The notes under the pieces: generated by a model
The model's database searches: none
Seen by the model: only the letters and a program-made list of their open reading frames with translations
Told to the model about the DNA's origin: nothing
In this document: positions 1-64,000 of the stretch, one piece after another
Layout: every line of letters starts with the position of its first letter
Position numbering within the stretch: position 1 is the first letter of the stretch
Translations under genes and position numbers: made by a program
Source of the DNA: the human T2T-CHM13v2.0 reference genome, Homo sapiens
Reading direction: 5' to 3' (one strand)
Assembly: GCF_009914755.1 (NCBI RefSeq)
Contig: NC_060947.1
Length of the DNA: 64,000 bases

Positions 1-168
1 GCACTGAAGACTGACAGCTTCTGAATTTCAGTGGAGTGAATTCAAAAAACATGAGCAAATAACTTCAATACAGTGTCATAATTTCCATACTAGAGACGTA
101 AATGAAGTGTGTAGTGTCTCAGATGGGGTGATAGTTTGGCTGTACTGGAAGTGACTATACACCCGCAA

Positions 169-199
169 TACACACAGACACACACACACACACACACAC
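169..199. repeat. (CA)n microsatellite, interrupted
   Basis: Direct reading. Confidence 0.9.
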
Positions 200-755
200 T
201 TAGATTCCCTATTTATCCAATGACACACAACTTAATAGAAATGTGGTGGCAAAAACCCAAAAAACCAAAAACAGACAAAAAAAGAAATGTGGTGGCTGCA
301 GTAAGCAGGAACAAATGTAGCATATTTTTGCATAACTTTTCCCTTGGCCCTTGTTCCCTAAGAAGTATGCTTCTGCCAGAGATACTCCTCAGGTCGCGTC
401 TGGCTACATGTAAGAAGGAAGCCCAGTTCTTGCTACATCGCTGCTTTTTTTATACTTCGGCTTACATCACCATTCTGGAAAAAATGCATGCTATTATTTA
501 CTACTATTAAGGGAATGGTTGCAGGTGGTTGACTCTGTGGGTACTGATGAAAGTAGGCAGGGAGATAATGAAGAGTGGGAAGGAAATAGGGGCAAAGATG
601 GAAGTTTTTGCACATAAAAGTGGGGGAGAAAGGGAGAAGAGTCAGAGAGAAGTAGTAGAGGCAGAAGAGGAGGACCAGACTAGACCAGCAATGGGTAAGT
701 CAGTGGACGAAAGAGGAAGGGGTGCTCAACAGTCAACTGACACAATATGAAGGCA

Positions 756-797
756 AACAAAACAAAACAAAACAAAACAAAACAAAACAAAACAAAA
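756..797. repeat. (AAAAC)n pentanucleotide repeat, ~8 copies
   Basis: Direct reading. Confidence 0.9.
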
Positions 798-1076
798 ACC
801 CTCGCATTTGACAGAAGTTCATTAATTAATGAGCCCCTTTGCTAGAGTACACAAATAGAGTGTTAAAGACTAGGGATTGAGAGTAAAGACAAAACTAGAC
901 TGTTGAAGTGACTGGAAAGAAAGGAAGCATCTATCTAACTAGAAGATGCTTCAGTTAGACTAATAACAGAATGGCGTAAGCAATGCAAACATTTGATTAT
1001 TTCACAGAAGTCTGGTGGCAGATAGTCCAGGCTGGTGCTCTTGCTTTTTGCTCTTCTTTCTGCTCTGATATTCTTT

Positions 1077-1402
<326 letters not shown>

Positions 1403-1419
1403 CTGCTCTGATATTCTTT

Positions 1420-1650
1420 GCATGTAGGTTTATTGTCTTGTGGTAACAAGATGGATGCTGAGATTCTAAGCATCAAGTTCTCATTCAAGGCTGAAAGGAG
1501 AGTGAAAGGGTGGCACTAGCCTTGTCTGCAACTAAGCTTTTCCTTCGCCAAAAGACCCCAGCAGACATTTGCTTTAGTCTCATTGGCTAGAGTTGAGTCA
1601 CATGGCTACCCTCAGCTGTCAGGGATCCTGGGAAAGTAAGTATTTCACAA
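1420..1650. mobile_element. Old MaLR LTR fragment (MLT1-like)
   Basis: CAAGATGG...CATTGGCTAGA..GTCACATGGCTACCC..AGCTG..GGGA..CTGGGAAAGTAAGTATTT resembles MLT1 LTRs (by eye). Confidence 0.5.
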
Positions 1651-1859
1651 TACTAGGCTACATAATGGAAGCAGGCATGGGAGAGGAAATATCAATGGAT
1701 ACTAGAATAACCTACAGACAACATTTGAATTAGGATTTCATAGCAGCGATTTCAGCCACATTGTACCATGCTACCCTTCTGTCATTTGCTTCCTACCTTT
1801 TTAGATACAGGGATGTATCTAGGCCTATTTCTGCTTTGCTCAGCTCTAAGGGTGCTGTA

Positions 1860-2000
1860 CAGCCTTGCTATGCAAAGTGTCATCTGTGGGTCAGTAGCCC
1901 CAGAATCAACTGGGATTTTGATAGAAATGCAGAATATCAGGCCCTATCTCAGAACTGCTGAATCTGGATCTGCATTTTGACAACATCTCCAGGGGACACT
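1860..2000. mobile_element. MER5A-like hAT-Charlie DNA transposon
   Basis: TAGAAATGCAGAAT.TCAGGCCC...CAGA.CT.CTGAATC...ATCTGCATTTT.ACAA.ATC.CCAGG motif. Confidence 0.7.
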
Positions 2001-2687
2001 ATAGAAGTGCTACTCTGTGGCATTTGTTTGCTTGCTTGCCTTAAACTAATGCCAATCCGGATTAAATTTTCTGAGTGCTCCCTTAGATGTAGTCCACTGG
2101 GAAGCTATTGGTCTGGGAGTGAGGAGACTGGGATTCTAGCCTCTGTACTGACTTGACATGATGTCTTGGATAAGTCCTATTAGCACTTTACATCTCAGTT
2201 TTCTCATCTGAGTAATAAGATACTATCTAAATGTCCTCGAAGAAACTCCCTTCCATCTTCAAATTCTAATTGAAGGCAGCGTGTTATAGTGCAAATGAAG
2301 AGCTGCATCTTCTGCCTGTATGCCTTTATTAGATATGATTCTTCTGTCATTTTCTGAAAAATATTCCTCCACTTTGGAGATAGTTATTAAGTTGTCCCTT
2401 AGCTCTATTTTTCTTATCTCTAAAACCTTTTGGTTATTAAACAGGAGCATTAGTCATGTTGCGGATTTTCAGTTAAGAACAAGTTTCTTTGTATAAGGGA
2501 AATGAGAATTCCAACATACTTGTCCCCATCTGTGTTATTGGCCCCAATTACTTTGCCATGCTGTGTCATTTATATATGTCAGCACCACACAGGAACTGTT
2601 ATTGTCTATTCAGCATGACATTACACCCCCCTTAGGAATGTGAGAAAGGAATCTCTGAAATGCTTGGAAATTAGGACTTAGCATTTA

Positions 2688-3046
<359 letters not shown>

Positions 3047-3894
3047 GAAACAGGCATGAAAATTGTATTTAATAAGAAACTGAAGCAAATATTTTTTAAA
3101 TTGCTTCTAATAACATAATCAATTAGGATAATTTTGGGAGGAGATGCCATAAAAGCTACTATGGATCTCTGAGTACCAGAATGTCAAATTTGGTATTACC
3201 TGGCAAGCTGTTCAGATGCGTCTTCCATTAGTTCAGAACTTGCCCGTTTTTCCTAATGTGATTCATCCATGATTCTTCAGAGTCAAATTAATAAAGTTGA
3301 AATGCCTGCAGGGCTGCCACAGGGTTGGTGTATGTTTCCAATATTGTTGCATGTTTGTGGCCTCTTCAAAGGCTGAGTAGTGAGATCTAAATCAAGACCC
3401 CAAAGACTGAGGTGCAACACAGTAGAATACAGTGTTACCGCTTCTAGTGTCTTCATGCTGAATTTGAGGCACTTCATTTAGAACGTTCTTACTTTGTAAA
3501 GGAACATTCTGCAAAATGCCTCACTCTTTTTACTGCTTCATTTAGGATTATTTGCTTTAAAGATAGTGTCAGCATTCTAAAGACATCATGTTTGGAAACT
3601 CCCAGGAGTCCCCTTGCTGTCTTTGTTAAAGCCCAGAAATTTATTGGAGTACTAATTCCAGTTTTGTTCATTATATCTTAAAATAGTTGTTGTAGATTAG
3701 AAAAGGTTTGAAGGACAGCACTGATGGTTACTAAAAGAGAGAATAAACATTATATGAGGGCACATTAAAGAAGTCACAGAAGCACTTCATTTCTGGTATT
3801 ATGGCAGAATGGAAACCCTAACTCCTCATTGAAATAAGTAAAATGCTGAATACAATATGCTGTGCTCATCTGACATGGAAGTTAGAAATTTGTA

Positions 3895-4812
<918 letters not shown>

Positions 4813-5251
4813 TGAGGCTCGCTTTATAACCTAGCAAGCACATGGTTAATATCCAAAGATCTTCTAATTTCTGCTTGAAAAGAACATGTAGTCTCTAAAA
4901 GCTATATGCAGTGTTTTATATATGTCCACTAGAATAAGCTTAACTGTGCTCCTTCTTTTTTGTTTGCTTAATCTATTAATCACTTTTAAAAGTATGTTAA
5001 AAATTCTCTGTTCTACTGGGCACTTATCTTTGGTTCCTGTCAAATGTTGCTTACATTTTGAAGCTATATTACTCAGTTTATGCAAGTTTAAACTTGGTTA
5101 GCCTTCTGGATCTTTTAGCATTATGTAGTGACACTTATTTCACTGAGATTTATTTTGTTTAAGGTTTTCTTTGATATTAATATAGTTATAACAGCTTACA
5201 TTAGTATTTGTATATCTCTTTATCTTTCAGTTAGAGTTTTCTTTATTCTGA

Positions 5252-5581
<330 letters not shown>

Positions 5582-7325
5582 TAACAGTTTTCCTCTTGGT
5601 TTCTTTCTTTCCTTCTTTTGGGTTAATGGTTTTCTTCTTTTTGTTTTCTTTTTAAGTTTTTTCTTCTACTTGTTCAGAAGTTATATAGTCAGACCAATGT
5701 TTTTCAGACAATTTTCCTAACTATATTAACACTCATACTTAATGTAGTCTAAAGTTTATCAATATACTATCTTTCTACTAAAAAATACAAAAGCTTTCAT
5801 GCTTCAGTTGTGAGCACCCTTCTTCCAATCTGTAAACTATAAAAGTATTTCAAGTTTGTATGTTTCTCAGACATTATTAATTTTATTTTATTCTATTGTT
5901 GATGTTGCTTAATTTTCTTTAAAGTTTTGCCAGTATCTTTGTTCACTGTCCATTCTTGAATCTCAGACCTTTTATTTGTAACCATTTTCATTCTACTTGA
6001 AACACACCCTTTCCTCCAATCTGGGTCCTAAACTCTGTACACTTGTCAGCTTGACAAAAACATAGTTCTAACAGGTAACAAATTCTACTTAGAATTTCTC
6101 TTCCTCTTTTTTTTTCTCTCAGAACAGCAAAGATATTATTCCCCTATCTTCTGGCTTGTATTTTTATTGTTGAAGAGTCACTCGTAAGTCTAATTGTTGA
6201 TTTTTTTCAGAGTATGTATGATTTGCCTCTTTTGTTTTCTGAAAAAGAATTGCTTTTAGGAGCTCTTTTCTTTGGTATACTGCAGTTTCTCTGTGTCTGG
6301 GTGAGAATTTCTTTTTTATTTATCATTCTTTGGACCTGTTGGGTTTCTTATCTTCCAACAATGCTGGTAAATCCTCAGCCACTATTTTTTAATACTACTT
6401 AATATTTTGACACCATCTTCCATGTCTTAACTACCTCCTCAACATATTTTCCAATTCTTTATCTTTGAACTGCATTCTAGATAATTTATTCAGATCTAGC
6501 AGTTTACTCACTCTTTAACTATGTCAAATATATGGTTTAATCCATTCACGGAGTTTTAAAAATTTTAATTAGTACATTTTTATTGCTAGCAGTTATTTTT
6601 TAATCTACTTGATAATATTTTCAGTTTCTTTTCCCCTGCTCCTAGTTTTAATGACTTATTTTATTTAAAATATATTGCATAGTACTTTTAGATTCTGTGT
6701 ATAATTCAACTATTATGAAATCTTTCTGGATTATTTTTTCTGCTTATTTTCTTTTGGTGCCTTGTTTGCATGTATGTTTTGTAACTTTTGGCTGTGGGTT
6801 GCTAATTTTCCATGGAACTTTATCTGTGTGTAAATTATTTGAGGCATAGGGGAAAAGGACTTAAGTCTACTTCTACCACCGTCCTTGACACTTTAAATTT
6901 TCTGCCCAAGTTTTTTCATATCATATGGATAGCTTAAATTCAGATGGAAAACATAAATAAAGATAAGCTTTTTTTTTCCTTTTCTTTGTGACAATACTTA
7001 GAGCTGCAAAATAATGGAAAATATAAAGTCGTGGATGCAGCTAAAGCAATACTTAGAAGATGTATAGTCTAAATTCTTCCATTAGAAAAGAAAAAGGCTA
7101 TATATGAATAAGCTAATCATGCAAAGAGTTAGAAAATTAAGAGCAAAATAAATCCAAAGAAGGGGTAAAAAGGGAATAAATCAATGATGTAGAAAATAGA
7201 CACCCAACAAAGAGGATCAATAAAATAAAAGTTGATTCTTTGAAGAGACCTATTAAAGATACACAAGAAGTGTCTGATAAGATTTTTCCAGAAAAAGAAA
7301 CACCCCAAATAAATACGAGATCAGA

Positions 7326-7620
7326 GCCAGATGTGGGGCTCACGCCTGTAATCCCAACACTTTGGGAGGCTAAGGCAGGTGTATCGCTTGAGCTTAGGAG
7401 CTTGAGATCAGCCTGAGCAACCCTAACCCTACAAAAAATACAAAAATTAGCTGAGTGTGGTGGCACATGCCTGTGATCCCAGCTACTCAGGAAGCTGAGG
7501 TGGAAGAATTCATAGAGCCCAGGAAAGTCGAGGCTGCAGTGAGCCATGATCATGCCATTGTACTCCAGCCTGACTGATAGAGTAAGACCCTGTCTCAAAA
7601 AAAAAAAATAAAAATAAAAA
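7326..7620 (+). mobile_element. Alu (AluJ-like)
   Basis: Diverged dimeric Alu with GAGGCTGCAGTGAGCCATGATC and A tail. Confidence 0.9.
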
Positions 7621-8222
7621 AGATGAAAATGAAGATATAATTACTGATGCAATAAAGAATAATTAAATGAAAAGAAGATGCCATGAACATTAAACCAACA
7701 GTTTTGAAACATATATGAAATGTACATATTGTGAGAAAAATATAATTCATCAAAGTTAACAGTGATTTAGTCTGGAAATAGAAAAGATGGGTAGTGCTTT
7801 AACCTAAAAATAAATTAAATGTCTAGTTTAAGATTTTCCCTAAAAAAATCACCAAGCCTAGCTAGTTCTACAGGCATGTTCTATGTAATGTTCAAAGAAT
7901 GGATCACTTTATTTACATACAAACCTTTCTAGAGAATAGAAAAAAGTATGATCACTAAGGAGATTAGCAGTACTGTAATGCAAAAAACAGACAAGGCAGT
8001 AGAAGAAAGGAGAATCATAGGCCAGTCTCAATATTGCTTATAAACATAGATATAAAAATTCTAAACAAAATGTTAGCAAAGCATATCCTCCAACAGAAAG
8101 ATAATATCACGTTGGGTAGCTCCAGGAAGGAAATGTTGAATAATACTAGACAATTTTCTGGAAATAGCAGATTAGGTAAATTATAACAAAATACAAAGAG
8201 ACTAGACAAGTTGCACTGTATA

Positions 8223-8223
<1 letters not shown>

Positions 8224-8266
<43 letters not shown>
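8224..8266. repeat. (AC)18-G-(CA)3 microsatellite; matches the classic MAOA intron 2 dinucleotide marker
   Basis: Repeat read directly. Flanks AGAGACTAGACAAGTTGCAC (8197) and AGTGAGCTAACAAGATAGTG (to 8307) match the genotyping primers as I recall them. Confidence 0.85.
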
Positions 8267-9486
8267 TCTTTAAAGCATTAAAGAGCCAGTGAGCTAACAA
8301 GATAGTGAAGAATCACTGGGCCAACATCTGGAAAGGATTAACCTACTTTTCCCTGGGTGGCAGGGGGAGTTGCTGACCACTGAAGAAGCTCCCGAAGGCT
8401 GAGCAGTGCTTTGGACCTAGTGCAAAGCTAGGGTGACAGGTCAAGTCCAGAGCCCCATGAAGTGTGTACTGATTTCTGGGGGAGTGTTTGTCAACTCCTT
8501 GTGCTGTGGGTTGGGCTGCATCTAAGGACCAAGGGTAAATGGCAAGAAAACTAGGCCAAATGTGCATTTCGGCCCAGCTTCAAATCCTCTCAGGTACTGA
8601 AAATGGTATAAAGTTATCTGGTACTGTGAGAGTCCCAGGCTGTGGGCAGAAGCAAACATAAATCCTCTCTGAGAAAGATATCATCTTCCTAGGATTCAAA
8701 TGATTTCTACATGTTTTCAAGTGCAATGAGTGGCATTCAACAAAAAATAATCAGGCAAACAAGGAAAAAATGCATGACAACATGCTTGAGAATTGGTATA
8801 CACAACAAAATAGACACAGACCCTTTATTTATTAAAAAAAAAAAAACCACGGAAGGGTTGCAGCTCACCAATATTCAATTATTGATTAAATCATTGGAAC
8901 TTTCCAATTAATAAAAACAGCTGAAAAGCATGGAGAACTGTATTTATGAGGGAGGAAGTAAACAATTTTAGTTTATGATAGAGGGTTTGCATATTTGTAA
9001 ATAATTTAGTGATATGTGAATCTTTTTATACCTTCTTGTATTCTTTTCCTATGACGCATTCTTTCCTGGAAGTGTTTTAAAATAGCATCTAGAGCCATCA
9101 ATGTGGACTGATTTAAGATTTCACCTGGTGGAAATTAGGGAATTAGGCTTTGGGTGGCTCCTCCAGCAATAACACCAGACAGAAGCTCACATAATAATTT
9201 AAATGTTTCATAAAGGATCTAAACTGGCAGAACATACTACAGTGTTCTTTATCTTTTATGCATTGTATTGCTGAATTGGCCTTACCAATAACTTTACCAA
9301 ATGATGGTGCTTAGTGATGAGTGTTAGACAGGATTGTGCCCCAGTTCTTGAGTGGATGAGGAAAGATTGCCATTTTCAGTTGCTCTTTATAGGGGAGATG
9401 TAAGGCACAATTAACTTTTAAAAAAATAAATGGGGTTATTTTTTTACAAGACACCTTTTTTCCAAGTTTTAACTAAAGTCCTCTGA

Positions 9487-9672
<186 letters not shown>

Positions 9673-9997
9673 TGATAGGGAAGCATTTTATTTGAGAAAA
9701 CATTTGGTTTGTTTTTAGTTATTTTTCTTTCAAAGCAATTGTAAAAGTAGGCTCTTGACTTTGAAGTAGTATTTGCCTTTCTTTTCTTGTTTTCTTTTTT
9801 CTTTTTCTTTTGAAAAAAATCTCTAAAGTCTCCTGGAATCACTGCAGGATATTATGACTCAGCTTGACCTTCCTCCCTGTCACCCTCAGTGGCCCTCACA
9901 AGCTATCCTCACTCCCAGAATGGGAGGCTCTGGGTTCCCTCCTAATGCATTTGAAGGCCACAGGGGTGGGGGTGGCAGGTGCCTGCAACAGACATGT

Positions 9998-10027
9998 ACA
10001 CACACACACACACACACACACGCACAC
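9998..10027. repeat. (CA)n microsatellite in intron 3
   Basis: Direct reading. Confidence 0.9.
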
Positions 10028-11179
10028 TCCCCTCCCCCAGCTACAGGCAATCCCTGAGCAACCTAGGGAGCAACCCTAGAGCTCCAAGGAACACAAGAGT
10101 TTGAGGCCACTTCTTTAGCCTTTGAACTGGTTATTCATCCTCATTCTTACCTGGCATTATTTGGAATGCTTTATTTCCTCTGTACCTGGCCTTCACTCTT
10201 GGGAAGTCTAGCTTGTTTGTGCAGTTTCCTACTGTTTAAACAAGAGATTGTTTAAACTCTAGCCACTGATTTCCACAGCTGTTGCCAGTGTTTTTCTTTC
10301 TCACTGAAGCCAAACATGGAGTGGCTGGAGTCTGGAAACATGCCTTGAGAAATCAAAGTTCCCATCTGACATTGCAGCCTACTTCCTAGAGCTAGTGTCA
10401 CTGAGGAAGGGGTCATTTACTCATTCTAATGTCAGGATTCCCACACCAATAACCACATCATTTCTCAACAAATACATCCCTTCCCCTACTCCACCTCGGG
10501 CAATAACTGTGGGTCCGGAGGCTACAGGGCTTTGGGTGTGTCCTGGGAGTTGAGGATACTTGTGACATATGTACACTGATAACCAATCAGGAGAGACCAG
10601 AAACCTTTGTAAACTCTGATAGCCACATGGTTTGAGATGCTTGGGATAGTCTGGTGGTGACAGATGTGAAAAAGCAAATCAGTAGTCTTTTTATTCTTTT
10701 CTTTTTACCTTTAAGCTCTGTTGGACTTGAAAATCAGTAGTCTTTAGAAAAACTGTGGGTTCAGAGGTCAAGGGAGGAATGAAGAAAGTATAAAAAATTT
10801 CACAAAGTATTTAGGAACTCTGGCTACAACAGGCTGTGATCAAAAAGGAAAAACCCCTTTGCTTCCTCATTTTCTCTTTTCTGCACTGCACAGTGTTTCC
10901 ATGGACTAGTAAGTAATAACAACAGTGAGAATAATAGCTGCTAACATTTATTAAGCATTTTTACCTGTATTCTCACATTTAATATAGGGAGAGAGACCAA
11001 ACCCTTTGCGCTCAACTACTAATTAAACAGTCATGTAAATTCACTCTCCACTCCAACTGGGAAGCAAATGAGTGTGATGATTATCTTGGAATCTGTGCAG
11101 ATTCATGCTGATAAGATTCAGAGGCTGAGAGGTTTTTAGTTTACCTGGAGGCTAACAATAAACAACAACTAAAAGCTTT

Positions 11180-11345
11180 TTATGCATGAACTCATTAAAT
11201 CCTTACATCCACCCTGCTAGGCAGGCATTATCATCCCCATTTTACGTTTGAGAAACCAGAAGTTCAAAGAGGTTAAAGTGACTTGACAAGGCTATAAAAC
11301 TCCTAAAAGTCTACCTAACCCCTGAGTGCATGCTCTTCATTATCC
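11180..11345 (-). mobile_element. MIR SINE
   Basis: ATTATCATCCCCATTTTAC...GAGAAAC..GA.GTTCA.AGAGGTTAA.GTGACTTG.CAAGG core. Confidence 0.7.
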
Positions 11346-11652
11346 CGATATATGGCCTAGAAAATGAAACTGAGGACTCTGAATGGAGATGTGCTGGACC
11401 TCCAATGTTTGTTTGTCCTCACACACATCTACAGTAAGGTATCTCACTGTCAATATCACTGAAGTCTGGGTCATATGATGAGGAGATTCAGTCATTGAAA
11501 GACCACTTTTTTTCCTACTTTCTTACTCTTCTTCCAGTTTCATGTTCCTTTTATGTACATTTTAAAAACTGGGAAAAACTGGAAAAAACTGGAAATTTAC
11601 AAGTATGTCCTCAAGCTAGGTACCTGCTAGTCTCCCAGCCATGCCCAGTCTA

Positions 11653-11975
<323 letters not shown>

Positions 11976-12664
11976 TAAAACATGATGCTAAGGTGATAGT
12001 TTGAAAGTGGCACCCATAGGCAGCTTTTGTAAGTAATTTAGCTCCTCATTGTTCTTGATGGAGGCAAGGTGGAGTTAAAATGATAAAGTTCTGTTTGAGA
12101 ATTTTGACTTTGCCTGAAAGTGATCAACAGATCGTGACATGCTATCCAAACTTCCTAACAGGACCTTACAAATTACATATCTTAAGTGTTAGACTTTCTG
12201 ATGTCTCTGAAATTTTCTGGGCTTTACTGGGAACCCTGCTTTCTAGAAATCCAGATGTAATTGTTCTGTACTTTAAGAAGGTGGTCCTGCTGCAAGCTTT
12301 AATAGAGGATGAACTAATGGAAAGACTTAAGGAGATGATGCACGTTACATTAGGTGCCTAAGTAAGGAAATGTTAAGAGTAGCATCCAGGGTCCCTTTTT
12401 TGATTTTGTTGCTGCTGCTGAGTCCCGCTGTAAGGTTAGGTCCACACTACCCTGAAAGTCCTGTTCCTAAAGAAAAAACAACTTCAGCTTTCTGGAGGGG
12501 AGAACTGCTCAACTCTACCATATTTTTATTTCACAAAAATACAAATATGGCTGTGCTATTGCATAACCTACTGGACAAAGGCATCTTGCCATGGCATTGG
12601 ACTTGGTAGCCCGAGGCTGCTTTCAGGAATGTAAGGCAGAAAATAAAATAAAAACAAAAAAAGA

Positions 12665-12975
12665 GGCTAGGCGCGGTGGCTCATGCCTGTAATCCCAGCA
12701 CTTTGGGAGGCCGAGGCGGGCAGATCATGAGGTCAGGAGATCGAGACCATCCTGGCTAACACGGTGAAACTTCATCTCCACTAAAAATACAAAAAATTAG
12801 CCGGGCGTGCTGGCAGGTGCCTGTAGTCCCAGATACCAGTTACTCAGAAGGCTGAGGCAGGACAATGGCGTGAACCTGGGAGGCGGAGTTTGCAGCGAGC
12901 CACGATTGCGCCACTGCACTCCAGCCTGGGTGACAGAGCGAGACTCCGTCTCAAAAAAAAAAAAAAAAGAAAAAG
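12665..12975 (+). mobile_element. AluY-like
   Basis: Diagnostic GAGATCGAGACCATCCTGGCTAACACGGTGAAAC and ATGGCGTGAACC; CpG-rich; long A tail. Confidence 0.93.
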
Positions 12976-13209
12976 AATAAAAAACAACCAAACAAACAAG
13001 AATGCAAGGCATTGTTAACCTCTGGATCTTTGCCATTGCATGGCCATGCACATCAACACAATGGTAATATTAGACCATAATTATTGCATATGCAGCACGT
13101 GGCAGGTGTGTGCTAAAACACATACCGTGCCTACACTTTGGACAACAAATGGCACCTTTAAATCACAGCCGCTGTGGTTGATCCCTCAAGGTCAGTACCG
13201 CTCCCATAG

Positions 13210-13430
13210 TAATAATAATGACTACCTCCCCTACTGAGCTCCCAGTATGTTCCAGGCCCTGTGCCAGGGCCTTCACCTCCATTATCTTACTTAACCCTCA
13301 CATGGATCCTAAGTTAGGGGTTATTGCGCCATTTCACAGAAAGAGTCTGAAGTTCAGAGGCCCAGTAACCTGCCTAAGAGAGTAAGGGAATTCAGATTAA
13401 GGTCTTTTGACTTTATGCTGTCTCTTGCTA
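13210..13430 (-). mobile_element. MIR SINE
   Basis: TACTGAGC...TATGT.CCAGGC.CTGTGC...ATTATCT.A.TTAA.CCTCACA...CCATTTCACAGA core. Confidence 0.65.
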
Positions 13431-14689
13431 GTCCAGATTCTACTGTCAGGGACTGTGGACTCCAGGAAGCTGCCTTACAGTTTGTGCTTGTCCTGGCTCT
13501 TTCTGGCAGCTCTCTTCTGATGGTCATCCTGTGTCCATCATTGTGTCCCCATATGCAGTGCTGGTGACCATTTTGCTCAATCTTTTGACCCGGAAGCCTG
13601 AAAGAGCAGTGTTAACTACCTGCTATGATACAAGCACTGTGCCTTGGTTATTGTTTGATGGATGCAGTAACTGGAAAACAGCCATTTAACTGTCAGAAAA
13701 TAAAGATTGAAGCTCTATTTTGAATTTTAGTACTTATTTTCAAATAGCTACACATTTAAGATGGTAAGCATCATTCTTTTCATTGAATACTTAATCTCAT
13801 CGAATGAAAAGATGAAAAATAGAAATATATATCATTAAACCATCCTCTCACATACTTTAACCTTTCAGAGAATACATATTTTCAACCAAGGTAGACAACA
13901 ATGTTAAGGCAAAAAAGTAGTGGGTTGGTTAAAGTTTAGTTTATTTGATCTGAATGAGTGCCTTTTTGCTAGTGTTTTCCAATACATCATATCATTTCTG
14001 GAATGAGAAGTACTCATTGTAGTAGATGTTTTTATGATTATCAGGAAACTGTATTAGGGAAAAGCAGGAAGATATTTAGTTCAATATTCCAGATAAGATG
14101 ATTAATAAATTGTATACTAAAAGTAACTCTACTTATTTTAAAATATCTTAACTCTCACTGTTTTTCTCCACTTCTAGGGGAAAAGTGGGTGTTTCCCCAA
14201 TGTGATAGTGTATTGGGTTAATAATACAAATTGTATTTGTGACATTTTCTGCATTGCTTTTTGACAACTTCAGCTTTCATAATCTAATACAGTCAATATT
14301 CGTTTTTGTAAATAACACTGAAGTGAAAAGGAAGATTGCCATTTTCTAGATAAACCAATCAATAATCTTTGTGGCCCAGATTGCTTCAGCTCTTAAATTT
14401 TCCCAATGCGAAACCTTAAAGAATGTTTAAATTGTTTAAACACTGTCAACAGTCTGTGGCACATCTAGTCCCAGCTTACTCTAGGATGGTTTTTACTATT
14501 CACCAAGGAACTACTCGTTACCTTTGTTAGATTGTGTTTACAGTGCAAGTTTTAGCAAGACAGTGTATAGTTCCAAGCCTGAGCCTCTCAGATGGATACT
14601 GAGGATACACCTTAGTGGTGTTTCCTCTATCTGATCCCTTCCTTTTCTGAGACTATGCCTATCTACTACGTTCATAGAGGATTCACATC

Positions 14690-14890
14690 GATATGCTAAA
14701 TTCACTCATTGCTTAATATTTATATTTATGTATTTGATAAATATATAAGTATTTACAGAGCAAAATCTACTCTGTACCAGATATTGTTCCAAGCTGCAGA
14801 TAGAGTGGTGAACAAATGATCAAAATTTCTGCCCTCATGGTCCTTCTAATCTAAAGAGAGAAGACAAGTAAACAAGAACAGTAAATAAAT
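14690..14890 (-). mobile_element. L2 3' end
   Basis: TTCACTCATT...TATTTA..GAGC...CTACT.TGT.CCAG...GTGAACAA...CTGCCCTCATGG motif. Confidence 0.6.
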
Positions 14891-15145
14891 ATTAGCTAAC
14901 ATTTTTGCCTGTATCCTTCATGGATCTTGTGAATAGAATCCCTCTTCTAATTCTGGTTTAGAAGATCCTGATTCTTATATAATAGGTTCCTGACTGGTTT
15001 CTACAGTGAGCAGCTTTTATGAATTTTGTGAATTTGACATGCTTTTATTGGGGAGATTATATCTGATCTGTGAAATTAACATAAATTAATCATATCATTG
15101 TGAACCTTAAAGGTAGATTCTTAAATGGCATCAGCTAGATATTTT

Positions 15146-15180
15146 TACACTTGATCTTAGCCAAAAAGCCAAGAAGCAGT
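15146..15180 (-). pseudogene. 3'-truncated U2 snRNA retropseudogene (U2 nt 1-35)
   Basis: Reverse complement ACTGCTTCTTGGCTTTTTGGCTAAGATCAAGTGTA vs U2 ATCGCTTCTCGGCCTTTTGGCTAAGATCAAGTGTA (31/35 identical); TSD AGCTAGATAT(T/G)TTT at 15133 and 15181. Confidence 0.9.
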
Positions 15181-15195
15181 AGCTAGATATGTTTA

Positions 15196-15372
<177 letters not shown>

Positions 15373-17619
15373 ACATTCTCTTTATCAGTTCTTCTCTTCT
15401 GCATGGCATAAAGGAAGCAGCTGGACCTGAATGCCAAGTGGATTGATTCATTACTTGCATTAGTAAATAAGATGCTCCATCATTATGAGTGTGTTTCATT
15501 GAGTTGTGGAGATCTTTTGTTAAATTTTGCAATGCTGTGTCTTGCAGAAAAAATGAAAATGTTGGATTCCATTTTTTTTTTTTTTGCTTTCCATGAGTTT
15601 CCTGCACATCATAATGCAGGTAGGGTGAGGGGTATGGAGAGGGAGAACCCAGCCAGAAATGGAGCAAGGCATTTTGCAGAGGCTACTTCAAAGGAGAAAT
15701 TGACAATTACATGCATTCTCACGTTCTTCCTGCTTTTCACGTCCTCTCTAAATAAAAGTAGAGACTATAAATATATACCACCCATTTGTTTTTAGAGAGT
15801 GGTGTGATAAAGATTTATTTAAAACAACATAGGCTTTGCTGACAGTAACAGCTCAGCAAGAATTTTTTTTTTTCTTTTTGTATTGGTTCTATTCTTCCCA
15901 CAGCCCTTTACTCCAGGTTTCTATGCCAACGACTGAAATCAAAGGCTTTTCACAATGTGTATGTTCTGGAATACTAAGTAAATTTTGTTGTTGCTAAGAG
16001 GGAAACTTGGTTTTAGCCAGCAGGCCATGTAGAAAGCAGAGTTTGTCTTAATGCTTACCAGATATAACCCCTCACTTCTAATAGAATTTGACCCATGGCT
16101 TATAATAGAATTTCTTTTGGATATGCGACATTTCATTTTAAGTTTCTTTTAGTACCTTGTCCATACTAACTCACAGAAGATATTTCTTTTATCTTCAAAG
16201 AAAGATACATTTTCACTTTCAACCTCTCTCAGAAGGAAACTCAAGAAGCGGAAAGTGTGAAGTCTTTGTAGGGATGTTGCTTGTTGTATATTTGCCTCCT
16301 TTCTTTTAAACACCTAAATTCATCCCTCCTGATGCCATGCTATTAATATTGCCTTCCACCTGTAATGTACCTATACATGTTTTACCTCACTTGAGCTTCC
16401 CAATGGTCCTCAGAGTAAAAAGCATTATTTTTCCCAACTCAGAGAGCGTAGGAGCCAAAGTGTGGCTTTCCAGCTCTAAGCCCAGTGTTCTGTGGGTTAC
16501 ATCACCTTGTTTTTTATTCCAAAGTTAACTTGTGAACCCTTCTAATAAACTGCTCCAAGATATGACAAAATCACTTTATCCCAACAGGCTCTGAAGTTGT
16601 AAGATGCCCCTTTGGAAACAGGGACTCCTGTGGATATGGGGGTGGTCGTTCATGGGAGCTGTATGTGACACAGTTTATATTTCACAGTTCACAGTTCATA
16701 GTTCACAGTGGTTGTACATGGGAGCTGTATGTGGCACGGTGGCTTCTCTTCTCTTGCACCCTGAGCTGTAGTCTGAGAGGTCCTCTGGCCTTCAGTGAGC
16801 ACCTGGCAGCTAAACAGCCCCCAGTGTGTCCCAGTTAGGCTCAGCAGGCTGAAGACCACAGATGTATTCTATTATTTTGTTAAAATACTAAATCTGGAGG
16901 TCTAAGGCATGGTTTGAAATTGCTGGCTATATATTATTTTTGTTGAATGATCCATGTAAACTTATTATTCAAAGTATGGCCCAAGTATTGGCCAGTATTT
17001 TATGTTATACCATTATATCCTGCCTGATTTTAAAAATAACAAAAAAGGAAAGGATTTAAAGTGGTTCTTGATAAGTATTACAAATTTGGATAAGTCAGGG
17101 TAGAAGATAGAAAAACAAAACAAAACAAAAACACCAGTTAGGTAAGGATAGGCAAGTAGTTACAGGCCTGTGCTCATGATAAGAAATTCTGTTTTGATGA
17201 TAGAAATGAGGTAATACAGAAGGGATTGCTTTCTTCTCTCAATCACAATTCTGAGTAGGTTTTAAAAGCAGAGAGGCTAAAAATGTTTACATATTTTCAG
17301 TTTGATCTATCCAGTATCCAGTATAAGGATATATGAAGATAGCTGGTAAAAAATAGTTTTTAGTAACTTTCATTCTTTTTTCCCCCTCACTTTGGAAAGA
17401 CTTCATTTGCTGCTTGTGAGTTCCCAGAGAGCTTAATGGCAGAATTCCTCTTAAAGCTTTGCACTGTTTAGAGAGCTAGGTCAGCATTAGCCATCTCCTC
17501 TCAGAGGCTCCTTCTTCCTATAAACTCTCAGGATTACATCTCAGATTTGGTTTCAAAAATATAAAGTTCCTACTCAGTGACAACCCAATATATAGCAAAA
17601 TAAGTTAATTATTAGATTT

Positions 17620-17770
17620 TTTTCTTAAAAAATGGTAAAGTACACTAACATAAAATTTATCATCTTCACCAATTTTAGGTGTACAGTTAATTCAGTAGCA
17701 TTAAGTACATCCACATTGTTGTGCCACTGTCGCCACCATCCATCCAACAGAACCCCTCTCATCTTCCTTC
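17620..17770 (-). mobile_element. L1M (L1MA/MB-like) 3' end fragment
   Basis: ACATAAAATTTA.CATCTT.ACCA.TTTTA.GTGTACAGTT...GCATTAAGTACAT.CACATTGTTGTGC signature. Confidence 0.7.
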
Positions 17771-20134
17771 CATTCATTTCTAATAGGGACTAATTCACTA
17801 CAGGAATTGTTTCTAACCATTCATTGAGAAGTAACCTAGCATCACCCTCCCACTGGCAGCACAGAAAGGGGGTTAAGTCAGACACAAAGGATTTCTCTCA
17901 CACTCAGGCTGAGGGACTTTGTGATCACACATAATCATGTAGTGCCTCAGTATTTGGGTTAATGGCCAAAAGAACTTTGTGAATGGAATTAAACATTATA
18001 TGAGCAGCTTCCTCAAGAGAAATTGCTCTAGTCTCCATAATAACTGAACTCCTGGAGGTTCTGACCTTTCAGGTTAAAATGTAGTTGCCTCTCAGAGGTT
18101 AAAATCTCCTCCTTCTTCCTTGCTTTCTACTTCCTTCCTATTTCTTCTCAGCAACCCCTGTCCTCACCTCAGTGGCATGCACATTACTCCAATCAAAAGA
18201 CTCAATCATTGATCTTTAATTTTCAAACTTTTGCAAAGTAGCCTTCTAACAGTTGAAATCTTAAACAGCCTCTAACGTCCAATGAATCCCATATCTAGTC
18301 CATTCTGGGCACTTCCTGAAGAAGGGAAATTCAGTTGTCTCATGATCACATGTTGAGCCAGCTAGAAAACCTTTTCTGTCATTGCCTCATCCTGCTGCCT
18401 AATAGGATCGATGCTGCCATGTAACCCTCTGTATCACGTGCAGACTCAAACCTTTTTCATTTCTATGTCAAATTCAATGAACAGATACCTTTTGAAAACC
18501 TGCTGGGCCACAGAGTTTTAGTAAGTGACAGTTATTCCTACTTTAGAGATAAGAGAAAGTTATAATAATGAGAGTGGTTCAAGGTCCTACAGAAGTGAGA
18601 GAGAAAGAGGGACAGGCATAAAAGCCTAGTTAATTACTAACCTTTGCAAACACAGAGCTTCAAACTGAAAAGAGACAAATAATGATAATAATGTCAATAC
18701 CTGATATTTGACAGTCCAGTACTATTTTCATAACACTTCATTTTAGTTTTTGCTTTGTGTTTGGGTTTTATGTAACCAGAAGAAGAAAATTCTTGATGGA
18801 ATCACAGAAAACTTGAGAGTTAATTATAGTTCAGTGTAGTGAATGCTTTGATCCTGAAGGCTGTGAAACTGAATCGTTTTCATTCAGAAAATTTCTCATG
18901 TCAGGTTTTTCAAACAAAAAGAATGATTAGTAAACTATTCTATTACCTTTCATTCCCATAGCTCTCCTGTAATTTGTAAGACTCAAATGATACACACTGA
19001 ACCTTGGGCTGAGATTTAATTTTGTATATTTGCCAAAGTACACAGTAGCCTAGTTTCCATAGCCATATCTAGCAGATAAATGTCTCTGAAAAAAAAAATC
19101 AGGCTTCAGAGACAATGGGAGGAAATCACTGTGGCTCACACTTGCGGACCAGCAGTGGGTGACAAAAGTGGACCCTGGGACACAGACATGGGTGCAGTCA
19201 CTAATTGACATAATTATTTGAGCATCCACCAGTCGAGTAGTCCTGAGTATCTGTGACTTTTCCTAATCTGTAGATTAAAAAAAAAATACTATTCTGATGT
19301 TTAAATGCTGGGAAGATGGTGCTAAGAGTATAATGGCTCTTAGTTCATCCACCCTTTCATTCCATGCCATCACCCTATCTCTGCCATCATGGTTATAAAG
19401 CCATCACTGAAGTAACTTCATCTAGTAGTAGGGGGCAGGGCCACATCCTCCCAGACACTGTGATACACAAGGTGGATGCACTCACTTAACAGCTTAGCTG
19501 ACAAGAAGTTCTGCTTTGCCCTTTGCCCCTCTCTACCTGCTCTTATGTACTTTCTCACTGCACTGTCTTGTTACGAGGAGGACGGGCTAAGGGCAGAAAC
19601 TCAGCATGAAGCCCATGATGCACTTGCAATTTTAGCTAGATATACAAGCAATTTCCTTCCTTTCTCCTCGTTGTTGTGGAATGATGTGCCCTTTTGTCCA
19701 GAAGGGATACAAATGACATTGTATTCCCATGTGTAACATTTGGAAAATAAACATTCTGGTTGTCACAGCTTCTATTTCATCGCATATTTTCCTGTGTTAT
19801 GTCATACTTCTGCCAGTGCAAGCCAGAATGTGAAGAATGCCTAGGGGAATATTTCTCAAGTGTTTTCTAAGCAACATTAATCTTAAAAATACTTTGCAAA
19901 AACAGGGCATTTGGTGGTCAGATAAACTTTGGAAGTGCTCCATATCCTATCCCTGTCTTTGATAGTCAAGATGCCCATTAACAAATTAGGAGTCCTAGGA
20001 AGCCTGGCAATAAAAAAAGACTATTGAACACAAACCAGGATTTCCCAGACTTATGACCATGGAAACTATTTTCATATAACACCTATAAAGATCAGAGTAA
20101 GAGATGCTATCACAGGAAGTGTTTTTAGAGATTT

Positions 20135-22467
20135 AGGTTCACAAATTACCAAAACTACTCGGGAATAAATAGAAAATTGAATAGACCTATAATAAGGAAA
20201 GAGATTGAATTAGTAATTTAAAATCTCCCACAGAAACAAACCCAGACACAAATGGCTTTACTGGTAAATTTTACCAAAAGTTTAAAGAAGAATTAATACC
20301 AATTCTTTATAAACTCTTCCAAAAAAATACAAGAGGAGGAAAGATTTCTCAATTCATCCTATGAGGCCAGTATTATCCCGAATAACAAAACCAAAGACAT
20401 CACAAGAAAACTACAAACCAATATCCCTATATAGAGATGCAAAAATCTTCAAGAAAATACTAGCAAACTGAATCTAGCAATATATTAAAAGGTTTATACA
20501 CCATGACTAAGTAGGATTTATTCCAGGAATGAAAGGTTAGTTTAATATACAAAAATCCAATAATGTAATGCACCACCATATTAATAGGATGAAGGACCAA
20601 TAGCACGTGATCATCTCAATAGACGGAGCAGAAACATTTGACAAAATTCAACATCCTTTTATGATAAAACCACTAGAAAAACTAAGAATAGAGGAGAACT
20701 TCCTCAACCTAATAAAGGCCATCTACAAAAAACCCACAGCTACCATAATACTCAATGGTAAAAGATTGAAAGCTTTCCTTCTAAAATCAGGAGCAAGACA
20801 AAGATATTTACTCTGGCCACTTGTATTTAACATTGTACTAGGGATTTTAGCCAGGGCACTTAGGCAAGAAATAAAAAAAAAAAGAAAAATTGTATTTGCA
20901 GATGATGTGATCTTGTATATAGAAAATCCTGATACTGACTAAAACAATTCATAGAACTGTTAAACAAGTTCATCGAGGTTGCAGGATACAAGATCAATAT
21001 TCAAAAATAAATTTTATTTCTAATACAGTAGCAATGAACAATCTGAAATGAAATTAAGAAAACAACTTCACTTAAAATAGCATCAAAAAACAATAAAATA
21101 CTTAGCAATAAATTTAACCAAAGAAGTGCAAGACTTATATACCTAAAGCTACAAAATAACATTGAAATAAATTAAAGATGTAAATAAATGGAGGCATCCT
21201 GTGTTCATGGACTTAATATTGTTAGGGTGACAATACTTCCCAAATTGAACTACGTTTTTAACACAATCCCTTTCAAGATCCTAGCTGACAGTTTTTGCAG
21301 AAATTGGGAGATTGATCCTAAAATGTATATGTAAATGTGAGAGACCCATAATAGCCAAAGCAGTTTTAAAAGAGAAGAACAAATTTGAAGGACCCACACT
21401 TCCTGATTTCAAAAATTACTATGAAGCTAGTGTGCTAAAACAATGTGTACTTGTATAAAAACAATGTGTACTTCTATAAGGATAAACATATAGGTAAATG
21501 GAGTAGAACTGTGATTTCAGAAATAAACCCTTAAATTTATGCCCAATTGATTTTTGTCAAGGGTAGCAAGACAACTCAGTGCAAAAAGTAAAATAAGTTA
21601 TTTCAACAAATGTTGTTGGAACGACTGGATATCCACATGCAAAAGAATGAAGCTGGACTTCTTCTCACACTATACACAAACATTAACTCATTTTAGACCT
21701 AACTATAAGAGCTAAAAATATAAAACTCCTGGAAGAAAAAATAATAAATCTCTGTGAGTTAGGCAGTGATTTATTTGATGATACTGAAAGCACAAGCAAC
21801 AGAAGAAAAAATAGATAAATTGGTCTTCATCAAAAAAAGTTTTTGAAGTGTTGTCATTTGTATACCATCAAGAAACTGAAAAGACAATCCATAGAATGGG
21901 AGAAAATATTTGCAAATCATATATCTGATAAAGGACTTGTATTCCGAACATATAAAGAACTCTAACAACTCAATAATAAAAAGACAAACAACCCAATTCA
22001 AAAATGGACAAAGGACTTGAATAGATACTTTGCCAAAAAAAAGATATGCACATGATCAATAAGCATCTGAAAAGATGATCAATGTTATTAGTTATTAGGG
22101 AAATGCAAGTCAAAACCACAATGAGATATCCCTTCACACCCAACAGGATGGCTGTAATAAAAAAGGCAGACATTAATAAGTGTTGTGCAGGATGGGGCGA
22201 CATTGGAAACCTCACCCATTGCTGGTAGAAATGTAAAATGGTGCAGCCACTTTGGAAAATAGTTTGGCAGTTCTTCAAAATGCAGTGTCAGAGAAAGAAG
22301 AGTGACTACTAATAATTAAGGGCTTCTTCTCAGGGTAAAGAAAATGTTCTAAAATGAGATGTGATGATGGTTGCATGCTCTGTGAATATACCAAAGACCA
22401 TTGAATTGTACACTATAAATGGATGAATTATAGGATATGTGAATGATATGTTAATAAAGCTGTTAAA
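20135..22467 (+). mobile_element. L1MB-like LINE, 5'-truncated: ORF2 RT/C-terminal remnant plus 3' terminus
   Basis: ORF 20607..20942 ([15 protein letters not shown]...FADD) is L1 RT; 3' end GAAAATGTTCTAAAAT...GATGGTTGCA...TTGAATTGTACACT...AATAAAGCTGTTAAA; multiple frameshifts. Confidence 0.9.
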
Positions 22468-22711
22468 TAGCTATTTGTCCTCACAATGTGATATTTTCAT
22501 CTTTTTTCACACTTCCTGTTTCTCCTGAGTTAATGGCATCTGTGAAAGAGGAAAACTATTTTTTTAAAAAACTCTGTCAATTATCTTTAATTACACAAAA
22601 GCCGCCAGAAGAACTCATTATTGTTTCTATCTTAACTGTTTTGTTTGTAATTTCTGTATATAACTAGAATCCCTTGGAGAAGATGACATAAATTTCTTTT
22701 AAAACCCTTCA

Positions 22712-23035
<324 letters not shown>

Positions 23036-24879
23036 CAAATAAAACCCTTCATTATTGATGGTATGGCATCATTTATATCTGAGTTTAATGGTTCTATTTT
23101 TCCAGAGATAGGACTACACAATTCAGGCGCCCATTGCATTGGTAGCTGTACAAGTCTTGAGACAGAGGCTGAGAATATGAAGTGTCAGGTCATAAGCAAA
23201 CACATAGGAATGTGCTGCCAGCCCTTGAAATGGTGTGAGAGGTTATAGATAATTTGGTATTCATAAACATGGAGCAGAGGCATGAAAAATGTAAACCATA
23301 AGACTGTGCCAATATAATAACAAATTTGAGGGTGGATGAGTTCCCCAGGGAAATGGGAAAGGGGTGGGCAGAAGGAAAGGAAAAGGCTAAGGATCAGACT
23401 CTGGGGGATTCAGTGGATCATAGAAGGAGGGGTCTTGGGGAACTAGGCTGAGGCTTGGGACAACTAGCACTATCTGATGGGGTGGTGTCAGATGCAGCCA
23501 AGTGCTAATGGGATGGATACATCCCTTCATATCTGGCTAAAAGGAGCTCATTGGTGACCATAGAGAAAAGGGCATCCACGGACTTTTGAGGATACAAGTC
23601 AGATTTTAGAAAACAGAAGGATATGAAGGCAATGGGGGCATCATTTGAGTGGGACTGTTAAAAGAATGCAAAGAGGATGACAAATGAAAAGGACAGACGT
23701 CTCCATGTAGGGTATGAAGGCTTTTTCTAGATAGAGTGAAGCTATGTATGTTTGAAGAGAGCTTGGATACCTGCATTTGGAAAGAGGAAGATAATGCTTT
23801 TGTAAACTATTAATACAACACAAAACTACCATCCTATTTAATGGGTCTCTTCTTAGATGATTTTAAAATTTAAAGCATTGTTATAAACTATAGAAAAGAA
23901 ATCATCAAAAGATTCATCTTACAGGCTTTGTCACAAAACAATGGGACTAGAAGGGTCTCAAGGTATTCATATAAGCTGTACAGGCATGTTTCTAAATTAA
24001 TCTGGAAGATAACTCTTTTATTTTCCAGATGATTAAAGAAGGCTATTTGGCAGCTTCCCCAGTGACTTATGATACTCTAATAACACTCACTTCCTTTTGC
24101 TTAACTCAAATATAAAAGTACAGAGAGATCAAACTCTCCAACGTGCCAATCAGGAAATGCTATTTTGCTTACTATAAACTTAGCTTATCTTATAGGACCA
24201 ACAATAAAGAATTATGTGGGAGCCATAAACTGCCATCTCCTGGCAATAGTCTCCTGTTATTGTGAACATTAGTAGATTGAAGATGTAGTTTCTCAAAGTC
24301 ACTTAAGTGTTTTGGGGCACGGTTCCAGGGACATTGCGTTCTGCTTGACATAAACAATTTCTGCTGTATCAAAGACACTGCCCTTTAGAGATTAAAGGCC
24401 ACTTTGGAAAACTAGTAAGCTTTCAGAGTGTAGGTACAAAATGAACTTGACCATTACACTAGATTTTTCTCCTTTAATTTTAAAGAGCAGTAATCATTTG
24501 GAAGTATTCCCAGAGCCCCTGCTTCACCCTCTTAGGTCATGAAGGCATTCCTTACTGAGAAGTGGCTTAGTATTGAGAAACTGCTGACACCTTGGTGAGA
24601 ATACTATAGAACCACATTTTGGAGACTGAGAGGGTCCACACTGTCAGGCAGTTCTCACTCAGCCAAAAGACATCTTCCAGGCCCCCCTACTGCACTACTT
24701 TAGGGATTCACACATGCAAAAGTGTTCCCCACATATGTGCATTTCTTTTTAGCAGGTTTGGGTTTTCTGTGAAACGAGAACAGAGAAGCCAGAAACTGAT
24801 AGGGGTGAAACTAATTGATGAAATCCTTTATCAACAGCAAAGAAGTTTATGTTATGGGCCTTTATGGTCTTCTTGTTGT

Positions 24880-25372
<493 letters not shown>

Positions 25373-25590
25373 TCTTCTTTTAAAATATTCCGTGGCTCCC
25401 ATTTCTAAAATGATTGCCAGGCCAGATTTTCCTCTTTCCTTGAACTCTTTACTTCTCCTGCCACCACTGTTTATCAAGGCTCAGATCAAGGGGTCTTTGG
25501 ACCTTGTGTGAAATCATACTCAAGTTGGCATCTTTCTGTGAAGAACTTCGTTAGGAATGTGGGACACATTTTGTTGAGTTATATTTATAA

Positions 25591-25851
<261 letters not shown>

Positions 25852-26299
25852 TAGATTTTTCCAGATTTCAGTTAAAGGAGGAATTATAACAAGGACCAGC
25901 TGCTCTGAGGCTGCCCCTGAGCTATTACTTAACCTCAGCCCCTCTCTTCTCCATAGCTATTTTTGTTTTCTATGTAAAATGTCTTTGCCCATTTCTCTCA
26001 GAGTATGTATTAGCATTTTCCAAAGCTGTTTATGTTCCCTCAGTGGTCGTCTTCCACCCCTGAAGCTTCTTAAGTCTCTATTTTTACTCCTTAGAAACAG
26101 AAAAGGTACATGTGGAAGATTTCTAAGTTTCACATTTCAAAGTTCTCTTTCTTTTGGGAAAGAAAAAGTTGGAAGTTTAAAAATGCCTCTAGAACAAACC
26201 TATCTCCACATTCCATCAACTGTATAGGAGGCAGGAAAGCATGTTTTATGAGCAAAGGCTTTGGGAGCAGGAAATTTCCATTCTATGATGTACTAGCTA

Positions 26300-26470
26300 C
26301 TGCCGCTGGGCTTTAGTTTCCTTATTTATAAAATGGAAATATCAATAGCGCTTGCCTTCACAGGGTTGGAGTGAGCATTGCACGAGATAATGCATATGAA
26401 GGGCTTTAGCCAGTGTCAGGCATAGAGAAGGATCTCAATAAATGTTAGTGATGATGGTGGTGATGATGAT
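26300..26470 (+). mobile_element. MIR SINE
   Basis: AGTTTCCTTATTTATAAAATGG..AT.ATA...CACAGGGTTG..GTGAG.ATT...GAGATAATGCAT.T.AAG.GC core. Confidence 0.75.
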
Positions 26471-28087
26471 AAAGGATTTGGAGTCTCAAAAAGTTGTATT
26501 GCAGCGTTACAACATAACATTTTCAGATAAGAAACGAGATCACATATTCTGCCAAGGTTATTTGAATTTGCTATGTGGAAGGGAAAATTACTTCTCTGTC
26601 ACTTAATGGCTGCCATATATTCTTACTCAGTTAGGAGGTGTGCTTACACGTGTTTGTGATGTCTTGTGTCCTTGCCCTGATGGTCAGAAGTTTTGTTTTA
26701 GCCCTTTAAAAAATCCAATACAGCTTTCAGTATTCTGCAGTGCATGCAGTAGACTTTCTACAAGTAAATGTTTTAATTAAAAAAATCAAATTATCATGCA
26801 AATTATACTGGTAGAAAAGATTTTGGCCTTATGAACATTTACAAGGCATTGATTTTTAAAGTAAAATAAATTAGCAAATAAGGCCTTATAAACTACCTAT
26901 TTCTGGTCTATTTCCTAGGGACTCACCTCTACTCACCATTGCTTCTCTTAGCACTTTGGCTGTTACACAATGAAATGAAGTTAATGGTTTCTAATAATGA
27001 ATGAGCCATCTTCATATTAGAGGTCTTGGTACCAAGCAATAGAAACCAACTCAGGCTAACAAGAGGGAATGTACTGAAAGGAAATGAGAGGACCTACAGA
27101 ACTGATGTGAGGCTGGAGGACCACACTTGAGGATGAGCAAAGAGCATGAGAGCTCTGGCAAGTTAGGGGCAGGAACCATAGCCATAGTCTTTGTAGCAGG
27201 AAGCATCTGCTCAGCACTTGGCCATGGGGAAAGAAAACCCACAGTCTACTTTCTTCTCTATGTGGGTGACCCACTCCATGGTCAGAGTCCTCTGAGAGTG
27301 TATGACTGGCCAAGCTCAGATAACAGGCTCACAGCCAGGCTATACCAGGAGCTGGGGGTAGGGGTGTAGAGATAAAAAAAAAAAATCTATCATTTTCTGT
27401 AATGGGAGCTGGTAGCTGGGACCATCCTGCCTACACAGCTATACAGAAAAGAAGAGAGACAATTTCCCAGAAAGAAACCAGGATACTACCAGGAAAGGGG
27501 AATGGATGCTCGGCAGGCCCACAGTGGCAAGTGCCTGATATTCCACACTGCTAATAATCTGATTCTTTACATCAGGCATAGTCTGTAGTCTAGCCAGTCT
27601 TTATTAAGCCTTTGTAGACTTTAAAACACAGTATAAGACATTCCACTTTGCTATTCTTGTCCTATATGTGGTCTAAAGACAGTCCTCCACGTCATCATCC
27701 TGCTCTCGTCTAAGTGGGAACAGCTTTCTCAAGAGATTAGATGGGAATTCAGGAGTTGAGAATATTGTAGCACCAGTATTAGATACTAGGATGTGCTACC
27801 TTTATTTATGCATAATTTCCAAATAAATAGAAATAAATTTAAAGCTATTATTTACTGTAAATTAAAACCAGCCAACACAGCACCAGGGAGATTCTGCACA
27901 TTTTATTAAATTGGGGCCTGTATAGGTATAATGTATTCAGTTGCCATCAAAGGTAATGTTTCTGACACAGTAGAGGGTCTGGTTACTTTGCAAGTCTTAG
28001 GTTGGTTGCTTTTTTGTTGTTTTAGAACACCATTCAAATTTAAGATATTACTCTTTTTGATTGATTCTGTTTGCTTTTATGTTCTAG

Positions 28088-28228
<141 letters not shown>

Positions 28229-28920
28229 TGAAATAACAATGGCAACTGTTTAATATCCTTCCATAGTGCAGGGAACATTGCTCTGGACACCAATGCATAT
28301 CATTTCCCATGTACCCAAACTGCAAAGTTGGTCGTATTTCCACTTCACAAATGGAAAAATGAGTGCCCAGAGATTATGTAATTTACTCAAGACCTCATAG
28401 CAAGGGAACCAGCATACCAACCCACTCTCTTATACAAATGCCTGTGTGCCTTCAACTCTATGCTACTGAGCATTTATATGACATATTTTTGCCAAGTATC
28501 TCTACTTACAGTTGTCTGTCTGTCTGTAATGCCATTTTAGATAGTAAAGGAGAGAAGGACTTGCTGCCCCAAAGCTTCTTTACTTAGTCTTAGGCTCTGT
28601 AATATCAATTTGGGACATAAAATGGTTATTAGCTTTCAATAACAATGATGATGATAATTGTCATCATTATAATAATTACATATAAATTTGTACATAGACA
28701 TATATAATATTATCACTACTATTATTGTTTTGGCAATGGCATTAGGACACAGAATCCAAAGAACTCTACCCCACTCCCTGTCTCTATATAGAATTCTATG
28801 CCAATCACACATTTCAACACAGAGACCAAGAGACCCATTTTCAGAGGTTTTCATGAGGGCCTTCCCGAGAAGAGGTGGCAGTTACCATCAAACCTGAGAG
28901 GGGACTTCCTTTCTCTACAG

Positions 28921-29012
28921 ATTCCAACTGATGCACCCTGGGAGGCTCAACATGCTGACAAATGGGACAAAATGACCATGAAAGAGCTCATTGACAAAAT
29001 CTGCTGGACAAA
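28921..29012 (+). CDS. MAOA: MAOA exon 5 (92 nt), [30 protein letters not shown](K)
   Basis: ctctacag|ATT acceptor, CAAA|gtaagt donor; peptide is visible in ORF 28798..29016. Confidence 0.97.
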
Positions 29013-29330
29013 GTAAGTAGACTTGACCATTCAAAATTTACTTTTTATCTTCCCTTCTCGTCTTTTATATCTTGCCTTGAACTGCAGTGCTTTTCTTAAC
29101 AACTTACAGAAAAAAAGAGGAAACCTAGTAATCTTTCAGTCAATAGCAATGTTGAGGGCACCTCAAAGTAGGTTAGAACAGAAAATGAATCTAAAAATTA
29201 AGAAAAGTGGGTGAATGAAGTAGAACTTCTTTTAATGAAAGCATTGTGTGATCTGCAATAAAATCAATAATTGTGTTTTCATATTATTGAAAGGTTGCCT
29301 ACAAAAGCAGTTTGAAAAGATATTTTTTAA

Positions 29331-29703
29331 AAATGTGGTACATTTACACCATGGAATACTATGCAGCCATAAAAAAGAATGAAATCATGTCCTTTTCAGG
29401 GACATGGATGAAGCTGGAAGCCATCATTCTCAGCAAACTAACACAGGAACAGAAAACCAAACATCGCATGTTCTCACTCATAAGTGGGAATTGAACATTA
29501 AGAAGACATGGATGCAGGGAGGGGAACAACACACACTGGAGCCTGTCAGGTGGTGGGAGGAGGGAGAGCATCACGATAGATAACTAATGCATGTGGGTCT
29601 TAATACCTAGGTGATGGGTTGATGGGTGCAGCAAACCACTATGGCACATGTTTACCTATCTAATAAACCTGCACATGTACTCCGGAATTTAAAATAAAAT
29701 AAA
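29331..29703 (+). mobile_element. L1PA 3' end fragment (older primate subfamily)
   Basis: ORF 29312..29494 matches the ORF2 C-terminus (MWYIYTMEYYAAIKK); L1 3' UTR and A-rich tail. Confidence 0.92.
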
Positions 29704-29789
29704 ATGGTAATCCCATATAGATGTGGAATACTAGGAAATGAGAGGAAAGCTAGTCTGTAGTAATAAAAATGTTCAATTAGACCATGTCT

Positions 29790-30045
29790 TATTAGTTTAT
29801 GTGGGGCTTACTATGTGAAGGCACCATACCAGGCACTGAGGAATGGGGGTGAACTTCTTAGGAATAGCCCCTACCCTCATGGAGTTTATGTTTTTCTAGC
29901 AGGCAAGACTGACCTTGAGCACAATTACATAATGCTAGGAGAGTTCCTGTAACAGGGAGAACCTTACATGGTCTGAGGGTACAGGAAGCATTCTTTGATG
30001 AAGCAATCTTTAACCTGAAACTAAGGAGTTAGTGCATCAACTAAG
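29790..30045 (-). mobile_element. L2 element, left piece (interrupted by the tandem array)
   Basis: CTTACTATGTG..GGCAC..TACCAGGCACTG.GGA...GTGAAC...CCCT.CCCTCATGGAG.TTA...TTCTAG resembles the reverse L2 3' end. Confidence 0.65.
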
Positions 30046-33000
30046 AATGAGCCATCGGGGCAGGGGGGAGTCAGAAAAGGTGAACAGTGTAGGGCGATGG
30101 TATCTTCCAGGAATGATACACAGGGACAGGAGAGAGAAAGGAAGAATGGATGAAGTTGGGGGGATAGTATCTGCCAGGAATAAGTCATGGGGCAGGAGAA
30201 AGACAGGAAGGGTGGATGGTGTGGTAGAAATCGTACCTTCCAGGAGTAACCCATAGGGTTGATAGTAGTGGGGCAGATGGTATGATCTAAGAATGACACA
30301 CAGTGTCAAAGGGAGAGAGGGAAGGTTGGACAGTGGTGGTGGGAGGAGGGAATGATATCTTCCAAAAATTACCCACAAGGGCAAGAAGGGAGAAAGGGAT
30401 AATGGAGAAAGATGGGTGGTGTTTTAGGAAAGACCCACAGAAACAAGGCGAGATGGGGACTGGAAGGGTGGATGGCATTGGGGGATTTTGTCTTCTAGGA
30501 ATGAGCCACAGGGATTAGGGGGAGATAGGAAGGACTGATGGGGCAGGAAGATAGTATGTTCCAGGTATGATCCACAGGTTCAGAGGGGAGAAAAGTATAG
30601 TGGATGGTGTTTGCCATGGATGAACCACCAGGATGGTGGGGGAGACAGAAAAGGTTGATGGTGTGGTGGGATGGTATCTTTTATGAATGACCCAAAGGGG
30701 CAAAGGGAAGGCAGGAAAGATGGATGTTGCGGGGATATCATCCACCAACAACCCAGAGGTGTAGTGGGGAGACAGGAGGTGTAGATGGTATTACCAGGAT
30801 ATGTCTTCCAGAAATGAGCCACAAAGGCAGGGATAAGATAGGAAGAGTGAATGGTGTGGCCTGGTTGCATCTTCCAGGAATGCCCCCACAGTGTTAGGGA
30901 GTGGGGAACAAGAATGGATCCCTGTGGGGGTATGGTATCTTCTAGGAATAGCCCACAGAGTCAAGGGGAAACAGGCAACATTAGGTAGTGTGTGTGTGTG
31001 GTGGGGAAATGGGGCGGGGGTGGGGTGGGGAGAATGAAATTTTCCAGCTATTTCTCTCTCTCTGGGGAGAGAAAGGGAAGGTTGGTTTGTGTGGATGGAG
31101 ATGGTATCTTCTAGGAATTACCCAAACCAGAAGGGTGAATGTCTTAGGGGAAGGGGAATTTTCCAGCAATGACCCAGAGGGATGGTGGGGAGACAGGAAA
31201 CATAGATGGTGAGGCAAGATGATGTATTCCAGAAATGACCCACAGGGCAAGGGGTAGATACAAAGGTGGATGGGGTGAGGGAGATGGTCTCTTCCAGTTA
31301 TGACCCACAAGGGTAGAGGGGACACAGATGGTGTAGATCATTTGGCAAAATGGAATTTTCCAGGAATGGTCCACAGGGAAGAGGGTACATAGGAAGGTTT
31401 GGTGGTGTGGCAGGATGGTATCTTCCAGGAATGAGCTACACTGGCAGTGGTAGGGGGGAGAAAGGAAGGGTGGATGGTGAGGGGTCATGGTTTCTTCCAA
31501 GAATGACTCATAGGATTGTACAGGAATGACCCAGAGGGGTAGCGCAGAGAGAGGAAACATGACTGGTGTGGCAGGATATACCTTCCAGGAATGGTCTACA
31601 GGAGCTAGGGGATGCAGGGAAGATGGGCTTGTTTGCAGGCATGGTTCTTCCTGGAGTAACCCAAAGGGTCAGGGGTGAGACAGCAAGGGTGGATATTGGG
31701 CCGCGGATAACTTCCAGCAATGACCAAAAGAGATGGGAGGAGACAGGAAGTGTGGAAGGTGACCAGGATGGTATTTCCAGGAATGACCCTCAAGAGTTGG
31801 GAGAGACAAGTAGGATAGATGATTTGATGGAGTGGTATCTTCCAGGAATGAACCAAAGGGGCAGAAGAAAACATGGTACATTGTGTTTAGAGAGATGGAA
31901 TCTTCCAGGAATGAGTTACCCTGGTGGTGTTTTCGGGGACATGGAAAGGGTGGGGATAGTATCTTCCAGGATGACCCACAAGGCCAAGGGGGGAGACAGG
32001 ACAGGGTGGATACTGTGTTTGTAGGGGGAGGGCATGTTACTTCTCAGGGATGTGACACAGGCACTGTGGGGACACAGAGAAGGGTAGATGTTTTGTGGAG
32101 GAGGTGGTCTCATCCCGAAATGACCCAGAGGGTTTAGAAAGGTGTAGCAGGATGGTATCTTCCAGGAATGAGCCACACGGTTGGTGGCGGGGGAAGATGG
32201 GTGGTATAGAGAGATGGTATCTTCCAGGAATGACCCACAGGGGCAAGGGGGTGACCTGAAGGGTAAAGGTTGTGAAGGGGGATATCTTCCAGTAATCACC
32301 CAAAGGGGTAGGGGGAGATAGGAAGAAAAGATAGTGAGGCAGGATGATATTTTCTAAGAATGGTCTTCAGAATGTGTGGGGTTAAGTAAACAGGAAAGGT
32401 GGATGGTGTAGGAAGATCGTATCTTCCAGGAATGAGCCACCGAGGTTGGGGTGAGACAGGTAGGTGGATGGTTTTGTAGAATGGTATTTTCCAGGAATGA
32501 GCCACAGGGCAGGGGGTAGATATAAAGGATGGATGGTATGGGGGAGATGGTATCTTCCAGGAATGAACTACAAAATTGAGGAAGGAGGGGAATGATGGAT
32601 GAGCTAGGTGGATGGGATCTGCCAGGATGGCCCACAGAGCCAAAAGAAAGACAAGGCAGAGTGGATAATGTAGGGGAAATAGTATCTTCCAGGAATATCA
32701 CACAGGCAATGCAGGGAGGCAGGAAAGGGTAGATGTTTTGGTGAGGGAGTGGTATCATCCCCAAATGACCCAGAGTGGTAGAGGGGAGATAGGATAGTTG
32801 AATGACAGGATAGTATCTTCCAGGAATGAGCCACGGTGACAGTGGTGGGGGTGGGAGACAGTAAGAGTGTATGTGGATGGTATCTTCCACGAATGACCCA
32901 CAGAAGTCAGGGAAATAAGTTTAGGCAAATGGTATCTCCTAGGAATGTGCCAAAAGGGTAGTGGTGGGGGGAGATGGGAATGGTGGATATTGTGGAAGTG

Positions 33001-36000
33001 ATATCATACAGGAATGAGCCAGAGGGGGTAGTGAGGAGTCAGGAATCATGAATGGTGTGGCAGGATATATTTTCAAGGAATGACCCACATGGGCTAAGGG
33101 GACACAGGGAATGTTGGCCTGACTGGGGACATGGTATCTTCCTGGAGTGACTCAAAGGGTTGGGGGAAGATAAGAAGGGTGGATGTTGTGGGGAATACAT
33201 TCCAACAATGACACAGAAGGATGGGGCGAGACACAAAGTGGTTAAGGTGAGGCAGGATGGTATTTTCCAGGTATGACCCACAAGGTTGGGAGAGTAAGAA
33301 AGATGAGTGATGGTGGGGGGTAATGGTATCTTCCAGGATAACCCTCAGGGGTAAGGGTAAACAGGACAAGGTGGATAGTGTTGAAGGGGTTATATCTTTC
33401 AGGAATGTGACTAAGTCTCTGGGGGGAAACAGGGAAGGGTAGATGTTTTGTGAGGGAGTGATACCAAAATGACCCAGAGGAATAGTAGGGAAATAGGACA
33501 GTTGCATGGCATGTCAGGATGGTATCTTCCAGAAATGAGTCACACTGGTGGTGGCGGAAAGAGACAAGAAAGGTGGATGTTATCATTCAAGATGATATCA
33601 TTCAAGAATTACCCAGAGGAATAGGGGAGAGACAGGAAGCCTGACTGGTGTGGCAGGGTATATTTTCTGGGAATGAGCCACAGGTGTGGGAGAAGACAGT
33701 CAGGTTAGATGGTTTGGTGGAATGAAATCTTCCAGGAATGACCCACAGGGTCATGGGGGAAAATTGAAGGGTAGACATTGTGGATGGAGATATCTTCCAG
33801 CAATGACCCAGAGGGATGGGGGAGACAGGAAATGATAATGGTGCAGCAGGATGGTATCCTCCAGGATTGAGCCACACTGGTGGGGTTGTGGGGGTCATGG
33901 TATCTTCCATGAATGACCCACTGGGGTCGAGGGAAGACTGGTAGGGTAGATGGTTTGGCGGAATGTTATTTTACAGGAATGACCCACAGGGCAGAAGGTA
34001 GATAGGAAGGATGGATACAGTAGAAGAGATGGTATGTTCCAGTAATGAGCTATAGAATTTGGGGAGGGGGGGAATGATGGATGAGGTAGGGAGATGGTAT
34101 CTTCCAGGATGACCCACAGAGCCAAGGGGGAGACAAGGCAGACTGGATAATATAAGGGGTATAGTATCTTTCAGGAGTGTGAACCAAGCACTGCAAGGAG
34201 GCAGGGAAGGGTAGATGTTTTAGGAAGAAGGTGGTATCATCCCAAGATAACCAAGAGGATAACAGGAAAATAGAATGGTTAGATGGTGTGGCAGGATGGT
34301 ATCTTCCAGAAATGAGCCAAATGACAGTGGTGGGGGTGGCAGAAGGTATGGGTGGATGGTATCTTCCAAGAATGATTCACAGAGGCAGGGGGTGGCAGAA
34401 GGTATGGGTGGATGGTATCTTCCAAGAATGATTCACAGAGGCAGGGGGAGACAGGGTACATTGGGTTTAGAGAGATGGTGTCTTCCAGGAATGAGACACC
34501 TGGGTAGTAGTAGGGGAGACAGGGTACATTGGGTTTAGAGAGATGGTGTCTTCCAGTAATGAGACACCTGGGTAGTAGTGGGGGAAAACAGGAAGGGTTG
34601 AAGTGTGGGGGGATGATATCATCCTGGAATGAGCCAGAGGATTAGTGTTGGGGGGGTTATATCAGGAATGTGACAAAGGCTCTGCGGGGAAACAGGGAAG
34701 CCTAGATGTTTTAGGGACGGTGTGGTATCACCCCGAAATGATCAGAGGGGTAGTGGGGAGATACAACGGTTGCATGGCGTGGCAGGATGGTATCTTCCAG
34801 GAATGAGTCACACTATGGGTGGTGGGGGAGACCATCAGGGGGATGTTGGCTGGCATGGTATCGTTGTGGAATGACCCAGAGGGACAGGGCAGAGAGAGAA
34901 AGCATGAATGGTGTGGCAGGATATATTTTCCAGGAATGAGTCACAGGGGCAGTAGGGAAACATGAAGAGTAGATGGTGAGGTGGGATGGTACCGCCCAGG
35001 AATGGTCCACAGGAGCTAGGGGATGCAGAGAACATTGGCTTGTTGGCAGGCATGGTTTTTCCTGTAGTGACCCAAAGGGTTGGGAGTGGTGGGGGAGATA
35101 ACTTCCATCCACGACCCAGAGGAGAGGGAGTAGACAGGAAGTGTGGAAGATGACCACGATGGTATCTTCCAGGGATGACCCAAAGGGGCAGAGGGACACA
35201 GGGTGGATTGTGTTTTGAGAGATGGTGTCTTCTAGGAATGAGCCACCCTGGTGGTGCCTGGGGGGACACAGGAAGAGGTATGTGGAGATGGCATCTTCCT
35301 GGATGACCCAAAGGGGAAAGGGGGAGACAAGGCAAGGTGGAAGTGTTGGGGGAGGTGTGACAGTATCTTTCAGGAATGTGGTATAGTCACTGTGGGGAAA
35401 CAGGGAAGGGTAGATGTGGTTATATCATCTCGAAATGACCCAGAGGGGTAGAGGGAAATAGGAAGGTTGCATGGTGTGGCAAGATGGTATCTTCCAGGAA
35501 TGAGGCACACTGGCAGTAGTGGGGGTGGAGACAGGATGGAAGGTGGATGTGGATGGTATTTTCCTGGTGTGACCCGCAGGGGCAGTAGGTAACAGTGGAT
35601 TGGGTTTAGAGAGATGGTGTCTTCCAGCAATCTGCCACAAGGGTGGTTAGAGGTCCAGGGGATACCGGAAGGGTGGATGGTGTAGCAGGATGGTATCTTC
35701 CAGGAATAAACCCTGGCAGGTGGGTGTTTTGGGGGAATTGTGTCTTCCAGGAATGGACCATAGGGGTAGATGGGAGACAGGTAGGGTATGACAGAATGAT
35801 ATTTTCCAGGCATGACCCACAGGGCAGGGGATAGAGAAGAAGGATGAATGTTGCATTGGAGATGGTATCTTCCAGGAATGAACTACGGAATTGGGGAAGC
35901 GGGGGAATGATGGATGACGTAGGGGAATGGGATCTTCCAGAATGGCTCAGAGATCCCAGAGGGAGTCAAGGCAGGGTAAATAATGTAAGAGGGGATAGTA

Positions 36001-37447
36001 TCTTTCAGGAATATGACACAGGCACTATAGGGTAGACGTTTTGGGGAGGAGGCGGTATCATCCTGAAATGACCCGGAGGGGTAGTGGGGAAACAGGAAGG
36101 TTGGATTGTGTGGCAGGATGGTATCTTCCAGGAATGAACCACACTGGTGGTGCTTCGAGGGGGACACAGGACCGGGGATGTTATCTAACAAAATGACTGA
36201 CAGGGAAGAGTAGATAGTTCTGTGTAGGGGTATAGTATCTTTCAGGAACGTGACACAGGCACTGCGGGGAGACAGGGAAGGGTAGATGTCTTAGGGAGTG
36301 GGTGGTATCATCCAGATATGACTCAGGAGTAGGGGGGAAATAGAAAGGTTGGATGGTGTGGCAATATGGTATCTTCCAGGAATGAACCACACAGGTGGTG
36401 ACTGGGGGAGGCAGGAAAGGTGGGTGGTGTTAGGGGATGGTGTCTTCTAGGAATGACCTACAGGAGAAGGGGGAGACACGGTGGATTGGCTTTGGAGAGG
36501 GCCACAGGTGCGGTGGCTGGGGAGACAAGAAGGGCAGATGGTGTGGAAGGATGGTATCTTCCAGAAACAACCCACAGGGATACAGGGAGACAGGGGTTTA
36601 GAGAGATGGTATCTTCCAGGAATGAGCCACATGGGAAGTGGTAGGGAGAGACAGGAAGGATGGACGTTGTTGGGGGTGGTATTCGGGAATGACATAGCTG
36701 GGAATGGGGGAAACAGGAAACAGGAATGCTGTAGCAAGATACATCTTCCAGGAATGAGCCACGAGGGCTTGAGGGGAGACATTATGATTGGATAGTGTTG
36801 GTACATGGTATATTCAAGGAATTAGCCATAGGTTTAGAGGGGAGACAGCAAGAGTAGATGGTGTAGAGAGGATGATATCTGCCTCTAATGGCCCACAGGT
36901 GCACGGGGGAGATAGGGGAGATTAGATAGTGTTGGGGGAATTATATCTTCCGGGAATGTGACACAGGCTCTGGAAGAGATGGTGAAGGTGGAATTTGGTT
37001 GTGGGGTGGGGGAGGGGGGAGGTAATGATATCCCCAAATCACCCATAGTATTAGGGTGGCAATAGGAAGATTGGATGGTGTAGGCAGATGGTATCTACTA
37101 GGAATGACTTTCAGAGTCAGTGGGGACATGTGAAGATAGAAAATGTGTTTGCAGAGATACTGTCTTCTAGGAATGAGACACACTTGCTGAGGGGAGGCAG
37201 GGAAGGGTGTATGTTTTGGGGGCAATGGTACCATCCAGAAATGAACCAGAGGAGTAGGGGATAGACAGGAAGAGTCAATGGTATGTGGCAGGATGCTACC
37301 TTCCAGAAATGACCCACAGGTATGTGGGGAGATAGGAAAGGTTGGATGATGTGGGAAGAATGGTATCTTTCAAGAATGACTCAAAGTTCTCAGGGGAATG
37401 GGGAGACAGGGACGGGTAGATGATGTACAGTGATGGAATCTTCTAGG
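30045..37447 (+). repeat. Degenerate G/purine-rich tandem array, ~60-68-bp monomer, roughly 110-120 copies (length/period estimate)
   Basis: Approximate consensus GGATGGTATCTTCCAGGAATGA(C/G)CCACAGGGG(T/C)AG(T/G)GGGGAGACAGGAAGGGTGGATGGTGTGGCA recurs throughout; recurring GSFLEDTI/HSWKIP/VIPGRYH peptides in minus-strand ORFs. Confidence 0.96.
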
Positions 37448-37890
37448 CATAGAGGACAGGGACAAGCTTTTGTGAAGGCCTTGAGGTGAGAAGGATATTG
37501 GCATGTTTGAGCAACTGAGTGGACAGTGTAGCTGGACCATAGTGATGACAAGAGCAAGTGGTATAAGGGGAGTTTGCAGGACTGGTCTAGAGGCTGATAG
37601 TGCAGGATCTATGGGCCACATTGAATATTTGTCCTTTCTCCACTGAAGATCGTTGAAAGGTTTTAAGCAGAGGGTTTTTTGAGTTTGGCACTTTTAAAAG
37701 CCCTCATTGGCTATAGTGTGGAGGATACAAGAGGAGATGCAAGATGACCAAGTAGGAGCCACCACTGCTATAGCCTGGACATATTGGTAGCCTGGACCAG
37801 GGCTGTGGCAATGAAGATGGAGAGGAGAGGATGGGTATTGAAAGAAGCTTATTGATGCTTAGAGAGAACCTGGATTAGCATACTTGGAGC
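37448..37890 (-). mobile_element. L2 element, right piece
   Basis: AAGGCCTTGAGGTG...TTGGCATGTTTGAG.AACTGA...CAGTGT.GCTGGA.CATAGTGA...GGTTTTAAGCAG continues the L2 consensus from the left piece. Confidence 0.7.
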
Positions 37891-37906
37891 TAACTCATAA
37901 TTTCTT

Positions 37907-44181
<6,275 letters not shown>

Positions 44182-44337
44182 AACTCATAATTTCTTAAGC
44201 AGGAGAAAATGTTAGTTTCTCCAAGAGTTAAAGAATGCATTCCTTCAGAAATTGAATCCTTGAGAGTTTTTTTCAATTGCAACAGAAAAACTTTCTGAAC
44301 ACACTAAATCGTGTTGTAAAAACATGACATTCTCTGA

Positions 44338-44619
<282 letters not shown>

Positions 44620-45844
44620 TGAAACATGAATAATTAGCAGCATGAAATGATCTCAAAAGATTTTCTGAAAAAAAAATTTCTCATTTCCTTTTGTCACTCC
44701 TGAAAAGGAGTTCACAGATAAAGAATGTTTCATTTTGAATTAATTAGGTTTTGAGAATTAAGTTCCTTCCTTTTGGTAGCAGGTAAAATTAGGCTGTTTA
44801 TGTAGGAGAAGCTAAATTCCTAAAATAATTTCTAAAAAATTCTAGAAATTGTACAATTATTGTACTTAAAATCATCTCTGTTCTAGACACAAGGTTTCTG
44901 TCCCATCTGTTTATCAGAGTGATTCTTTTATGTTAACTGCTACAGAAGGGAAGTGACTGTTCTTCCTTCTAATTTACGCAAGTGATTATGGCCACTCTTG
45001 CAATAGTAAATTCTGCCTTTTGGATTCTTAGTTTTTGCTACCCACTTGAATTTGCCCAGTTTCCATATCATTTCCTTTATTAATAAGTGAATTCATTTCG
45101 TTCATTGGCTGGACACATGGCGAAGCCAGAATCCTAATTCCCCAGACTCTGAGATTCTCTGCTTCAACCCTTTCTGTTATCCAAAGAGAATGGGTATCTC
45201 TGTTCTATAAATGTTGTGCTTGGATGGTATGAGGTTTAATTAGTAGCAGTTTACTTCTAACTTAGGTTCTCTGAGTTCCTGAATTCTGAGTGCACAGTAC
45301 AAGGTATAGAGTCTTTCTCTGCCAAGTGAATTATTCTTCTCCTGAGGAGATCACCGGAAATCCCCAAGTTCTTGTGACACCAAGACTCATTGCCCATTTG
45401 ACCCTTAGCCTTGACAAATGCAGGACAGTTGCATTTTTTAAATGTCTTTACCTACAGGCAGAGATGACAGATTACTCCTTTTAGCCAGTATTTTACTTTC
45501 TGAGGTATTTTGATTTACATTTGATATTTGTTTCCTTCATTCAGAGGAGCCAGGATACTTCTAGCCAAATTCTACATGACCTTTTGGAAAATATGGTTCA
45601 GATGATTAATCTCAAACCATGGTCACAATATTTTTATAAAGAACTTAGGCTTATCCTGTAATTTAATTCAACAAATACTAGACCTGGAGGGGTGGACAGT
45701 GAACAAGACAGAAACAGTTCGTGGTCTTTCCACCACACTAAAACTCAAAGTACCTCTTAGAAAACAGACCAGATTATAAGTTAAATGGTCTGGGTTTCTT
45801 GAGGAAAGACAAATCATGAATTTAGGTCTGAACCACTCTGGGAA

Positions 45845-45989
45845 TTTTTTTTCCTTTTTTTAATTTAATTTTTGAGACAGAGTCTTGCTTTGTTGCCTAG
45901 CCTGGTCTCCAACTCCTGGGCTCAAGCAGTCCTTCCGCCTCAGCCTCTCAAAGTGCTAAGATCACAGGCATGAGCCACCATGCCTAGCC
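45845..45989 (-). mobile_element. Alu monomer (FLAM-like)
   Basis: Reverse left monomer with T tail. Confidence 0.85.
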
Positions 45990-46113
45990 AGGAATATTTT
46001 TTATAAAGAACTTTGGTGTTGTTATTAAAACAGTAGCCAGTTACAAAAGTGCAAAAATCACTGCGTGGCTGCTTATGCAGTTTTCTGGAGGAGTATGATT
46101 GAGGAATCTGTTA

Positions 46114-46423
<310 letters not shown>

Positions 46424-46622
46424 AGAACCTTCTATAATAGGCTAAAAATATCCTTCTGGTTCTTACCAAAAGCATTGTGTTAAGGACTTACCTTCTTAGA
46501 TTAAGCTGGAAACATTTCCATGGTGATCGTAGCAGAAGGCAGAGGGTAGAGCACTTCTGGTCTTATAAGGGCCGCTCAAGAGAACTATTTAACAATATCT
46601 AAAGGAGCAAGCAGATGCTTAG

Positions 46623-46940
<318 letters not shown>

Positions 46941-47451
46941 TAGTAGGACTAGTAGGACGTGACTATCCCTAAAAGCACCCTGTAACTTTGTCTATAATAT
47001 GGCTCTATCTGCATCCTTACCTGCCTGGACAACCTCAGCCCAGAACACAGGAATCAAAGGAAATTAGAAACTTCATCCTCTGGAATAAGCCCTGTGCCTG
47101 CCCCTTCTCAGGGCTCCCTCCACACCCTGCACTCTTTGACATTTGAAGCCCACAGACTTGCTGATATTCCCCTTGGTCAGGGCAGCATTGGCATAGTGGA
47201 ACATTTCTTCGGGTTCTGTGATTTTTATAAACTTGTAATGGCTTTTCTTTGCCAGAAGCTGTGCAGGGAATGATCATTGAATTGTCTTGGTCAACTCTGC
47301 CTCTGTCCTAATGAAGTCTTCTGACAGTTAAGTGTGCAGACGTTAGAGGTGTGGCCTGTGACTTTCTGGAGGTTTTCTAATCAGTAGCCAGTAGGATTTT
47401 CCTTCCTTGGGCTTTCATAATGTTTCCTTTCTTACCTACCTCCTCCTGTAG

Positions 47452-47661
<210 letters not shown>

Positions 47662-47904
47662 TAACCAGATATAATTCAAGCAGTAGCATAATTAATGCTG
47701 ACATGTTTCCGCCTCAGTCTTCCAAATTACCAGCCTTGGTTGACCTACCTTGATCTGTTTTGTTGCCTCACAGTTGCCTCATTTTCTCATTTTGTATGTT
47801 TTTACTGCTCAATGTTGTTTAGAAGTGATAAAGATGATTTTTCACGCCTGCCACAAAGACTGCAGCTCACATTTGAGGTAATATTTTGCTTGTGTGTGTT
47901 TTAG

Positions 47905-48171
<267 letters not shown>

Positions 48172-48913
48172 TAGAAAAAGGATTAGAAATCTTGGTCTGT
48201 CAATTTCCTCATATCCTTGGCCACACATAATGACCCCAAGAGCACTTGTTGGCAATGGGAGGGAAGAAGGAGATCACATCAGTCATAAGGCCACCATTGC
48301 CCTGACTCCTGGCATCTGTCCTGCTTCTTACTTTTTATGAGCAGAGTGAGGTCAACAGGCACCATGGAAAGAGCACTGCGTTGAAGTTACACATTCCGGG
48401 ACTTCGCTTGCTTGCTAGCATCAGTCTGTAGCTGTAAAGTGGTGACAGTAATACCTACCACTAAGGTGTTGTGAGAATTAAATGAGGCAGGATCTTGGAC
48501 TTAGAAAGCTGCCCAGATATGGTGGCTACTGTTGATAAGCATTCTGGTTATACTCATCGGATTCCCTCCTCCCACCTCTTCCCTGGATTGGGTCATTCCC
48601 TCCAATGCAGCCCTTCTCTTTCCTCATGTATGCTAGGAGCCAGGGTTATCTTACCATTTTTGTCATGCATTGGCTGGTCATAAGCCCTTTATGTAAAGGT
48701 GATGGAGATGGGTCATTTTCTGTCTGTGGGTGAATAGACATCCTTATATATTCAGTGTGTGTATTTAACAAGACATAACATGTAGGGTTGGGGCCAAGAC
48801 CAAGAGTTTAAGTTTTTACTTCCTCTTAAAAAATAGTTTATATATATTTATGTGTGTATGGGTGTCTCTGATGAGCTTGATCTCGATCTCCCATTGATTT
48901 TTCTCCTGGTTAA

Positions 48914-49012
<99 letters not shown>

Positions 49013-51704
49013 TAGGTTAGAGCAGGGTGTTCTGCATTTTCCAAATTGTGTTGATGTATTGGTGTGGATGCTGTCAAAGTATATTACTTTGGAATTAAGT
49101 TCAAGCAATGATGAATAATGCTATCAAAATATATAATGTTTCCATGTGTTAAAATATTGCAGTAATGTTTCGTATGTAGCACAAGAATACTGGGAAACTT
49201 TACTAAAATTGACACCATTTTGAACTTGTACCCATGTATGTCTTTCTCTCATACAAAGCTTACGTGTTGAGGATGGAGTGAAAAAAAGCAGCTAGACAGG
49301 CAGTATGGTAGCCACCCCTGCCTACAGGCAGAATGTCCACAGCCATTCTGAAATGAGAACTAACCGCTTTATTCTATAAAAACATTCTAAATGTGGGGTT
49401 TCTCGGTTTTATCCTTTTCTCCATTCCAGATATCTGCTACATAGCAAATGTTAGTTGTTACCCTGAGATATAAGACAGCTGACCAATTAGGAGGCCCAGT
49501 TCAGAATTGAGCCAGGCCTTGATTGGATGGCATGGCAGTTTTTCTGGTGGGTCACTCTAGTTATCCTTCACCAGTGGTGCTTCACTTAACCTCTAAAGTG
49601 TGCGGATGACCCAGGGCCTGGTTCTGTGTAGGGAAAATGAGAGCTTTTCCCCTCTCTTCTCATTCCGGCACATAGCTGTCCTACTCGTTGGGGGCTGGGG
49701 AGTCCAGAGAAGGAAGTGGTGTCCCCACAAAGGAATTGCTAAGGAGTTCCACAGCCTCCCTCTTGCCTGCCTTTTGGCCTCCTCAAAAACTATACAAATA
49801 AAAGGCGATTTATTCTACCACACTGTAACAAAAGAACATAGCTTCAGTAGCAATCAAGTGACTTTTAGAGACCAGTGGTCTCCCCTTTACCCCTAGGAAA
49901 TGCATAGCTCTTGCTCAGAGGGAAAGGTGAACTCATGCACATCATGTCATTGAAGGAAAATTACAAAGGCAAAAGGAGCAGACCCACATCCCAGGGAAGT
50001 TAGAAAGCAGGTTGTGCTGCTGGTTACTAACGAGACATTTTATAACCACTTCTCTCATTGTAACATATAAGAACACCAGCCTCCCTGAGAAAGGCAGGTG
50101 CTTACAACATAATGACTGTTGGAATAACACATCCTCTTCATCTCTAACCCTATTGGGCAGAAGAGGATATAGGTTGTTTGGGTAGTTTGACATCATCTTC
50201 TATATGCCAGAGAAAAGCAGGAGGTTCAGGTACAGGTTTCAGGAGAATGTCGGTTAAGACAAATCCAACTATGAATGGAAGAGCAATTGATATTTTTCTT
50301 GCCCTGGGAGTTAGATATAGTGATGTCTTCTGCTGTTTTTGGGCTTTCTTTTTTTTTTTTTTTTTTTGGAAGTGGAACTCAATATTTTAATGATTTTACT
50401 TAAGATAAATAGTATAAAAGGAAAATGTTAAACGGTTGTGTTCTGTGGACAGTGGGGCTAAAACAAATATAAAATAATAATAATTGGTTATAGAGGACCA
50501 AGTACAGAAGATGAGAGTTTCCTTGGAAACTGGGGAATACCAAAATAATCTGTTTCTTAACTTGGCGATGTAGTCTTAAAAATTAAAGCTACCATTTATT
50601 GAGCATTGGTTGTGGGTGCAAGTTTTTATGTGTACAATGCTTTTGGGCTTTCTTCAGCTTTATTATTAACTAGGTTAGGGCTCAAATAACCTTCCAGGTG
50701 TTAATGGAGTTATTTAGGCAATTCTTAGAAAGTGATATTCTAATCTCTTTCATCTTGACACTTGCCTCCACCCTGCTCTTTGCTGATGGCCACAGCCACG
50801 AAAACCTTGAAGATAGGGGTGGTAATTGCCCAGCACTGTGTTTGTAATAAACTTTTGGAAACTAGAAAGGACCTTGTACTTTAGAACTGTGAAATGTTTC
50901 CAACACAAAGCCAGCATGTTTAATTTCCTCAATAAAACACCAAAGTAAGTTAAAGCTTATTTATCCATAGTTGGGATTAGATCAAAGAGATTATTTCATT
51001 CATGACTTGAGATTTGACAGAAATAACCAACACTAACTGCCCTTTGGGAAGGGAACTGTAAAAAGTATACAAGACAAGTTGACTAAAAATGTTTTCAGAT
51101 AAATCATTTAATCTTTTATCAGATATTGATGATTAAAAAAACTATATACATCTAAACTTACTGATTCTTGCATAAACCCAGAATCTAACTAAAATAATTA
51201 ATAACAAGCTATAACTTGAGGTGTTAAATCATGCAAAATTATGACTATATCCCATAAAGTTCAATAGTTCAGATTTCCTAAATAGTCCACAGCTTTCTCT
51301 GAAATACTATTCTCTACATTAACATACATCTTTGCTTCTCAAAGTGATCTCAAATAACAGCCCTAAAGGAACTGCCAATCCAATTTGAGGAACACTTTAA
51401 TTTGTGGGTAGGGAGAGGAGGAAATATCTGTTTTTTGCACTGATCTACCTGTCCTTTTGGTCTTGAATAAAAGAAATACAAATTTAAAAATTTTTTAATG
51501 GAAAAATAATTTCATTGTCCTTTAGCTCATTTGGATTTTTGAAAGCTTTCTAATAATAGTATAACTAAGGACTTCATGTCACAATTCAATTCTTTTAAAT
51601 ATACATGCAGTTAGTAATATCAGTATAATAAATAGAATATATTTGATTAAAGGGGAGCAGGCAGGTTATAACTGAGTTTTATTGAGTTACTTTATTTGGG
51701 GACT

Positions 51705-52040
51705 ATATTAGGTCAGTTTCCAGGGAAGCTGACTCAGAGCTGGAGATCTGGGTGCTGGAACTTTATTGGGAAGTGCTCTGGGGATGACTACCTATGGCAG
51801 AAGGATTATGCGGAACTTGAGCTCCAATGTTGTCCCAACAAAGGCCTCTGCCATTCCCTTGGAAGTTCTGGAGCTGGGTGGCCCTTCAGAGTTGTCTTCA
51901 ACCGCATCTAGGTCAGAACAACTCTAGGGAGGGGTGGGACCTTGAGCGAGGCATTCTCTGCTGCCCCGTCCAATTACTGGGGAAGGTTTCAGCTGTGAGG
52001 TAAGAGTAACGAGTGCCTGGTCCCAAAGGGAGCCTGGGGG
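51705..52040. mobile_element. ERVL LTR fragment (LTR16-like)
   Basis: GGAAGC.GACTC.GAG.TGGAGAT...TTTATTGGGAAGTGCTCT...CTGGAGCTGGG.TGGCCCTTCAGAGTTGTC; homologous to the 63495 element. Confidence 0.55.
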
Positions 52041-52441
52041 GCCCACCGTGGCCTCCACTACAGACACATGTTTATATTTGTTTTTCCAGCTTTGATAAAG
52101 TATTTGGCAGAAGGCAACAGTCATTACCAGAATAATCATTTAGCACAACATTCATTCATTCAACATTTGATTTCCTACTATATGCCAAAAACCATGTTAA
52201 ACTTTAGAAGTAAAATATTGAATAGGAGGTCACCTGTCGTGTAGGGGATCACAGCCTAGCAGGGGTTTTGGACACACAGGCAGACCAAAGACAATATGGC
52301 ATTTGCCCTACTAGAGGAGGAGGGTCTGAGAGAGTTCATTTCATGCTGAATAGCTACAGGTTAAGAATACTTCAGAAAGAAAGGGCAGCTCTTAAGATAA
52401 ACAGCTGTAACCTGATCATTCAATGTAACCTCTCTCTCCAG

Positions 52442-52495
52442 CTTCATTCTTGCCCGGAAAGCTGATCGACTTGCTAAGCTACATAAGGAAATAAG
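52442..52495 (+). CDS. MAOA: MAOA exon 10 (54 nt), (G)FILARKADRLAKLHKEI(R)
   Basis: ctctccag|C acceptor, AAG|gtaaga donor; manual translation. Confidence 0.96.
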
Positions 52496-53562
52496 GTAAG
52501 AATTTATAACTGAAAAATAGATGAAAAAGTTAGCTTTGTATTTTGTTTTTGCACTGACAGTAGTAGAATAACATGAGGAAAAACACAGTACTTCACAAAT
52601 ATTCTCAAAATTCCAACAAACCAACCTTTTGTATTTTGCTACAGCCCTCTTGACCTAGCCCTTGCCCGTGTGCATATATTAATTTTACATGTTCGTGTTT
52701 ATTTTACAGTGGTTAAGAGGTAGGATTTCCCTGAGAGATGGATGGATAAAAATCATAGAAAATATTAGCTGTGAAAAATGCTGTAGAAACCGAATCCCAA
52801 TCCTCTTTCAAGGCCATAATCTTTTTCTAAGATTCTCTGACATGGACTTTCTAAAAAGTATATTTTAACCTGTAGCAACTTTTGTACATGAAAATATTCA
52901 CTACTGCTTATCTGGGACACAGTTCTGATGTTCCCTTATCTGAAAGCTTCCTAGTATAAAATTTATTTTAGGACAGTGGTTTTTTTTTTTTTCTTTCTTT
53001 CTCCCTTTCTCTTCCTGTCATGGTATATTTGTTTTGTTTTGTTTTGGAATCCTTTGTTCAATTAAAGTCTTACCTGAAGAGGTAAGCCTTTTAACATCAG
53101 AGTTATTTGGCTGTTGGAGGGTTGCCTCTGGGTAGCCCTAAATCCTCTGCTAGCTTTTAAAGAGGTCCAATACATACACAAAAATATAGACTTTTCTCTG
53201 AATGTAATTTAAAAAATTAAACAGCTAACCCATTAGCAGCCGTTGCTTTGGGAGTTACTCTGATGACTTTAGAAGTGGGGGAAAGGCTGCAGAATGAGTT
53301 CCTACATGTGCACACGGATTTGTTTATTTGAATCTCATGGTTTGCAGGTAAGCTTTACATGGAAGAAACTCCCAGTTTCAATTAGCAGGTTCTTCTCTGT
53401 TCACTGTAAGTGGTAAATGGTTGAATCTCAACAATCATGGGATTCAAACAACCATGAGATTGTGGAATCTCATGGTTGTTAAAAATAAACTCTACTCACT
53501 CAATGGAGGAGGGATTTGGGGTCCAGTGATGGGGAATGATTTGTTCAAGCCTCCATAGCTAG

Positions 53563-53996
53563 TGTCTTAGTGCATTTGTGATACTGTAACAAAGTGCCTG
53601 AAACTGGGTAATTTATGAAGAATAGAAATTTATTTCTCACAGTTCTAGAGGCTGGGAAGTCCAAGATTATGATGCCAACAGATTCAATTCAGTGTTTGGT
53701 GAGAACCTGTTCCGTAGGTAGCACTTTCTCATGGTGCCCTCACATGGCAGAAAAGGCAGAAGGAGGAAGGACAAAAAGTGATGAAGGTGGTATCCTCACT
53801 TGGAGGAAGGCAGAAGGGCAGAAAGGGCCTAGCTAGTTCCCTCCAGCCCATTTATAAGGGCACTAATCTATTCATGAGAGCAGAATCTTCCTGATTTCAT
53901 CATTTCCGCAGAGACCCCACCTCAAAATACCATCACCTTGGAGGTTAAGTTCCAACATTTAAATTTTGGAGGGACACATACATTCAAATCATCGCA
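53563..53996. mobile_element. MaLR solo LTR (MST/MLT1A-like), inserted in a MIR
   Basis: TG...CA termini, 434 bp, 5-bp TSD GCTAG (53558-53562 and 53997-54001); CTCACAGTTCTAGAGGCTGGGAAGTCCAAGAT motif. Confidence 0.88.
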
Positions 53997-54219
53997 GCTA
54001 GCTTGTGACAAAAAGTCTGGAGTAGCATATAGCGCATACTTTTTCATTACACCACACTAAGCTGACATTTTCTTTTGGATTTCCTGCTTTCCCTCCTTAT
54101 TAATAGTAAAATAAATACCAGCCTGTAGGTAGACATTTGGTTATGATTCCACACAGTGGCTGAACTTCTCAAAAGTTCTTGTAAGGCAAAACCCTTACTA
54201 AATATGTCATTGACAAAAA

Positions 54220-54391
54220 CAGTGGTTCCCAGATCTGACTGCATCAAAATATCCCAAAAGATGTTTGGAAAATATGTTTTTATAAGACCTATAGATTGTG
54301 ATTGAGTAGGTTTGAGGTGGGGCCTGTGTATTTGTATTTTTCAACAAGCTTTTCAGGTGATTATGATAAGCAACCAGATTTAGAAACCAGT
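54220..54391. mobile_element. MER5-like DNA transposon
   Basis: CAGTGGTTC.CA ... T.AGAAACCA.TG imperfect terminal inverted repeats; GTAGGT.TG.GGTGGGGCC motif. Confidence 0.65.
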
Positions 54392-54753
54392 GAATAAGTT
54401 CAACGAGATGATTTGCACAGTGGCCTCTTTTAGTCATCACTTAGGTTCTGTTATTTTTAGAGCCAAATTAATCAATCAGTGCATTGTTTTAACATCCTTG
54501 CCTTACATATCTTTTCCAAAAATTTTTAATTTTAAAGGGAAGAAGGGAAAGGGAAAGATAATTTCCTATGTTTGTGTGAACACATCCTTGGCTCTTCTAA
54601 TAATATGAAATACAGTAAATAATGACTTGTAACTATTATAATTGTTTTTAACATTCATGAATGAAAACTAACTACAATGTGGGTTGATTGGATTTCAGGT
54701 TTCACTCTGCTTTAATAAAAATTTTATTACACATCCAGAAAGTAAGTTAAGCA

Positions 54754-55035
54754 GGCCTGGCGCATTGGCTCACACCTGTAATCCCAACACTTTGGGAGGC
54801 TGAGGCAGGCAGACTGCTTGAGTGCAGAGGTTGAAGACCAGCTTGGGCAACATAGAGAAACCGTCTCCACAAAAAAATAAAAAAATTAGCCAGGCCTGGT
54901 GACATGTATCTGTAGTCCCAGCAACTTGGGAGGCTGAGGCGAGAGGATCACCTGAGTCCAGGGAGGTTAAGGCTGCAGTGAGCCATAATCGTGCCACTGC
55001 ATTCCAGCTTGGGTGACAGAGTGAGACCCTATCTC
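54754..55035 (+). mobile_element. Alu (AluJ-like)
   Basis: Dimeric Alu; TAAGTTAAG on both flanks. Confidence 0.92.
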
Positions 55036-56860
55036 AGAAATAATAATAACAGTAATAAGTTAAGTACTGTTGAGCTTTTTTAGAATAATCATTGCCGATA
55101 CTTTCATTTTCTAATTAACTTGAAATGTCTGAATTATTGCTTGTAACACCCTTGTGAAGTAGGTGTTAGAATCAGTCATCTCTTCATAGACTAGGCAAAG
55201 AGTAGGCTGAGGATGGGTTTTGACTGAACAAATATTTATTGAGTACCTACTATGGGCAGATTACTCAGAAGGGTAATAGCCTTACCCTGCTATTAATTAG
55301 CTGAGCAAAATCAAACAGATCTCTGCAGCTCCCTGAGCCTCGGTTTCCTCATCTCTGAAATGAGGGGCTTGAATCAGGCTGAGAGAGACAGACAGACAGA
55401 CAGTAGTCTTGAGACTTCTTCCCATTCTTCTTTTCCTTTATGACTTTTTATGTATAATGTGAGCAGCTCTTTGAAGGAAGCCAAACTTCCTCTGACTATC
55501 CTGAAATTTAACTATCCACCTAAATATCCATCTAATGTTGCATGACATCATCTCAGGAGTGGCATTTGTCTCTCCCTTAAACCTTCCATGGAAAATGGTA
55601 ACAATAAGCAAAGTTTATAATCTGCCTCCTCCTCCTGATTTTATACATATGAGGTGAATGTTCTGGAAGTTATAAAAATGGTTTAAGTGTGAGGATTTAG
55701 ATAAATTTATAAGGTTACACTTTGTCCCATGTTATTCAGAGAAATTGGGGGCATGTCTTTAAAATATTTTCTAATGTAATTGGCAACATAAAATTGTATA
55801 TTTCTAAATCTCTATTTCTTTATTACCAGTAAGCTTGAGCTCCCCCCGCCCTGCATAATTTTGTCTCTTCAGCTTTTAATACTTGTCTTACAGATTTGAC
55901 TCAAACCTTTTGCCACATTTTTAAGCAAATATTTTTCCAGTTGCTTGTTATCCCTTAACAAATATTTTAGAGCATTTTCAAATGTTTAAACTATATTAAA
56001 ACTATAAAAGGTAAATAGGAAAAGTATATAACTGGATCAGTGTGAACCTATGCAAACAAATCCAGAAATAAAACCATTAATTTCTAAAACAGGTGATTTT
56101 AGTAAATTAGACTTTTAAAAAAATTCACCATGAGTAGTTGTGAGTTTAAAATGTATTTCGTTTCAAAAAGAGTTTATATAAGTACAACCACTAACTTTTT
56201 CAGACATGAAAATACCATGTTCTGGGCTAGTCATTTAGATAATGAATTATGAGAATAACCAAAGGCTGTGTTTGAGGTAACATTAGCATATTTTGCCCAT
56301 CCCTCAGATACACTTTGAAATACTGTGGTCCACAGACCATTCTATCAAGTGACAAATTCCTAGACTGAAATGACTGTAGATACTTTCTGTATAGCATATC
56401 TTACGTTATGCTTAAAAGATGAAATGAGCTTTATATGTTTGTAGGTAATTAAAACACAAGTATAGGATAGTTAAAAGACACCATCACTCATACTATAGAC
56501 TTATAAAAGGGATCATTTTAGAACTCTACGTATTCCAGAAAAGTTATATAGAATCAGTTCCTAAGACTGGCTAAACTTAATTGAATTCATTTTTCCCATT
56601 TTTATCTCGAGAAGATATCATATTAGGTAGTGAAAGAGGCAAAAATGTAAAAAAAGAAAAGAATAATTCCATTGAATCCTCAAATTAAATGACTACTGAG
56701 GCATTGAAAGTTAATTTGAGTGCGGGGATTCATGGAAATGTTCATTTGTGCAGTTACAGAAGGCCATGGATTTTAATTTATCTGTAATAAATCTGGTTGA
56801 TACCAAGAGCTCTAGAACTCACTGTATTTATTCTATACCCATCAGTTACTCCTTCCCTAA

Positions 56861-56971
<111 letters not shown>

Positions 56972-58107
56972 TAATCCCTAGCAGGTTCTTCTCTGTTCAC
57001 TATAAGTAGTAAAGCAAAGCATATTCTGATTTTTTGACAGTCTTATGAAGAGAGTATAAAGCGATATGCTTAACTTGGAGGATAAACTTCAGCAGTCACA
57101 AAAGGTCATTAAAAGCTGGTATTAGGCGCATGGAATTTCTGACACAGCAACTTCTTTGGGCTGTTTAAATGTTCACTAGATAACTGGCAGCCAATTGTAA
57201 TGAGAGCCTAGAGCTGCAGGGATTATGTCAAGAATGGGTGAGTTGGGTTCCTAGAACAGAAGTCCTGCCCCCAGTCAGTGTCACTTACCTGCTGCACAAT
57301 TAAATTCCAGATATGTTATCATTTGTTGGTGAAGGCAAAGTAGTATGTACTTGACAAGATAGACTGAATCTAGAGTCTCTTCCCAGGTCAAAGTCATACT
57401 AATTTGTTTTTCCATGTGTGAACTCAATTCACAACTCATTTAGGAATATCAGTGCTTTCAATCCACCACTGAAAGCAATTAGGAGAATGAAATTACGTCT
57501 TTTTGAAAAAAAAAATAGAATGGCTGAGCGCTCTTTCAGGGGCTTGTCTCTAAACTGTTCAAATAATAAACTTTCTGAATGTGCCAGGGAAATTAGAGAA
57601 GGTTCTCTCATGTCCCCTAGGAAATAGTTTTCATCTTAATTGCCGCTTTTTCGTGGAATTCCCATCATACATGTTTCCAGCTTAGAAAAGTGGCTGGGAA
57701 AAAAGCCTTTCTTAGACATTTGTTTGTCTTCTGCCTCCTCCCTCCCACCCTTTCCTTAGCAATAATGCCTGATAGATGGGGAAGTAAAGTCTGTTATTAG
57801 GGACTCCAGAGATTTGAGCAGACCTTTCCACAAGCTGAATTGTTGATGGGGTTTCCTATAGACTTAGCTCTAAAGACTTCAGAATCTGCATGGATGGATG
57901 GATACCCCTCTCTCCCAGATACTGGAATACTTCATGTCTTCCCTAATCAAGAAAATGGGAAGAGCAAAGTATACATGTTTTGCCACATGGTACTTCACAA
58001 AAGGCCATTGCTTGGTACTATCATGTTTCCCCTTAAGTGAGTTAGAAAAACAGGATTTTCTTTATTTTCTTAATGTAAACTTTTTGTTAAAGCAACGATA
58101 TTATTGA

Positions 58108-58380
<273 letters not shown>

Positions 58381-60007
58381 TAATACTTGTATATTTCTGG
58401 ATGTCCATAGAAAAATAAGGATGTCATTACATAGAACAATAGCTGTCAGCATACAGAACAATAGCAGAACAGTGGGGAGGATTTCAGATGTGAACAGTGC
58501 TTGTGAGAATGAAGCAAGCTACAGTGTCCTCCAAGGGGACTTCGTGAGCTCAACTTGACATTTAGTCTCACATGACTGCCTTAGGCTCCTTGGCACCAGT
58601 CAACACAGAAGGACATTGGATGTGTTTATCCAACACTTCTGTCTTGCCAACAGAGCAGCATCAGCAGACAGTCCTCTTCAGGGGAAGAGTCCTCACTGTA
58701 TACAGTTGAGATGTGAGGAAATGACATCCACGTGGGGTGGGTCCACCTTGACCTAGAAGCCCCTTGCTCCATGGGAGCCATTATCTCTATGCTTCATAGG
58801 CATAGTGTCCGGTACCTTGCTCAGTTATAAGACTTGCTCAGTTACAAGAGACACCACACTCAGGGAAGCCCAAAGTGATAGCCTCCTACCAGGTATTTAC
58901 AATTCATTTAGAGTCCTCCCAGCCTGGATGCAGTTCACTAATGTGGGGATGGGAGGGGAGGCACTTTTAGCATAAATGGTGTTGCCTCCATAGATGGCAT
59001 TACACCTTCATCTGGTTTCCAGAGAAACAGAGCTAGAAAGTTAATACAAGGTCACATTTGTCCACTGAAAAGGAGGAAGTATTTATTAACCTTTTCGTTA
59101 CAGGAGTTTTTAGTCTGTTTTTTTTTTCTTCTTAATTGAGTCAGATCGCCTTTGTTAACAATAGCAGGATTGATGAACTGGATTAGTTCTGGTATCAAAG
59201 TAGAAGTCTAGAAGACAAGACTAAGATGAGGAATAGATGAAACCCAGGGTTCTGGAATTGGAAAAAGGAGTGCCAACGGGTTGAGATGAAGGCCATCAGG
59301 GTGGGGGGCAGGACATGCAGCTTGGGAGAGTTCATGAAACTAGCTGTGGACATGGCAGGAGTCAAAGCCAAAAAGTTGGAGGGGACAGCTGTCCATTCAG
59401 TCCAGCCCTTCTTTGTAAGAGGAGACCCATTTCCTTGCTCTCAGCCAGTCCCCAGAGAAGTTCAGAGAAGCTAACTGTACAGAGGTTGTTTTCTTAAAGA
59501 GACACACCCATATAATGTCTCAGGTCTCTCCTTTGCCAGAAATGATAGTTGACGTCCCTGTCTTCCCACCTGCCACTGCAGTTCCTCCTGACACACTGGG
59601 AGTGCCTGCAAAGCTGGATCTGTGGCTGTTTTCAAGAAGAGTGCACCCTCCCCCGAGAAAGACAGGACAGGGAGAAGAATGGACTGCCAACAGGAAACAG
59701 CAAAGAAATCTGATTTGGGGATTGAATACATGTTCTTATATTCCAGCTCTGGCTGGCTTGGAAAAGATCAACATCCCCTTTAATGATTGATGATCTGATG
59801 GCCTGATTCTCCCTGACTTGAAAGTTCAGATCCTCTATGCAGATCCAGAAAGCAAAAAGTGGCCTTTCACCTTGGGCTAAGTCATACGGGTGTTTTTTAA
59901 ACAGTCTGAATTTCTGTGCCTTCTGCAGACTAAATGAGGGCAGTGATTGGCTCATTTACCCTGCCCACCTTCCCAAGTAACTCTGTGTAACCTCTTGGTT
60001 CCCTTGA

Positions 60008-60187
<180 letters not shown>

Positions 60188-60270
60188 TAGTTCTTGACAC
60201 TGATAGAATCTGTATGTCCATTTCTCTGCCCCTCACTCATGGGGCTCATCTGTGGCTAGCAGGGCCTTGA

Positions 60271-60420
<150 letters not shown>

Positions 60421-60582
60421 TAGACCAATCATGGAACATAAAACTCACATCTCCCTTCTTCTAGCCTCCGATTTAATTATAGATGCAACTATCCCAGGGG
60501 TCTCCATGCATGGATCTTGCAGTGTTTTGTTCCTCCTTGTCAGCATGAGTTTTTTGCTCATGATCTGTGTTCCTTCATCTAG

Positions 60583-60729
<147 letters not shown>

Positions 60730-60963
60730 AGTTCTGTTCTTATGCTCTCTGCTCACTGGTTTTCAATACCACCAAGAGGAAAATATTGACAAGTTTAAAG
60801 GCTGTGTCATTGGGCCATGTTTAAGTGTACTGGATTTAACTACCTTTGGCTTAATTCCAATCATTGTTAAAGTAAAAACAATTCAAAGAATCACCTAATT
60901 AATTTCAGTAAGATCAAGCTCCATCTTATTTGTCAGTGTAGATCAACTCATGTTAATTGATAG

Positions 60964-60969
60964 AATAAA
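60964..60969 (+). terminator. Proximal polyadenylation signal AATAAA
   Basis: Canonical hexamer ~235 nt after the stop, with T/GT-rich sequence downstream. Confidence 0.7.
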
Positions 60970-63009
60970 GCCTTGTGATCACTTTCTGAAATTCACAAAG
61001 TTAAACGTGATGTGCTCATCAGAAACAATTTCTGTGTCCTGTTTTTATTCCCTTCAATGCAAAATACATGATGATTTCAGAAACAAAGCATTTGACTTTC
61101 TGTCTGTGGAGGTGGAGTAGGTGAAGGCCCAGCCTGTAACTGTCCTTTTTCTTCCCTTAGGCAATGGTGAACTGTCATTACAGAGCCTAGAGGCTCACAG
61201 CCTCCTGGAGGAAGCAGCCTCCACTTTGGATCAGGAAATAGTAAAGGAAAGCAGTGTTGGGGGTAGCGGCATGCAGACCCTCAGACCAGAATGGGGACAT
61301 CTTGTGGTCTGCTGCCTCAGGAATCTCCTGACCACTTGTAGTCCCTCCGACTTCTCTAGACATCTAGTCTCAGTGCTAGCTTATTTGTATTTTTCCTCTT
61401 TCACTTCTTATGGAGGAGAGTGTTTAACTGAGTTAGAATGTTGAAACTGACTTGCTGTGACTTATGTGCAGCTTTCCAGTTGAGCAGAGGAAAATAGTGG
61501 CAGGACTGTCCCCCAGGAGGACTCCCTGCTTAGCTCTGTGGGAGACCAACTACGACTGGCATCTTCTCTTCCCCCTGGAAGGCAGCTAGACACCAATGGA
61601 TCCTTGTCAGTTGTAACATTCTATTTCAACTTCAGGAAAGCAGCAGTTTTCTTTTAATTTTTCCTATGACCATAAAATTAGACATACCTCTCAACTTACA
61701 TATGTCTTCAACATGGTTACCTCTGCATAAATATTAGCAAAGCATGCCAATTTCTCTTAAGTACTGAAATACATATGATAAATTTGACTGTTATTTGTTG
61801 AGACTATCAGACAGAAAAGAAATTAGGGCTCTAATTTCCTTAAAGCAAGCTCACTTGCTTTAGTTGTTAAGTTTTATAAAAGACATGAAATTGAGTCATT
61901 TTATATATGAAAACTAAGTTCTCTATCTTAGGAGTAATGTCGGCCCACAAGGGTGCCCACCTCTTGTTTTCCCCTTTTAAAAACTCAGATTTTTAAAAGC
62001 CCTTTCCAAAGGTTTCAACTGTAAAATACTTCTTTTTACAATGTATCAACATATTTTTATTTAAGGGGAATTAACAATTGCCAGGGAAACCAGCCAACCC
62101 AAGTTTATTATATCATTAACCTTATCATAAATTCAAACCTAAGTTGCTGGACCCTGGTGTGAGGACATAAATCTTCCAAAGTTTTGCCTATCCTAAGAGC
62201 TGCATTTTTCTACTGCTCTTTACCTTGCATTTTAGCTAATTTAGGAGTTTTGAGAATGTATTGGATACGCTCCAGTACATAAGGAGTTGCCGCATATTAT
62301 ATCAGACTGCTTTGAGAAATCTCATCCCTAGTCTATTGCAGTTGTTTCTATTAGCTTACTGATTAACTCAGTCCTGACACACCTTTTGGGAAATGCTGAT
62401 TTAAACTTCTTAACTGGCAACAGTTGGAACAGTAATCAGTTTGCTAACATATTTAAAGTCTTGAATGTTGAAGAACTCATGTGATTTACCCTTTTCAACT
62501 TTTTGGAAAACGATTTAATTTATTCTAATTAGATTAACCCTATTAATCTATGGATTGGGTATCAAAATGAATGCCAGTCCAGATGTGCCTAGACACGAAA
62601 TTGGAGCTGAGGACTCTCACGATATGCAAGTTCATCCAACGTGAAGATACCATAAGCTTTTTCTCTGAACCAGAGAAATGAAAGTCAGTTTAAGAGGCTG
62701 ATAGATCTTGGCCCTGTTAAGGCATCCACTTCACAGTTCTGAAGGCTGAGTCAGCCCCACTCCACAGTTAGGCCAAGAATTAGATTTTAAAACTTCATCT
62801 GTCTGTCCCAGTTAACTGTTAAATAAGGCCTCATCCTCCACTGAAGAGTATGGATTGAAGGATTGTGAACTATGTTTAGTGTGATTGTGAACTTGGTGCC
62901 TAATGTTCCATGTCTGAAGTTTGCCCCAGTGCTACACGTTGGAGTATACCTATGTGTGTGCTTTGCCACTGAAGTAAGATTTTGCCTGTATGGTACTGTT
63001 TTGTTTGTT

Positions 63010-63015
63010 AATAAA
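63010..63015 (+). terminator. Distal polyadenylation signal AATAAA
   Basis: Canonical hexamer preceded by TGTA and T-rich elements. Confidence 0.8.
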
Positions 63016-63229
63016 GTGCACTGCCACCCCCAATGCAGACTCGACTCCTGTATTTAGTTGATGGCTCTATGCAGAAAGTTCAATGGCTTCTTATAGCAGG
63101 AGGTCACAATGAGGCATTGTCCATGGAGGATAGGCTTAGGAAATTGTTTAATACCGACTGCAAATTCTCAAAGTTGAGTTTGACTCTCATGTGTTATTGA
63201 GGTTTTCTGGGAACTGATTAAACACTGAA

Positions 63230-63390
63230 ATACTGTAGCCTGCCTAACTGGGCCACAGATGTGGATTCTGGTCCAAGTTTTCTCACCTAGTAGCTTATGA
63301 TAACTTGAGCAAGTCACTTTGGTTCTCTCGGTCTCCACATCTGGAAAAGGTTGGGTTGCATTAGATGACTTCTGAGCATTCTTTTCACGG
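63230..63390 (+). mobile_element. MIR fragment
   Basis: ACTTGAGCAAGTCACTT...CTCTC.GTCTC...CATCTG.AAAA.G...TTGCATTAGATGA. Confidence 0.6.
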
Positions 63391-63494
63391 CAGCATAATG
63401 TGATCTATGCATTTTGTTGCCAGCACTGTAACTGTTTTTGCCTATTGGTATGCCAGGGGCAAAAAAATCAGTCTTTCTGTACCCTGGTTTACTC

Positions 63495-63850
63495 CTTGTC
63501 CTAGATTGGGTTCCCTGGAAACAGACTCTAAGATACAGAGTCAGGGCAAAAAGTTTATTGAAGACAATCCTCAGGAAATACACCTAAGAGGGTGAGGAAG
63601 GTAGGATTGGGCAGGAGAGTCGACCTACAATGCAGTTGCAACTACAGGTTCTAATGAGGAGCTAGGAAGACCCTTCAGAAGTATCCCTCATTGAGACAAG
63701 GAGGTCTGGACTCTGTGACCCTTCATCAGCCTCCCCCTGAGAGAGGGTGTTACCTTGAGTAAGGCAGGTTCAAGGACAATTTCTAGTGAGGAACTGTAGC
63801 TGGGATCTTCGACCAGCCTGTATTCCCTGCAGATCCAGGGTGGAGCACTG
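63495..63850. mobile_element. ERVL LTR fragment (LTR16-like)
   Basis: GGGTTCCCTGGAAACAGACTCT.AGAT...AAGTTTATTG...AGGATTGGGCAG...ATGCAGTTGCAAC...CCCTTCAGA. Confidence 0.55.
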
Positions 63851-64000
63851 CATTATCTACTTTATTCTCATAGAAAGTTGCCTTGTCATGTAAAAGACAT
63901 TGTGGACTTGAGCTTTGGCTTTATAGATAGAATGGAGCTCTCGCTGTGAACCTATCCCTGTTAGGTAAGGGAACTTCCTTTAGAGGGTTGTATTTCTGCA

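What the first reader, a model, noticed from the sequence alone, without database searches (positions are those of the whole stretch)
29790..37890. The array appears to have been born inside an L2 element
Seen: L2-like sequence stops at ~30045 (ACCTGAAACTAAGGAGTTAG..CAACTAAG) and resumes at ~37441 (TTCTAGGCATAGAGG...AAGGCCTTGAGGTG). In the L2 consensus as I recall it, these two segments are only a few tens of purine-rich bases apart, and the right one starts with TTCCAGGCAGAGG. The final array core TCTTCTAGG runs directly into it. Inference: a short L2 segment containing TTCCAGG seeded or templated the monomer, which then amplified more than 100-fold. This would be a TE-to-minisatellite birth with both halves of the parent still in place.
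Basis: partly seen in the sequence, partly recalled or inferred. Interest (0 to 1): 0.7.

Follow-up and report, generated by a model that had tools for sequence, protein, structure and literature searches.

The report
Old minisatellite splitting one L2 element
A 7.4-kb decayed tandem repeat in intron 5 of MAOA sits inside a single ancient L2 retrotransposon fragment, but only the last few bases of its 66-base unit can be traced to that L2, so this is an ordinary, undescribed example of a repeat array growing inside a dead mobile element.

Summary
I built a profile from 28 genomic copies of the flank family. The left flank (29797-30020) aligns to profile positions 62-344. The right flank (37436-37802) aligns to positions 382-779 on the same strand. 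Two short anchors lie 7,455 nt apart in the window. In the genome they occur 55-85 nt apart 144 times, against 0 in the reversed-pattern control.

Between the flanks lies a 7,402-bp array (30046-37447) of about 112 units of 66 bp. Units are 64% identical pairwise, and the array matched only itself in the genome. The last unit's TCTTCTAGG coincides with the L2 TTCCAGG.

The 66-nt unit shows no similarity to the missing L2 interval above composition-matched shuffles in local tests. Anchored tests are marginal (41 of 1000; 38 of 2000), and that signal comes almost entirely from the TTCCAGG heptamer. Intact copies leave room for only about 15-38 nt of L2, so most of the G-rich unit has no traceable L2 parent.

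Naming the family L2 rests on a (TGAA)n-type tail and on my recall. Orthologues could not be examined. TE-hosted minisatellites are a known kind, so interest is low to moderate.

The parts
29797..30045 (-). Left half of the split L2-like element. This is its 3'-terminal part, and the element's sense strand is the window's minus strand, antisense to MAOA.
   Evidence: nhmmer with the 28-copy profile: 29797-30020 = profile 62-344, E 2.2e-8, envelope to 30046. It is 57.2% identical to the profile consensus. The family's (TTCA)n end lies at the profile start.
30046..37447 (+). Fossil minisatellite of about 112 units of 66 nt. The G-rich strand is the MAOA sense strand.
   Evidence: 115 monomer-profile hits, 92% coverage, median period 66. 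Pairwise identity is 0.644 and identity to consensus 0.771, with no dependence on distance. Composition is G 36.9% and C 13.1%. It matches only itself in the genome.
30046..30111 (+). First unit, full length and close to the array consensus. It begins AATGAGCCA.
   Evidence: 49.4 bits, rank 4 of 115 units. Its first 9 nt match profile 355-363 at 8 of 9. A competing low-confidence alignment puts the same bases at profile about 377-400.
37436..37447 (+). Last 12 nt of the last unit (GAATCTTCTAGG). These bases are shared between the array and L2.
   Evidence: They align both to monomer positions 55-66 and to profile 382-393 gagcattccagg, with 9 of 12 identical by reading the alignment.
37448..37802 (-). 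Right half of the split L2-like element, continuing towards the element's 5' side.
   Evidence: nhmmer: 37436-37802 = profile 382-779, E 7.6e-16, envelope to 37825. It is 56.2% identical to the profile consensus.
34332..34585 (+). Two young local duplications inside the array.
   Evidence: Exact repeats of 40 nt or more at offsets 56 and 68. TRF reports 100% and 97% matches.
32141..34390 (+). Intermediate-age block duplication: 32141-32912 against 33647-34390.
   Evidence: 74% identity over about 780 nt at offset 1506, against 63-67% for other long self-matches.

Best explanation
One antisense 3'-end fragment of an ancient L2-type LINE in MAOA intron 5 was split by a tandem array that grew at this site.

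The array starts in the purine-rich stretch just ahead of the element's TTCCAGGCAGAGG motif. Its 66-nt unit ends with the element's own TTCCAGG and may begin with its TGAGCCA. The G-rich 40-50 nt interior cannot be traced to L2; it was either a copy-specific expansion of the purine tract or other local sequence.

The unit was amplified to about 112 copies by slippage or unequal exchange, mostly in an old phase. Since then the array has decayed in place to about 64% pairwise identity, with only a few later local and block duplications.

Shown: the flanks are one element; the array is single-locus; the junction overlap exists; the array is decayed and flat in identity. Inferred: growth in situ, the duplication mechanism and the age. 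No function is indicated.
For: - Flank continuity: profile 62-344 on the left and 382-779 on the right, same strand.
- The anchors occur 55-85 nt apart 72+72 times in the genome against 0+0 in the control. They are 7,455 nt apart here, of which 7,402 are array.
- The two flanks have equal divergence: 57.2% and 56.2% identity, against a copy mean of 59.7%.
- A 2-kb piece of the array matches only its own locus.
- The exact 16-nt core occurs 27 times in the genome: 6 in the array and 21 scattered singly.
- No target-site-like repeat or foreign element remnant was seen at either edge.
- The last 12 nt of the array align to L2 382-393.
- Junction test: 14 of 16, reached by 38 of 2000 shuffles.
- Anchored alignment of the consensus unit is reached by 41 and 42 of 1000 shuffles under two gap-lenient schemes.
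- The L2 base G at unit position 6 is the second commonest state (23 of 84).
- Another L2 copy (L049) carries a 25-nt tandem duplication in the same interval.
- Identity does not depend on distance along the array (0.63-0.66 at lags 1-50), and profile scores are even along it.
- TE-hosted and TE-derived minisatellites are common: 7,276 of 31,472 in PMC3389668 (sections read).
Against: - The monomer profile finds no L2 copy at the expected interval (0 of 53 weak hits).
- Local similarity to profile 338-400 is at or below the shuffle mean.
- The best local match of the monomer lies elsewhere (profile 488-543) and is itself not significant (39-133 of 500).
- Under a gap-stringent scheme the anchored test fails (134 of 1000), and the last unit never passes.
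- The 9 nt after TTCCAGG add no signal (1580 of 5000).
- The first unit is near-consensus over all 66 nt, including the interior that has no L2 counterpart.
- With the array masked, neither flank resembles the unit (no hit in either flank among hits to E 50).
- The alignment of the left edge is ambiguous.
- No orthologue was seen, so an insertion of foreign sequence before amplification is not excluded.
Confidence: 0.6

Rival explanations
1. The unit is unrelated to L2. Some non-L2 sequence lay inside this L2 copy and was amplified. It could have been a small insertion or a de novo G-rich simple-sequence tract. The TTCCAGG overlap at the right edge is a chance microhomology, or the microhomology at which the first duplication resolved.
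For: All whole-unit similarity tests are at chance. Only about 15 nt of the family's usual 68-nt spacing are unaccounted for outside the array. The first unit is near-consensus, including its non-L2 interior. No longer-interval L2 subfamily exists.
Against: 12 nt of the last unit align to the L2 bases expected at exactly that point. The junction test is reached by 38 of 2000 shuffles. The first unit starts with 8 of 9 of the L2 bases that follow the left flank under one alignment. No source for the unit was found in the 56 kb around it (best E 1) or elsewhere in the genome.
Confidence: 0.3
2. The unit core derives from an Alu-type (7SL-derived) element, because TTCCAGGAATGAGCCAC is close to the common Alu stretch TTACAGGCATGAGCCAC.
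For: With the array masked, the dimer profile's weak hits at 22746-22722, 15239-15222, 12692-12675 and 45965-45982 are this stretch (E 1.1-13). One-mismatch variants of the 16-nt core occur 1526+1554 times in the genome against 4+10 in the control, mostly as TTACAGGAATGAGCCA or TTCCAGGCATGAGCCA. That these are Alu is my recall, supported by the SRP-type Rfam hits in such loci.
Against: Each hit is at chance level for the window (E>=1). The similarity stops after about 18-25 nt. No Alu remnant flanks the array; L2 does on both sides. Unit divergence from the consensus (23%) exceeds what I recall for the oldest Alu subfamilies.
Confidence: 0.03
3. The two flanks are independent L2 fragments that happen to lie either side of an unrelated array.
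For: L2-like fragments are frequent: three more lie in this window at 4046-4462, 14747-14871 and 52140-52333.
Against: The flanks share strand, have profile coordinates that follow one another within about 37 positions, and have equal divergence. My rough estimate of this arising by chance is about 1 in 100 (strand 1/2 times a coordinate window of about 80 in a few thousand). That figure is an inference, not a computed value.
Confidence: 0.03

Closest known systems
TE-derived single-locus minisatellites of the human genome (Ahmed and Liang 2012, PMC3389668; abstract and section 3 read)
   Same: A tandem array lies within a transposable element at one locus and expanded locally after insertion. 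The initiation models proposed there (slipped-strand mispairing, or exchange between short flanking direct repeats) would fit.
   Different: That catalogue required at least 95% identity between units, and most of its arrays have 2-3 units from young elements. This array has about 112 units at 64% pairwise identity inside a very old element, and its unit cannot be shown to resemble the element's consensus.
Internal tandem repeats carried in element consensus sequences (LTR12, L1PA and SVA, as named in PMC3389668)
   Same: Tandem repeats physically embedded in a retroelement.
   Different: Those repeats belong to the element's consensus and spread by transposition to many loci. This array is absent from the 28 other copies examined and from the genome at large.
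MAOA promoter VNTRs (30-bp uVNTR and the distal VNTR; passage in PMC12776774)
   Same: Tandem repeats at the same gene.
   Different: Those are short, young, polymorphic, upstream repeats with reported effects on expression. This one is intronic, 7.4 kb and decayed. No polymorphism or function is known, and the sequences are unrelated.

Membership tests
LINE-2 (L2) 3'-end fragment (the flanks) | Belongs to a dispersed family with many genomic copies that carry both flank anchors at a fixed short spacing | tested here: met
   72+72 matches at spacing 55-85 against 0+0 in the reversed-pattern control. 28 of the 30 fetched loci align to one another over about 800 nt, E 1e-39 to 1e-115. L033 and L035 were dropped beforehand as another family.
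LINE-2 (L2) 3'-end fragment (the flanks) | Both flanks align to the family on one strand at consecutive coordinates | tested here: met
   Profile 62-344 and 382-779, both on the + strand.
LINE-2 (L2) 3'-end fragment (the flanks) | 3' terminus ends in a (TGAA)n simple repeat rather than poly(A) (passage in PMC4476161) | tested here: inconclusive
   The profile consensus starts ...TTCATTCATTCAAC (reverse complement orientation). 6 of 28 copies have 2 or more exact tandem TTCA units there and several more have degenerate ones. In the window's own copy the tail is not recognisable (29730-29797).
LINE-2 (L2) 3'-end fragment (the flanks) | Match to the curated L2 consensus and subfamily (Dfam/Repbase) | not testable with these tools
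   No TE library is on hand. The profile consensus resembles the L2 3' end as I recall it, which is recall only. Rfam on 20 of the 28 loci gave only Alu-type hits and no L2-derived miRNA family.
LINE-2 (L2) 3'-end fragment (the flanks) | Continuity with a CR1-clade ORF2 / reverse transcriptase further 5' | not tested
   Beyond the profile, blastn found only Alu-length matches among the 28 loci, at scattered offsets. No long copy was sought.
TE-derived minisatellite (criteria of PMC3389668) | Tandem array with a unit over 20 bp and at least 2 units | tested here: met
   66-nt unit, about 112 units.
TE-derived minisatellite (criteria of PMC3389668) | At least 95% identity among units (their catalogue filter) | tested here: not met
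   Mean pairwise identity is 0.644 over 84 full units. The array would not be in that catalogue.
TE-derived minisatellite (criteria of PMC3389668) | Unit similar to the TE consensus | tested here: inconclusive
   Local tests are at chance. Anchored and junction tests are marginal: 41 of 1000 and 38 of 2000, driven by TTCCAGG.
TE-derived minisatellite (criteria of PMC3389668) | Array positioned within the TE | tested here: met
   Both halves of the element flank the array, and the last 12 nt overlap L2 coordinates. Their criterion of overlap by one full period with an annotated TE could not be applied.
Polymorphic VNTR | Copy number varies between individuals | not testable with these tools
   Only one assembly is held.

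The most novel reading that the evidence does not exclude
The array is not just debris. Its best-kept part is a 22-nt core, GATGGTATCTTCCAGGAATGA, that spans the unit boundary and contains the palindrome TTCCAGGAA. That palindrome fits the TTCCNGGAA type of STAT (GAS) binding site as I recall it.

There are 27 exact copies in 7.4 kb against 1 in the other 56.6 kb. Exact 9-mers of the core survive 23-30 times, against 0-17 for the rest of the unit.

On this reading the array is a retained intronic cluster of cytokine-responsive sites, or a protein sponge, acting on MAOA, built by amplification at an L2.
Probability: 0.05. Interest if true: 0.6.

Novelty: new member of a known kind. Interest (0 to 1): 0.27.

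Why it matters
The finding documents an unannotated 7.4-kb structure in an intron of a much-studied gene and shows how it relates to its host element. Standard tandem-repeat finding reports only fragments of it, and it is not among the masked stretches the hub lists.

As evolution it is a routine case: arrays growing inside dead transposons are common (PMC3389668). Its use is mainly practical. It warns that the array can confuse alignment and variant calling in MAOA intron 5. It also gives a clear test locus: an orthologue with an intact L2 would reveal the founder sequence of an old minisatellite.

It matters for MAOA regulation only if the conserved palindromic core turns out to bind proteins.

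Tried and rejected
- Single-sequence nhmmer of each flank against the rest of the window found nothing. Against the fetched loci it gave only weak hits (best E 3e-4). A family profile was therefore needed.
- BLAST-type search of the right flank in the genome found only a 44-nt match to an unrelated multi-copy stretch (17 places).
- Rfam at E<=1 on 20 of the 28 loci, hoping for L2-derived miRNA families, gave 105 matches. All were Alu-related types (SRP, mir-1268, mir-3135, mir-548, mir-1285, mir-619, MIR841).
- Extending the family profile towards coding sequence failed. blastn among the loci beyond the profile gave only Alu-length matches at scattered offsets.
- The idea that the unit equals L2 about 380-445, with the right flank as its last copy, was rejected. 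With the array masked, no flank hit appears at E<=50.
- The idea that the unit comes from profile 488-543 (the best local alignment) was rejected as not significant.
- A longer-interval L2 subfamily was rejected (6 hits against 144).
- A two-half internal structure of the unit was checked by eye only, and no similarity between the halves was seen.
- Minor-allele states at unit edges gave little. Only position 6 shows the L2 base as runner-up, and the edge columns are gap-ridden.
- Literature: no paper on an MAOA intron 5 array was found. One search returned 4 papers and one search returned 16, of which 12 were listed; I opened passages in 3 of these, and they concern the promoter VNTR or merely list the gene.
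- A paper on MAO-A and STAT6 (PMC8192781, passages read) says nothing about intronic sites.
Full report
**What is there**

Reading the two edges shows a purine-rich, roughly 66-nt periodic sequence. It starts after ...CATCAACTAAG at 30045 and ends with ...GGAATCTTCTAGG at 37447, followed by CATAGAGGACAGG...AAGGCCTTGAGG.
- A 14-nt core with up to 3 mismatches occurs 89 times in the window: 83 in 29900-37600 and 6 elsewhere.
- I cut 44 units at core spacings of 60-72 nt and built a 66-position profile from them. Its consensus is AATGACCCAC...GGTATCTTCCAGG.
- That profile gives 119 hits at E<=10 in the window. 115 are on the + strand of the array, 1 is a weak minus-strand hit in the array, and 3 are weak hits elsewhere.
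- Of the 115, 101 have E<=0.01 and 84 are full length. They cover 92% of 30046-37447 (7,402 bp, or 112 units), with a median period of 66 (IQR 65-69). No uncovered gap is longer than 40 nt, so nothing else is inserted in the array.
- TRF reports only six short rows, which fits units that are 64% identical pairwise.

**Are the flanks one element?**

No TE library is on hand, so I made a family profile from the genome itself.
- Two short anchors were read from the window: ACCTGAA at 30013 and AAGGCCTTGAGG at 37475. Searched in the window's own genome at spacing 55-85, they gave 72+72 matches, against 0+0 for the reversed pattern.
- Thirty loci were kept. Two (L033, L035) showed a different matched sequence and were dropped.
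- The other 28 were aligned from -300 to +500 around the match and gave a 939-position profile. All 28 re-align to it at E 1e-39 to 1e-115.
- Against the window, the left flank 29797-30020 aligns to profile 62-344 (E 2.2e-8, envelope to 30046). The right flank 37436-37802 aligns to profile 382-779 (E 7.6e-16). Both are on the + strand, and no hit lies inside the array.
- The anchors match by construction. The remaining roughly 275 and 365 aligned positions are independent evidence.
- The two flanks are equally diverged: 57.2% and 56.2% identity to the crude consensus, against 59.7 +/- 5.2% for the 28 copies.
- In the 28 copies the anchors are a median 68 nt apart (56-76). The stretch between them is 67% purine and ends in TTCCAGGCAGAGG (up to 3 mismatches in 13 of 28; profile consensus at 387-399).

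**Is the family L2?**

- The profile begins ...TTCATTCATTCAAC. Six of 28 copies have two or more exact tandem TTCA units there, and others have degenerate ones.
- Read on the other strand this is a (TGAA)n tail. A passage in PMC4476161 gives a (TGAA)n tail as the simple repeat at the L2 3' end.
- The tail lies at the left, so the element is on the minus strand, antisense to MAOA.
- Beyond that, the name rests on my recollection of the L2 3' end.
- Rfam gave no L2-linked family. I could not reach coding sequence.

**Does the unit come from L2?**

This is where the interpretation weakens.

Tests at chance:
- The monomer profile was run over the 30 loci (about 92 kb). It gave 53 weak hits at E<=200 (best 0.87), and none lies in the anchor-to-anchor interval.
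- Local alignment of the unit, as a dimer to allow any phase, was run against profile 338-400. Dinucleotide shuffles reach the observed score in 458, 281 and 255 of 500 trials under three scoring schemes.
- The best local match anywhere in the profile is at 488-543 and is not significant (133, 39 and 101 of 500).

Anchored test. This was a global alignment of left context + one unit + right context to profile 338-415. Shuffles reaching the observed score, out of 1000, under three scoring schemes:

| Unit used | Scheme 1 | Scheme 2 | Scheme 3 (gap-stringent) |
|---|---|---|---|
| Consensus unit | 41 | 42 | 134 |
| First unit | 34 | 39 | 188 |
| Last unit | 614 | 599 | 962 |
| Half-first/half-last chimera | 148 | 175 | 682 |

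Junction test:
- The test asks whether the circular unit contains TTCCAGG followed by nine bases of L2 340-385.
- It gives 14 of 16 at L2 position 355: predicted TTCCAGGAGTGAGCCA, observed TTCCAGGAATGACCCA. This is reached by 38 of 2000 shuffles.
- With TTCCAGG taken as given, the following 9-mer (7 of 9) is reached by 1580 of 5000 shuffles.
- The signal is therefore essentially the heptamer. I noticed the match before testing it.

Other observations:
- The first unit (AATGAGCCA) matches 8 of 9 at L2 355.
- G, the L2 base, is the runner-up state at unit position 6 (23 of 84).
- The left edge has a competing low-confidence alignment that carries L2 on to about position 400 inside the first unit.
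- With the array masked, a dimer profile finds no unit-like sequence in either flank (best E 1 anywhere in the window).

Arithmetic also limits the model:
- 53 of the usual 68 nt between the anchors lie outside the array.
- The profile leaves 37 positions (345-381) uncovered.
- No L2 variant with a longer interval exists: 1+5 matches at spacing 86-116.
- At most about 15-38 nt of a 66-nt unit can be L2.
- The first unit abuts the flank yet ranks 4th of 115 in fit to the array consensus over its whole length. The G-rich interior was therefore already part of the amplified unit.

**What most likely happened**

- The array is single-locus. A 2-kb piece matches only the array itself (20 matches, all within the array's span).
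- The exact 16-nt core occurs 27 times in the genome: 6 in the array and 21 scattered singly.
- Both halves of the host element are in place, no other element remnant or flanking duplication is visible, and the last unit shares its final 12 nt with L2.
- This fits growth in place by tandem duplication at the purine-rich stretch, not arrival of a foreign array.
- An independent L2 copy (L049) has a two-copy, 25-nt tandem duplication in the same interval. This is an anecdote, not a rate.

Age and growth pattern:
- Identity between units is flat with distance (0.63-0.66 at lags 1 to 50), and profile scores are even along the array.
- The exceptions are one 780-nt block at 74% (32141-32912 against 33647-34390) and two young local duplications at 34332-34585.
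- This pattern suggests an old main expansion followed by decay with little turnover.
- Units are 77% identical to their consensus (Jukes-Cantor 0.27). That is much closer than the L2 flanks are to theirs, but by my recollection of repeat ages it is more diverged than the oldest Alu.
- I therefore expect the array to predate primates. This is an inference: it is sensitive to alignment error and to stepwise growth, and it could not be checked in other species.

**Comparison with what is known**

- Ahmed and Liang (PMC3389668; abstract and section 3 read) counted 7,276 TE-derived arrays among 31,472 human minisatellites.
- They required at least 95% identity between units and noted that old, diverged arrays are missed.
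- This array is such a missed case by position.
- By unit similarity its membership is inconclusive.
- I found no paper describing it (passages).

**Verdict**

The birth-inside-L2 reading is supported for place and host. The claim that L2 sequence templated the unit is shown only for the terminal TTCCAGG overlap. This is a new instance of a known kind, of low to moderate interest.

Noticed in passing
window 30046-37447: The best-kept part of the unit is a 22-nt core, GATGGTATCTTCCAGGAATGA, spanning the unit boundary. Exact 9-mers of it occur 23-30 times, against 0-17 for the rest of the unit. It holds the palindrome TTCCAGGAA: 27 exact copies in the array against 1 in the other 56.6 kb. That this fits a STAT/GAS-type site is my recall. 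The stretch also reads like a weak splice acceptor (TCTTCCAG|G).
   Followed up: partly
window 22722-22746, 15222-15239, 12675-12692, 45965-45982: The unit core resembles a very common stretch, TTACAGGCATGAGCCAC, which I recall as Alu. One-mismatch variants of the 16-nt core occur 3,080 times in the genome against 14 in the control. Short-motif searches for this array will therefore be swamped by that family.
   Followed up: partly
L049 (G000:C1:22102958-22103063): An L2-family copy with a two-copy tandem duplication of about 25 nt inside the same anchor-to-anchor interval that hosts the MAOA array.
   Followed up: no
window 4046-4462 (-), 14747-14871 (+), 52140-52333 (+): Three further fragments of the same L2-like family lie in the window (E 1.4e-34, 2.7e-11 and 4.8e-6). 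None spans the interval in question.
   Followed up: no
window 30046-37447: Strong strand asymmetry: G 36.9% against C 13.1% on the MAOA sense strand. There are 51 CpG and only 2 canonical four-run G-quadruplex motifs.
   Followed up: no
window 29500-29715 and 37892 onward: The split element is bracketed by younger repeats. The sequence left of it reads like the 3' end of an L1 with an A-rich tail (my recall). A T-run followed by a long masked block starts at 37892 (and the hub's mask list).
   Followed up: no

What the first reader, a model, noticed from the sequence alone, without database searches (positions are those of the whole stretch)
30045..37447. 7.4-kb intronic array with a conserved palindromic core and variable G-rich linkers
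Seen: ~60-68-bp units in which a ~22-nt core (GATGGTATCTTCCAGGAATGA) is much better preserved than the ~40-nt G-rich remainder. The core holds the interrupted palindrome TTCC-A-GGAA. The array fills almost half of MAOA intron 5 and matches no satellite family I recognise (not alpha, beta, HSATII/III, D4Z4 or the SVA VNTR). It is distinct from the well-studied MAOA promoter VNTRs. Inference: uneven conservation within the unit points either to protein binding and selection on the core or to slippage-prone G-runs in the linker. I know of no description of it, but cannot check the literature.
Basis: partly seen in the sequence, partly recalled or inferred. Interest (0 to 1): 0.85.

Follow-up and report, generated by a model that had tools for sequence, protein, structure and literature searches.

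The report
Old transposon-derived repeat array in MAOA
About half of MAOA intron 5 is an old, decayed, one-of-a-kind run of about 110 copies of a 66-base unit that seems to have grown out of an ancient mobile element, and its "conserved core" looks largely like ordinary mutation bias rather than a sign of function.

Summary
The array is real. About 111 head-to-tail units (mode 65-66 bp) span 30035-37450, all on the + strand. G is 37% and C 13%, and the array fills 48% of intron 5. In T2T-CHM13 it is a single locus at BLAST and pattern sensitivity.

The claim that the core is "much better preserved" holds only weakly. Identity to consensus is 0.82 in the core against 0.67-0.72 in the rest. The rate ratio is 1.3-1.6. 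G/C sites evolve about twice as fast as A/T sites in both parts, A sites are equally conserved everywhere, and every internal insertion column lies in or beside a G-run. The two halves of TTCC-A-GGAA are not kept together more often than chance predicts.

Both flanks belong to one ancient dispersed repeat, which I recall as the LINE-2 3' region. The flanks are colinear and adjoin each other in other copies, so the array is an expansion inside that element.

CpG observed/expected is 0.14, there are no CTCF-like sites, and canonical G4 motifs are not in excess. The array does hold the window's only R-loop-type G clusters and 27 perfect STAT-type sites.

Verdict: most likely a neutral relic and a new member of a known kind. 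None of the searched papers describes it. Cross-species and population data could not be checked.

The parts
30035..37450 (+). Tandem array of about 111 units with modal length 65-66 bp. It is G-rich on the MAOA sense strand and the units are highly diverged from one another (mean pairwise identity 0.62).
   Evidence: composition
29869..30043 (+). Left flank, part of an ancient dispersed repeat. Its last alignable stretch, 29978-30043, corresponds to family-model columns 173-241.
   Evidence: The 22-mer at 29869-29890 has 476 genome matches with up to 3 mismatches, against 6 for the reversed control. The local alignment to the family consensus has z=2.5, and 5 of 300 shuffles reach it. nhmmer finds no hit for this flank.
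37419..37675 (+). The last partial unit plus the right flank, which align to the same dispersed repeat family at model columns 246-501. The terminal core (TTCTAGG at about 37440) aligns to the family's TTCCAGG.
   Evidence: nhmmer E=6.4e-17. The 22-mer at 37653-37674 has 375 genome matches against 19 for the control.
34294..34585 (+). The only young part of the array. A 56-bp unit is present in 2.1 copies that are 100% alike, and a 68-bp unit in 2.1 copies that are 97% alike.
30988..31066 (+). An interruption of the array made of (GT)n, a G-rich stretch and a (CT)n stretch.
   Evidence: read directly; it falls in the long 169-nt tile

Best explanation
This is an old, single-locus minisatellite-type array. 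It arose by repeated local tandem duplication of a roughly 66-bp stretch inside one copy of an ancient interspersed repeat lying in MAOA intron 5. I recall that repeat as the 3' region of LINE-2, but no library check was possible.

After an early phase of growth by unit and multi-unit duplications, most of the array stopped being homogenised and has been decaying neutrally. The apparent 'conserved core' is largely a by-product of three things:
1. The core is A/T-richer, and A/T sites change about half as fast as G/C sites here.
2. The G-runs of the rest slip and misalign.
3. Units are recognised by their core.

The array probably has no selected function. Its predictable physical property is a 7.4-kb block that is G-rich on the non-template strand and is transcribed as part of the MAOA pre-mRNA.

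Shown here: the anatomy, the single-locus status, the rate pattern, and that the flanks belong to a dispersed repeat. Inferred: the birth from that repeat segment, the age, and neutrality.
For: Anatomy and single locus.

Age:
- Mean pairwise unit identity is 0.62, with no favoured unit offset.
- The best internal block duplications are only 74-81% identical.
- Units are 0.73 identical to their own consensus. Copies of the host repeat are 0.61 identical to theirs (n=23), and the window's own flank is 0.53. This is consistent with the array being younger than the insertion but still old.

Neutral-type decay:
- CpG is 51 observed against 358 expected.
- G>A is 0.187, C>T 0.126, A>G 0.110 and T>C 0.079 per cell.
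- G/C sites are faster than A/T sites in the core as well as in the linker.
- A sites have the same rate in core and linker (0.60 vs 0.62, p=0.96).
- Internal insertion columns lie almost only in the long G-run (14 of 15; the other follows column 53).
- The palindrome halves are not co-conserved.

Origin:
- The left-flank 22-mer has 476 genome matches against 6 for the control. The right-flank 22-mer has 375 against 19.
- A family model was built from 23 of 31 fetched copies. The other 8 were dropped because Alu-like or unrelated sequence lay over the junction.
- That model aligns 37419-37675 to model columns 246-501 at E=6.4e-17. The left flank ends at model column 241, so the array sits exactly at one point of the element.
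- Of 19 other copies carrying the left motif, 6 also match the right-flank model. In 5 of these, model column 246 lies 187-189 nt after the motif. In the window the left flank ends 174 nt after it.
- The best alignment of the unit consensus to the 518-column family consensus falls at columns 229-327, the predicted place.

Known kind: at least 7,276 human mini/satellites, or 23%, derive from transposable elements, and most of them are single-locus (PMC3389668, abstract and section 3 read).
Against: - A residual 1.2- to 1.45-fold slower rate in the core survives every control I ran. Stratified by base it is 1.45 for A/T and 1.34 for G/C. With G-runs and edges removed it is 0.69 vs 0.91, p=0.016. 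The regression coefficient is -0.22 to -0.26. Composition explains only about a third to under half of the raw core-versus-linker difference.
- Interior units do not match the host-repeat model significantly. There is 1 hit at E=0.73, and the reversed control does as well. The consensus-to-consensus alignment is not significant (z=1.5; 83 of 1000 shuffles reach it).
- The left flank gets no nhmmer hit.
- The family name LINE-2 is recalled and was not tested.
- Neutrality was inferred from one genome only. No orthologues, polymorphism or chromatin data were available.
Confidence: 0.75

Rival explanations
1. The array acts through its strand asymmetry. Because it is G-rich on the non-template strand of a transcribed intron, it forms R-loops and offers hundreds of G-runs in the pre-mRNA. 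This would slow or pause RNA polymerase II, or recruit G-run-binding splicing factors, and so tune MAOA output or intron 5 removal. It would work like a weak version of an immunoglobulin switch region or of other G-rich intronic repeats.
For: - GC skew is about 0.5 over 7.4 kb.
- There are 268 runs of G>=3 and 137 of G>=4 on the sense strand, against 55 and 4 C-runs.
- My approximate version of a recalled R-loop-forming-sequence rule finds 20 sites in the array and 0 in the other 56.6 kb on either strand.
- 24% of 100-nt windows in the array have G>=40%, against 0.2% elsewhere.
- There are 41 acceptor-like strings (YYYYNCAGG), against 23 in the rest of the window.
Against: - Canonical G4 motifs number 2, no more than in composition-matched shuffles (2.7 +/- 1.6).
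- Mean G is 36.8%, below the 40% usually asked of elongation zones.
- G sites are the fastest-decaying sites, which is the opposite of what selection for G-richness would give.
- Donor-like strings are not enriched.
- The search for MAOA plus R-loop returned 12 papers, and none of the 10 listed concerns this locus (listing only).
- A physical propensity is not a function.
Confidence: 0.12
2. The core is a protein-binding site kept by selection. TTCCAGGAA fits the palindromic STAT-type GAS pattern (TTC-N3-GAA, recalled) and GGAA fits ETS-type sites. On this reading the array is a multi-site intronic enhancer or sink, for example for cytokine induction of MAOA in monocytes and macrophages.
For: - There are 27 perfect TTCCAGGAA and 43 TTCNNNGAA in 7.4 kb. 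The other 56.6 kb holds 2 and 32.
- The core evolves 1.2-1.6 times slower than the rest in all my tests.
- MAOA sits in the IL-4/IL-13-JAK-STAT6 setting in macrophages. However, the passages I read in PMC8192781 concern MAO-A acting on Stat6 signalling, not STAT binding at MAOA.
Against: - The conservation profile follows base identity, not the dyad. G17 of the GAA half-site is 71% kept with rate 1.01, while T9 and T20, outside the palindrome, are among the best kept.
- The palindrome is intact in 25 of 95 units, against 21.7 expected from independent decay (P=0.17).
- A linker block (GGGGA.A.AG) shows more co-conservation (26 vs 17.5) than the palindrome does.
- CpG depletion to 0.14 suggests long-term germline methylation, not an open element.
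- The TTCCAGG part is inherited from the host repeat.
- The search for MAOA + STAT6 + intron + ChIP-seq returned 0 papers.
Confidence: 0.07
3. It is simply a local block of an already catalogued multi-locus satellite or repeat family, so the finding is an annotation gap and not an entity of its own.
For: I had no Dfam or Repbase library, so this was not tested directly. NCBI's masking leaves even the old flanking repeat unmasked, so 'unmasked' says little (hub table).
Against: - Two BLAST queries from the array hit only this locus in the complete T2T genome.
- The core 21-mer has no cluster anywhere else, only 5 singletons at 2 mismatches.
- A second 21-nt pattern gave scattered single hits that look like a common dispersed element, not arrays. 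Of its 170 matches, 100 were listed and 70 were not shown.
Confidence: 0.04

Closest known systems
Transposable-element-derived single-locus minisatellites (Ahmed & Liang 2012, PMC3389668)
   Same: Both are tandem expansions of a short internal segment of one interspersed-repeat copy, found at a single locus, and expanded by local duplication of units.
   Different: That survey required at least 95% identity among units, so an array at 62% pairwise identity would not be in it. This array is unusually long (about 111 units, 7.4 kb) and unusually old. Derivation of the interior units from the host repeat is not statistically shown here.
MAOA promoter VNTRs (30-bp uVNTR and 10-bp dVNTR)
   Same: Same gene, and both are tandem repeats.
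   Different: The promoter VNTRs lie upstream of exon 1, outside this window (the gene starts at -28819). They are short and polymorphic, with reported effects on expression (passages read in PMC12776774 and PMC8239992). The intron 5 array shares no position with them. I did not compare unit sequences, and the papers I read do not mention the array.
Classical G-rich hypervariable minisatellites
   Same: Unit length falls in the 10-100 bp range, there is strong G/C strand asymmetry, and the linker has G-rich motifs.
   Different: Those arrays are homogeneous and turn over quickly. This one is degenerate, with only two small young patches. Its polymorphism is unknown.
Immunoglobulin switch regions and other R-loop-prone intronic G-rich repeats (recalled)
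   Same: They are kilobase-scale, intronic, built of tandem units of tens of bp, and G-rich on the non-template strand.
   Different: G density here is lower (37%). There is no evidence of R-loops or of any programmed role, and the G sites are decaying fastest.
Large intronic VNTR of ABCA7 (25-mer, up to about 10 kb)
   Same: It is a long intronic tandem repeat in a disease-relevant gene. It is known to influence splicing (passages and in the abstract listing for PMC6857246).
   Different: The ABCA7 repeat is homogeneous and highly length-polymorphic. For the MAOA array neither polymorphism nor any splicing effect is known.
X-linked CTCF-bound tandem arrays (DXZ4/FIRRE type, recalled)
   Same: They are X-linked tandem arrays.
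   Different: A recalled CTCF core pattern has 0 matches in the array even with 2 mismatches allowed. CpG observed/expected is 0.14, and the units are 66 bp, not kilobases.

Membership tests
TE-derived single-locus tandem repeat | Head-to-tail units in one orientation at one locus only | tested here: met
   115 HMM hits, all on the + strand and within 30035-37450. BLAST and pattern searches of the whole T2T genome find no second array.
TE-derived single-locus tandem repeat | Both flanks are colinear, adjoining parts of one interspersed-repeat copy | tested here: met
   Right flank: E=6.4e-17 to the family model, columns 246-501. The left flank ends at model column 241 (weak, z=2.5, and no nhmmer hit). 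Flank 22-mers have 476 vs 6 and 375 vs 19 genome matches. The two parts are contiguous in 5 of 19 other copies.
TE-derived single-locus tandem repeat | The repeat unit is homologous to a segment of that element | tested here: inconclusive
   The terminal unit's core aligns to the family with high posterior probability. The best consensus alignment falls at the predicted columns 229-327 but is not significant (z=1.5, 83 of 1000 shuffles). Interior units give no significant hit.
TE-derived single-locus tandem repeat | The host element is a named family (LINE-2) | not testable with these tools
   No Dfam or Repbase library was on hand. The name is recalled from the look of the flank and of the family consensus.
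Named human satellite families (alpha, beta, HSATII/III, gamma and others) | Multi-locus arrays sharing the unit | tested here: not met
   Only this locus is found.
Hypervariable G-rich minisatellite | Homogeneous units with ongoing turnover | tested here: not met
   Mean pairwise unit identity is 0.62. TRF detects only five short patches, two of them young. Population polymorphism could not be tested.
STAT/GAS-site cluster | Dyad-symmetric TTC-N3-GAA sites kept as a unit | tested here: not met
   The motif is present 27-43 times, but the half-sites are not co-conserved (25 vs 21.7 expected, P=0.17) and G17 is poorly kept. Protein binding could not be tested.
CTCF-bound X-linked tandem arrays | A CTCF motif in each unit and CpG-rich units | tested here: not met
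   0 matches to a recalled CTCF core pattern with up to 2 mismatches. CpG observed/expected is 0.14.
R-loop-forming G-rich intronic repeat | G clusters followed by a G-rich tract on the non-template strand | tested here: met
   20 sites in the array against 0 elsewhere in the window, using an approximate, recalled rule. GC skew is about 0.5. Actual R-loop formation could not be tested.
G-quadruplex-forming repeat | An excess of four-G-run motifs with short loops | tested here: not met
   2 motifs against 2.7 +/- 1.6 in shuffles.

The most novel reading that the evidence does not exclude
A 7.4-kb array born from an ancient mobile element has been retained in MAOA intron 5 because it works in cis. 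It would act either as a co-transcriptional brake (an R-loop- and G-run-rich RNA tract), or as a dense platform of STAT/ETS-type sites used for cytokine induction of MAOA in myeloid cells. Under that reading, the small residual constraint on the core (about 1.3-fold) would be real purifying selection spread over about 100 sites.
Probability: 0.08. Interest if true: 0.6.

Novelty: new member of a known kind. Interest (0 to 1): 0.17.

Why it matters
MAOA is one of the most studied behavioural and psychiatric candidate genes. All of the repeat literature I could find on it concerns the two promoter VNTRs. A 7.4-kb repeat filling half of an intron is worth recording because it can confound short-read mapping, variant calling and methylation or eQTL analyses at this locus, and because its two young patches may vary in copy number. 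Biologically it is best seen as an example of how an ancient transposon fragment can balloon into a long minisatellite and then decay. The evidence here does not make it a regulatory element.

Tried and rejected
- Regular higher-order repeat: rejected. Mean unit identity is flat (0.613-0.643) for offsets 1-39. Self-BLAST shows only irregular old block duplications, and autocorrelation peaks only at 65-66 and 131.
- Profile search of the whole genome with a sequence-only covariance model (R1): the tool does not take models for this genome. I used the pattern and DNA queries that it does offer.
- CTCF array: rejected.
- G-quadruplex array: rejected.
- Structured RNA or miRNA host: Rfam gives 0 matches at E<=1 over 29500-38000.
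- Coding repeat: the longest stop-free frames are 203 aa on the - strand and 153 aa on the + strand. Unit lengths of 65 and 66 are about equally common, so no frame is kept. I did not pursue this further.
- Cryptic exons: acceptor-like strings are enriched but donor-like strings are not.
- Alu origin of the unit: a 21-nt unit pattern lies within 2 mismatches of a very common dispersed word (170 hits vs 2 control). I judged this chance similarity, because the flanks point to a different, older element.
- Finding more copies of the flanking repeat by BLAST failed. The right flank gave only a 44-nt hit in 17 places. nhmmer of the flanks against the window found nothing. Mismatch-tolerant 22-mer patterns did work.
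- Literature: eight answered searches.
  - MAOA + intron 5 + tandem repeat
  - MAOA + minisatellite + intronic
  - MAOA + intron 5
  - MAOA + STAT6 + intron + ChIP-seq, 0 papers
  - MAOA + STAT6
  - transposable elements + 'contributor to tandem repeats'
  - MAOA + R-loop
  - MAOA + intronic + tandem repeat + long-read
  The MAOA passages I read in PMC6299999, PMC12776774, bioRxiv 10.1101/2020.12.16.423078, PMC8096271 and PMC8239992 name only the promoter VNTRs or unrelated matters. Supplementary VNTR catalogues of these papers were not opened and may list pieces of the array.


Full report
OBSERVATION

The array exists as described.
All 44 are on the + strand between 30096 and 37379, and 100 dinucleotide shuffles gave none.
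- A shorter 14-nt core with up to 3 mismatches gives 83 hits inside the region. Outside it there are 6 on the + strand and 5 on the - strand. The commonest spacings are 66 and 65.
- A monomer HMM built from 44 clean units finds 115 stretches, all + strand and all within 30035-37450. No hit falls elsewhere in the 64-kb window, and this held through three iterations.
- Tiling gives 111 units with modal lengths 65 (19 units), 66 (18) and 67 (10). A few long tiles hold degenerate units or a (GT)n/G-rich/(CT)n interruption at about 30988-31066.
- The array is 7,416 nt, or 48% of the 15,372-nt intron between the exons ending at 29012 and starting at 44385. Counting exons in the hub table makes this intron 5.
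- Composition is A 28.8, C 13.1, G 36.8 and T 21.2%. GC skew is 0.39-0.51 in every 500-nt bin of the array and lower outside it, at most 0.32.
- TRF with standard settings reports only five short patches. TRF-based catalogues would therefore hold only fragments of the array.

ONE LOCUS OR MANY

The complete genome behind the window could be searched.
- Two BLAST queries taken from the array (416 nt and 901 nt) hit nothing but this locus.
- The 21-nt core with up to 2 mismatches has 38 matches in 3.1 Gb. 33 are in the array and 5 are isolated singletons on other chromosomes. The reversed control gave 1.
- A second unit pattern gave 170 matches. Among the 100 listed, those outside chrX are scattered single hits to a very common dispersed word.
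- A profile search of the genome was not possible. The statement 'single locus' therefore holds at BLAST and word level only.

INTERNAL STRUCTURE AND AGE

- Units are very diverged. Mean pairwise identity is 0.62, and it is flat (0.613-0.643) for unit offsets 1-39, so there is no regular higher-order repeat.
- Self-BLAST shows irregular multi-unit block duplications. The best are 781 nt at 73.9%, 384 nt at 75.5%, 337 nt at 76.6% and 170 nt at 80.6%.
- Only 34294-34585 contains young copies, at 97-100% identity.
- Units are on average 0.73 identical to their consensus.
- This level of decay implies an old array. My inference is that it dates to early primate or earlier mammalian history. That could not be checked without other genomes.

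IS THE CORE SPECIALLY CONSERVED?

I aligned 95 of the 111 tiles, leaving out 16 tiles shorter than 55 nt or longer than 76 nt.
- Identity to consensus is 0.71-0.95 across core columns 3-22 (mean 0.82). It is 0.72 for linker columns outside G-runs, 0.67 inside G-runs and 0.57 at the unit edges.
- In a second alignment of 77 units, the nearly invariant columns are T9, A19 and T20 in the core, but also A26 and A41 in the linker.
- Per-site rates from a maximum-likelihood tree are 0.69 for columns 3-22 and 1.07 for columns 23-66.
- The strongest predictor of a site's rate is its base. G/C consensus sites are faster by 0.44-0.50 (t 6.6-6.9), while core membership lowers the rate by 0.22-0.26 (t -3.1 to -3.4).
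- A sites have the same rate in core and linker (0.60 vs 0.62). G sites differ (0.99 vs 1.34), and so do T sites (0.53 vs 0.81).
- The spectrum away from consensus is dominated by G>A (0.187 per cell), then C>T (0.126) and A>G (0.110). This is the ordinary drift of a G/C-rich insert towards the A/T-rich surroundings.
- All 15 internal insertion columns lie in the linker. 14 are in the long G-run between columns 35 and 39 and one follows column 53. None lies in columns 1-35.
- Comparing internally duplicated blocks, which are aligned by their overall similarity, gives mismatch fractions of 0.180 in the core and 0.289 in the rest. The ratio is 1.61 overall, 1.45 within A/T sites and 1.34 within G/C sites. 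This used 74 block pairs, which are not independent.
- Reciprocal anchoring removes the bias of finding units by their core. Units found by the linker alone (n=63) have cores 0.81 identical to consensus. Units found by the core alone (n=71) have linkers 0.74 identical.
- With G-runs and edge columns removed, the core is still about 1.3 times slower (0.69 vs 0.91, p=0.016).

The uneven conservation is therefore real but modest, at 1.3- to 1.6-fold. Base composition explains roughly a third to under half of it. G-run slippage, misalignment and ascertainment plausibly explain more. A small residue remains unexplained.

THE PALINDROME

- TTCCAGGAA is intact 27 times in the array.
- If a dimeric protein kept it, the two half-sites should be the best-kept positions and should survive together. 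They do neither.
- G17 of the GAA half is kept in only 71% of units (rate 1.01). The best-kept positions include T9 and T20, which lie outside the dyad.
- The eight specified positions are all intact in 25 of 95 units, against 21.7 +/- 2.9 expected if columns decay independently (P=0.17).
- A linker block shows stronger co-conservation (26 vs 17.5, P=0.003). This probably reflects shared descent of unit subtypes.

ORIGIN

- A 22-mer from the right flank (37653-37674) has 375 genome matches with up to 3 mismatches, against 19 for its reversed control.
- A 22-mer from the left flank (29869-29890) has 476 matches, against 6 for the control.
- Both flanks are therefore pieces of ancient, high-copy dispersed repeats that BLAST no longer connects.
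- I fetched 31 other copies carrying the right-flank word and aligned them. After dropping 8 that had Alu-like or unrelated sequence over the region of interest, I built a family model from the remaining 23.
- The window's last partial unit plus right flank (37419-37675) aligns to model columns 246-501 at E=6.4e-17. In that alignment the terminal unit's TTCTAGG sits on the family's TTCCAGG with high posterior probability.
- The left flank's best local alignment (window 29978-30043) is to model columns 173-241. This is weak on its own (z=2.5; 5 of 300 shuffles reach it; no nhmmer hit), but it ends exactly where the right flank begins.
- Of 19 other copies that carry the left-flank word, 6 also match the right-flank model downstream on the same strand. 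In 5 of these, model column 246 lies 187-189 nt after the word. In the window the left flank ends 174 nt after it.
- So the two flanks adjoin each other in ordinary copies, and in MAOA the array sits between them.
- The unit consensus aligns best to family columns 229-327. This is the predicted place and spans a stretch as long as one unit, but the score is not significant (z=1.5; 83 of 1000 shuffles). Interior units do not hit the family model.
- I therefore treat 'expansion of a roughly 66-nt segment of the host element' as the best-supported inference, not as shown.
- From the look of the flanks and the family consensus I recall the element as the 3' region of LINE-2. No library was available to test that name.
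- Transposon-derived, mostly single-locus minisatellites are a known class: at least 7,276, or 23% of human mini/satellites. That survey required at least 95% unit identity and so would have missed this array (PMC3389668, abstract and section 3 read).

WHAT IT MIGHT DO

Against a regulatory island:
- CpG is 51 observed against 358 expected.
- A recalled CTCF core pattern has no match even with 2 mismatches allowed.
- Rfam gives nothing at E<=1.
- Canonical G4 motifs (2) equal the shuffle expectation.
- No reading frame can be maintained, because units of 65 and 66 nt are about equally common.

Physical properties that do stand out:
- The array holds all 20 of the window's R-loop-type G-cluster sites. 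This used an approximate rule that I recalled.
- It has 268 G>=3 runs on the sense strand.
- It has a 13-fold higher density of acceptor-like strings, without donor-like partners.
- It has a dense set of STAT-type sites.

These properties make an R-loop or G-run effect on transcription or splicing, or use as a transcription-factor platform, conceivable. However, the G sites are the fastest to decay and the dyad is not protected. I find no signature of selection beyond the small core residue.

LITERATURE

Six of my eight answered searches combined MAOA with intron 5, minisatellite, tandem repeat, long-read, R-loop or STAT6 terms. The other two were MAOA + STAT6 and a search on transposon-derived tandem repeats. 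The MAOA passages I read in five papers name only the 30-bp and 10-bp promoter VNTRs or unrelated matters. I did not open supplementary VNTR catalogues, which may list the short TRF-detectable patches.

VERDICT

The finding is a real, previously unremarked (as far as I could search) but ordinary kind of object: an ancient, single-locus, transposon-derived minisatellite in neutral decay. The 'strongly conserved palindromic core' is overstated, and the selection reading is not supported. What remains open is the roughly 1.3-fold residual constraint and any co-transcriptional effect of the G-rich tract. Both need other genomes, population data or experiments.

Noticed in passing
window 3989-4462 (- strand): Another copy of the same ancient dispersed repeat that flanks the array. 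It was picked up by the first rough family model, next to an Alu-like stretch at about 4483-4720.
   Followed up: no
window 34294-34585: Two young local duplications lie inside the old array: a 56-bp unit in 2.1 copies at 100% identity, and a 68-bp unit in 2.1 copies at 97%. These are the likeliest sites of copy-number polymorphism.
   Followed up: no
window 30988-31066: A (GT)n run followed by a G-rich stretch and a (CT)n stretch interrupts the unit pattern. It falls in the 169-nt tile.
   Followed up: no
array units, e.g. window 32222-32242: The unit stretch TTCCAGGAATGA.CCACAGGG lies within 2 mismatches of a very common dispersed genomic word (170 genome hits against 2 control). I recall that word as part of Alu and judged the resemblance to be chance.
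   Followed up: partly
window 29520-29705: A high-copy interspersed repeat lies just upstream of the old left flank. The first look found 3,265 candidates, and the 40 that were scored are 82-88% identical over about 185 nt. It was not named.
   Followed up: no
window 37785-37828: A 44-nt piece of the right flank matches 17 other places at 89%. Many are clustered on chromosomes 8, 4 and 11, which suggests it is carried in segmental duplications.
   Followed up: no
array, - strand: Stop-free frames of up to 203 aa occur on the C/T-rich strand. This probably reflects few stop codons in that composition. It was not compared with shuffles or protein families.
   Followed up: no
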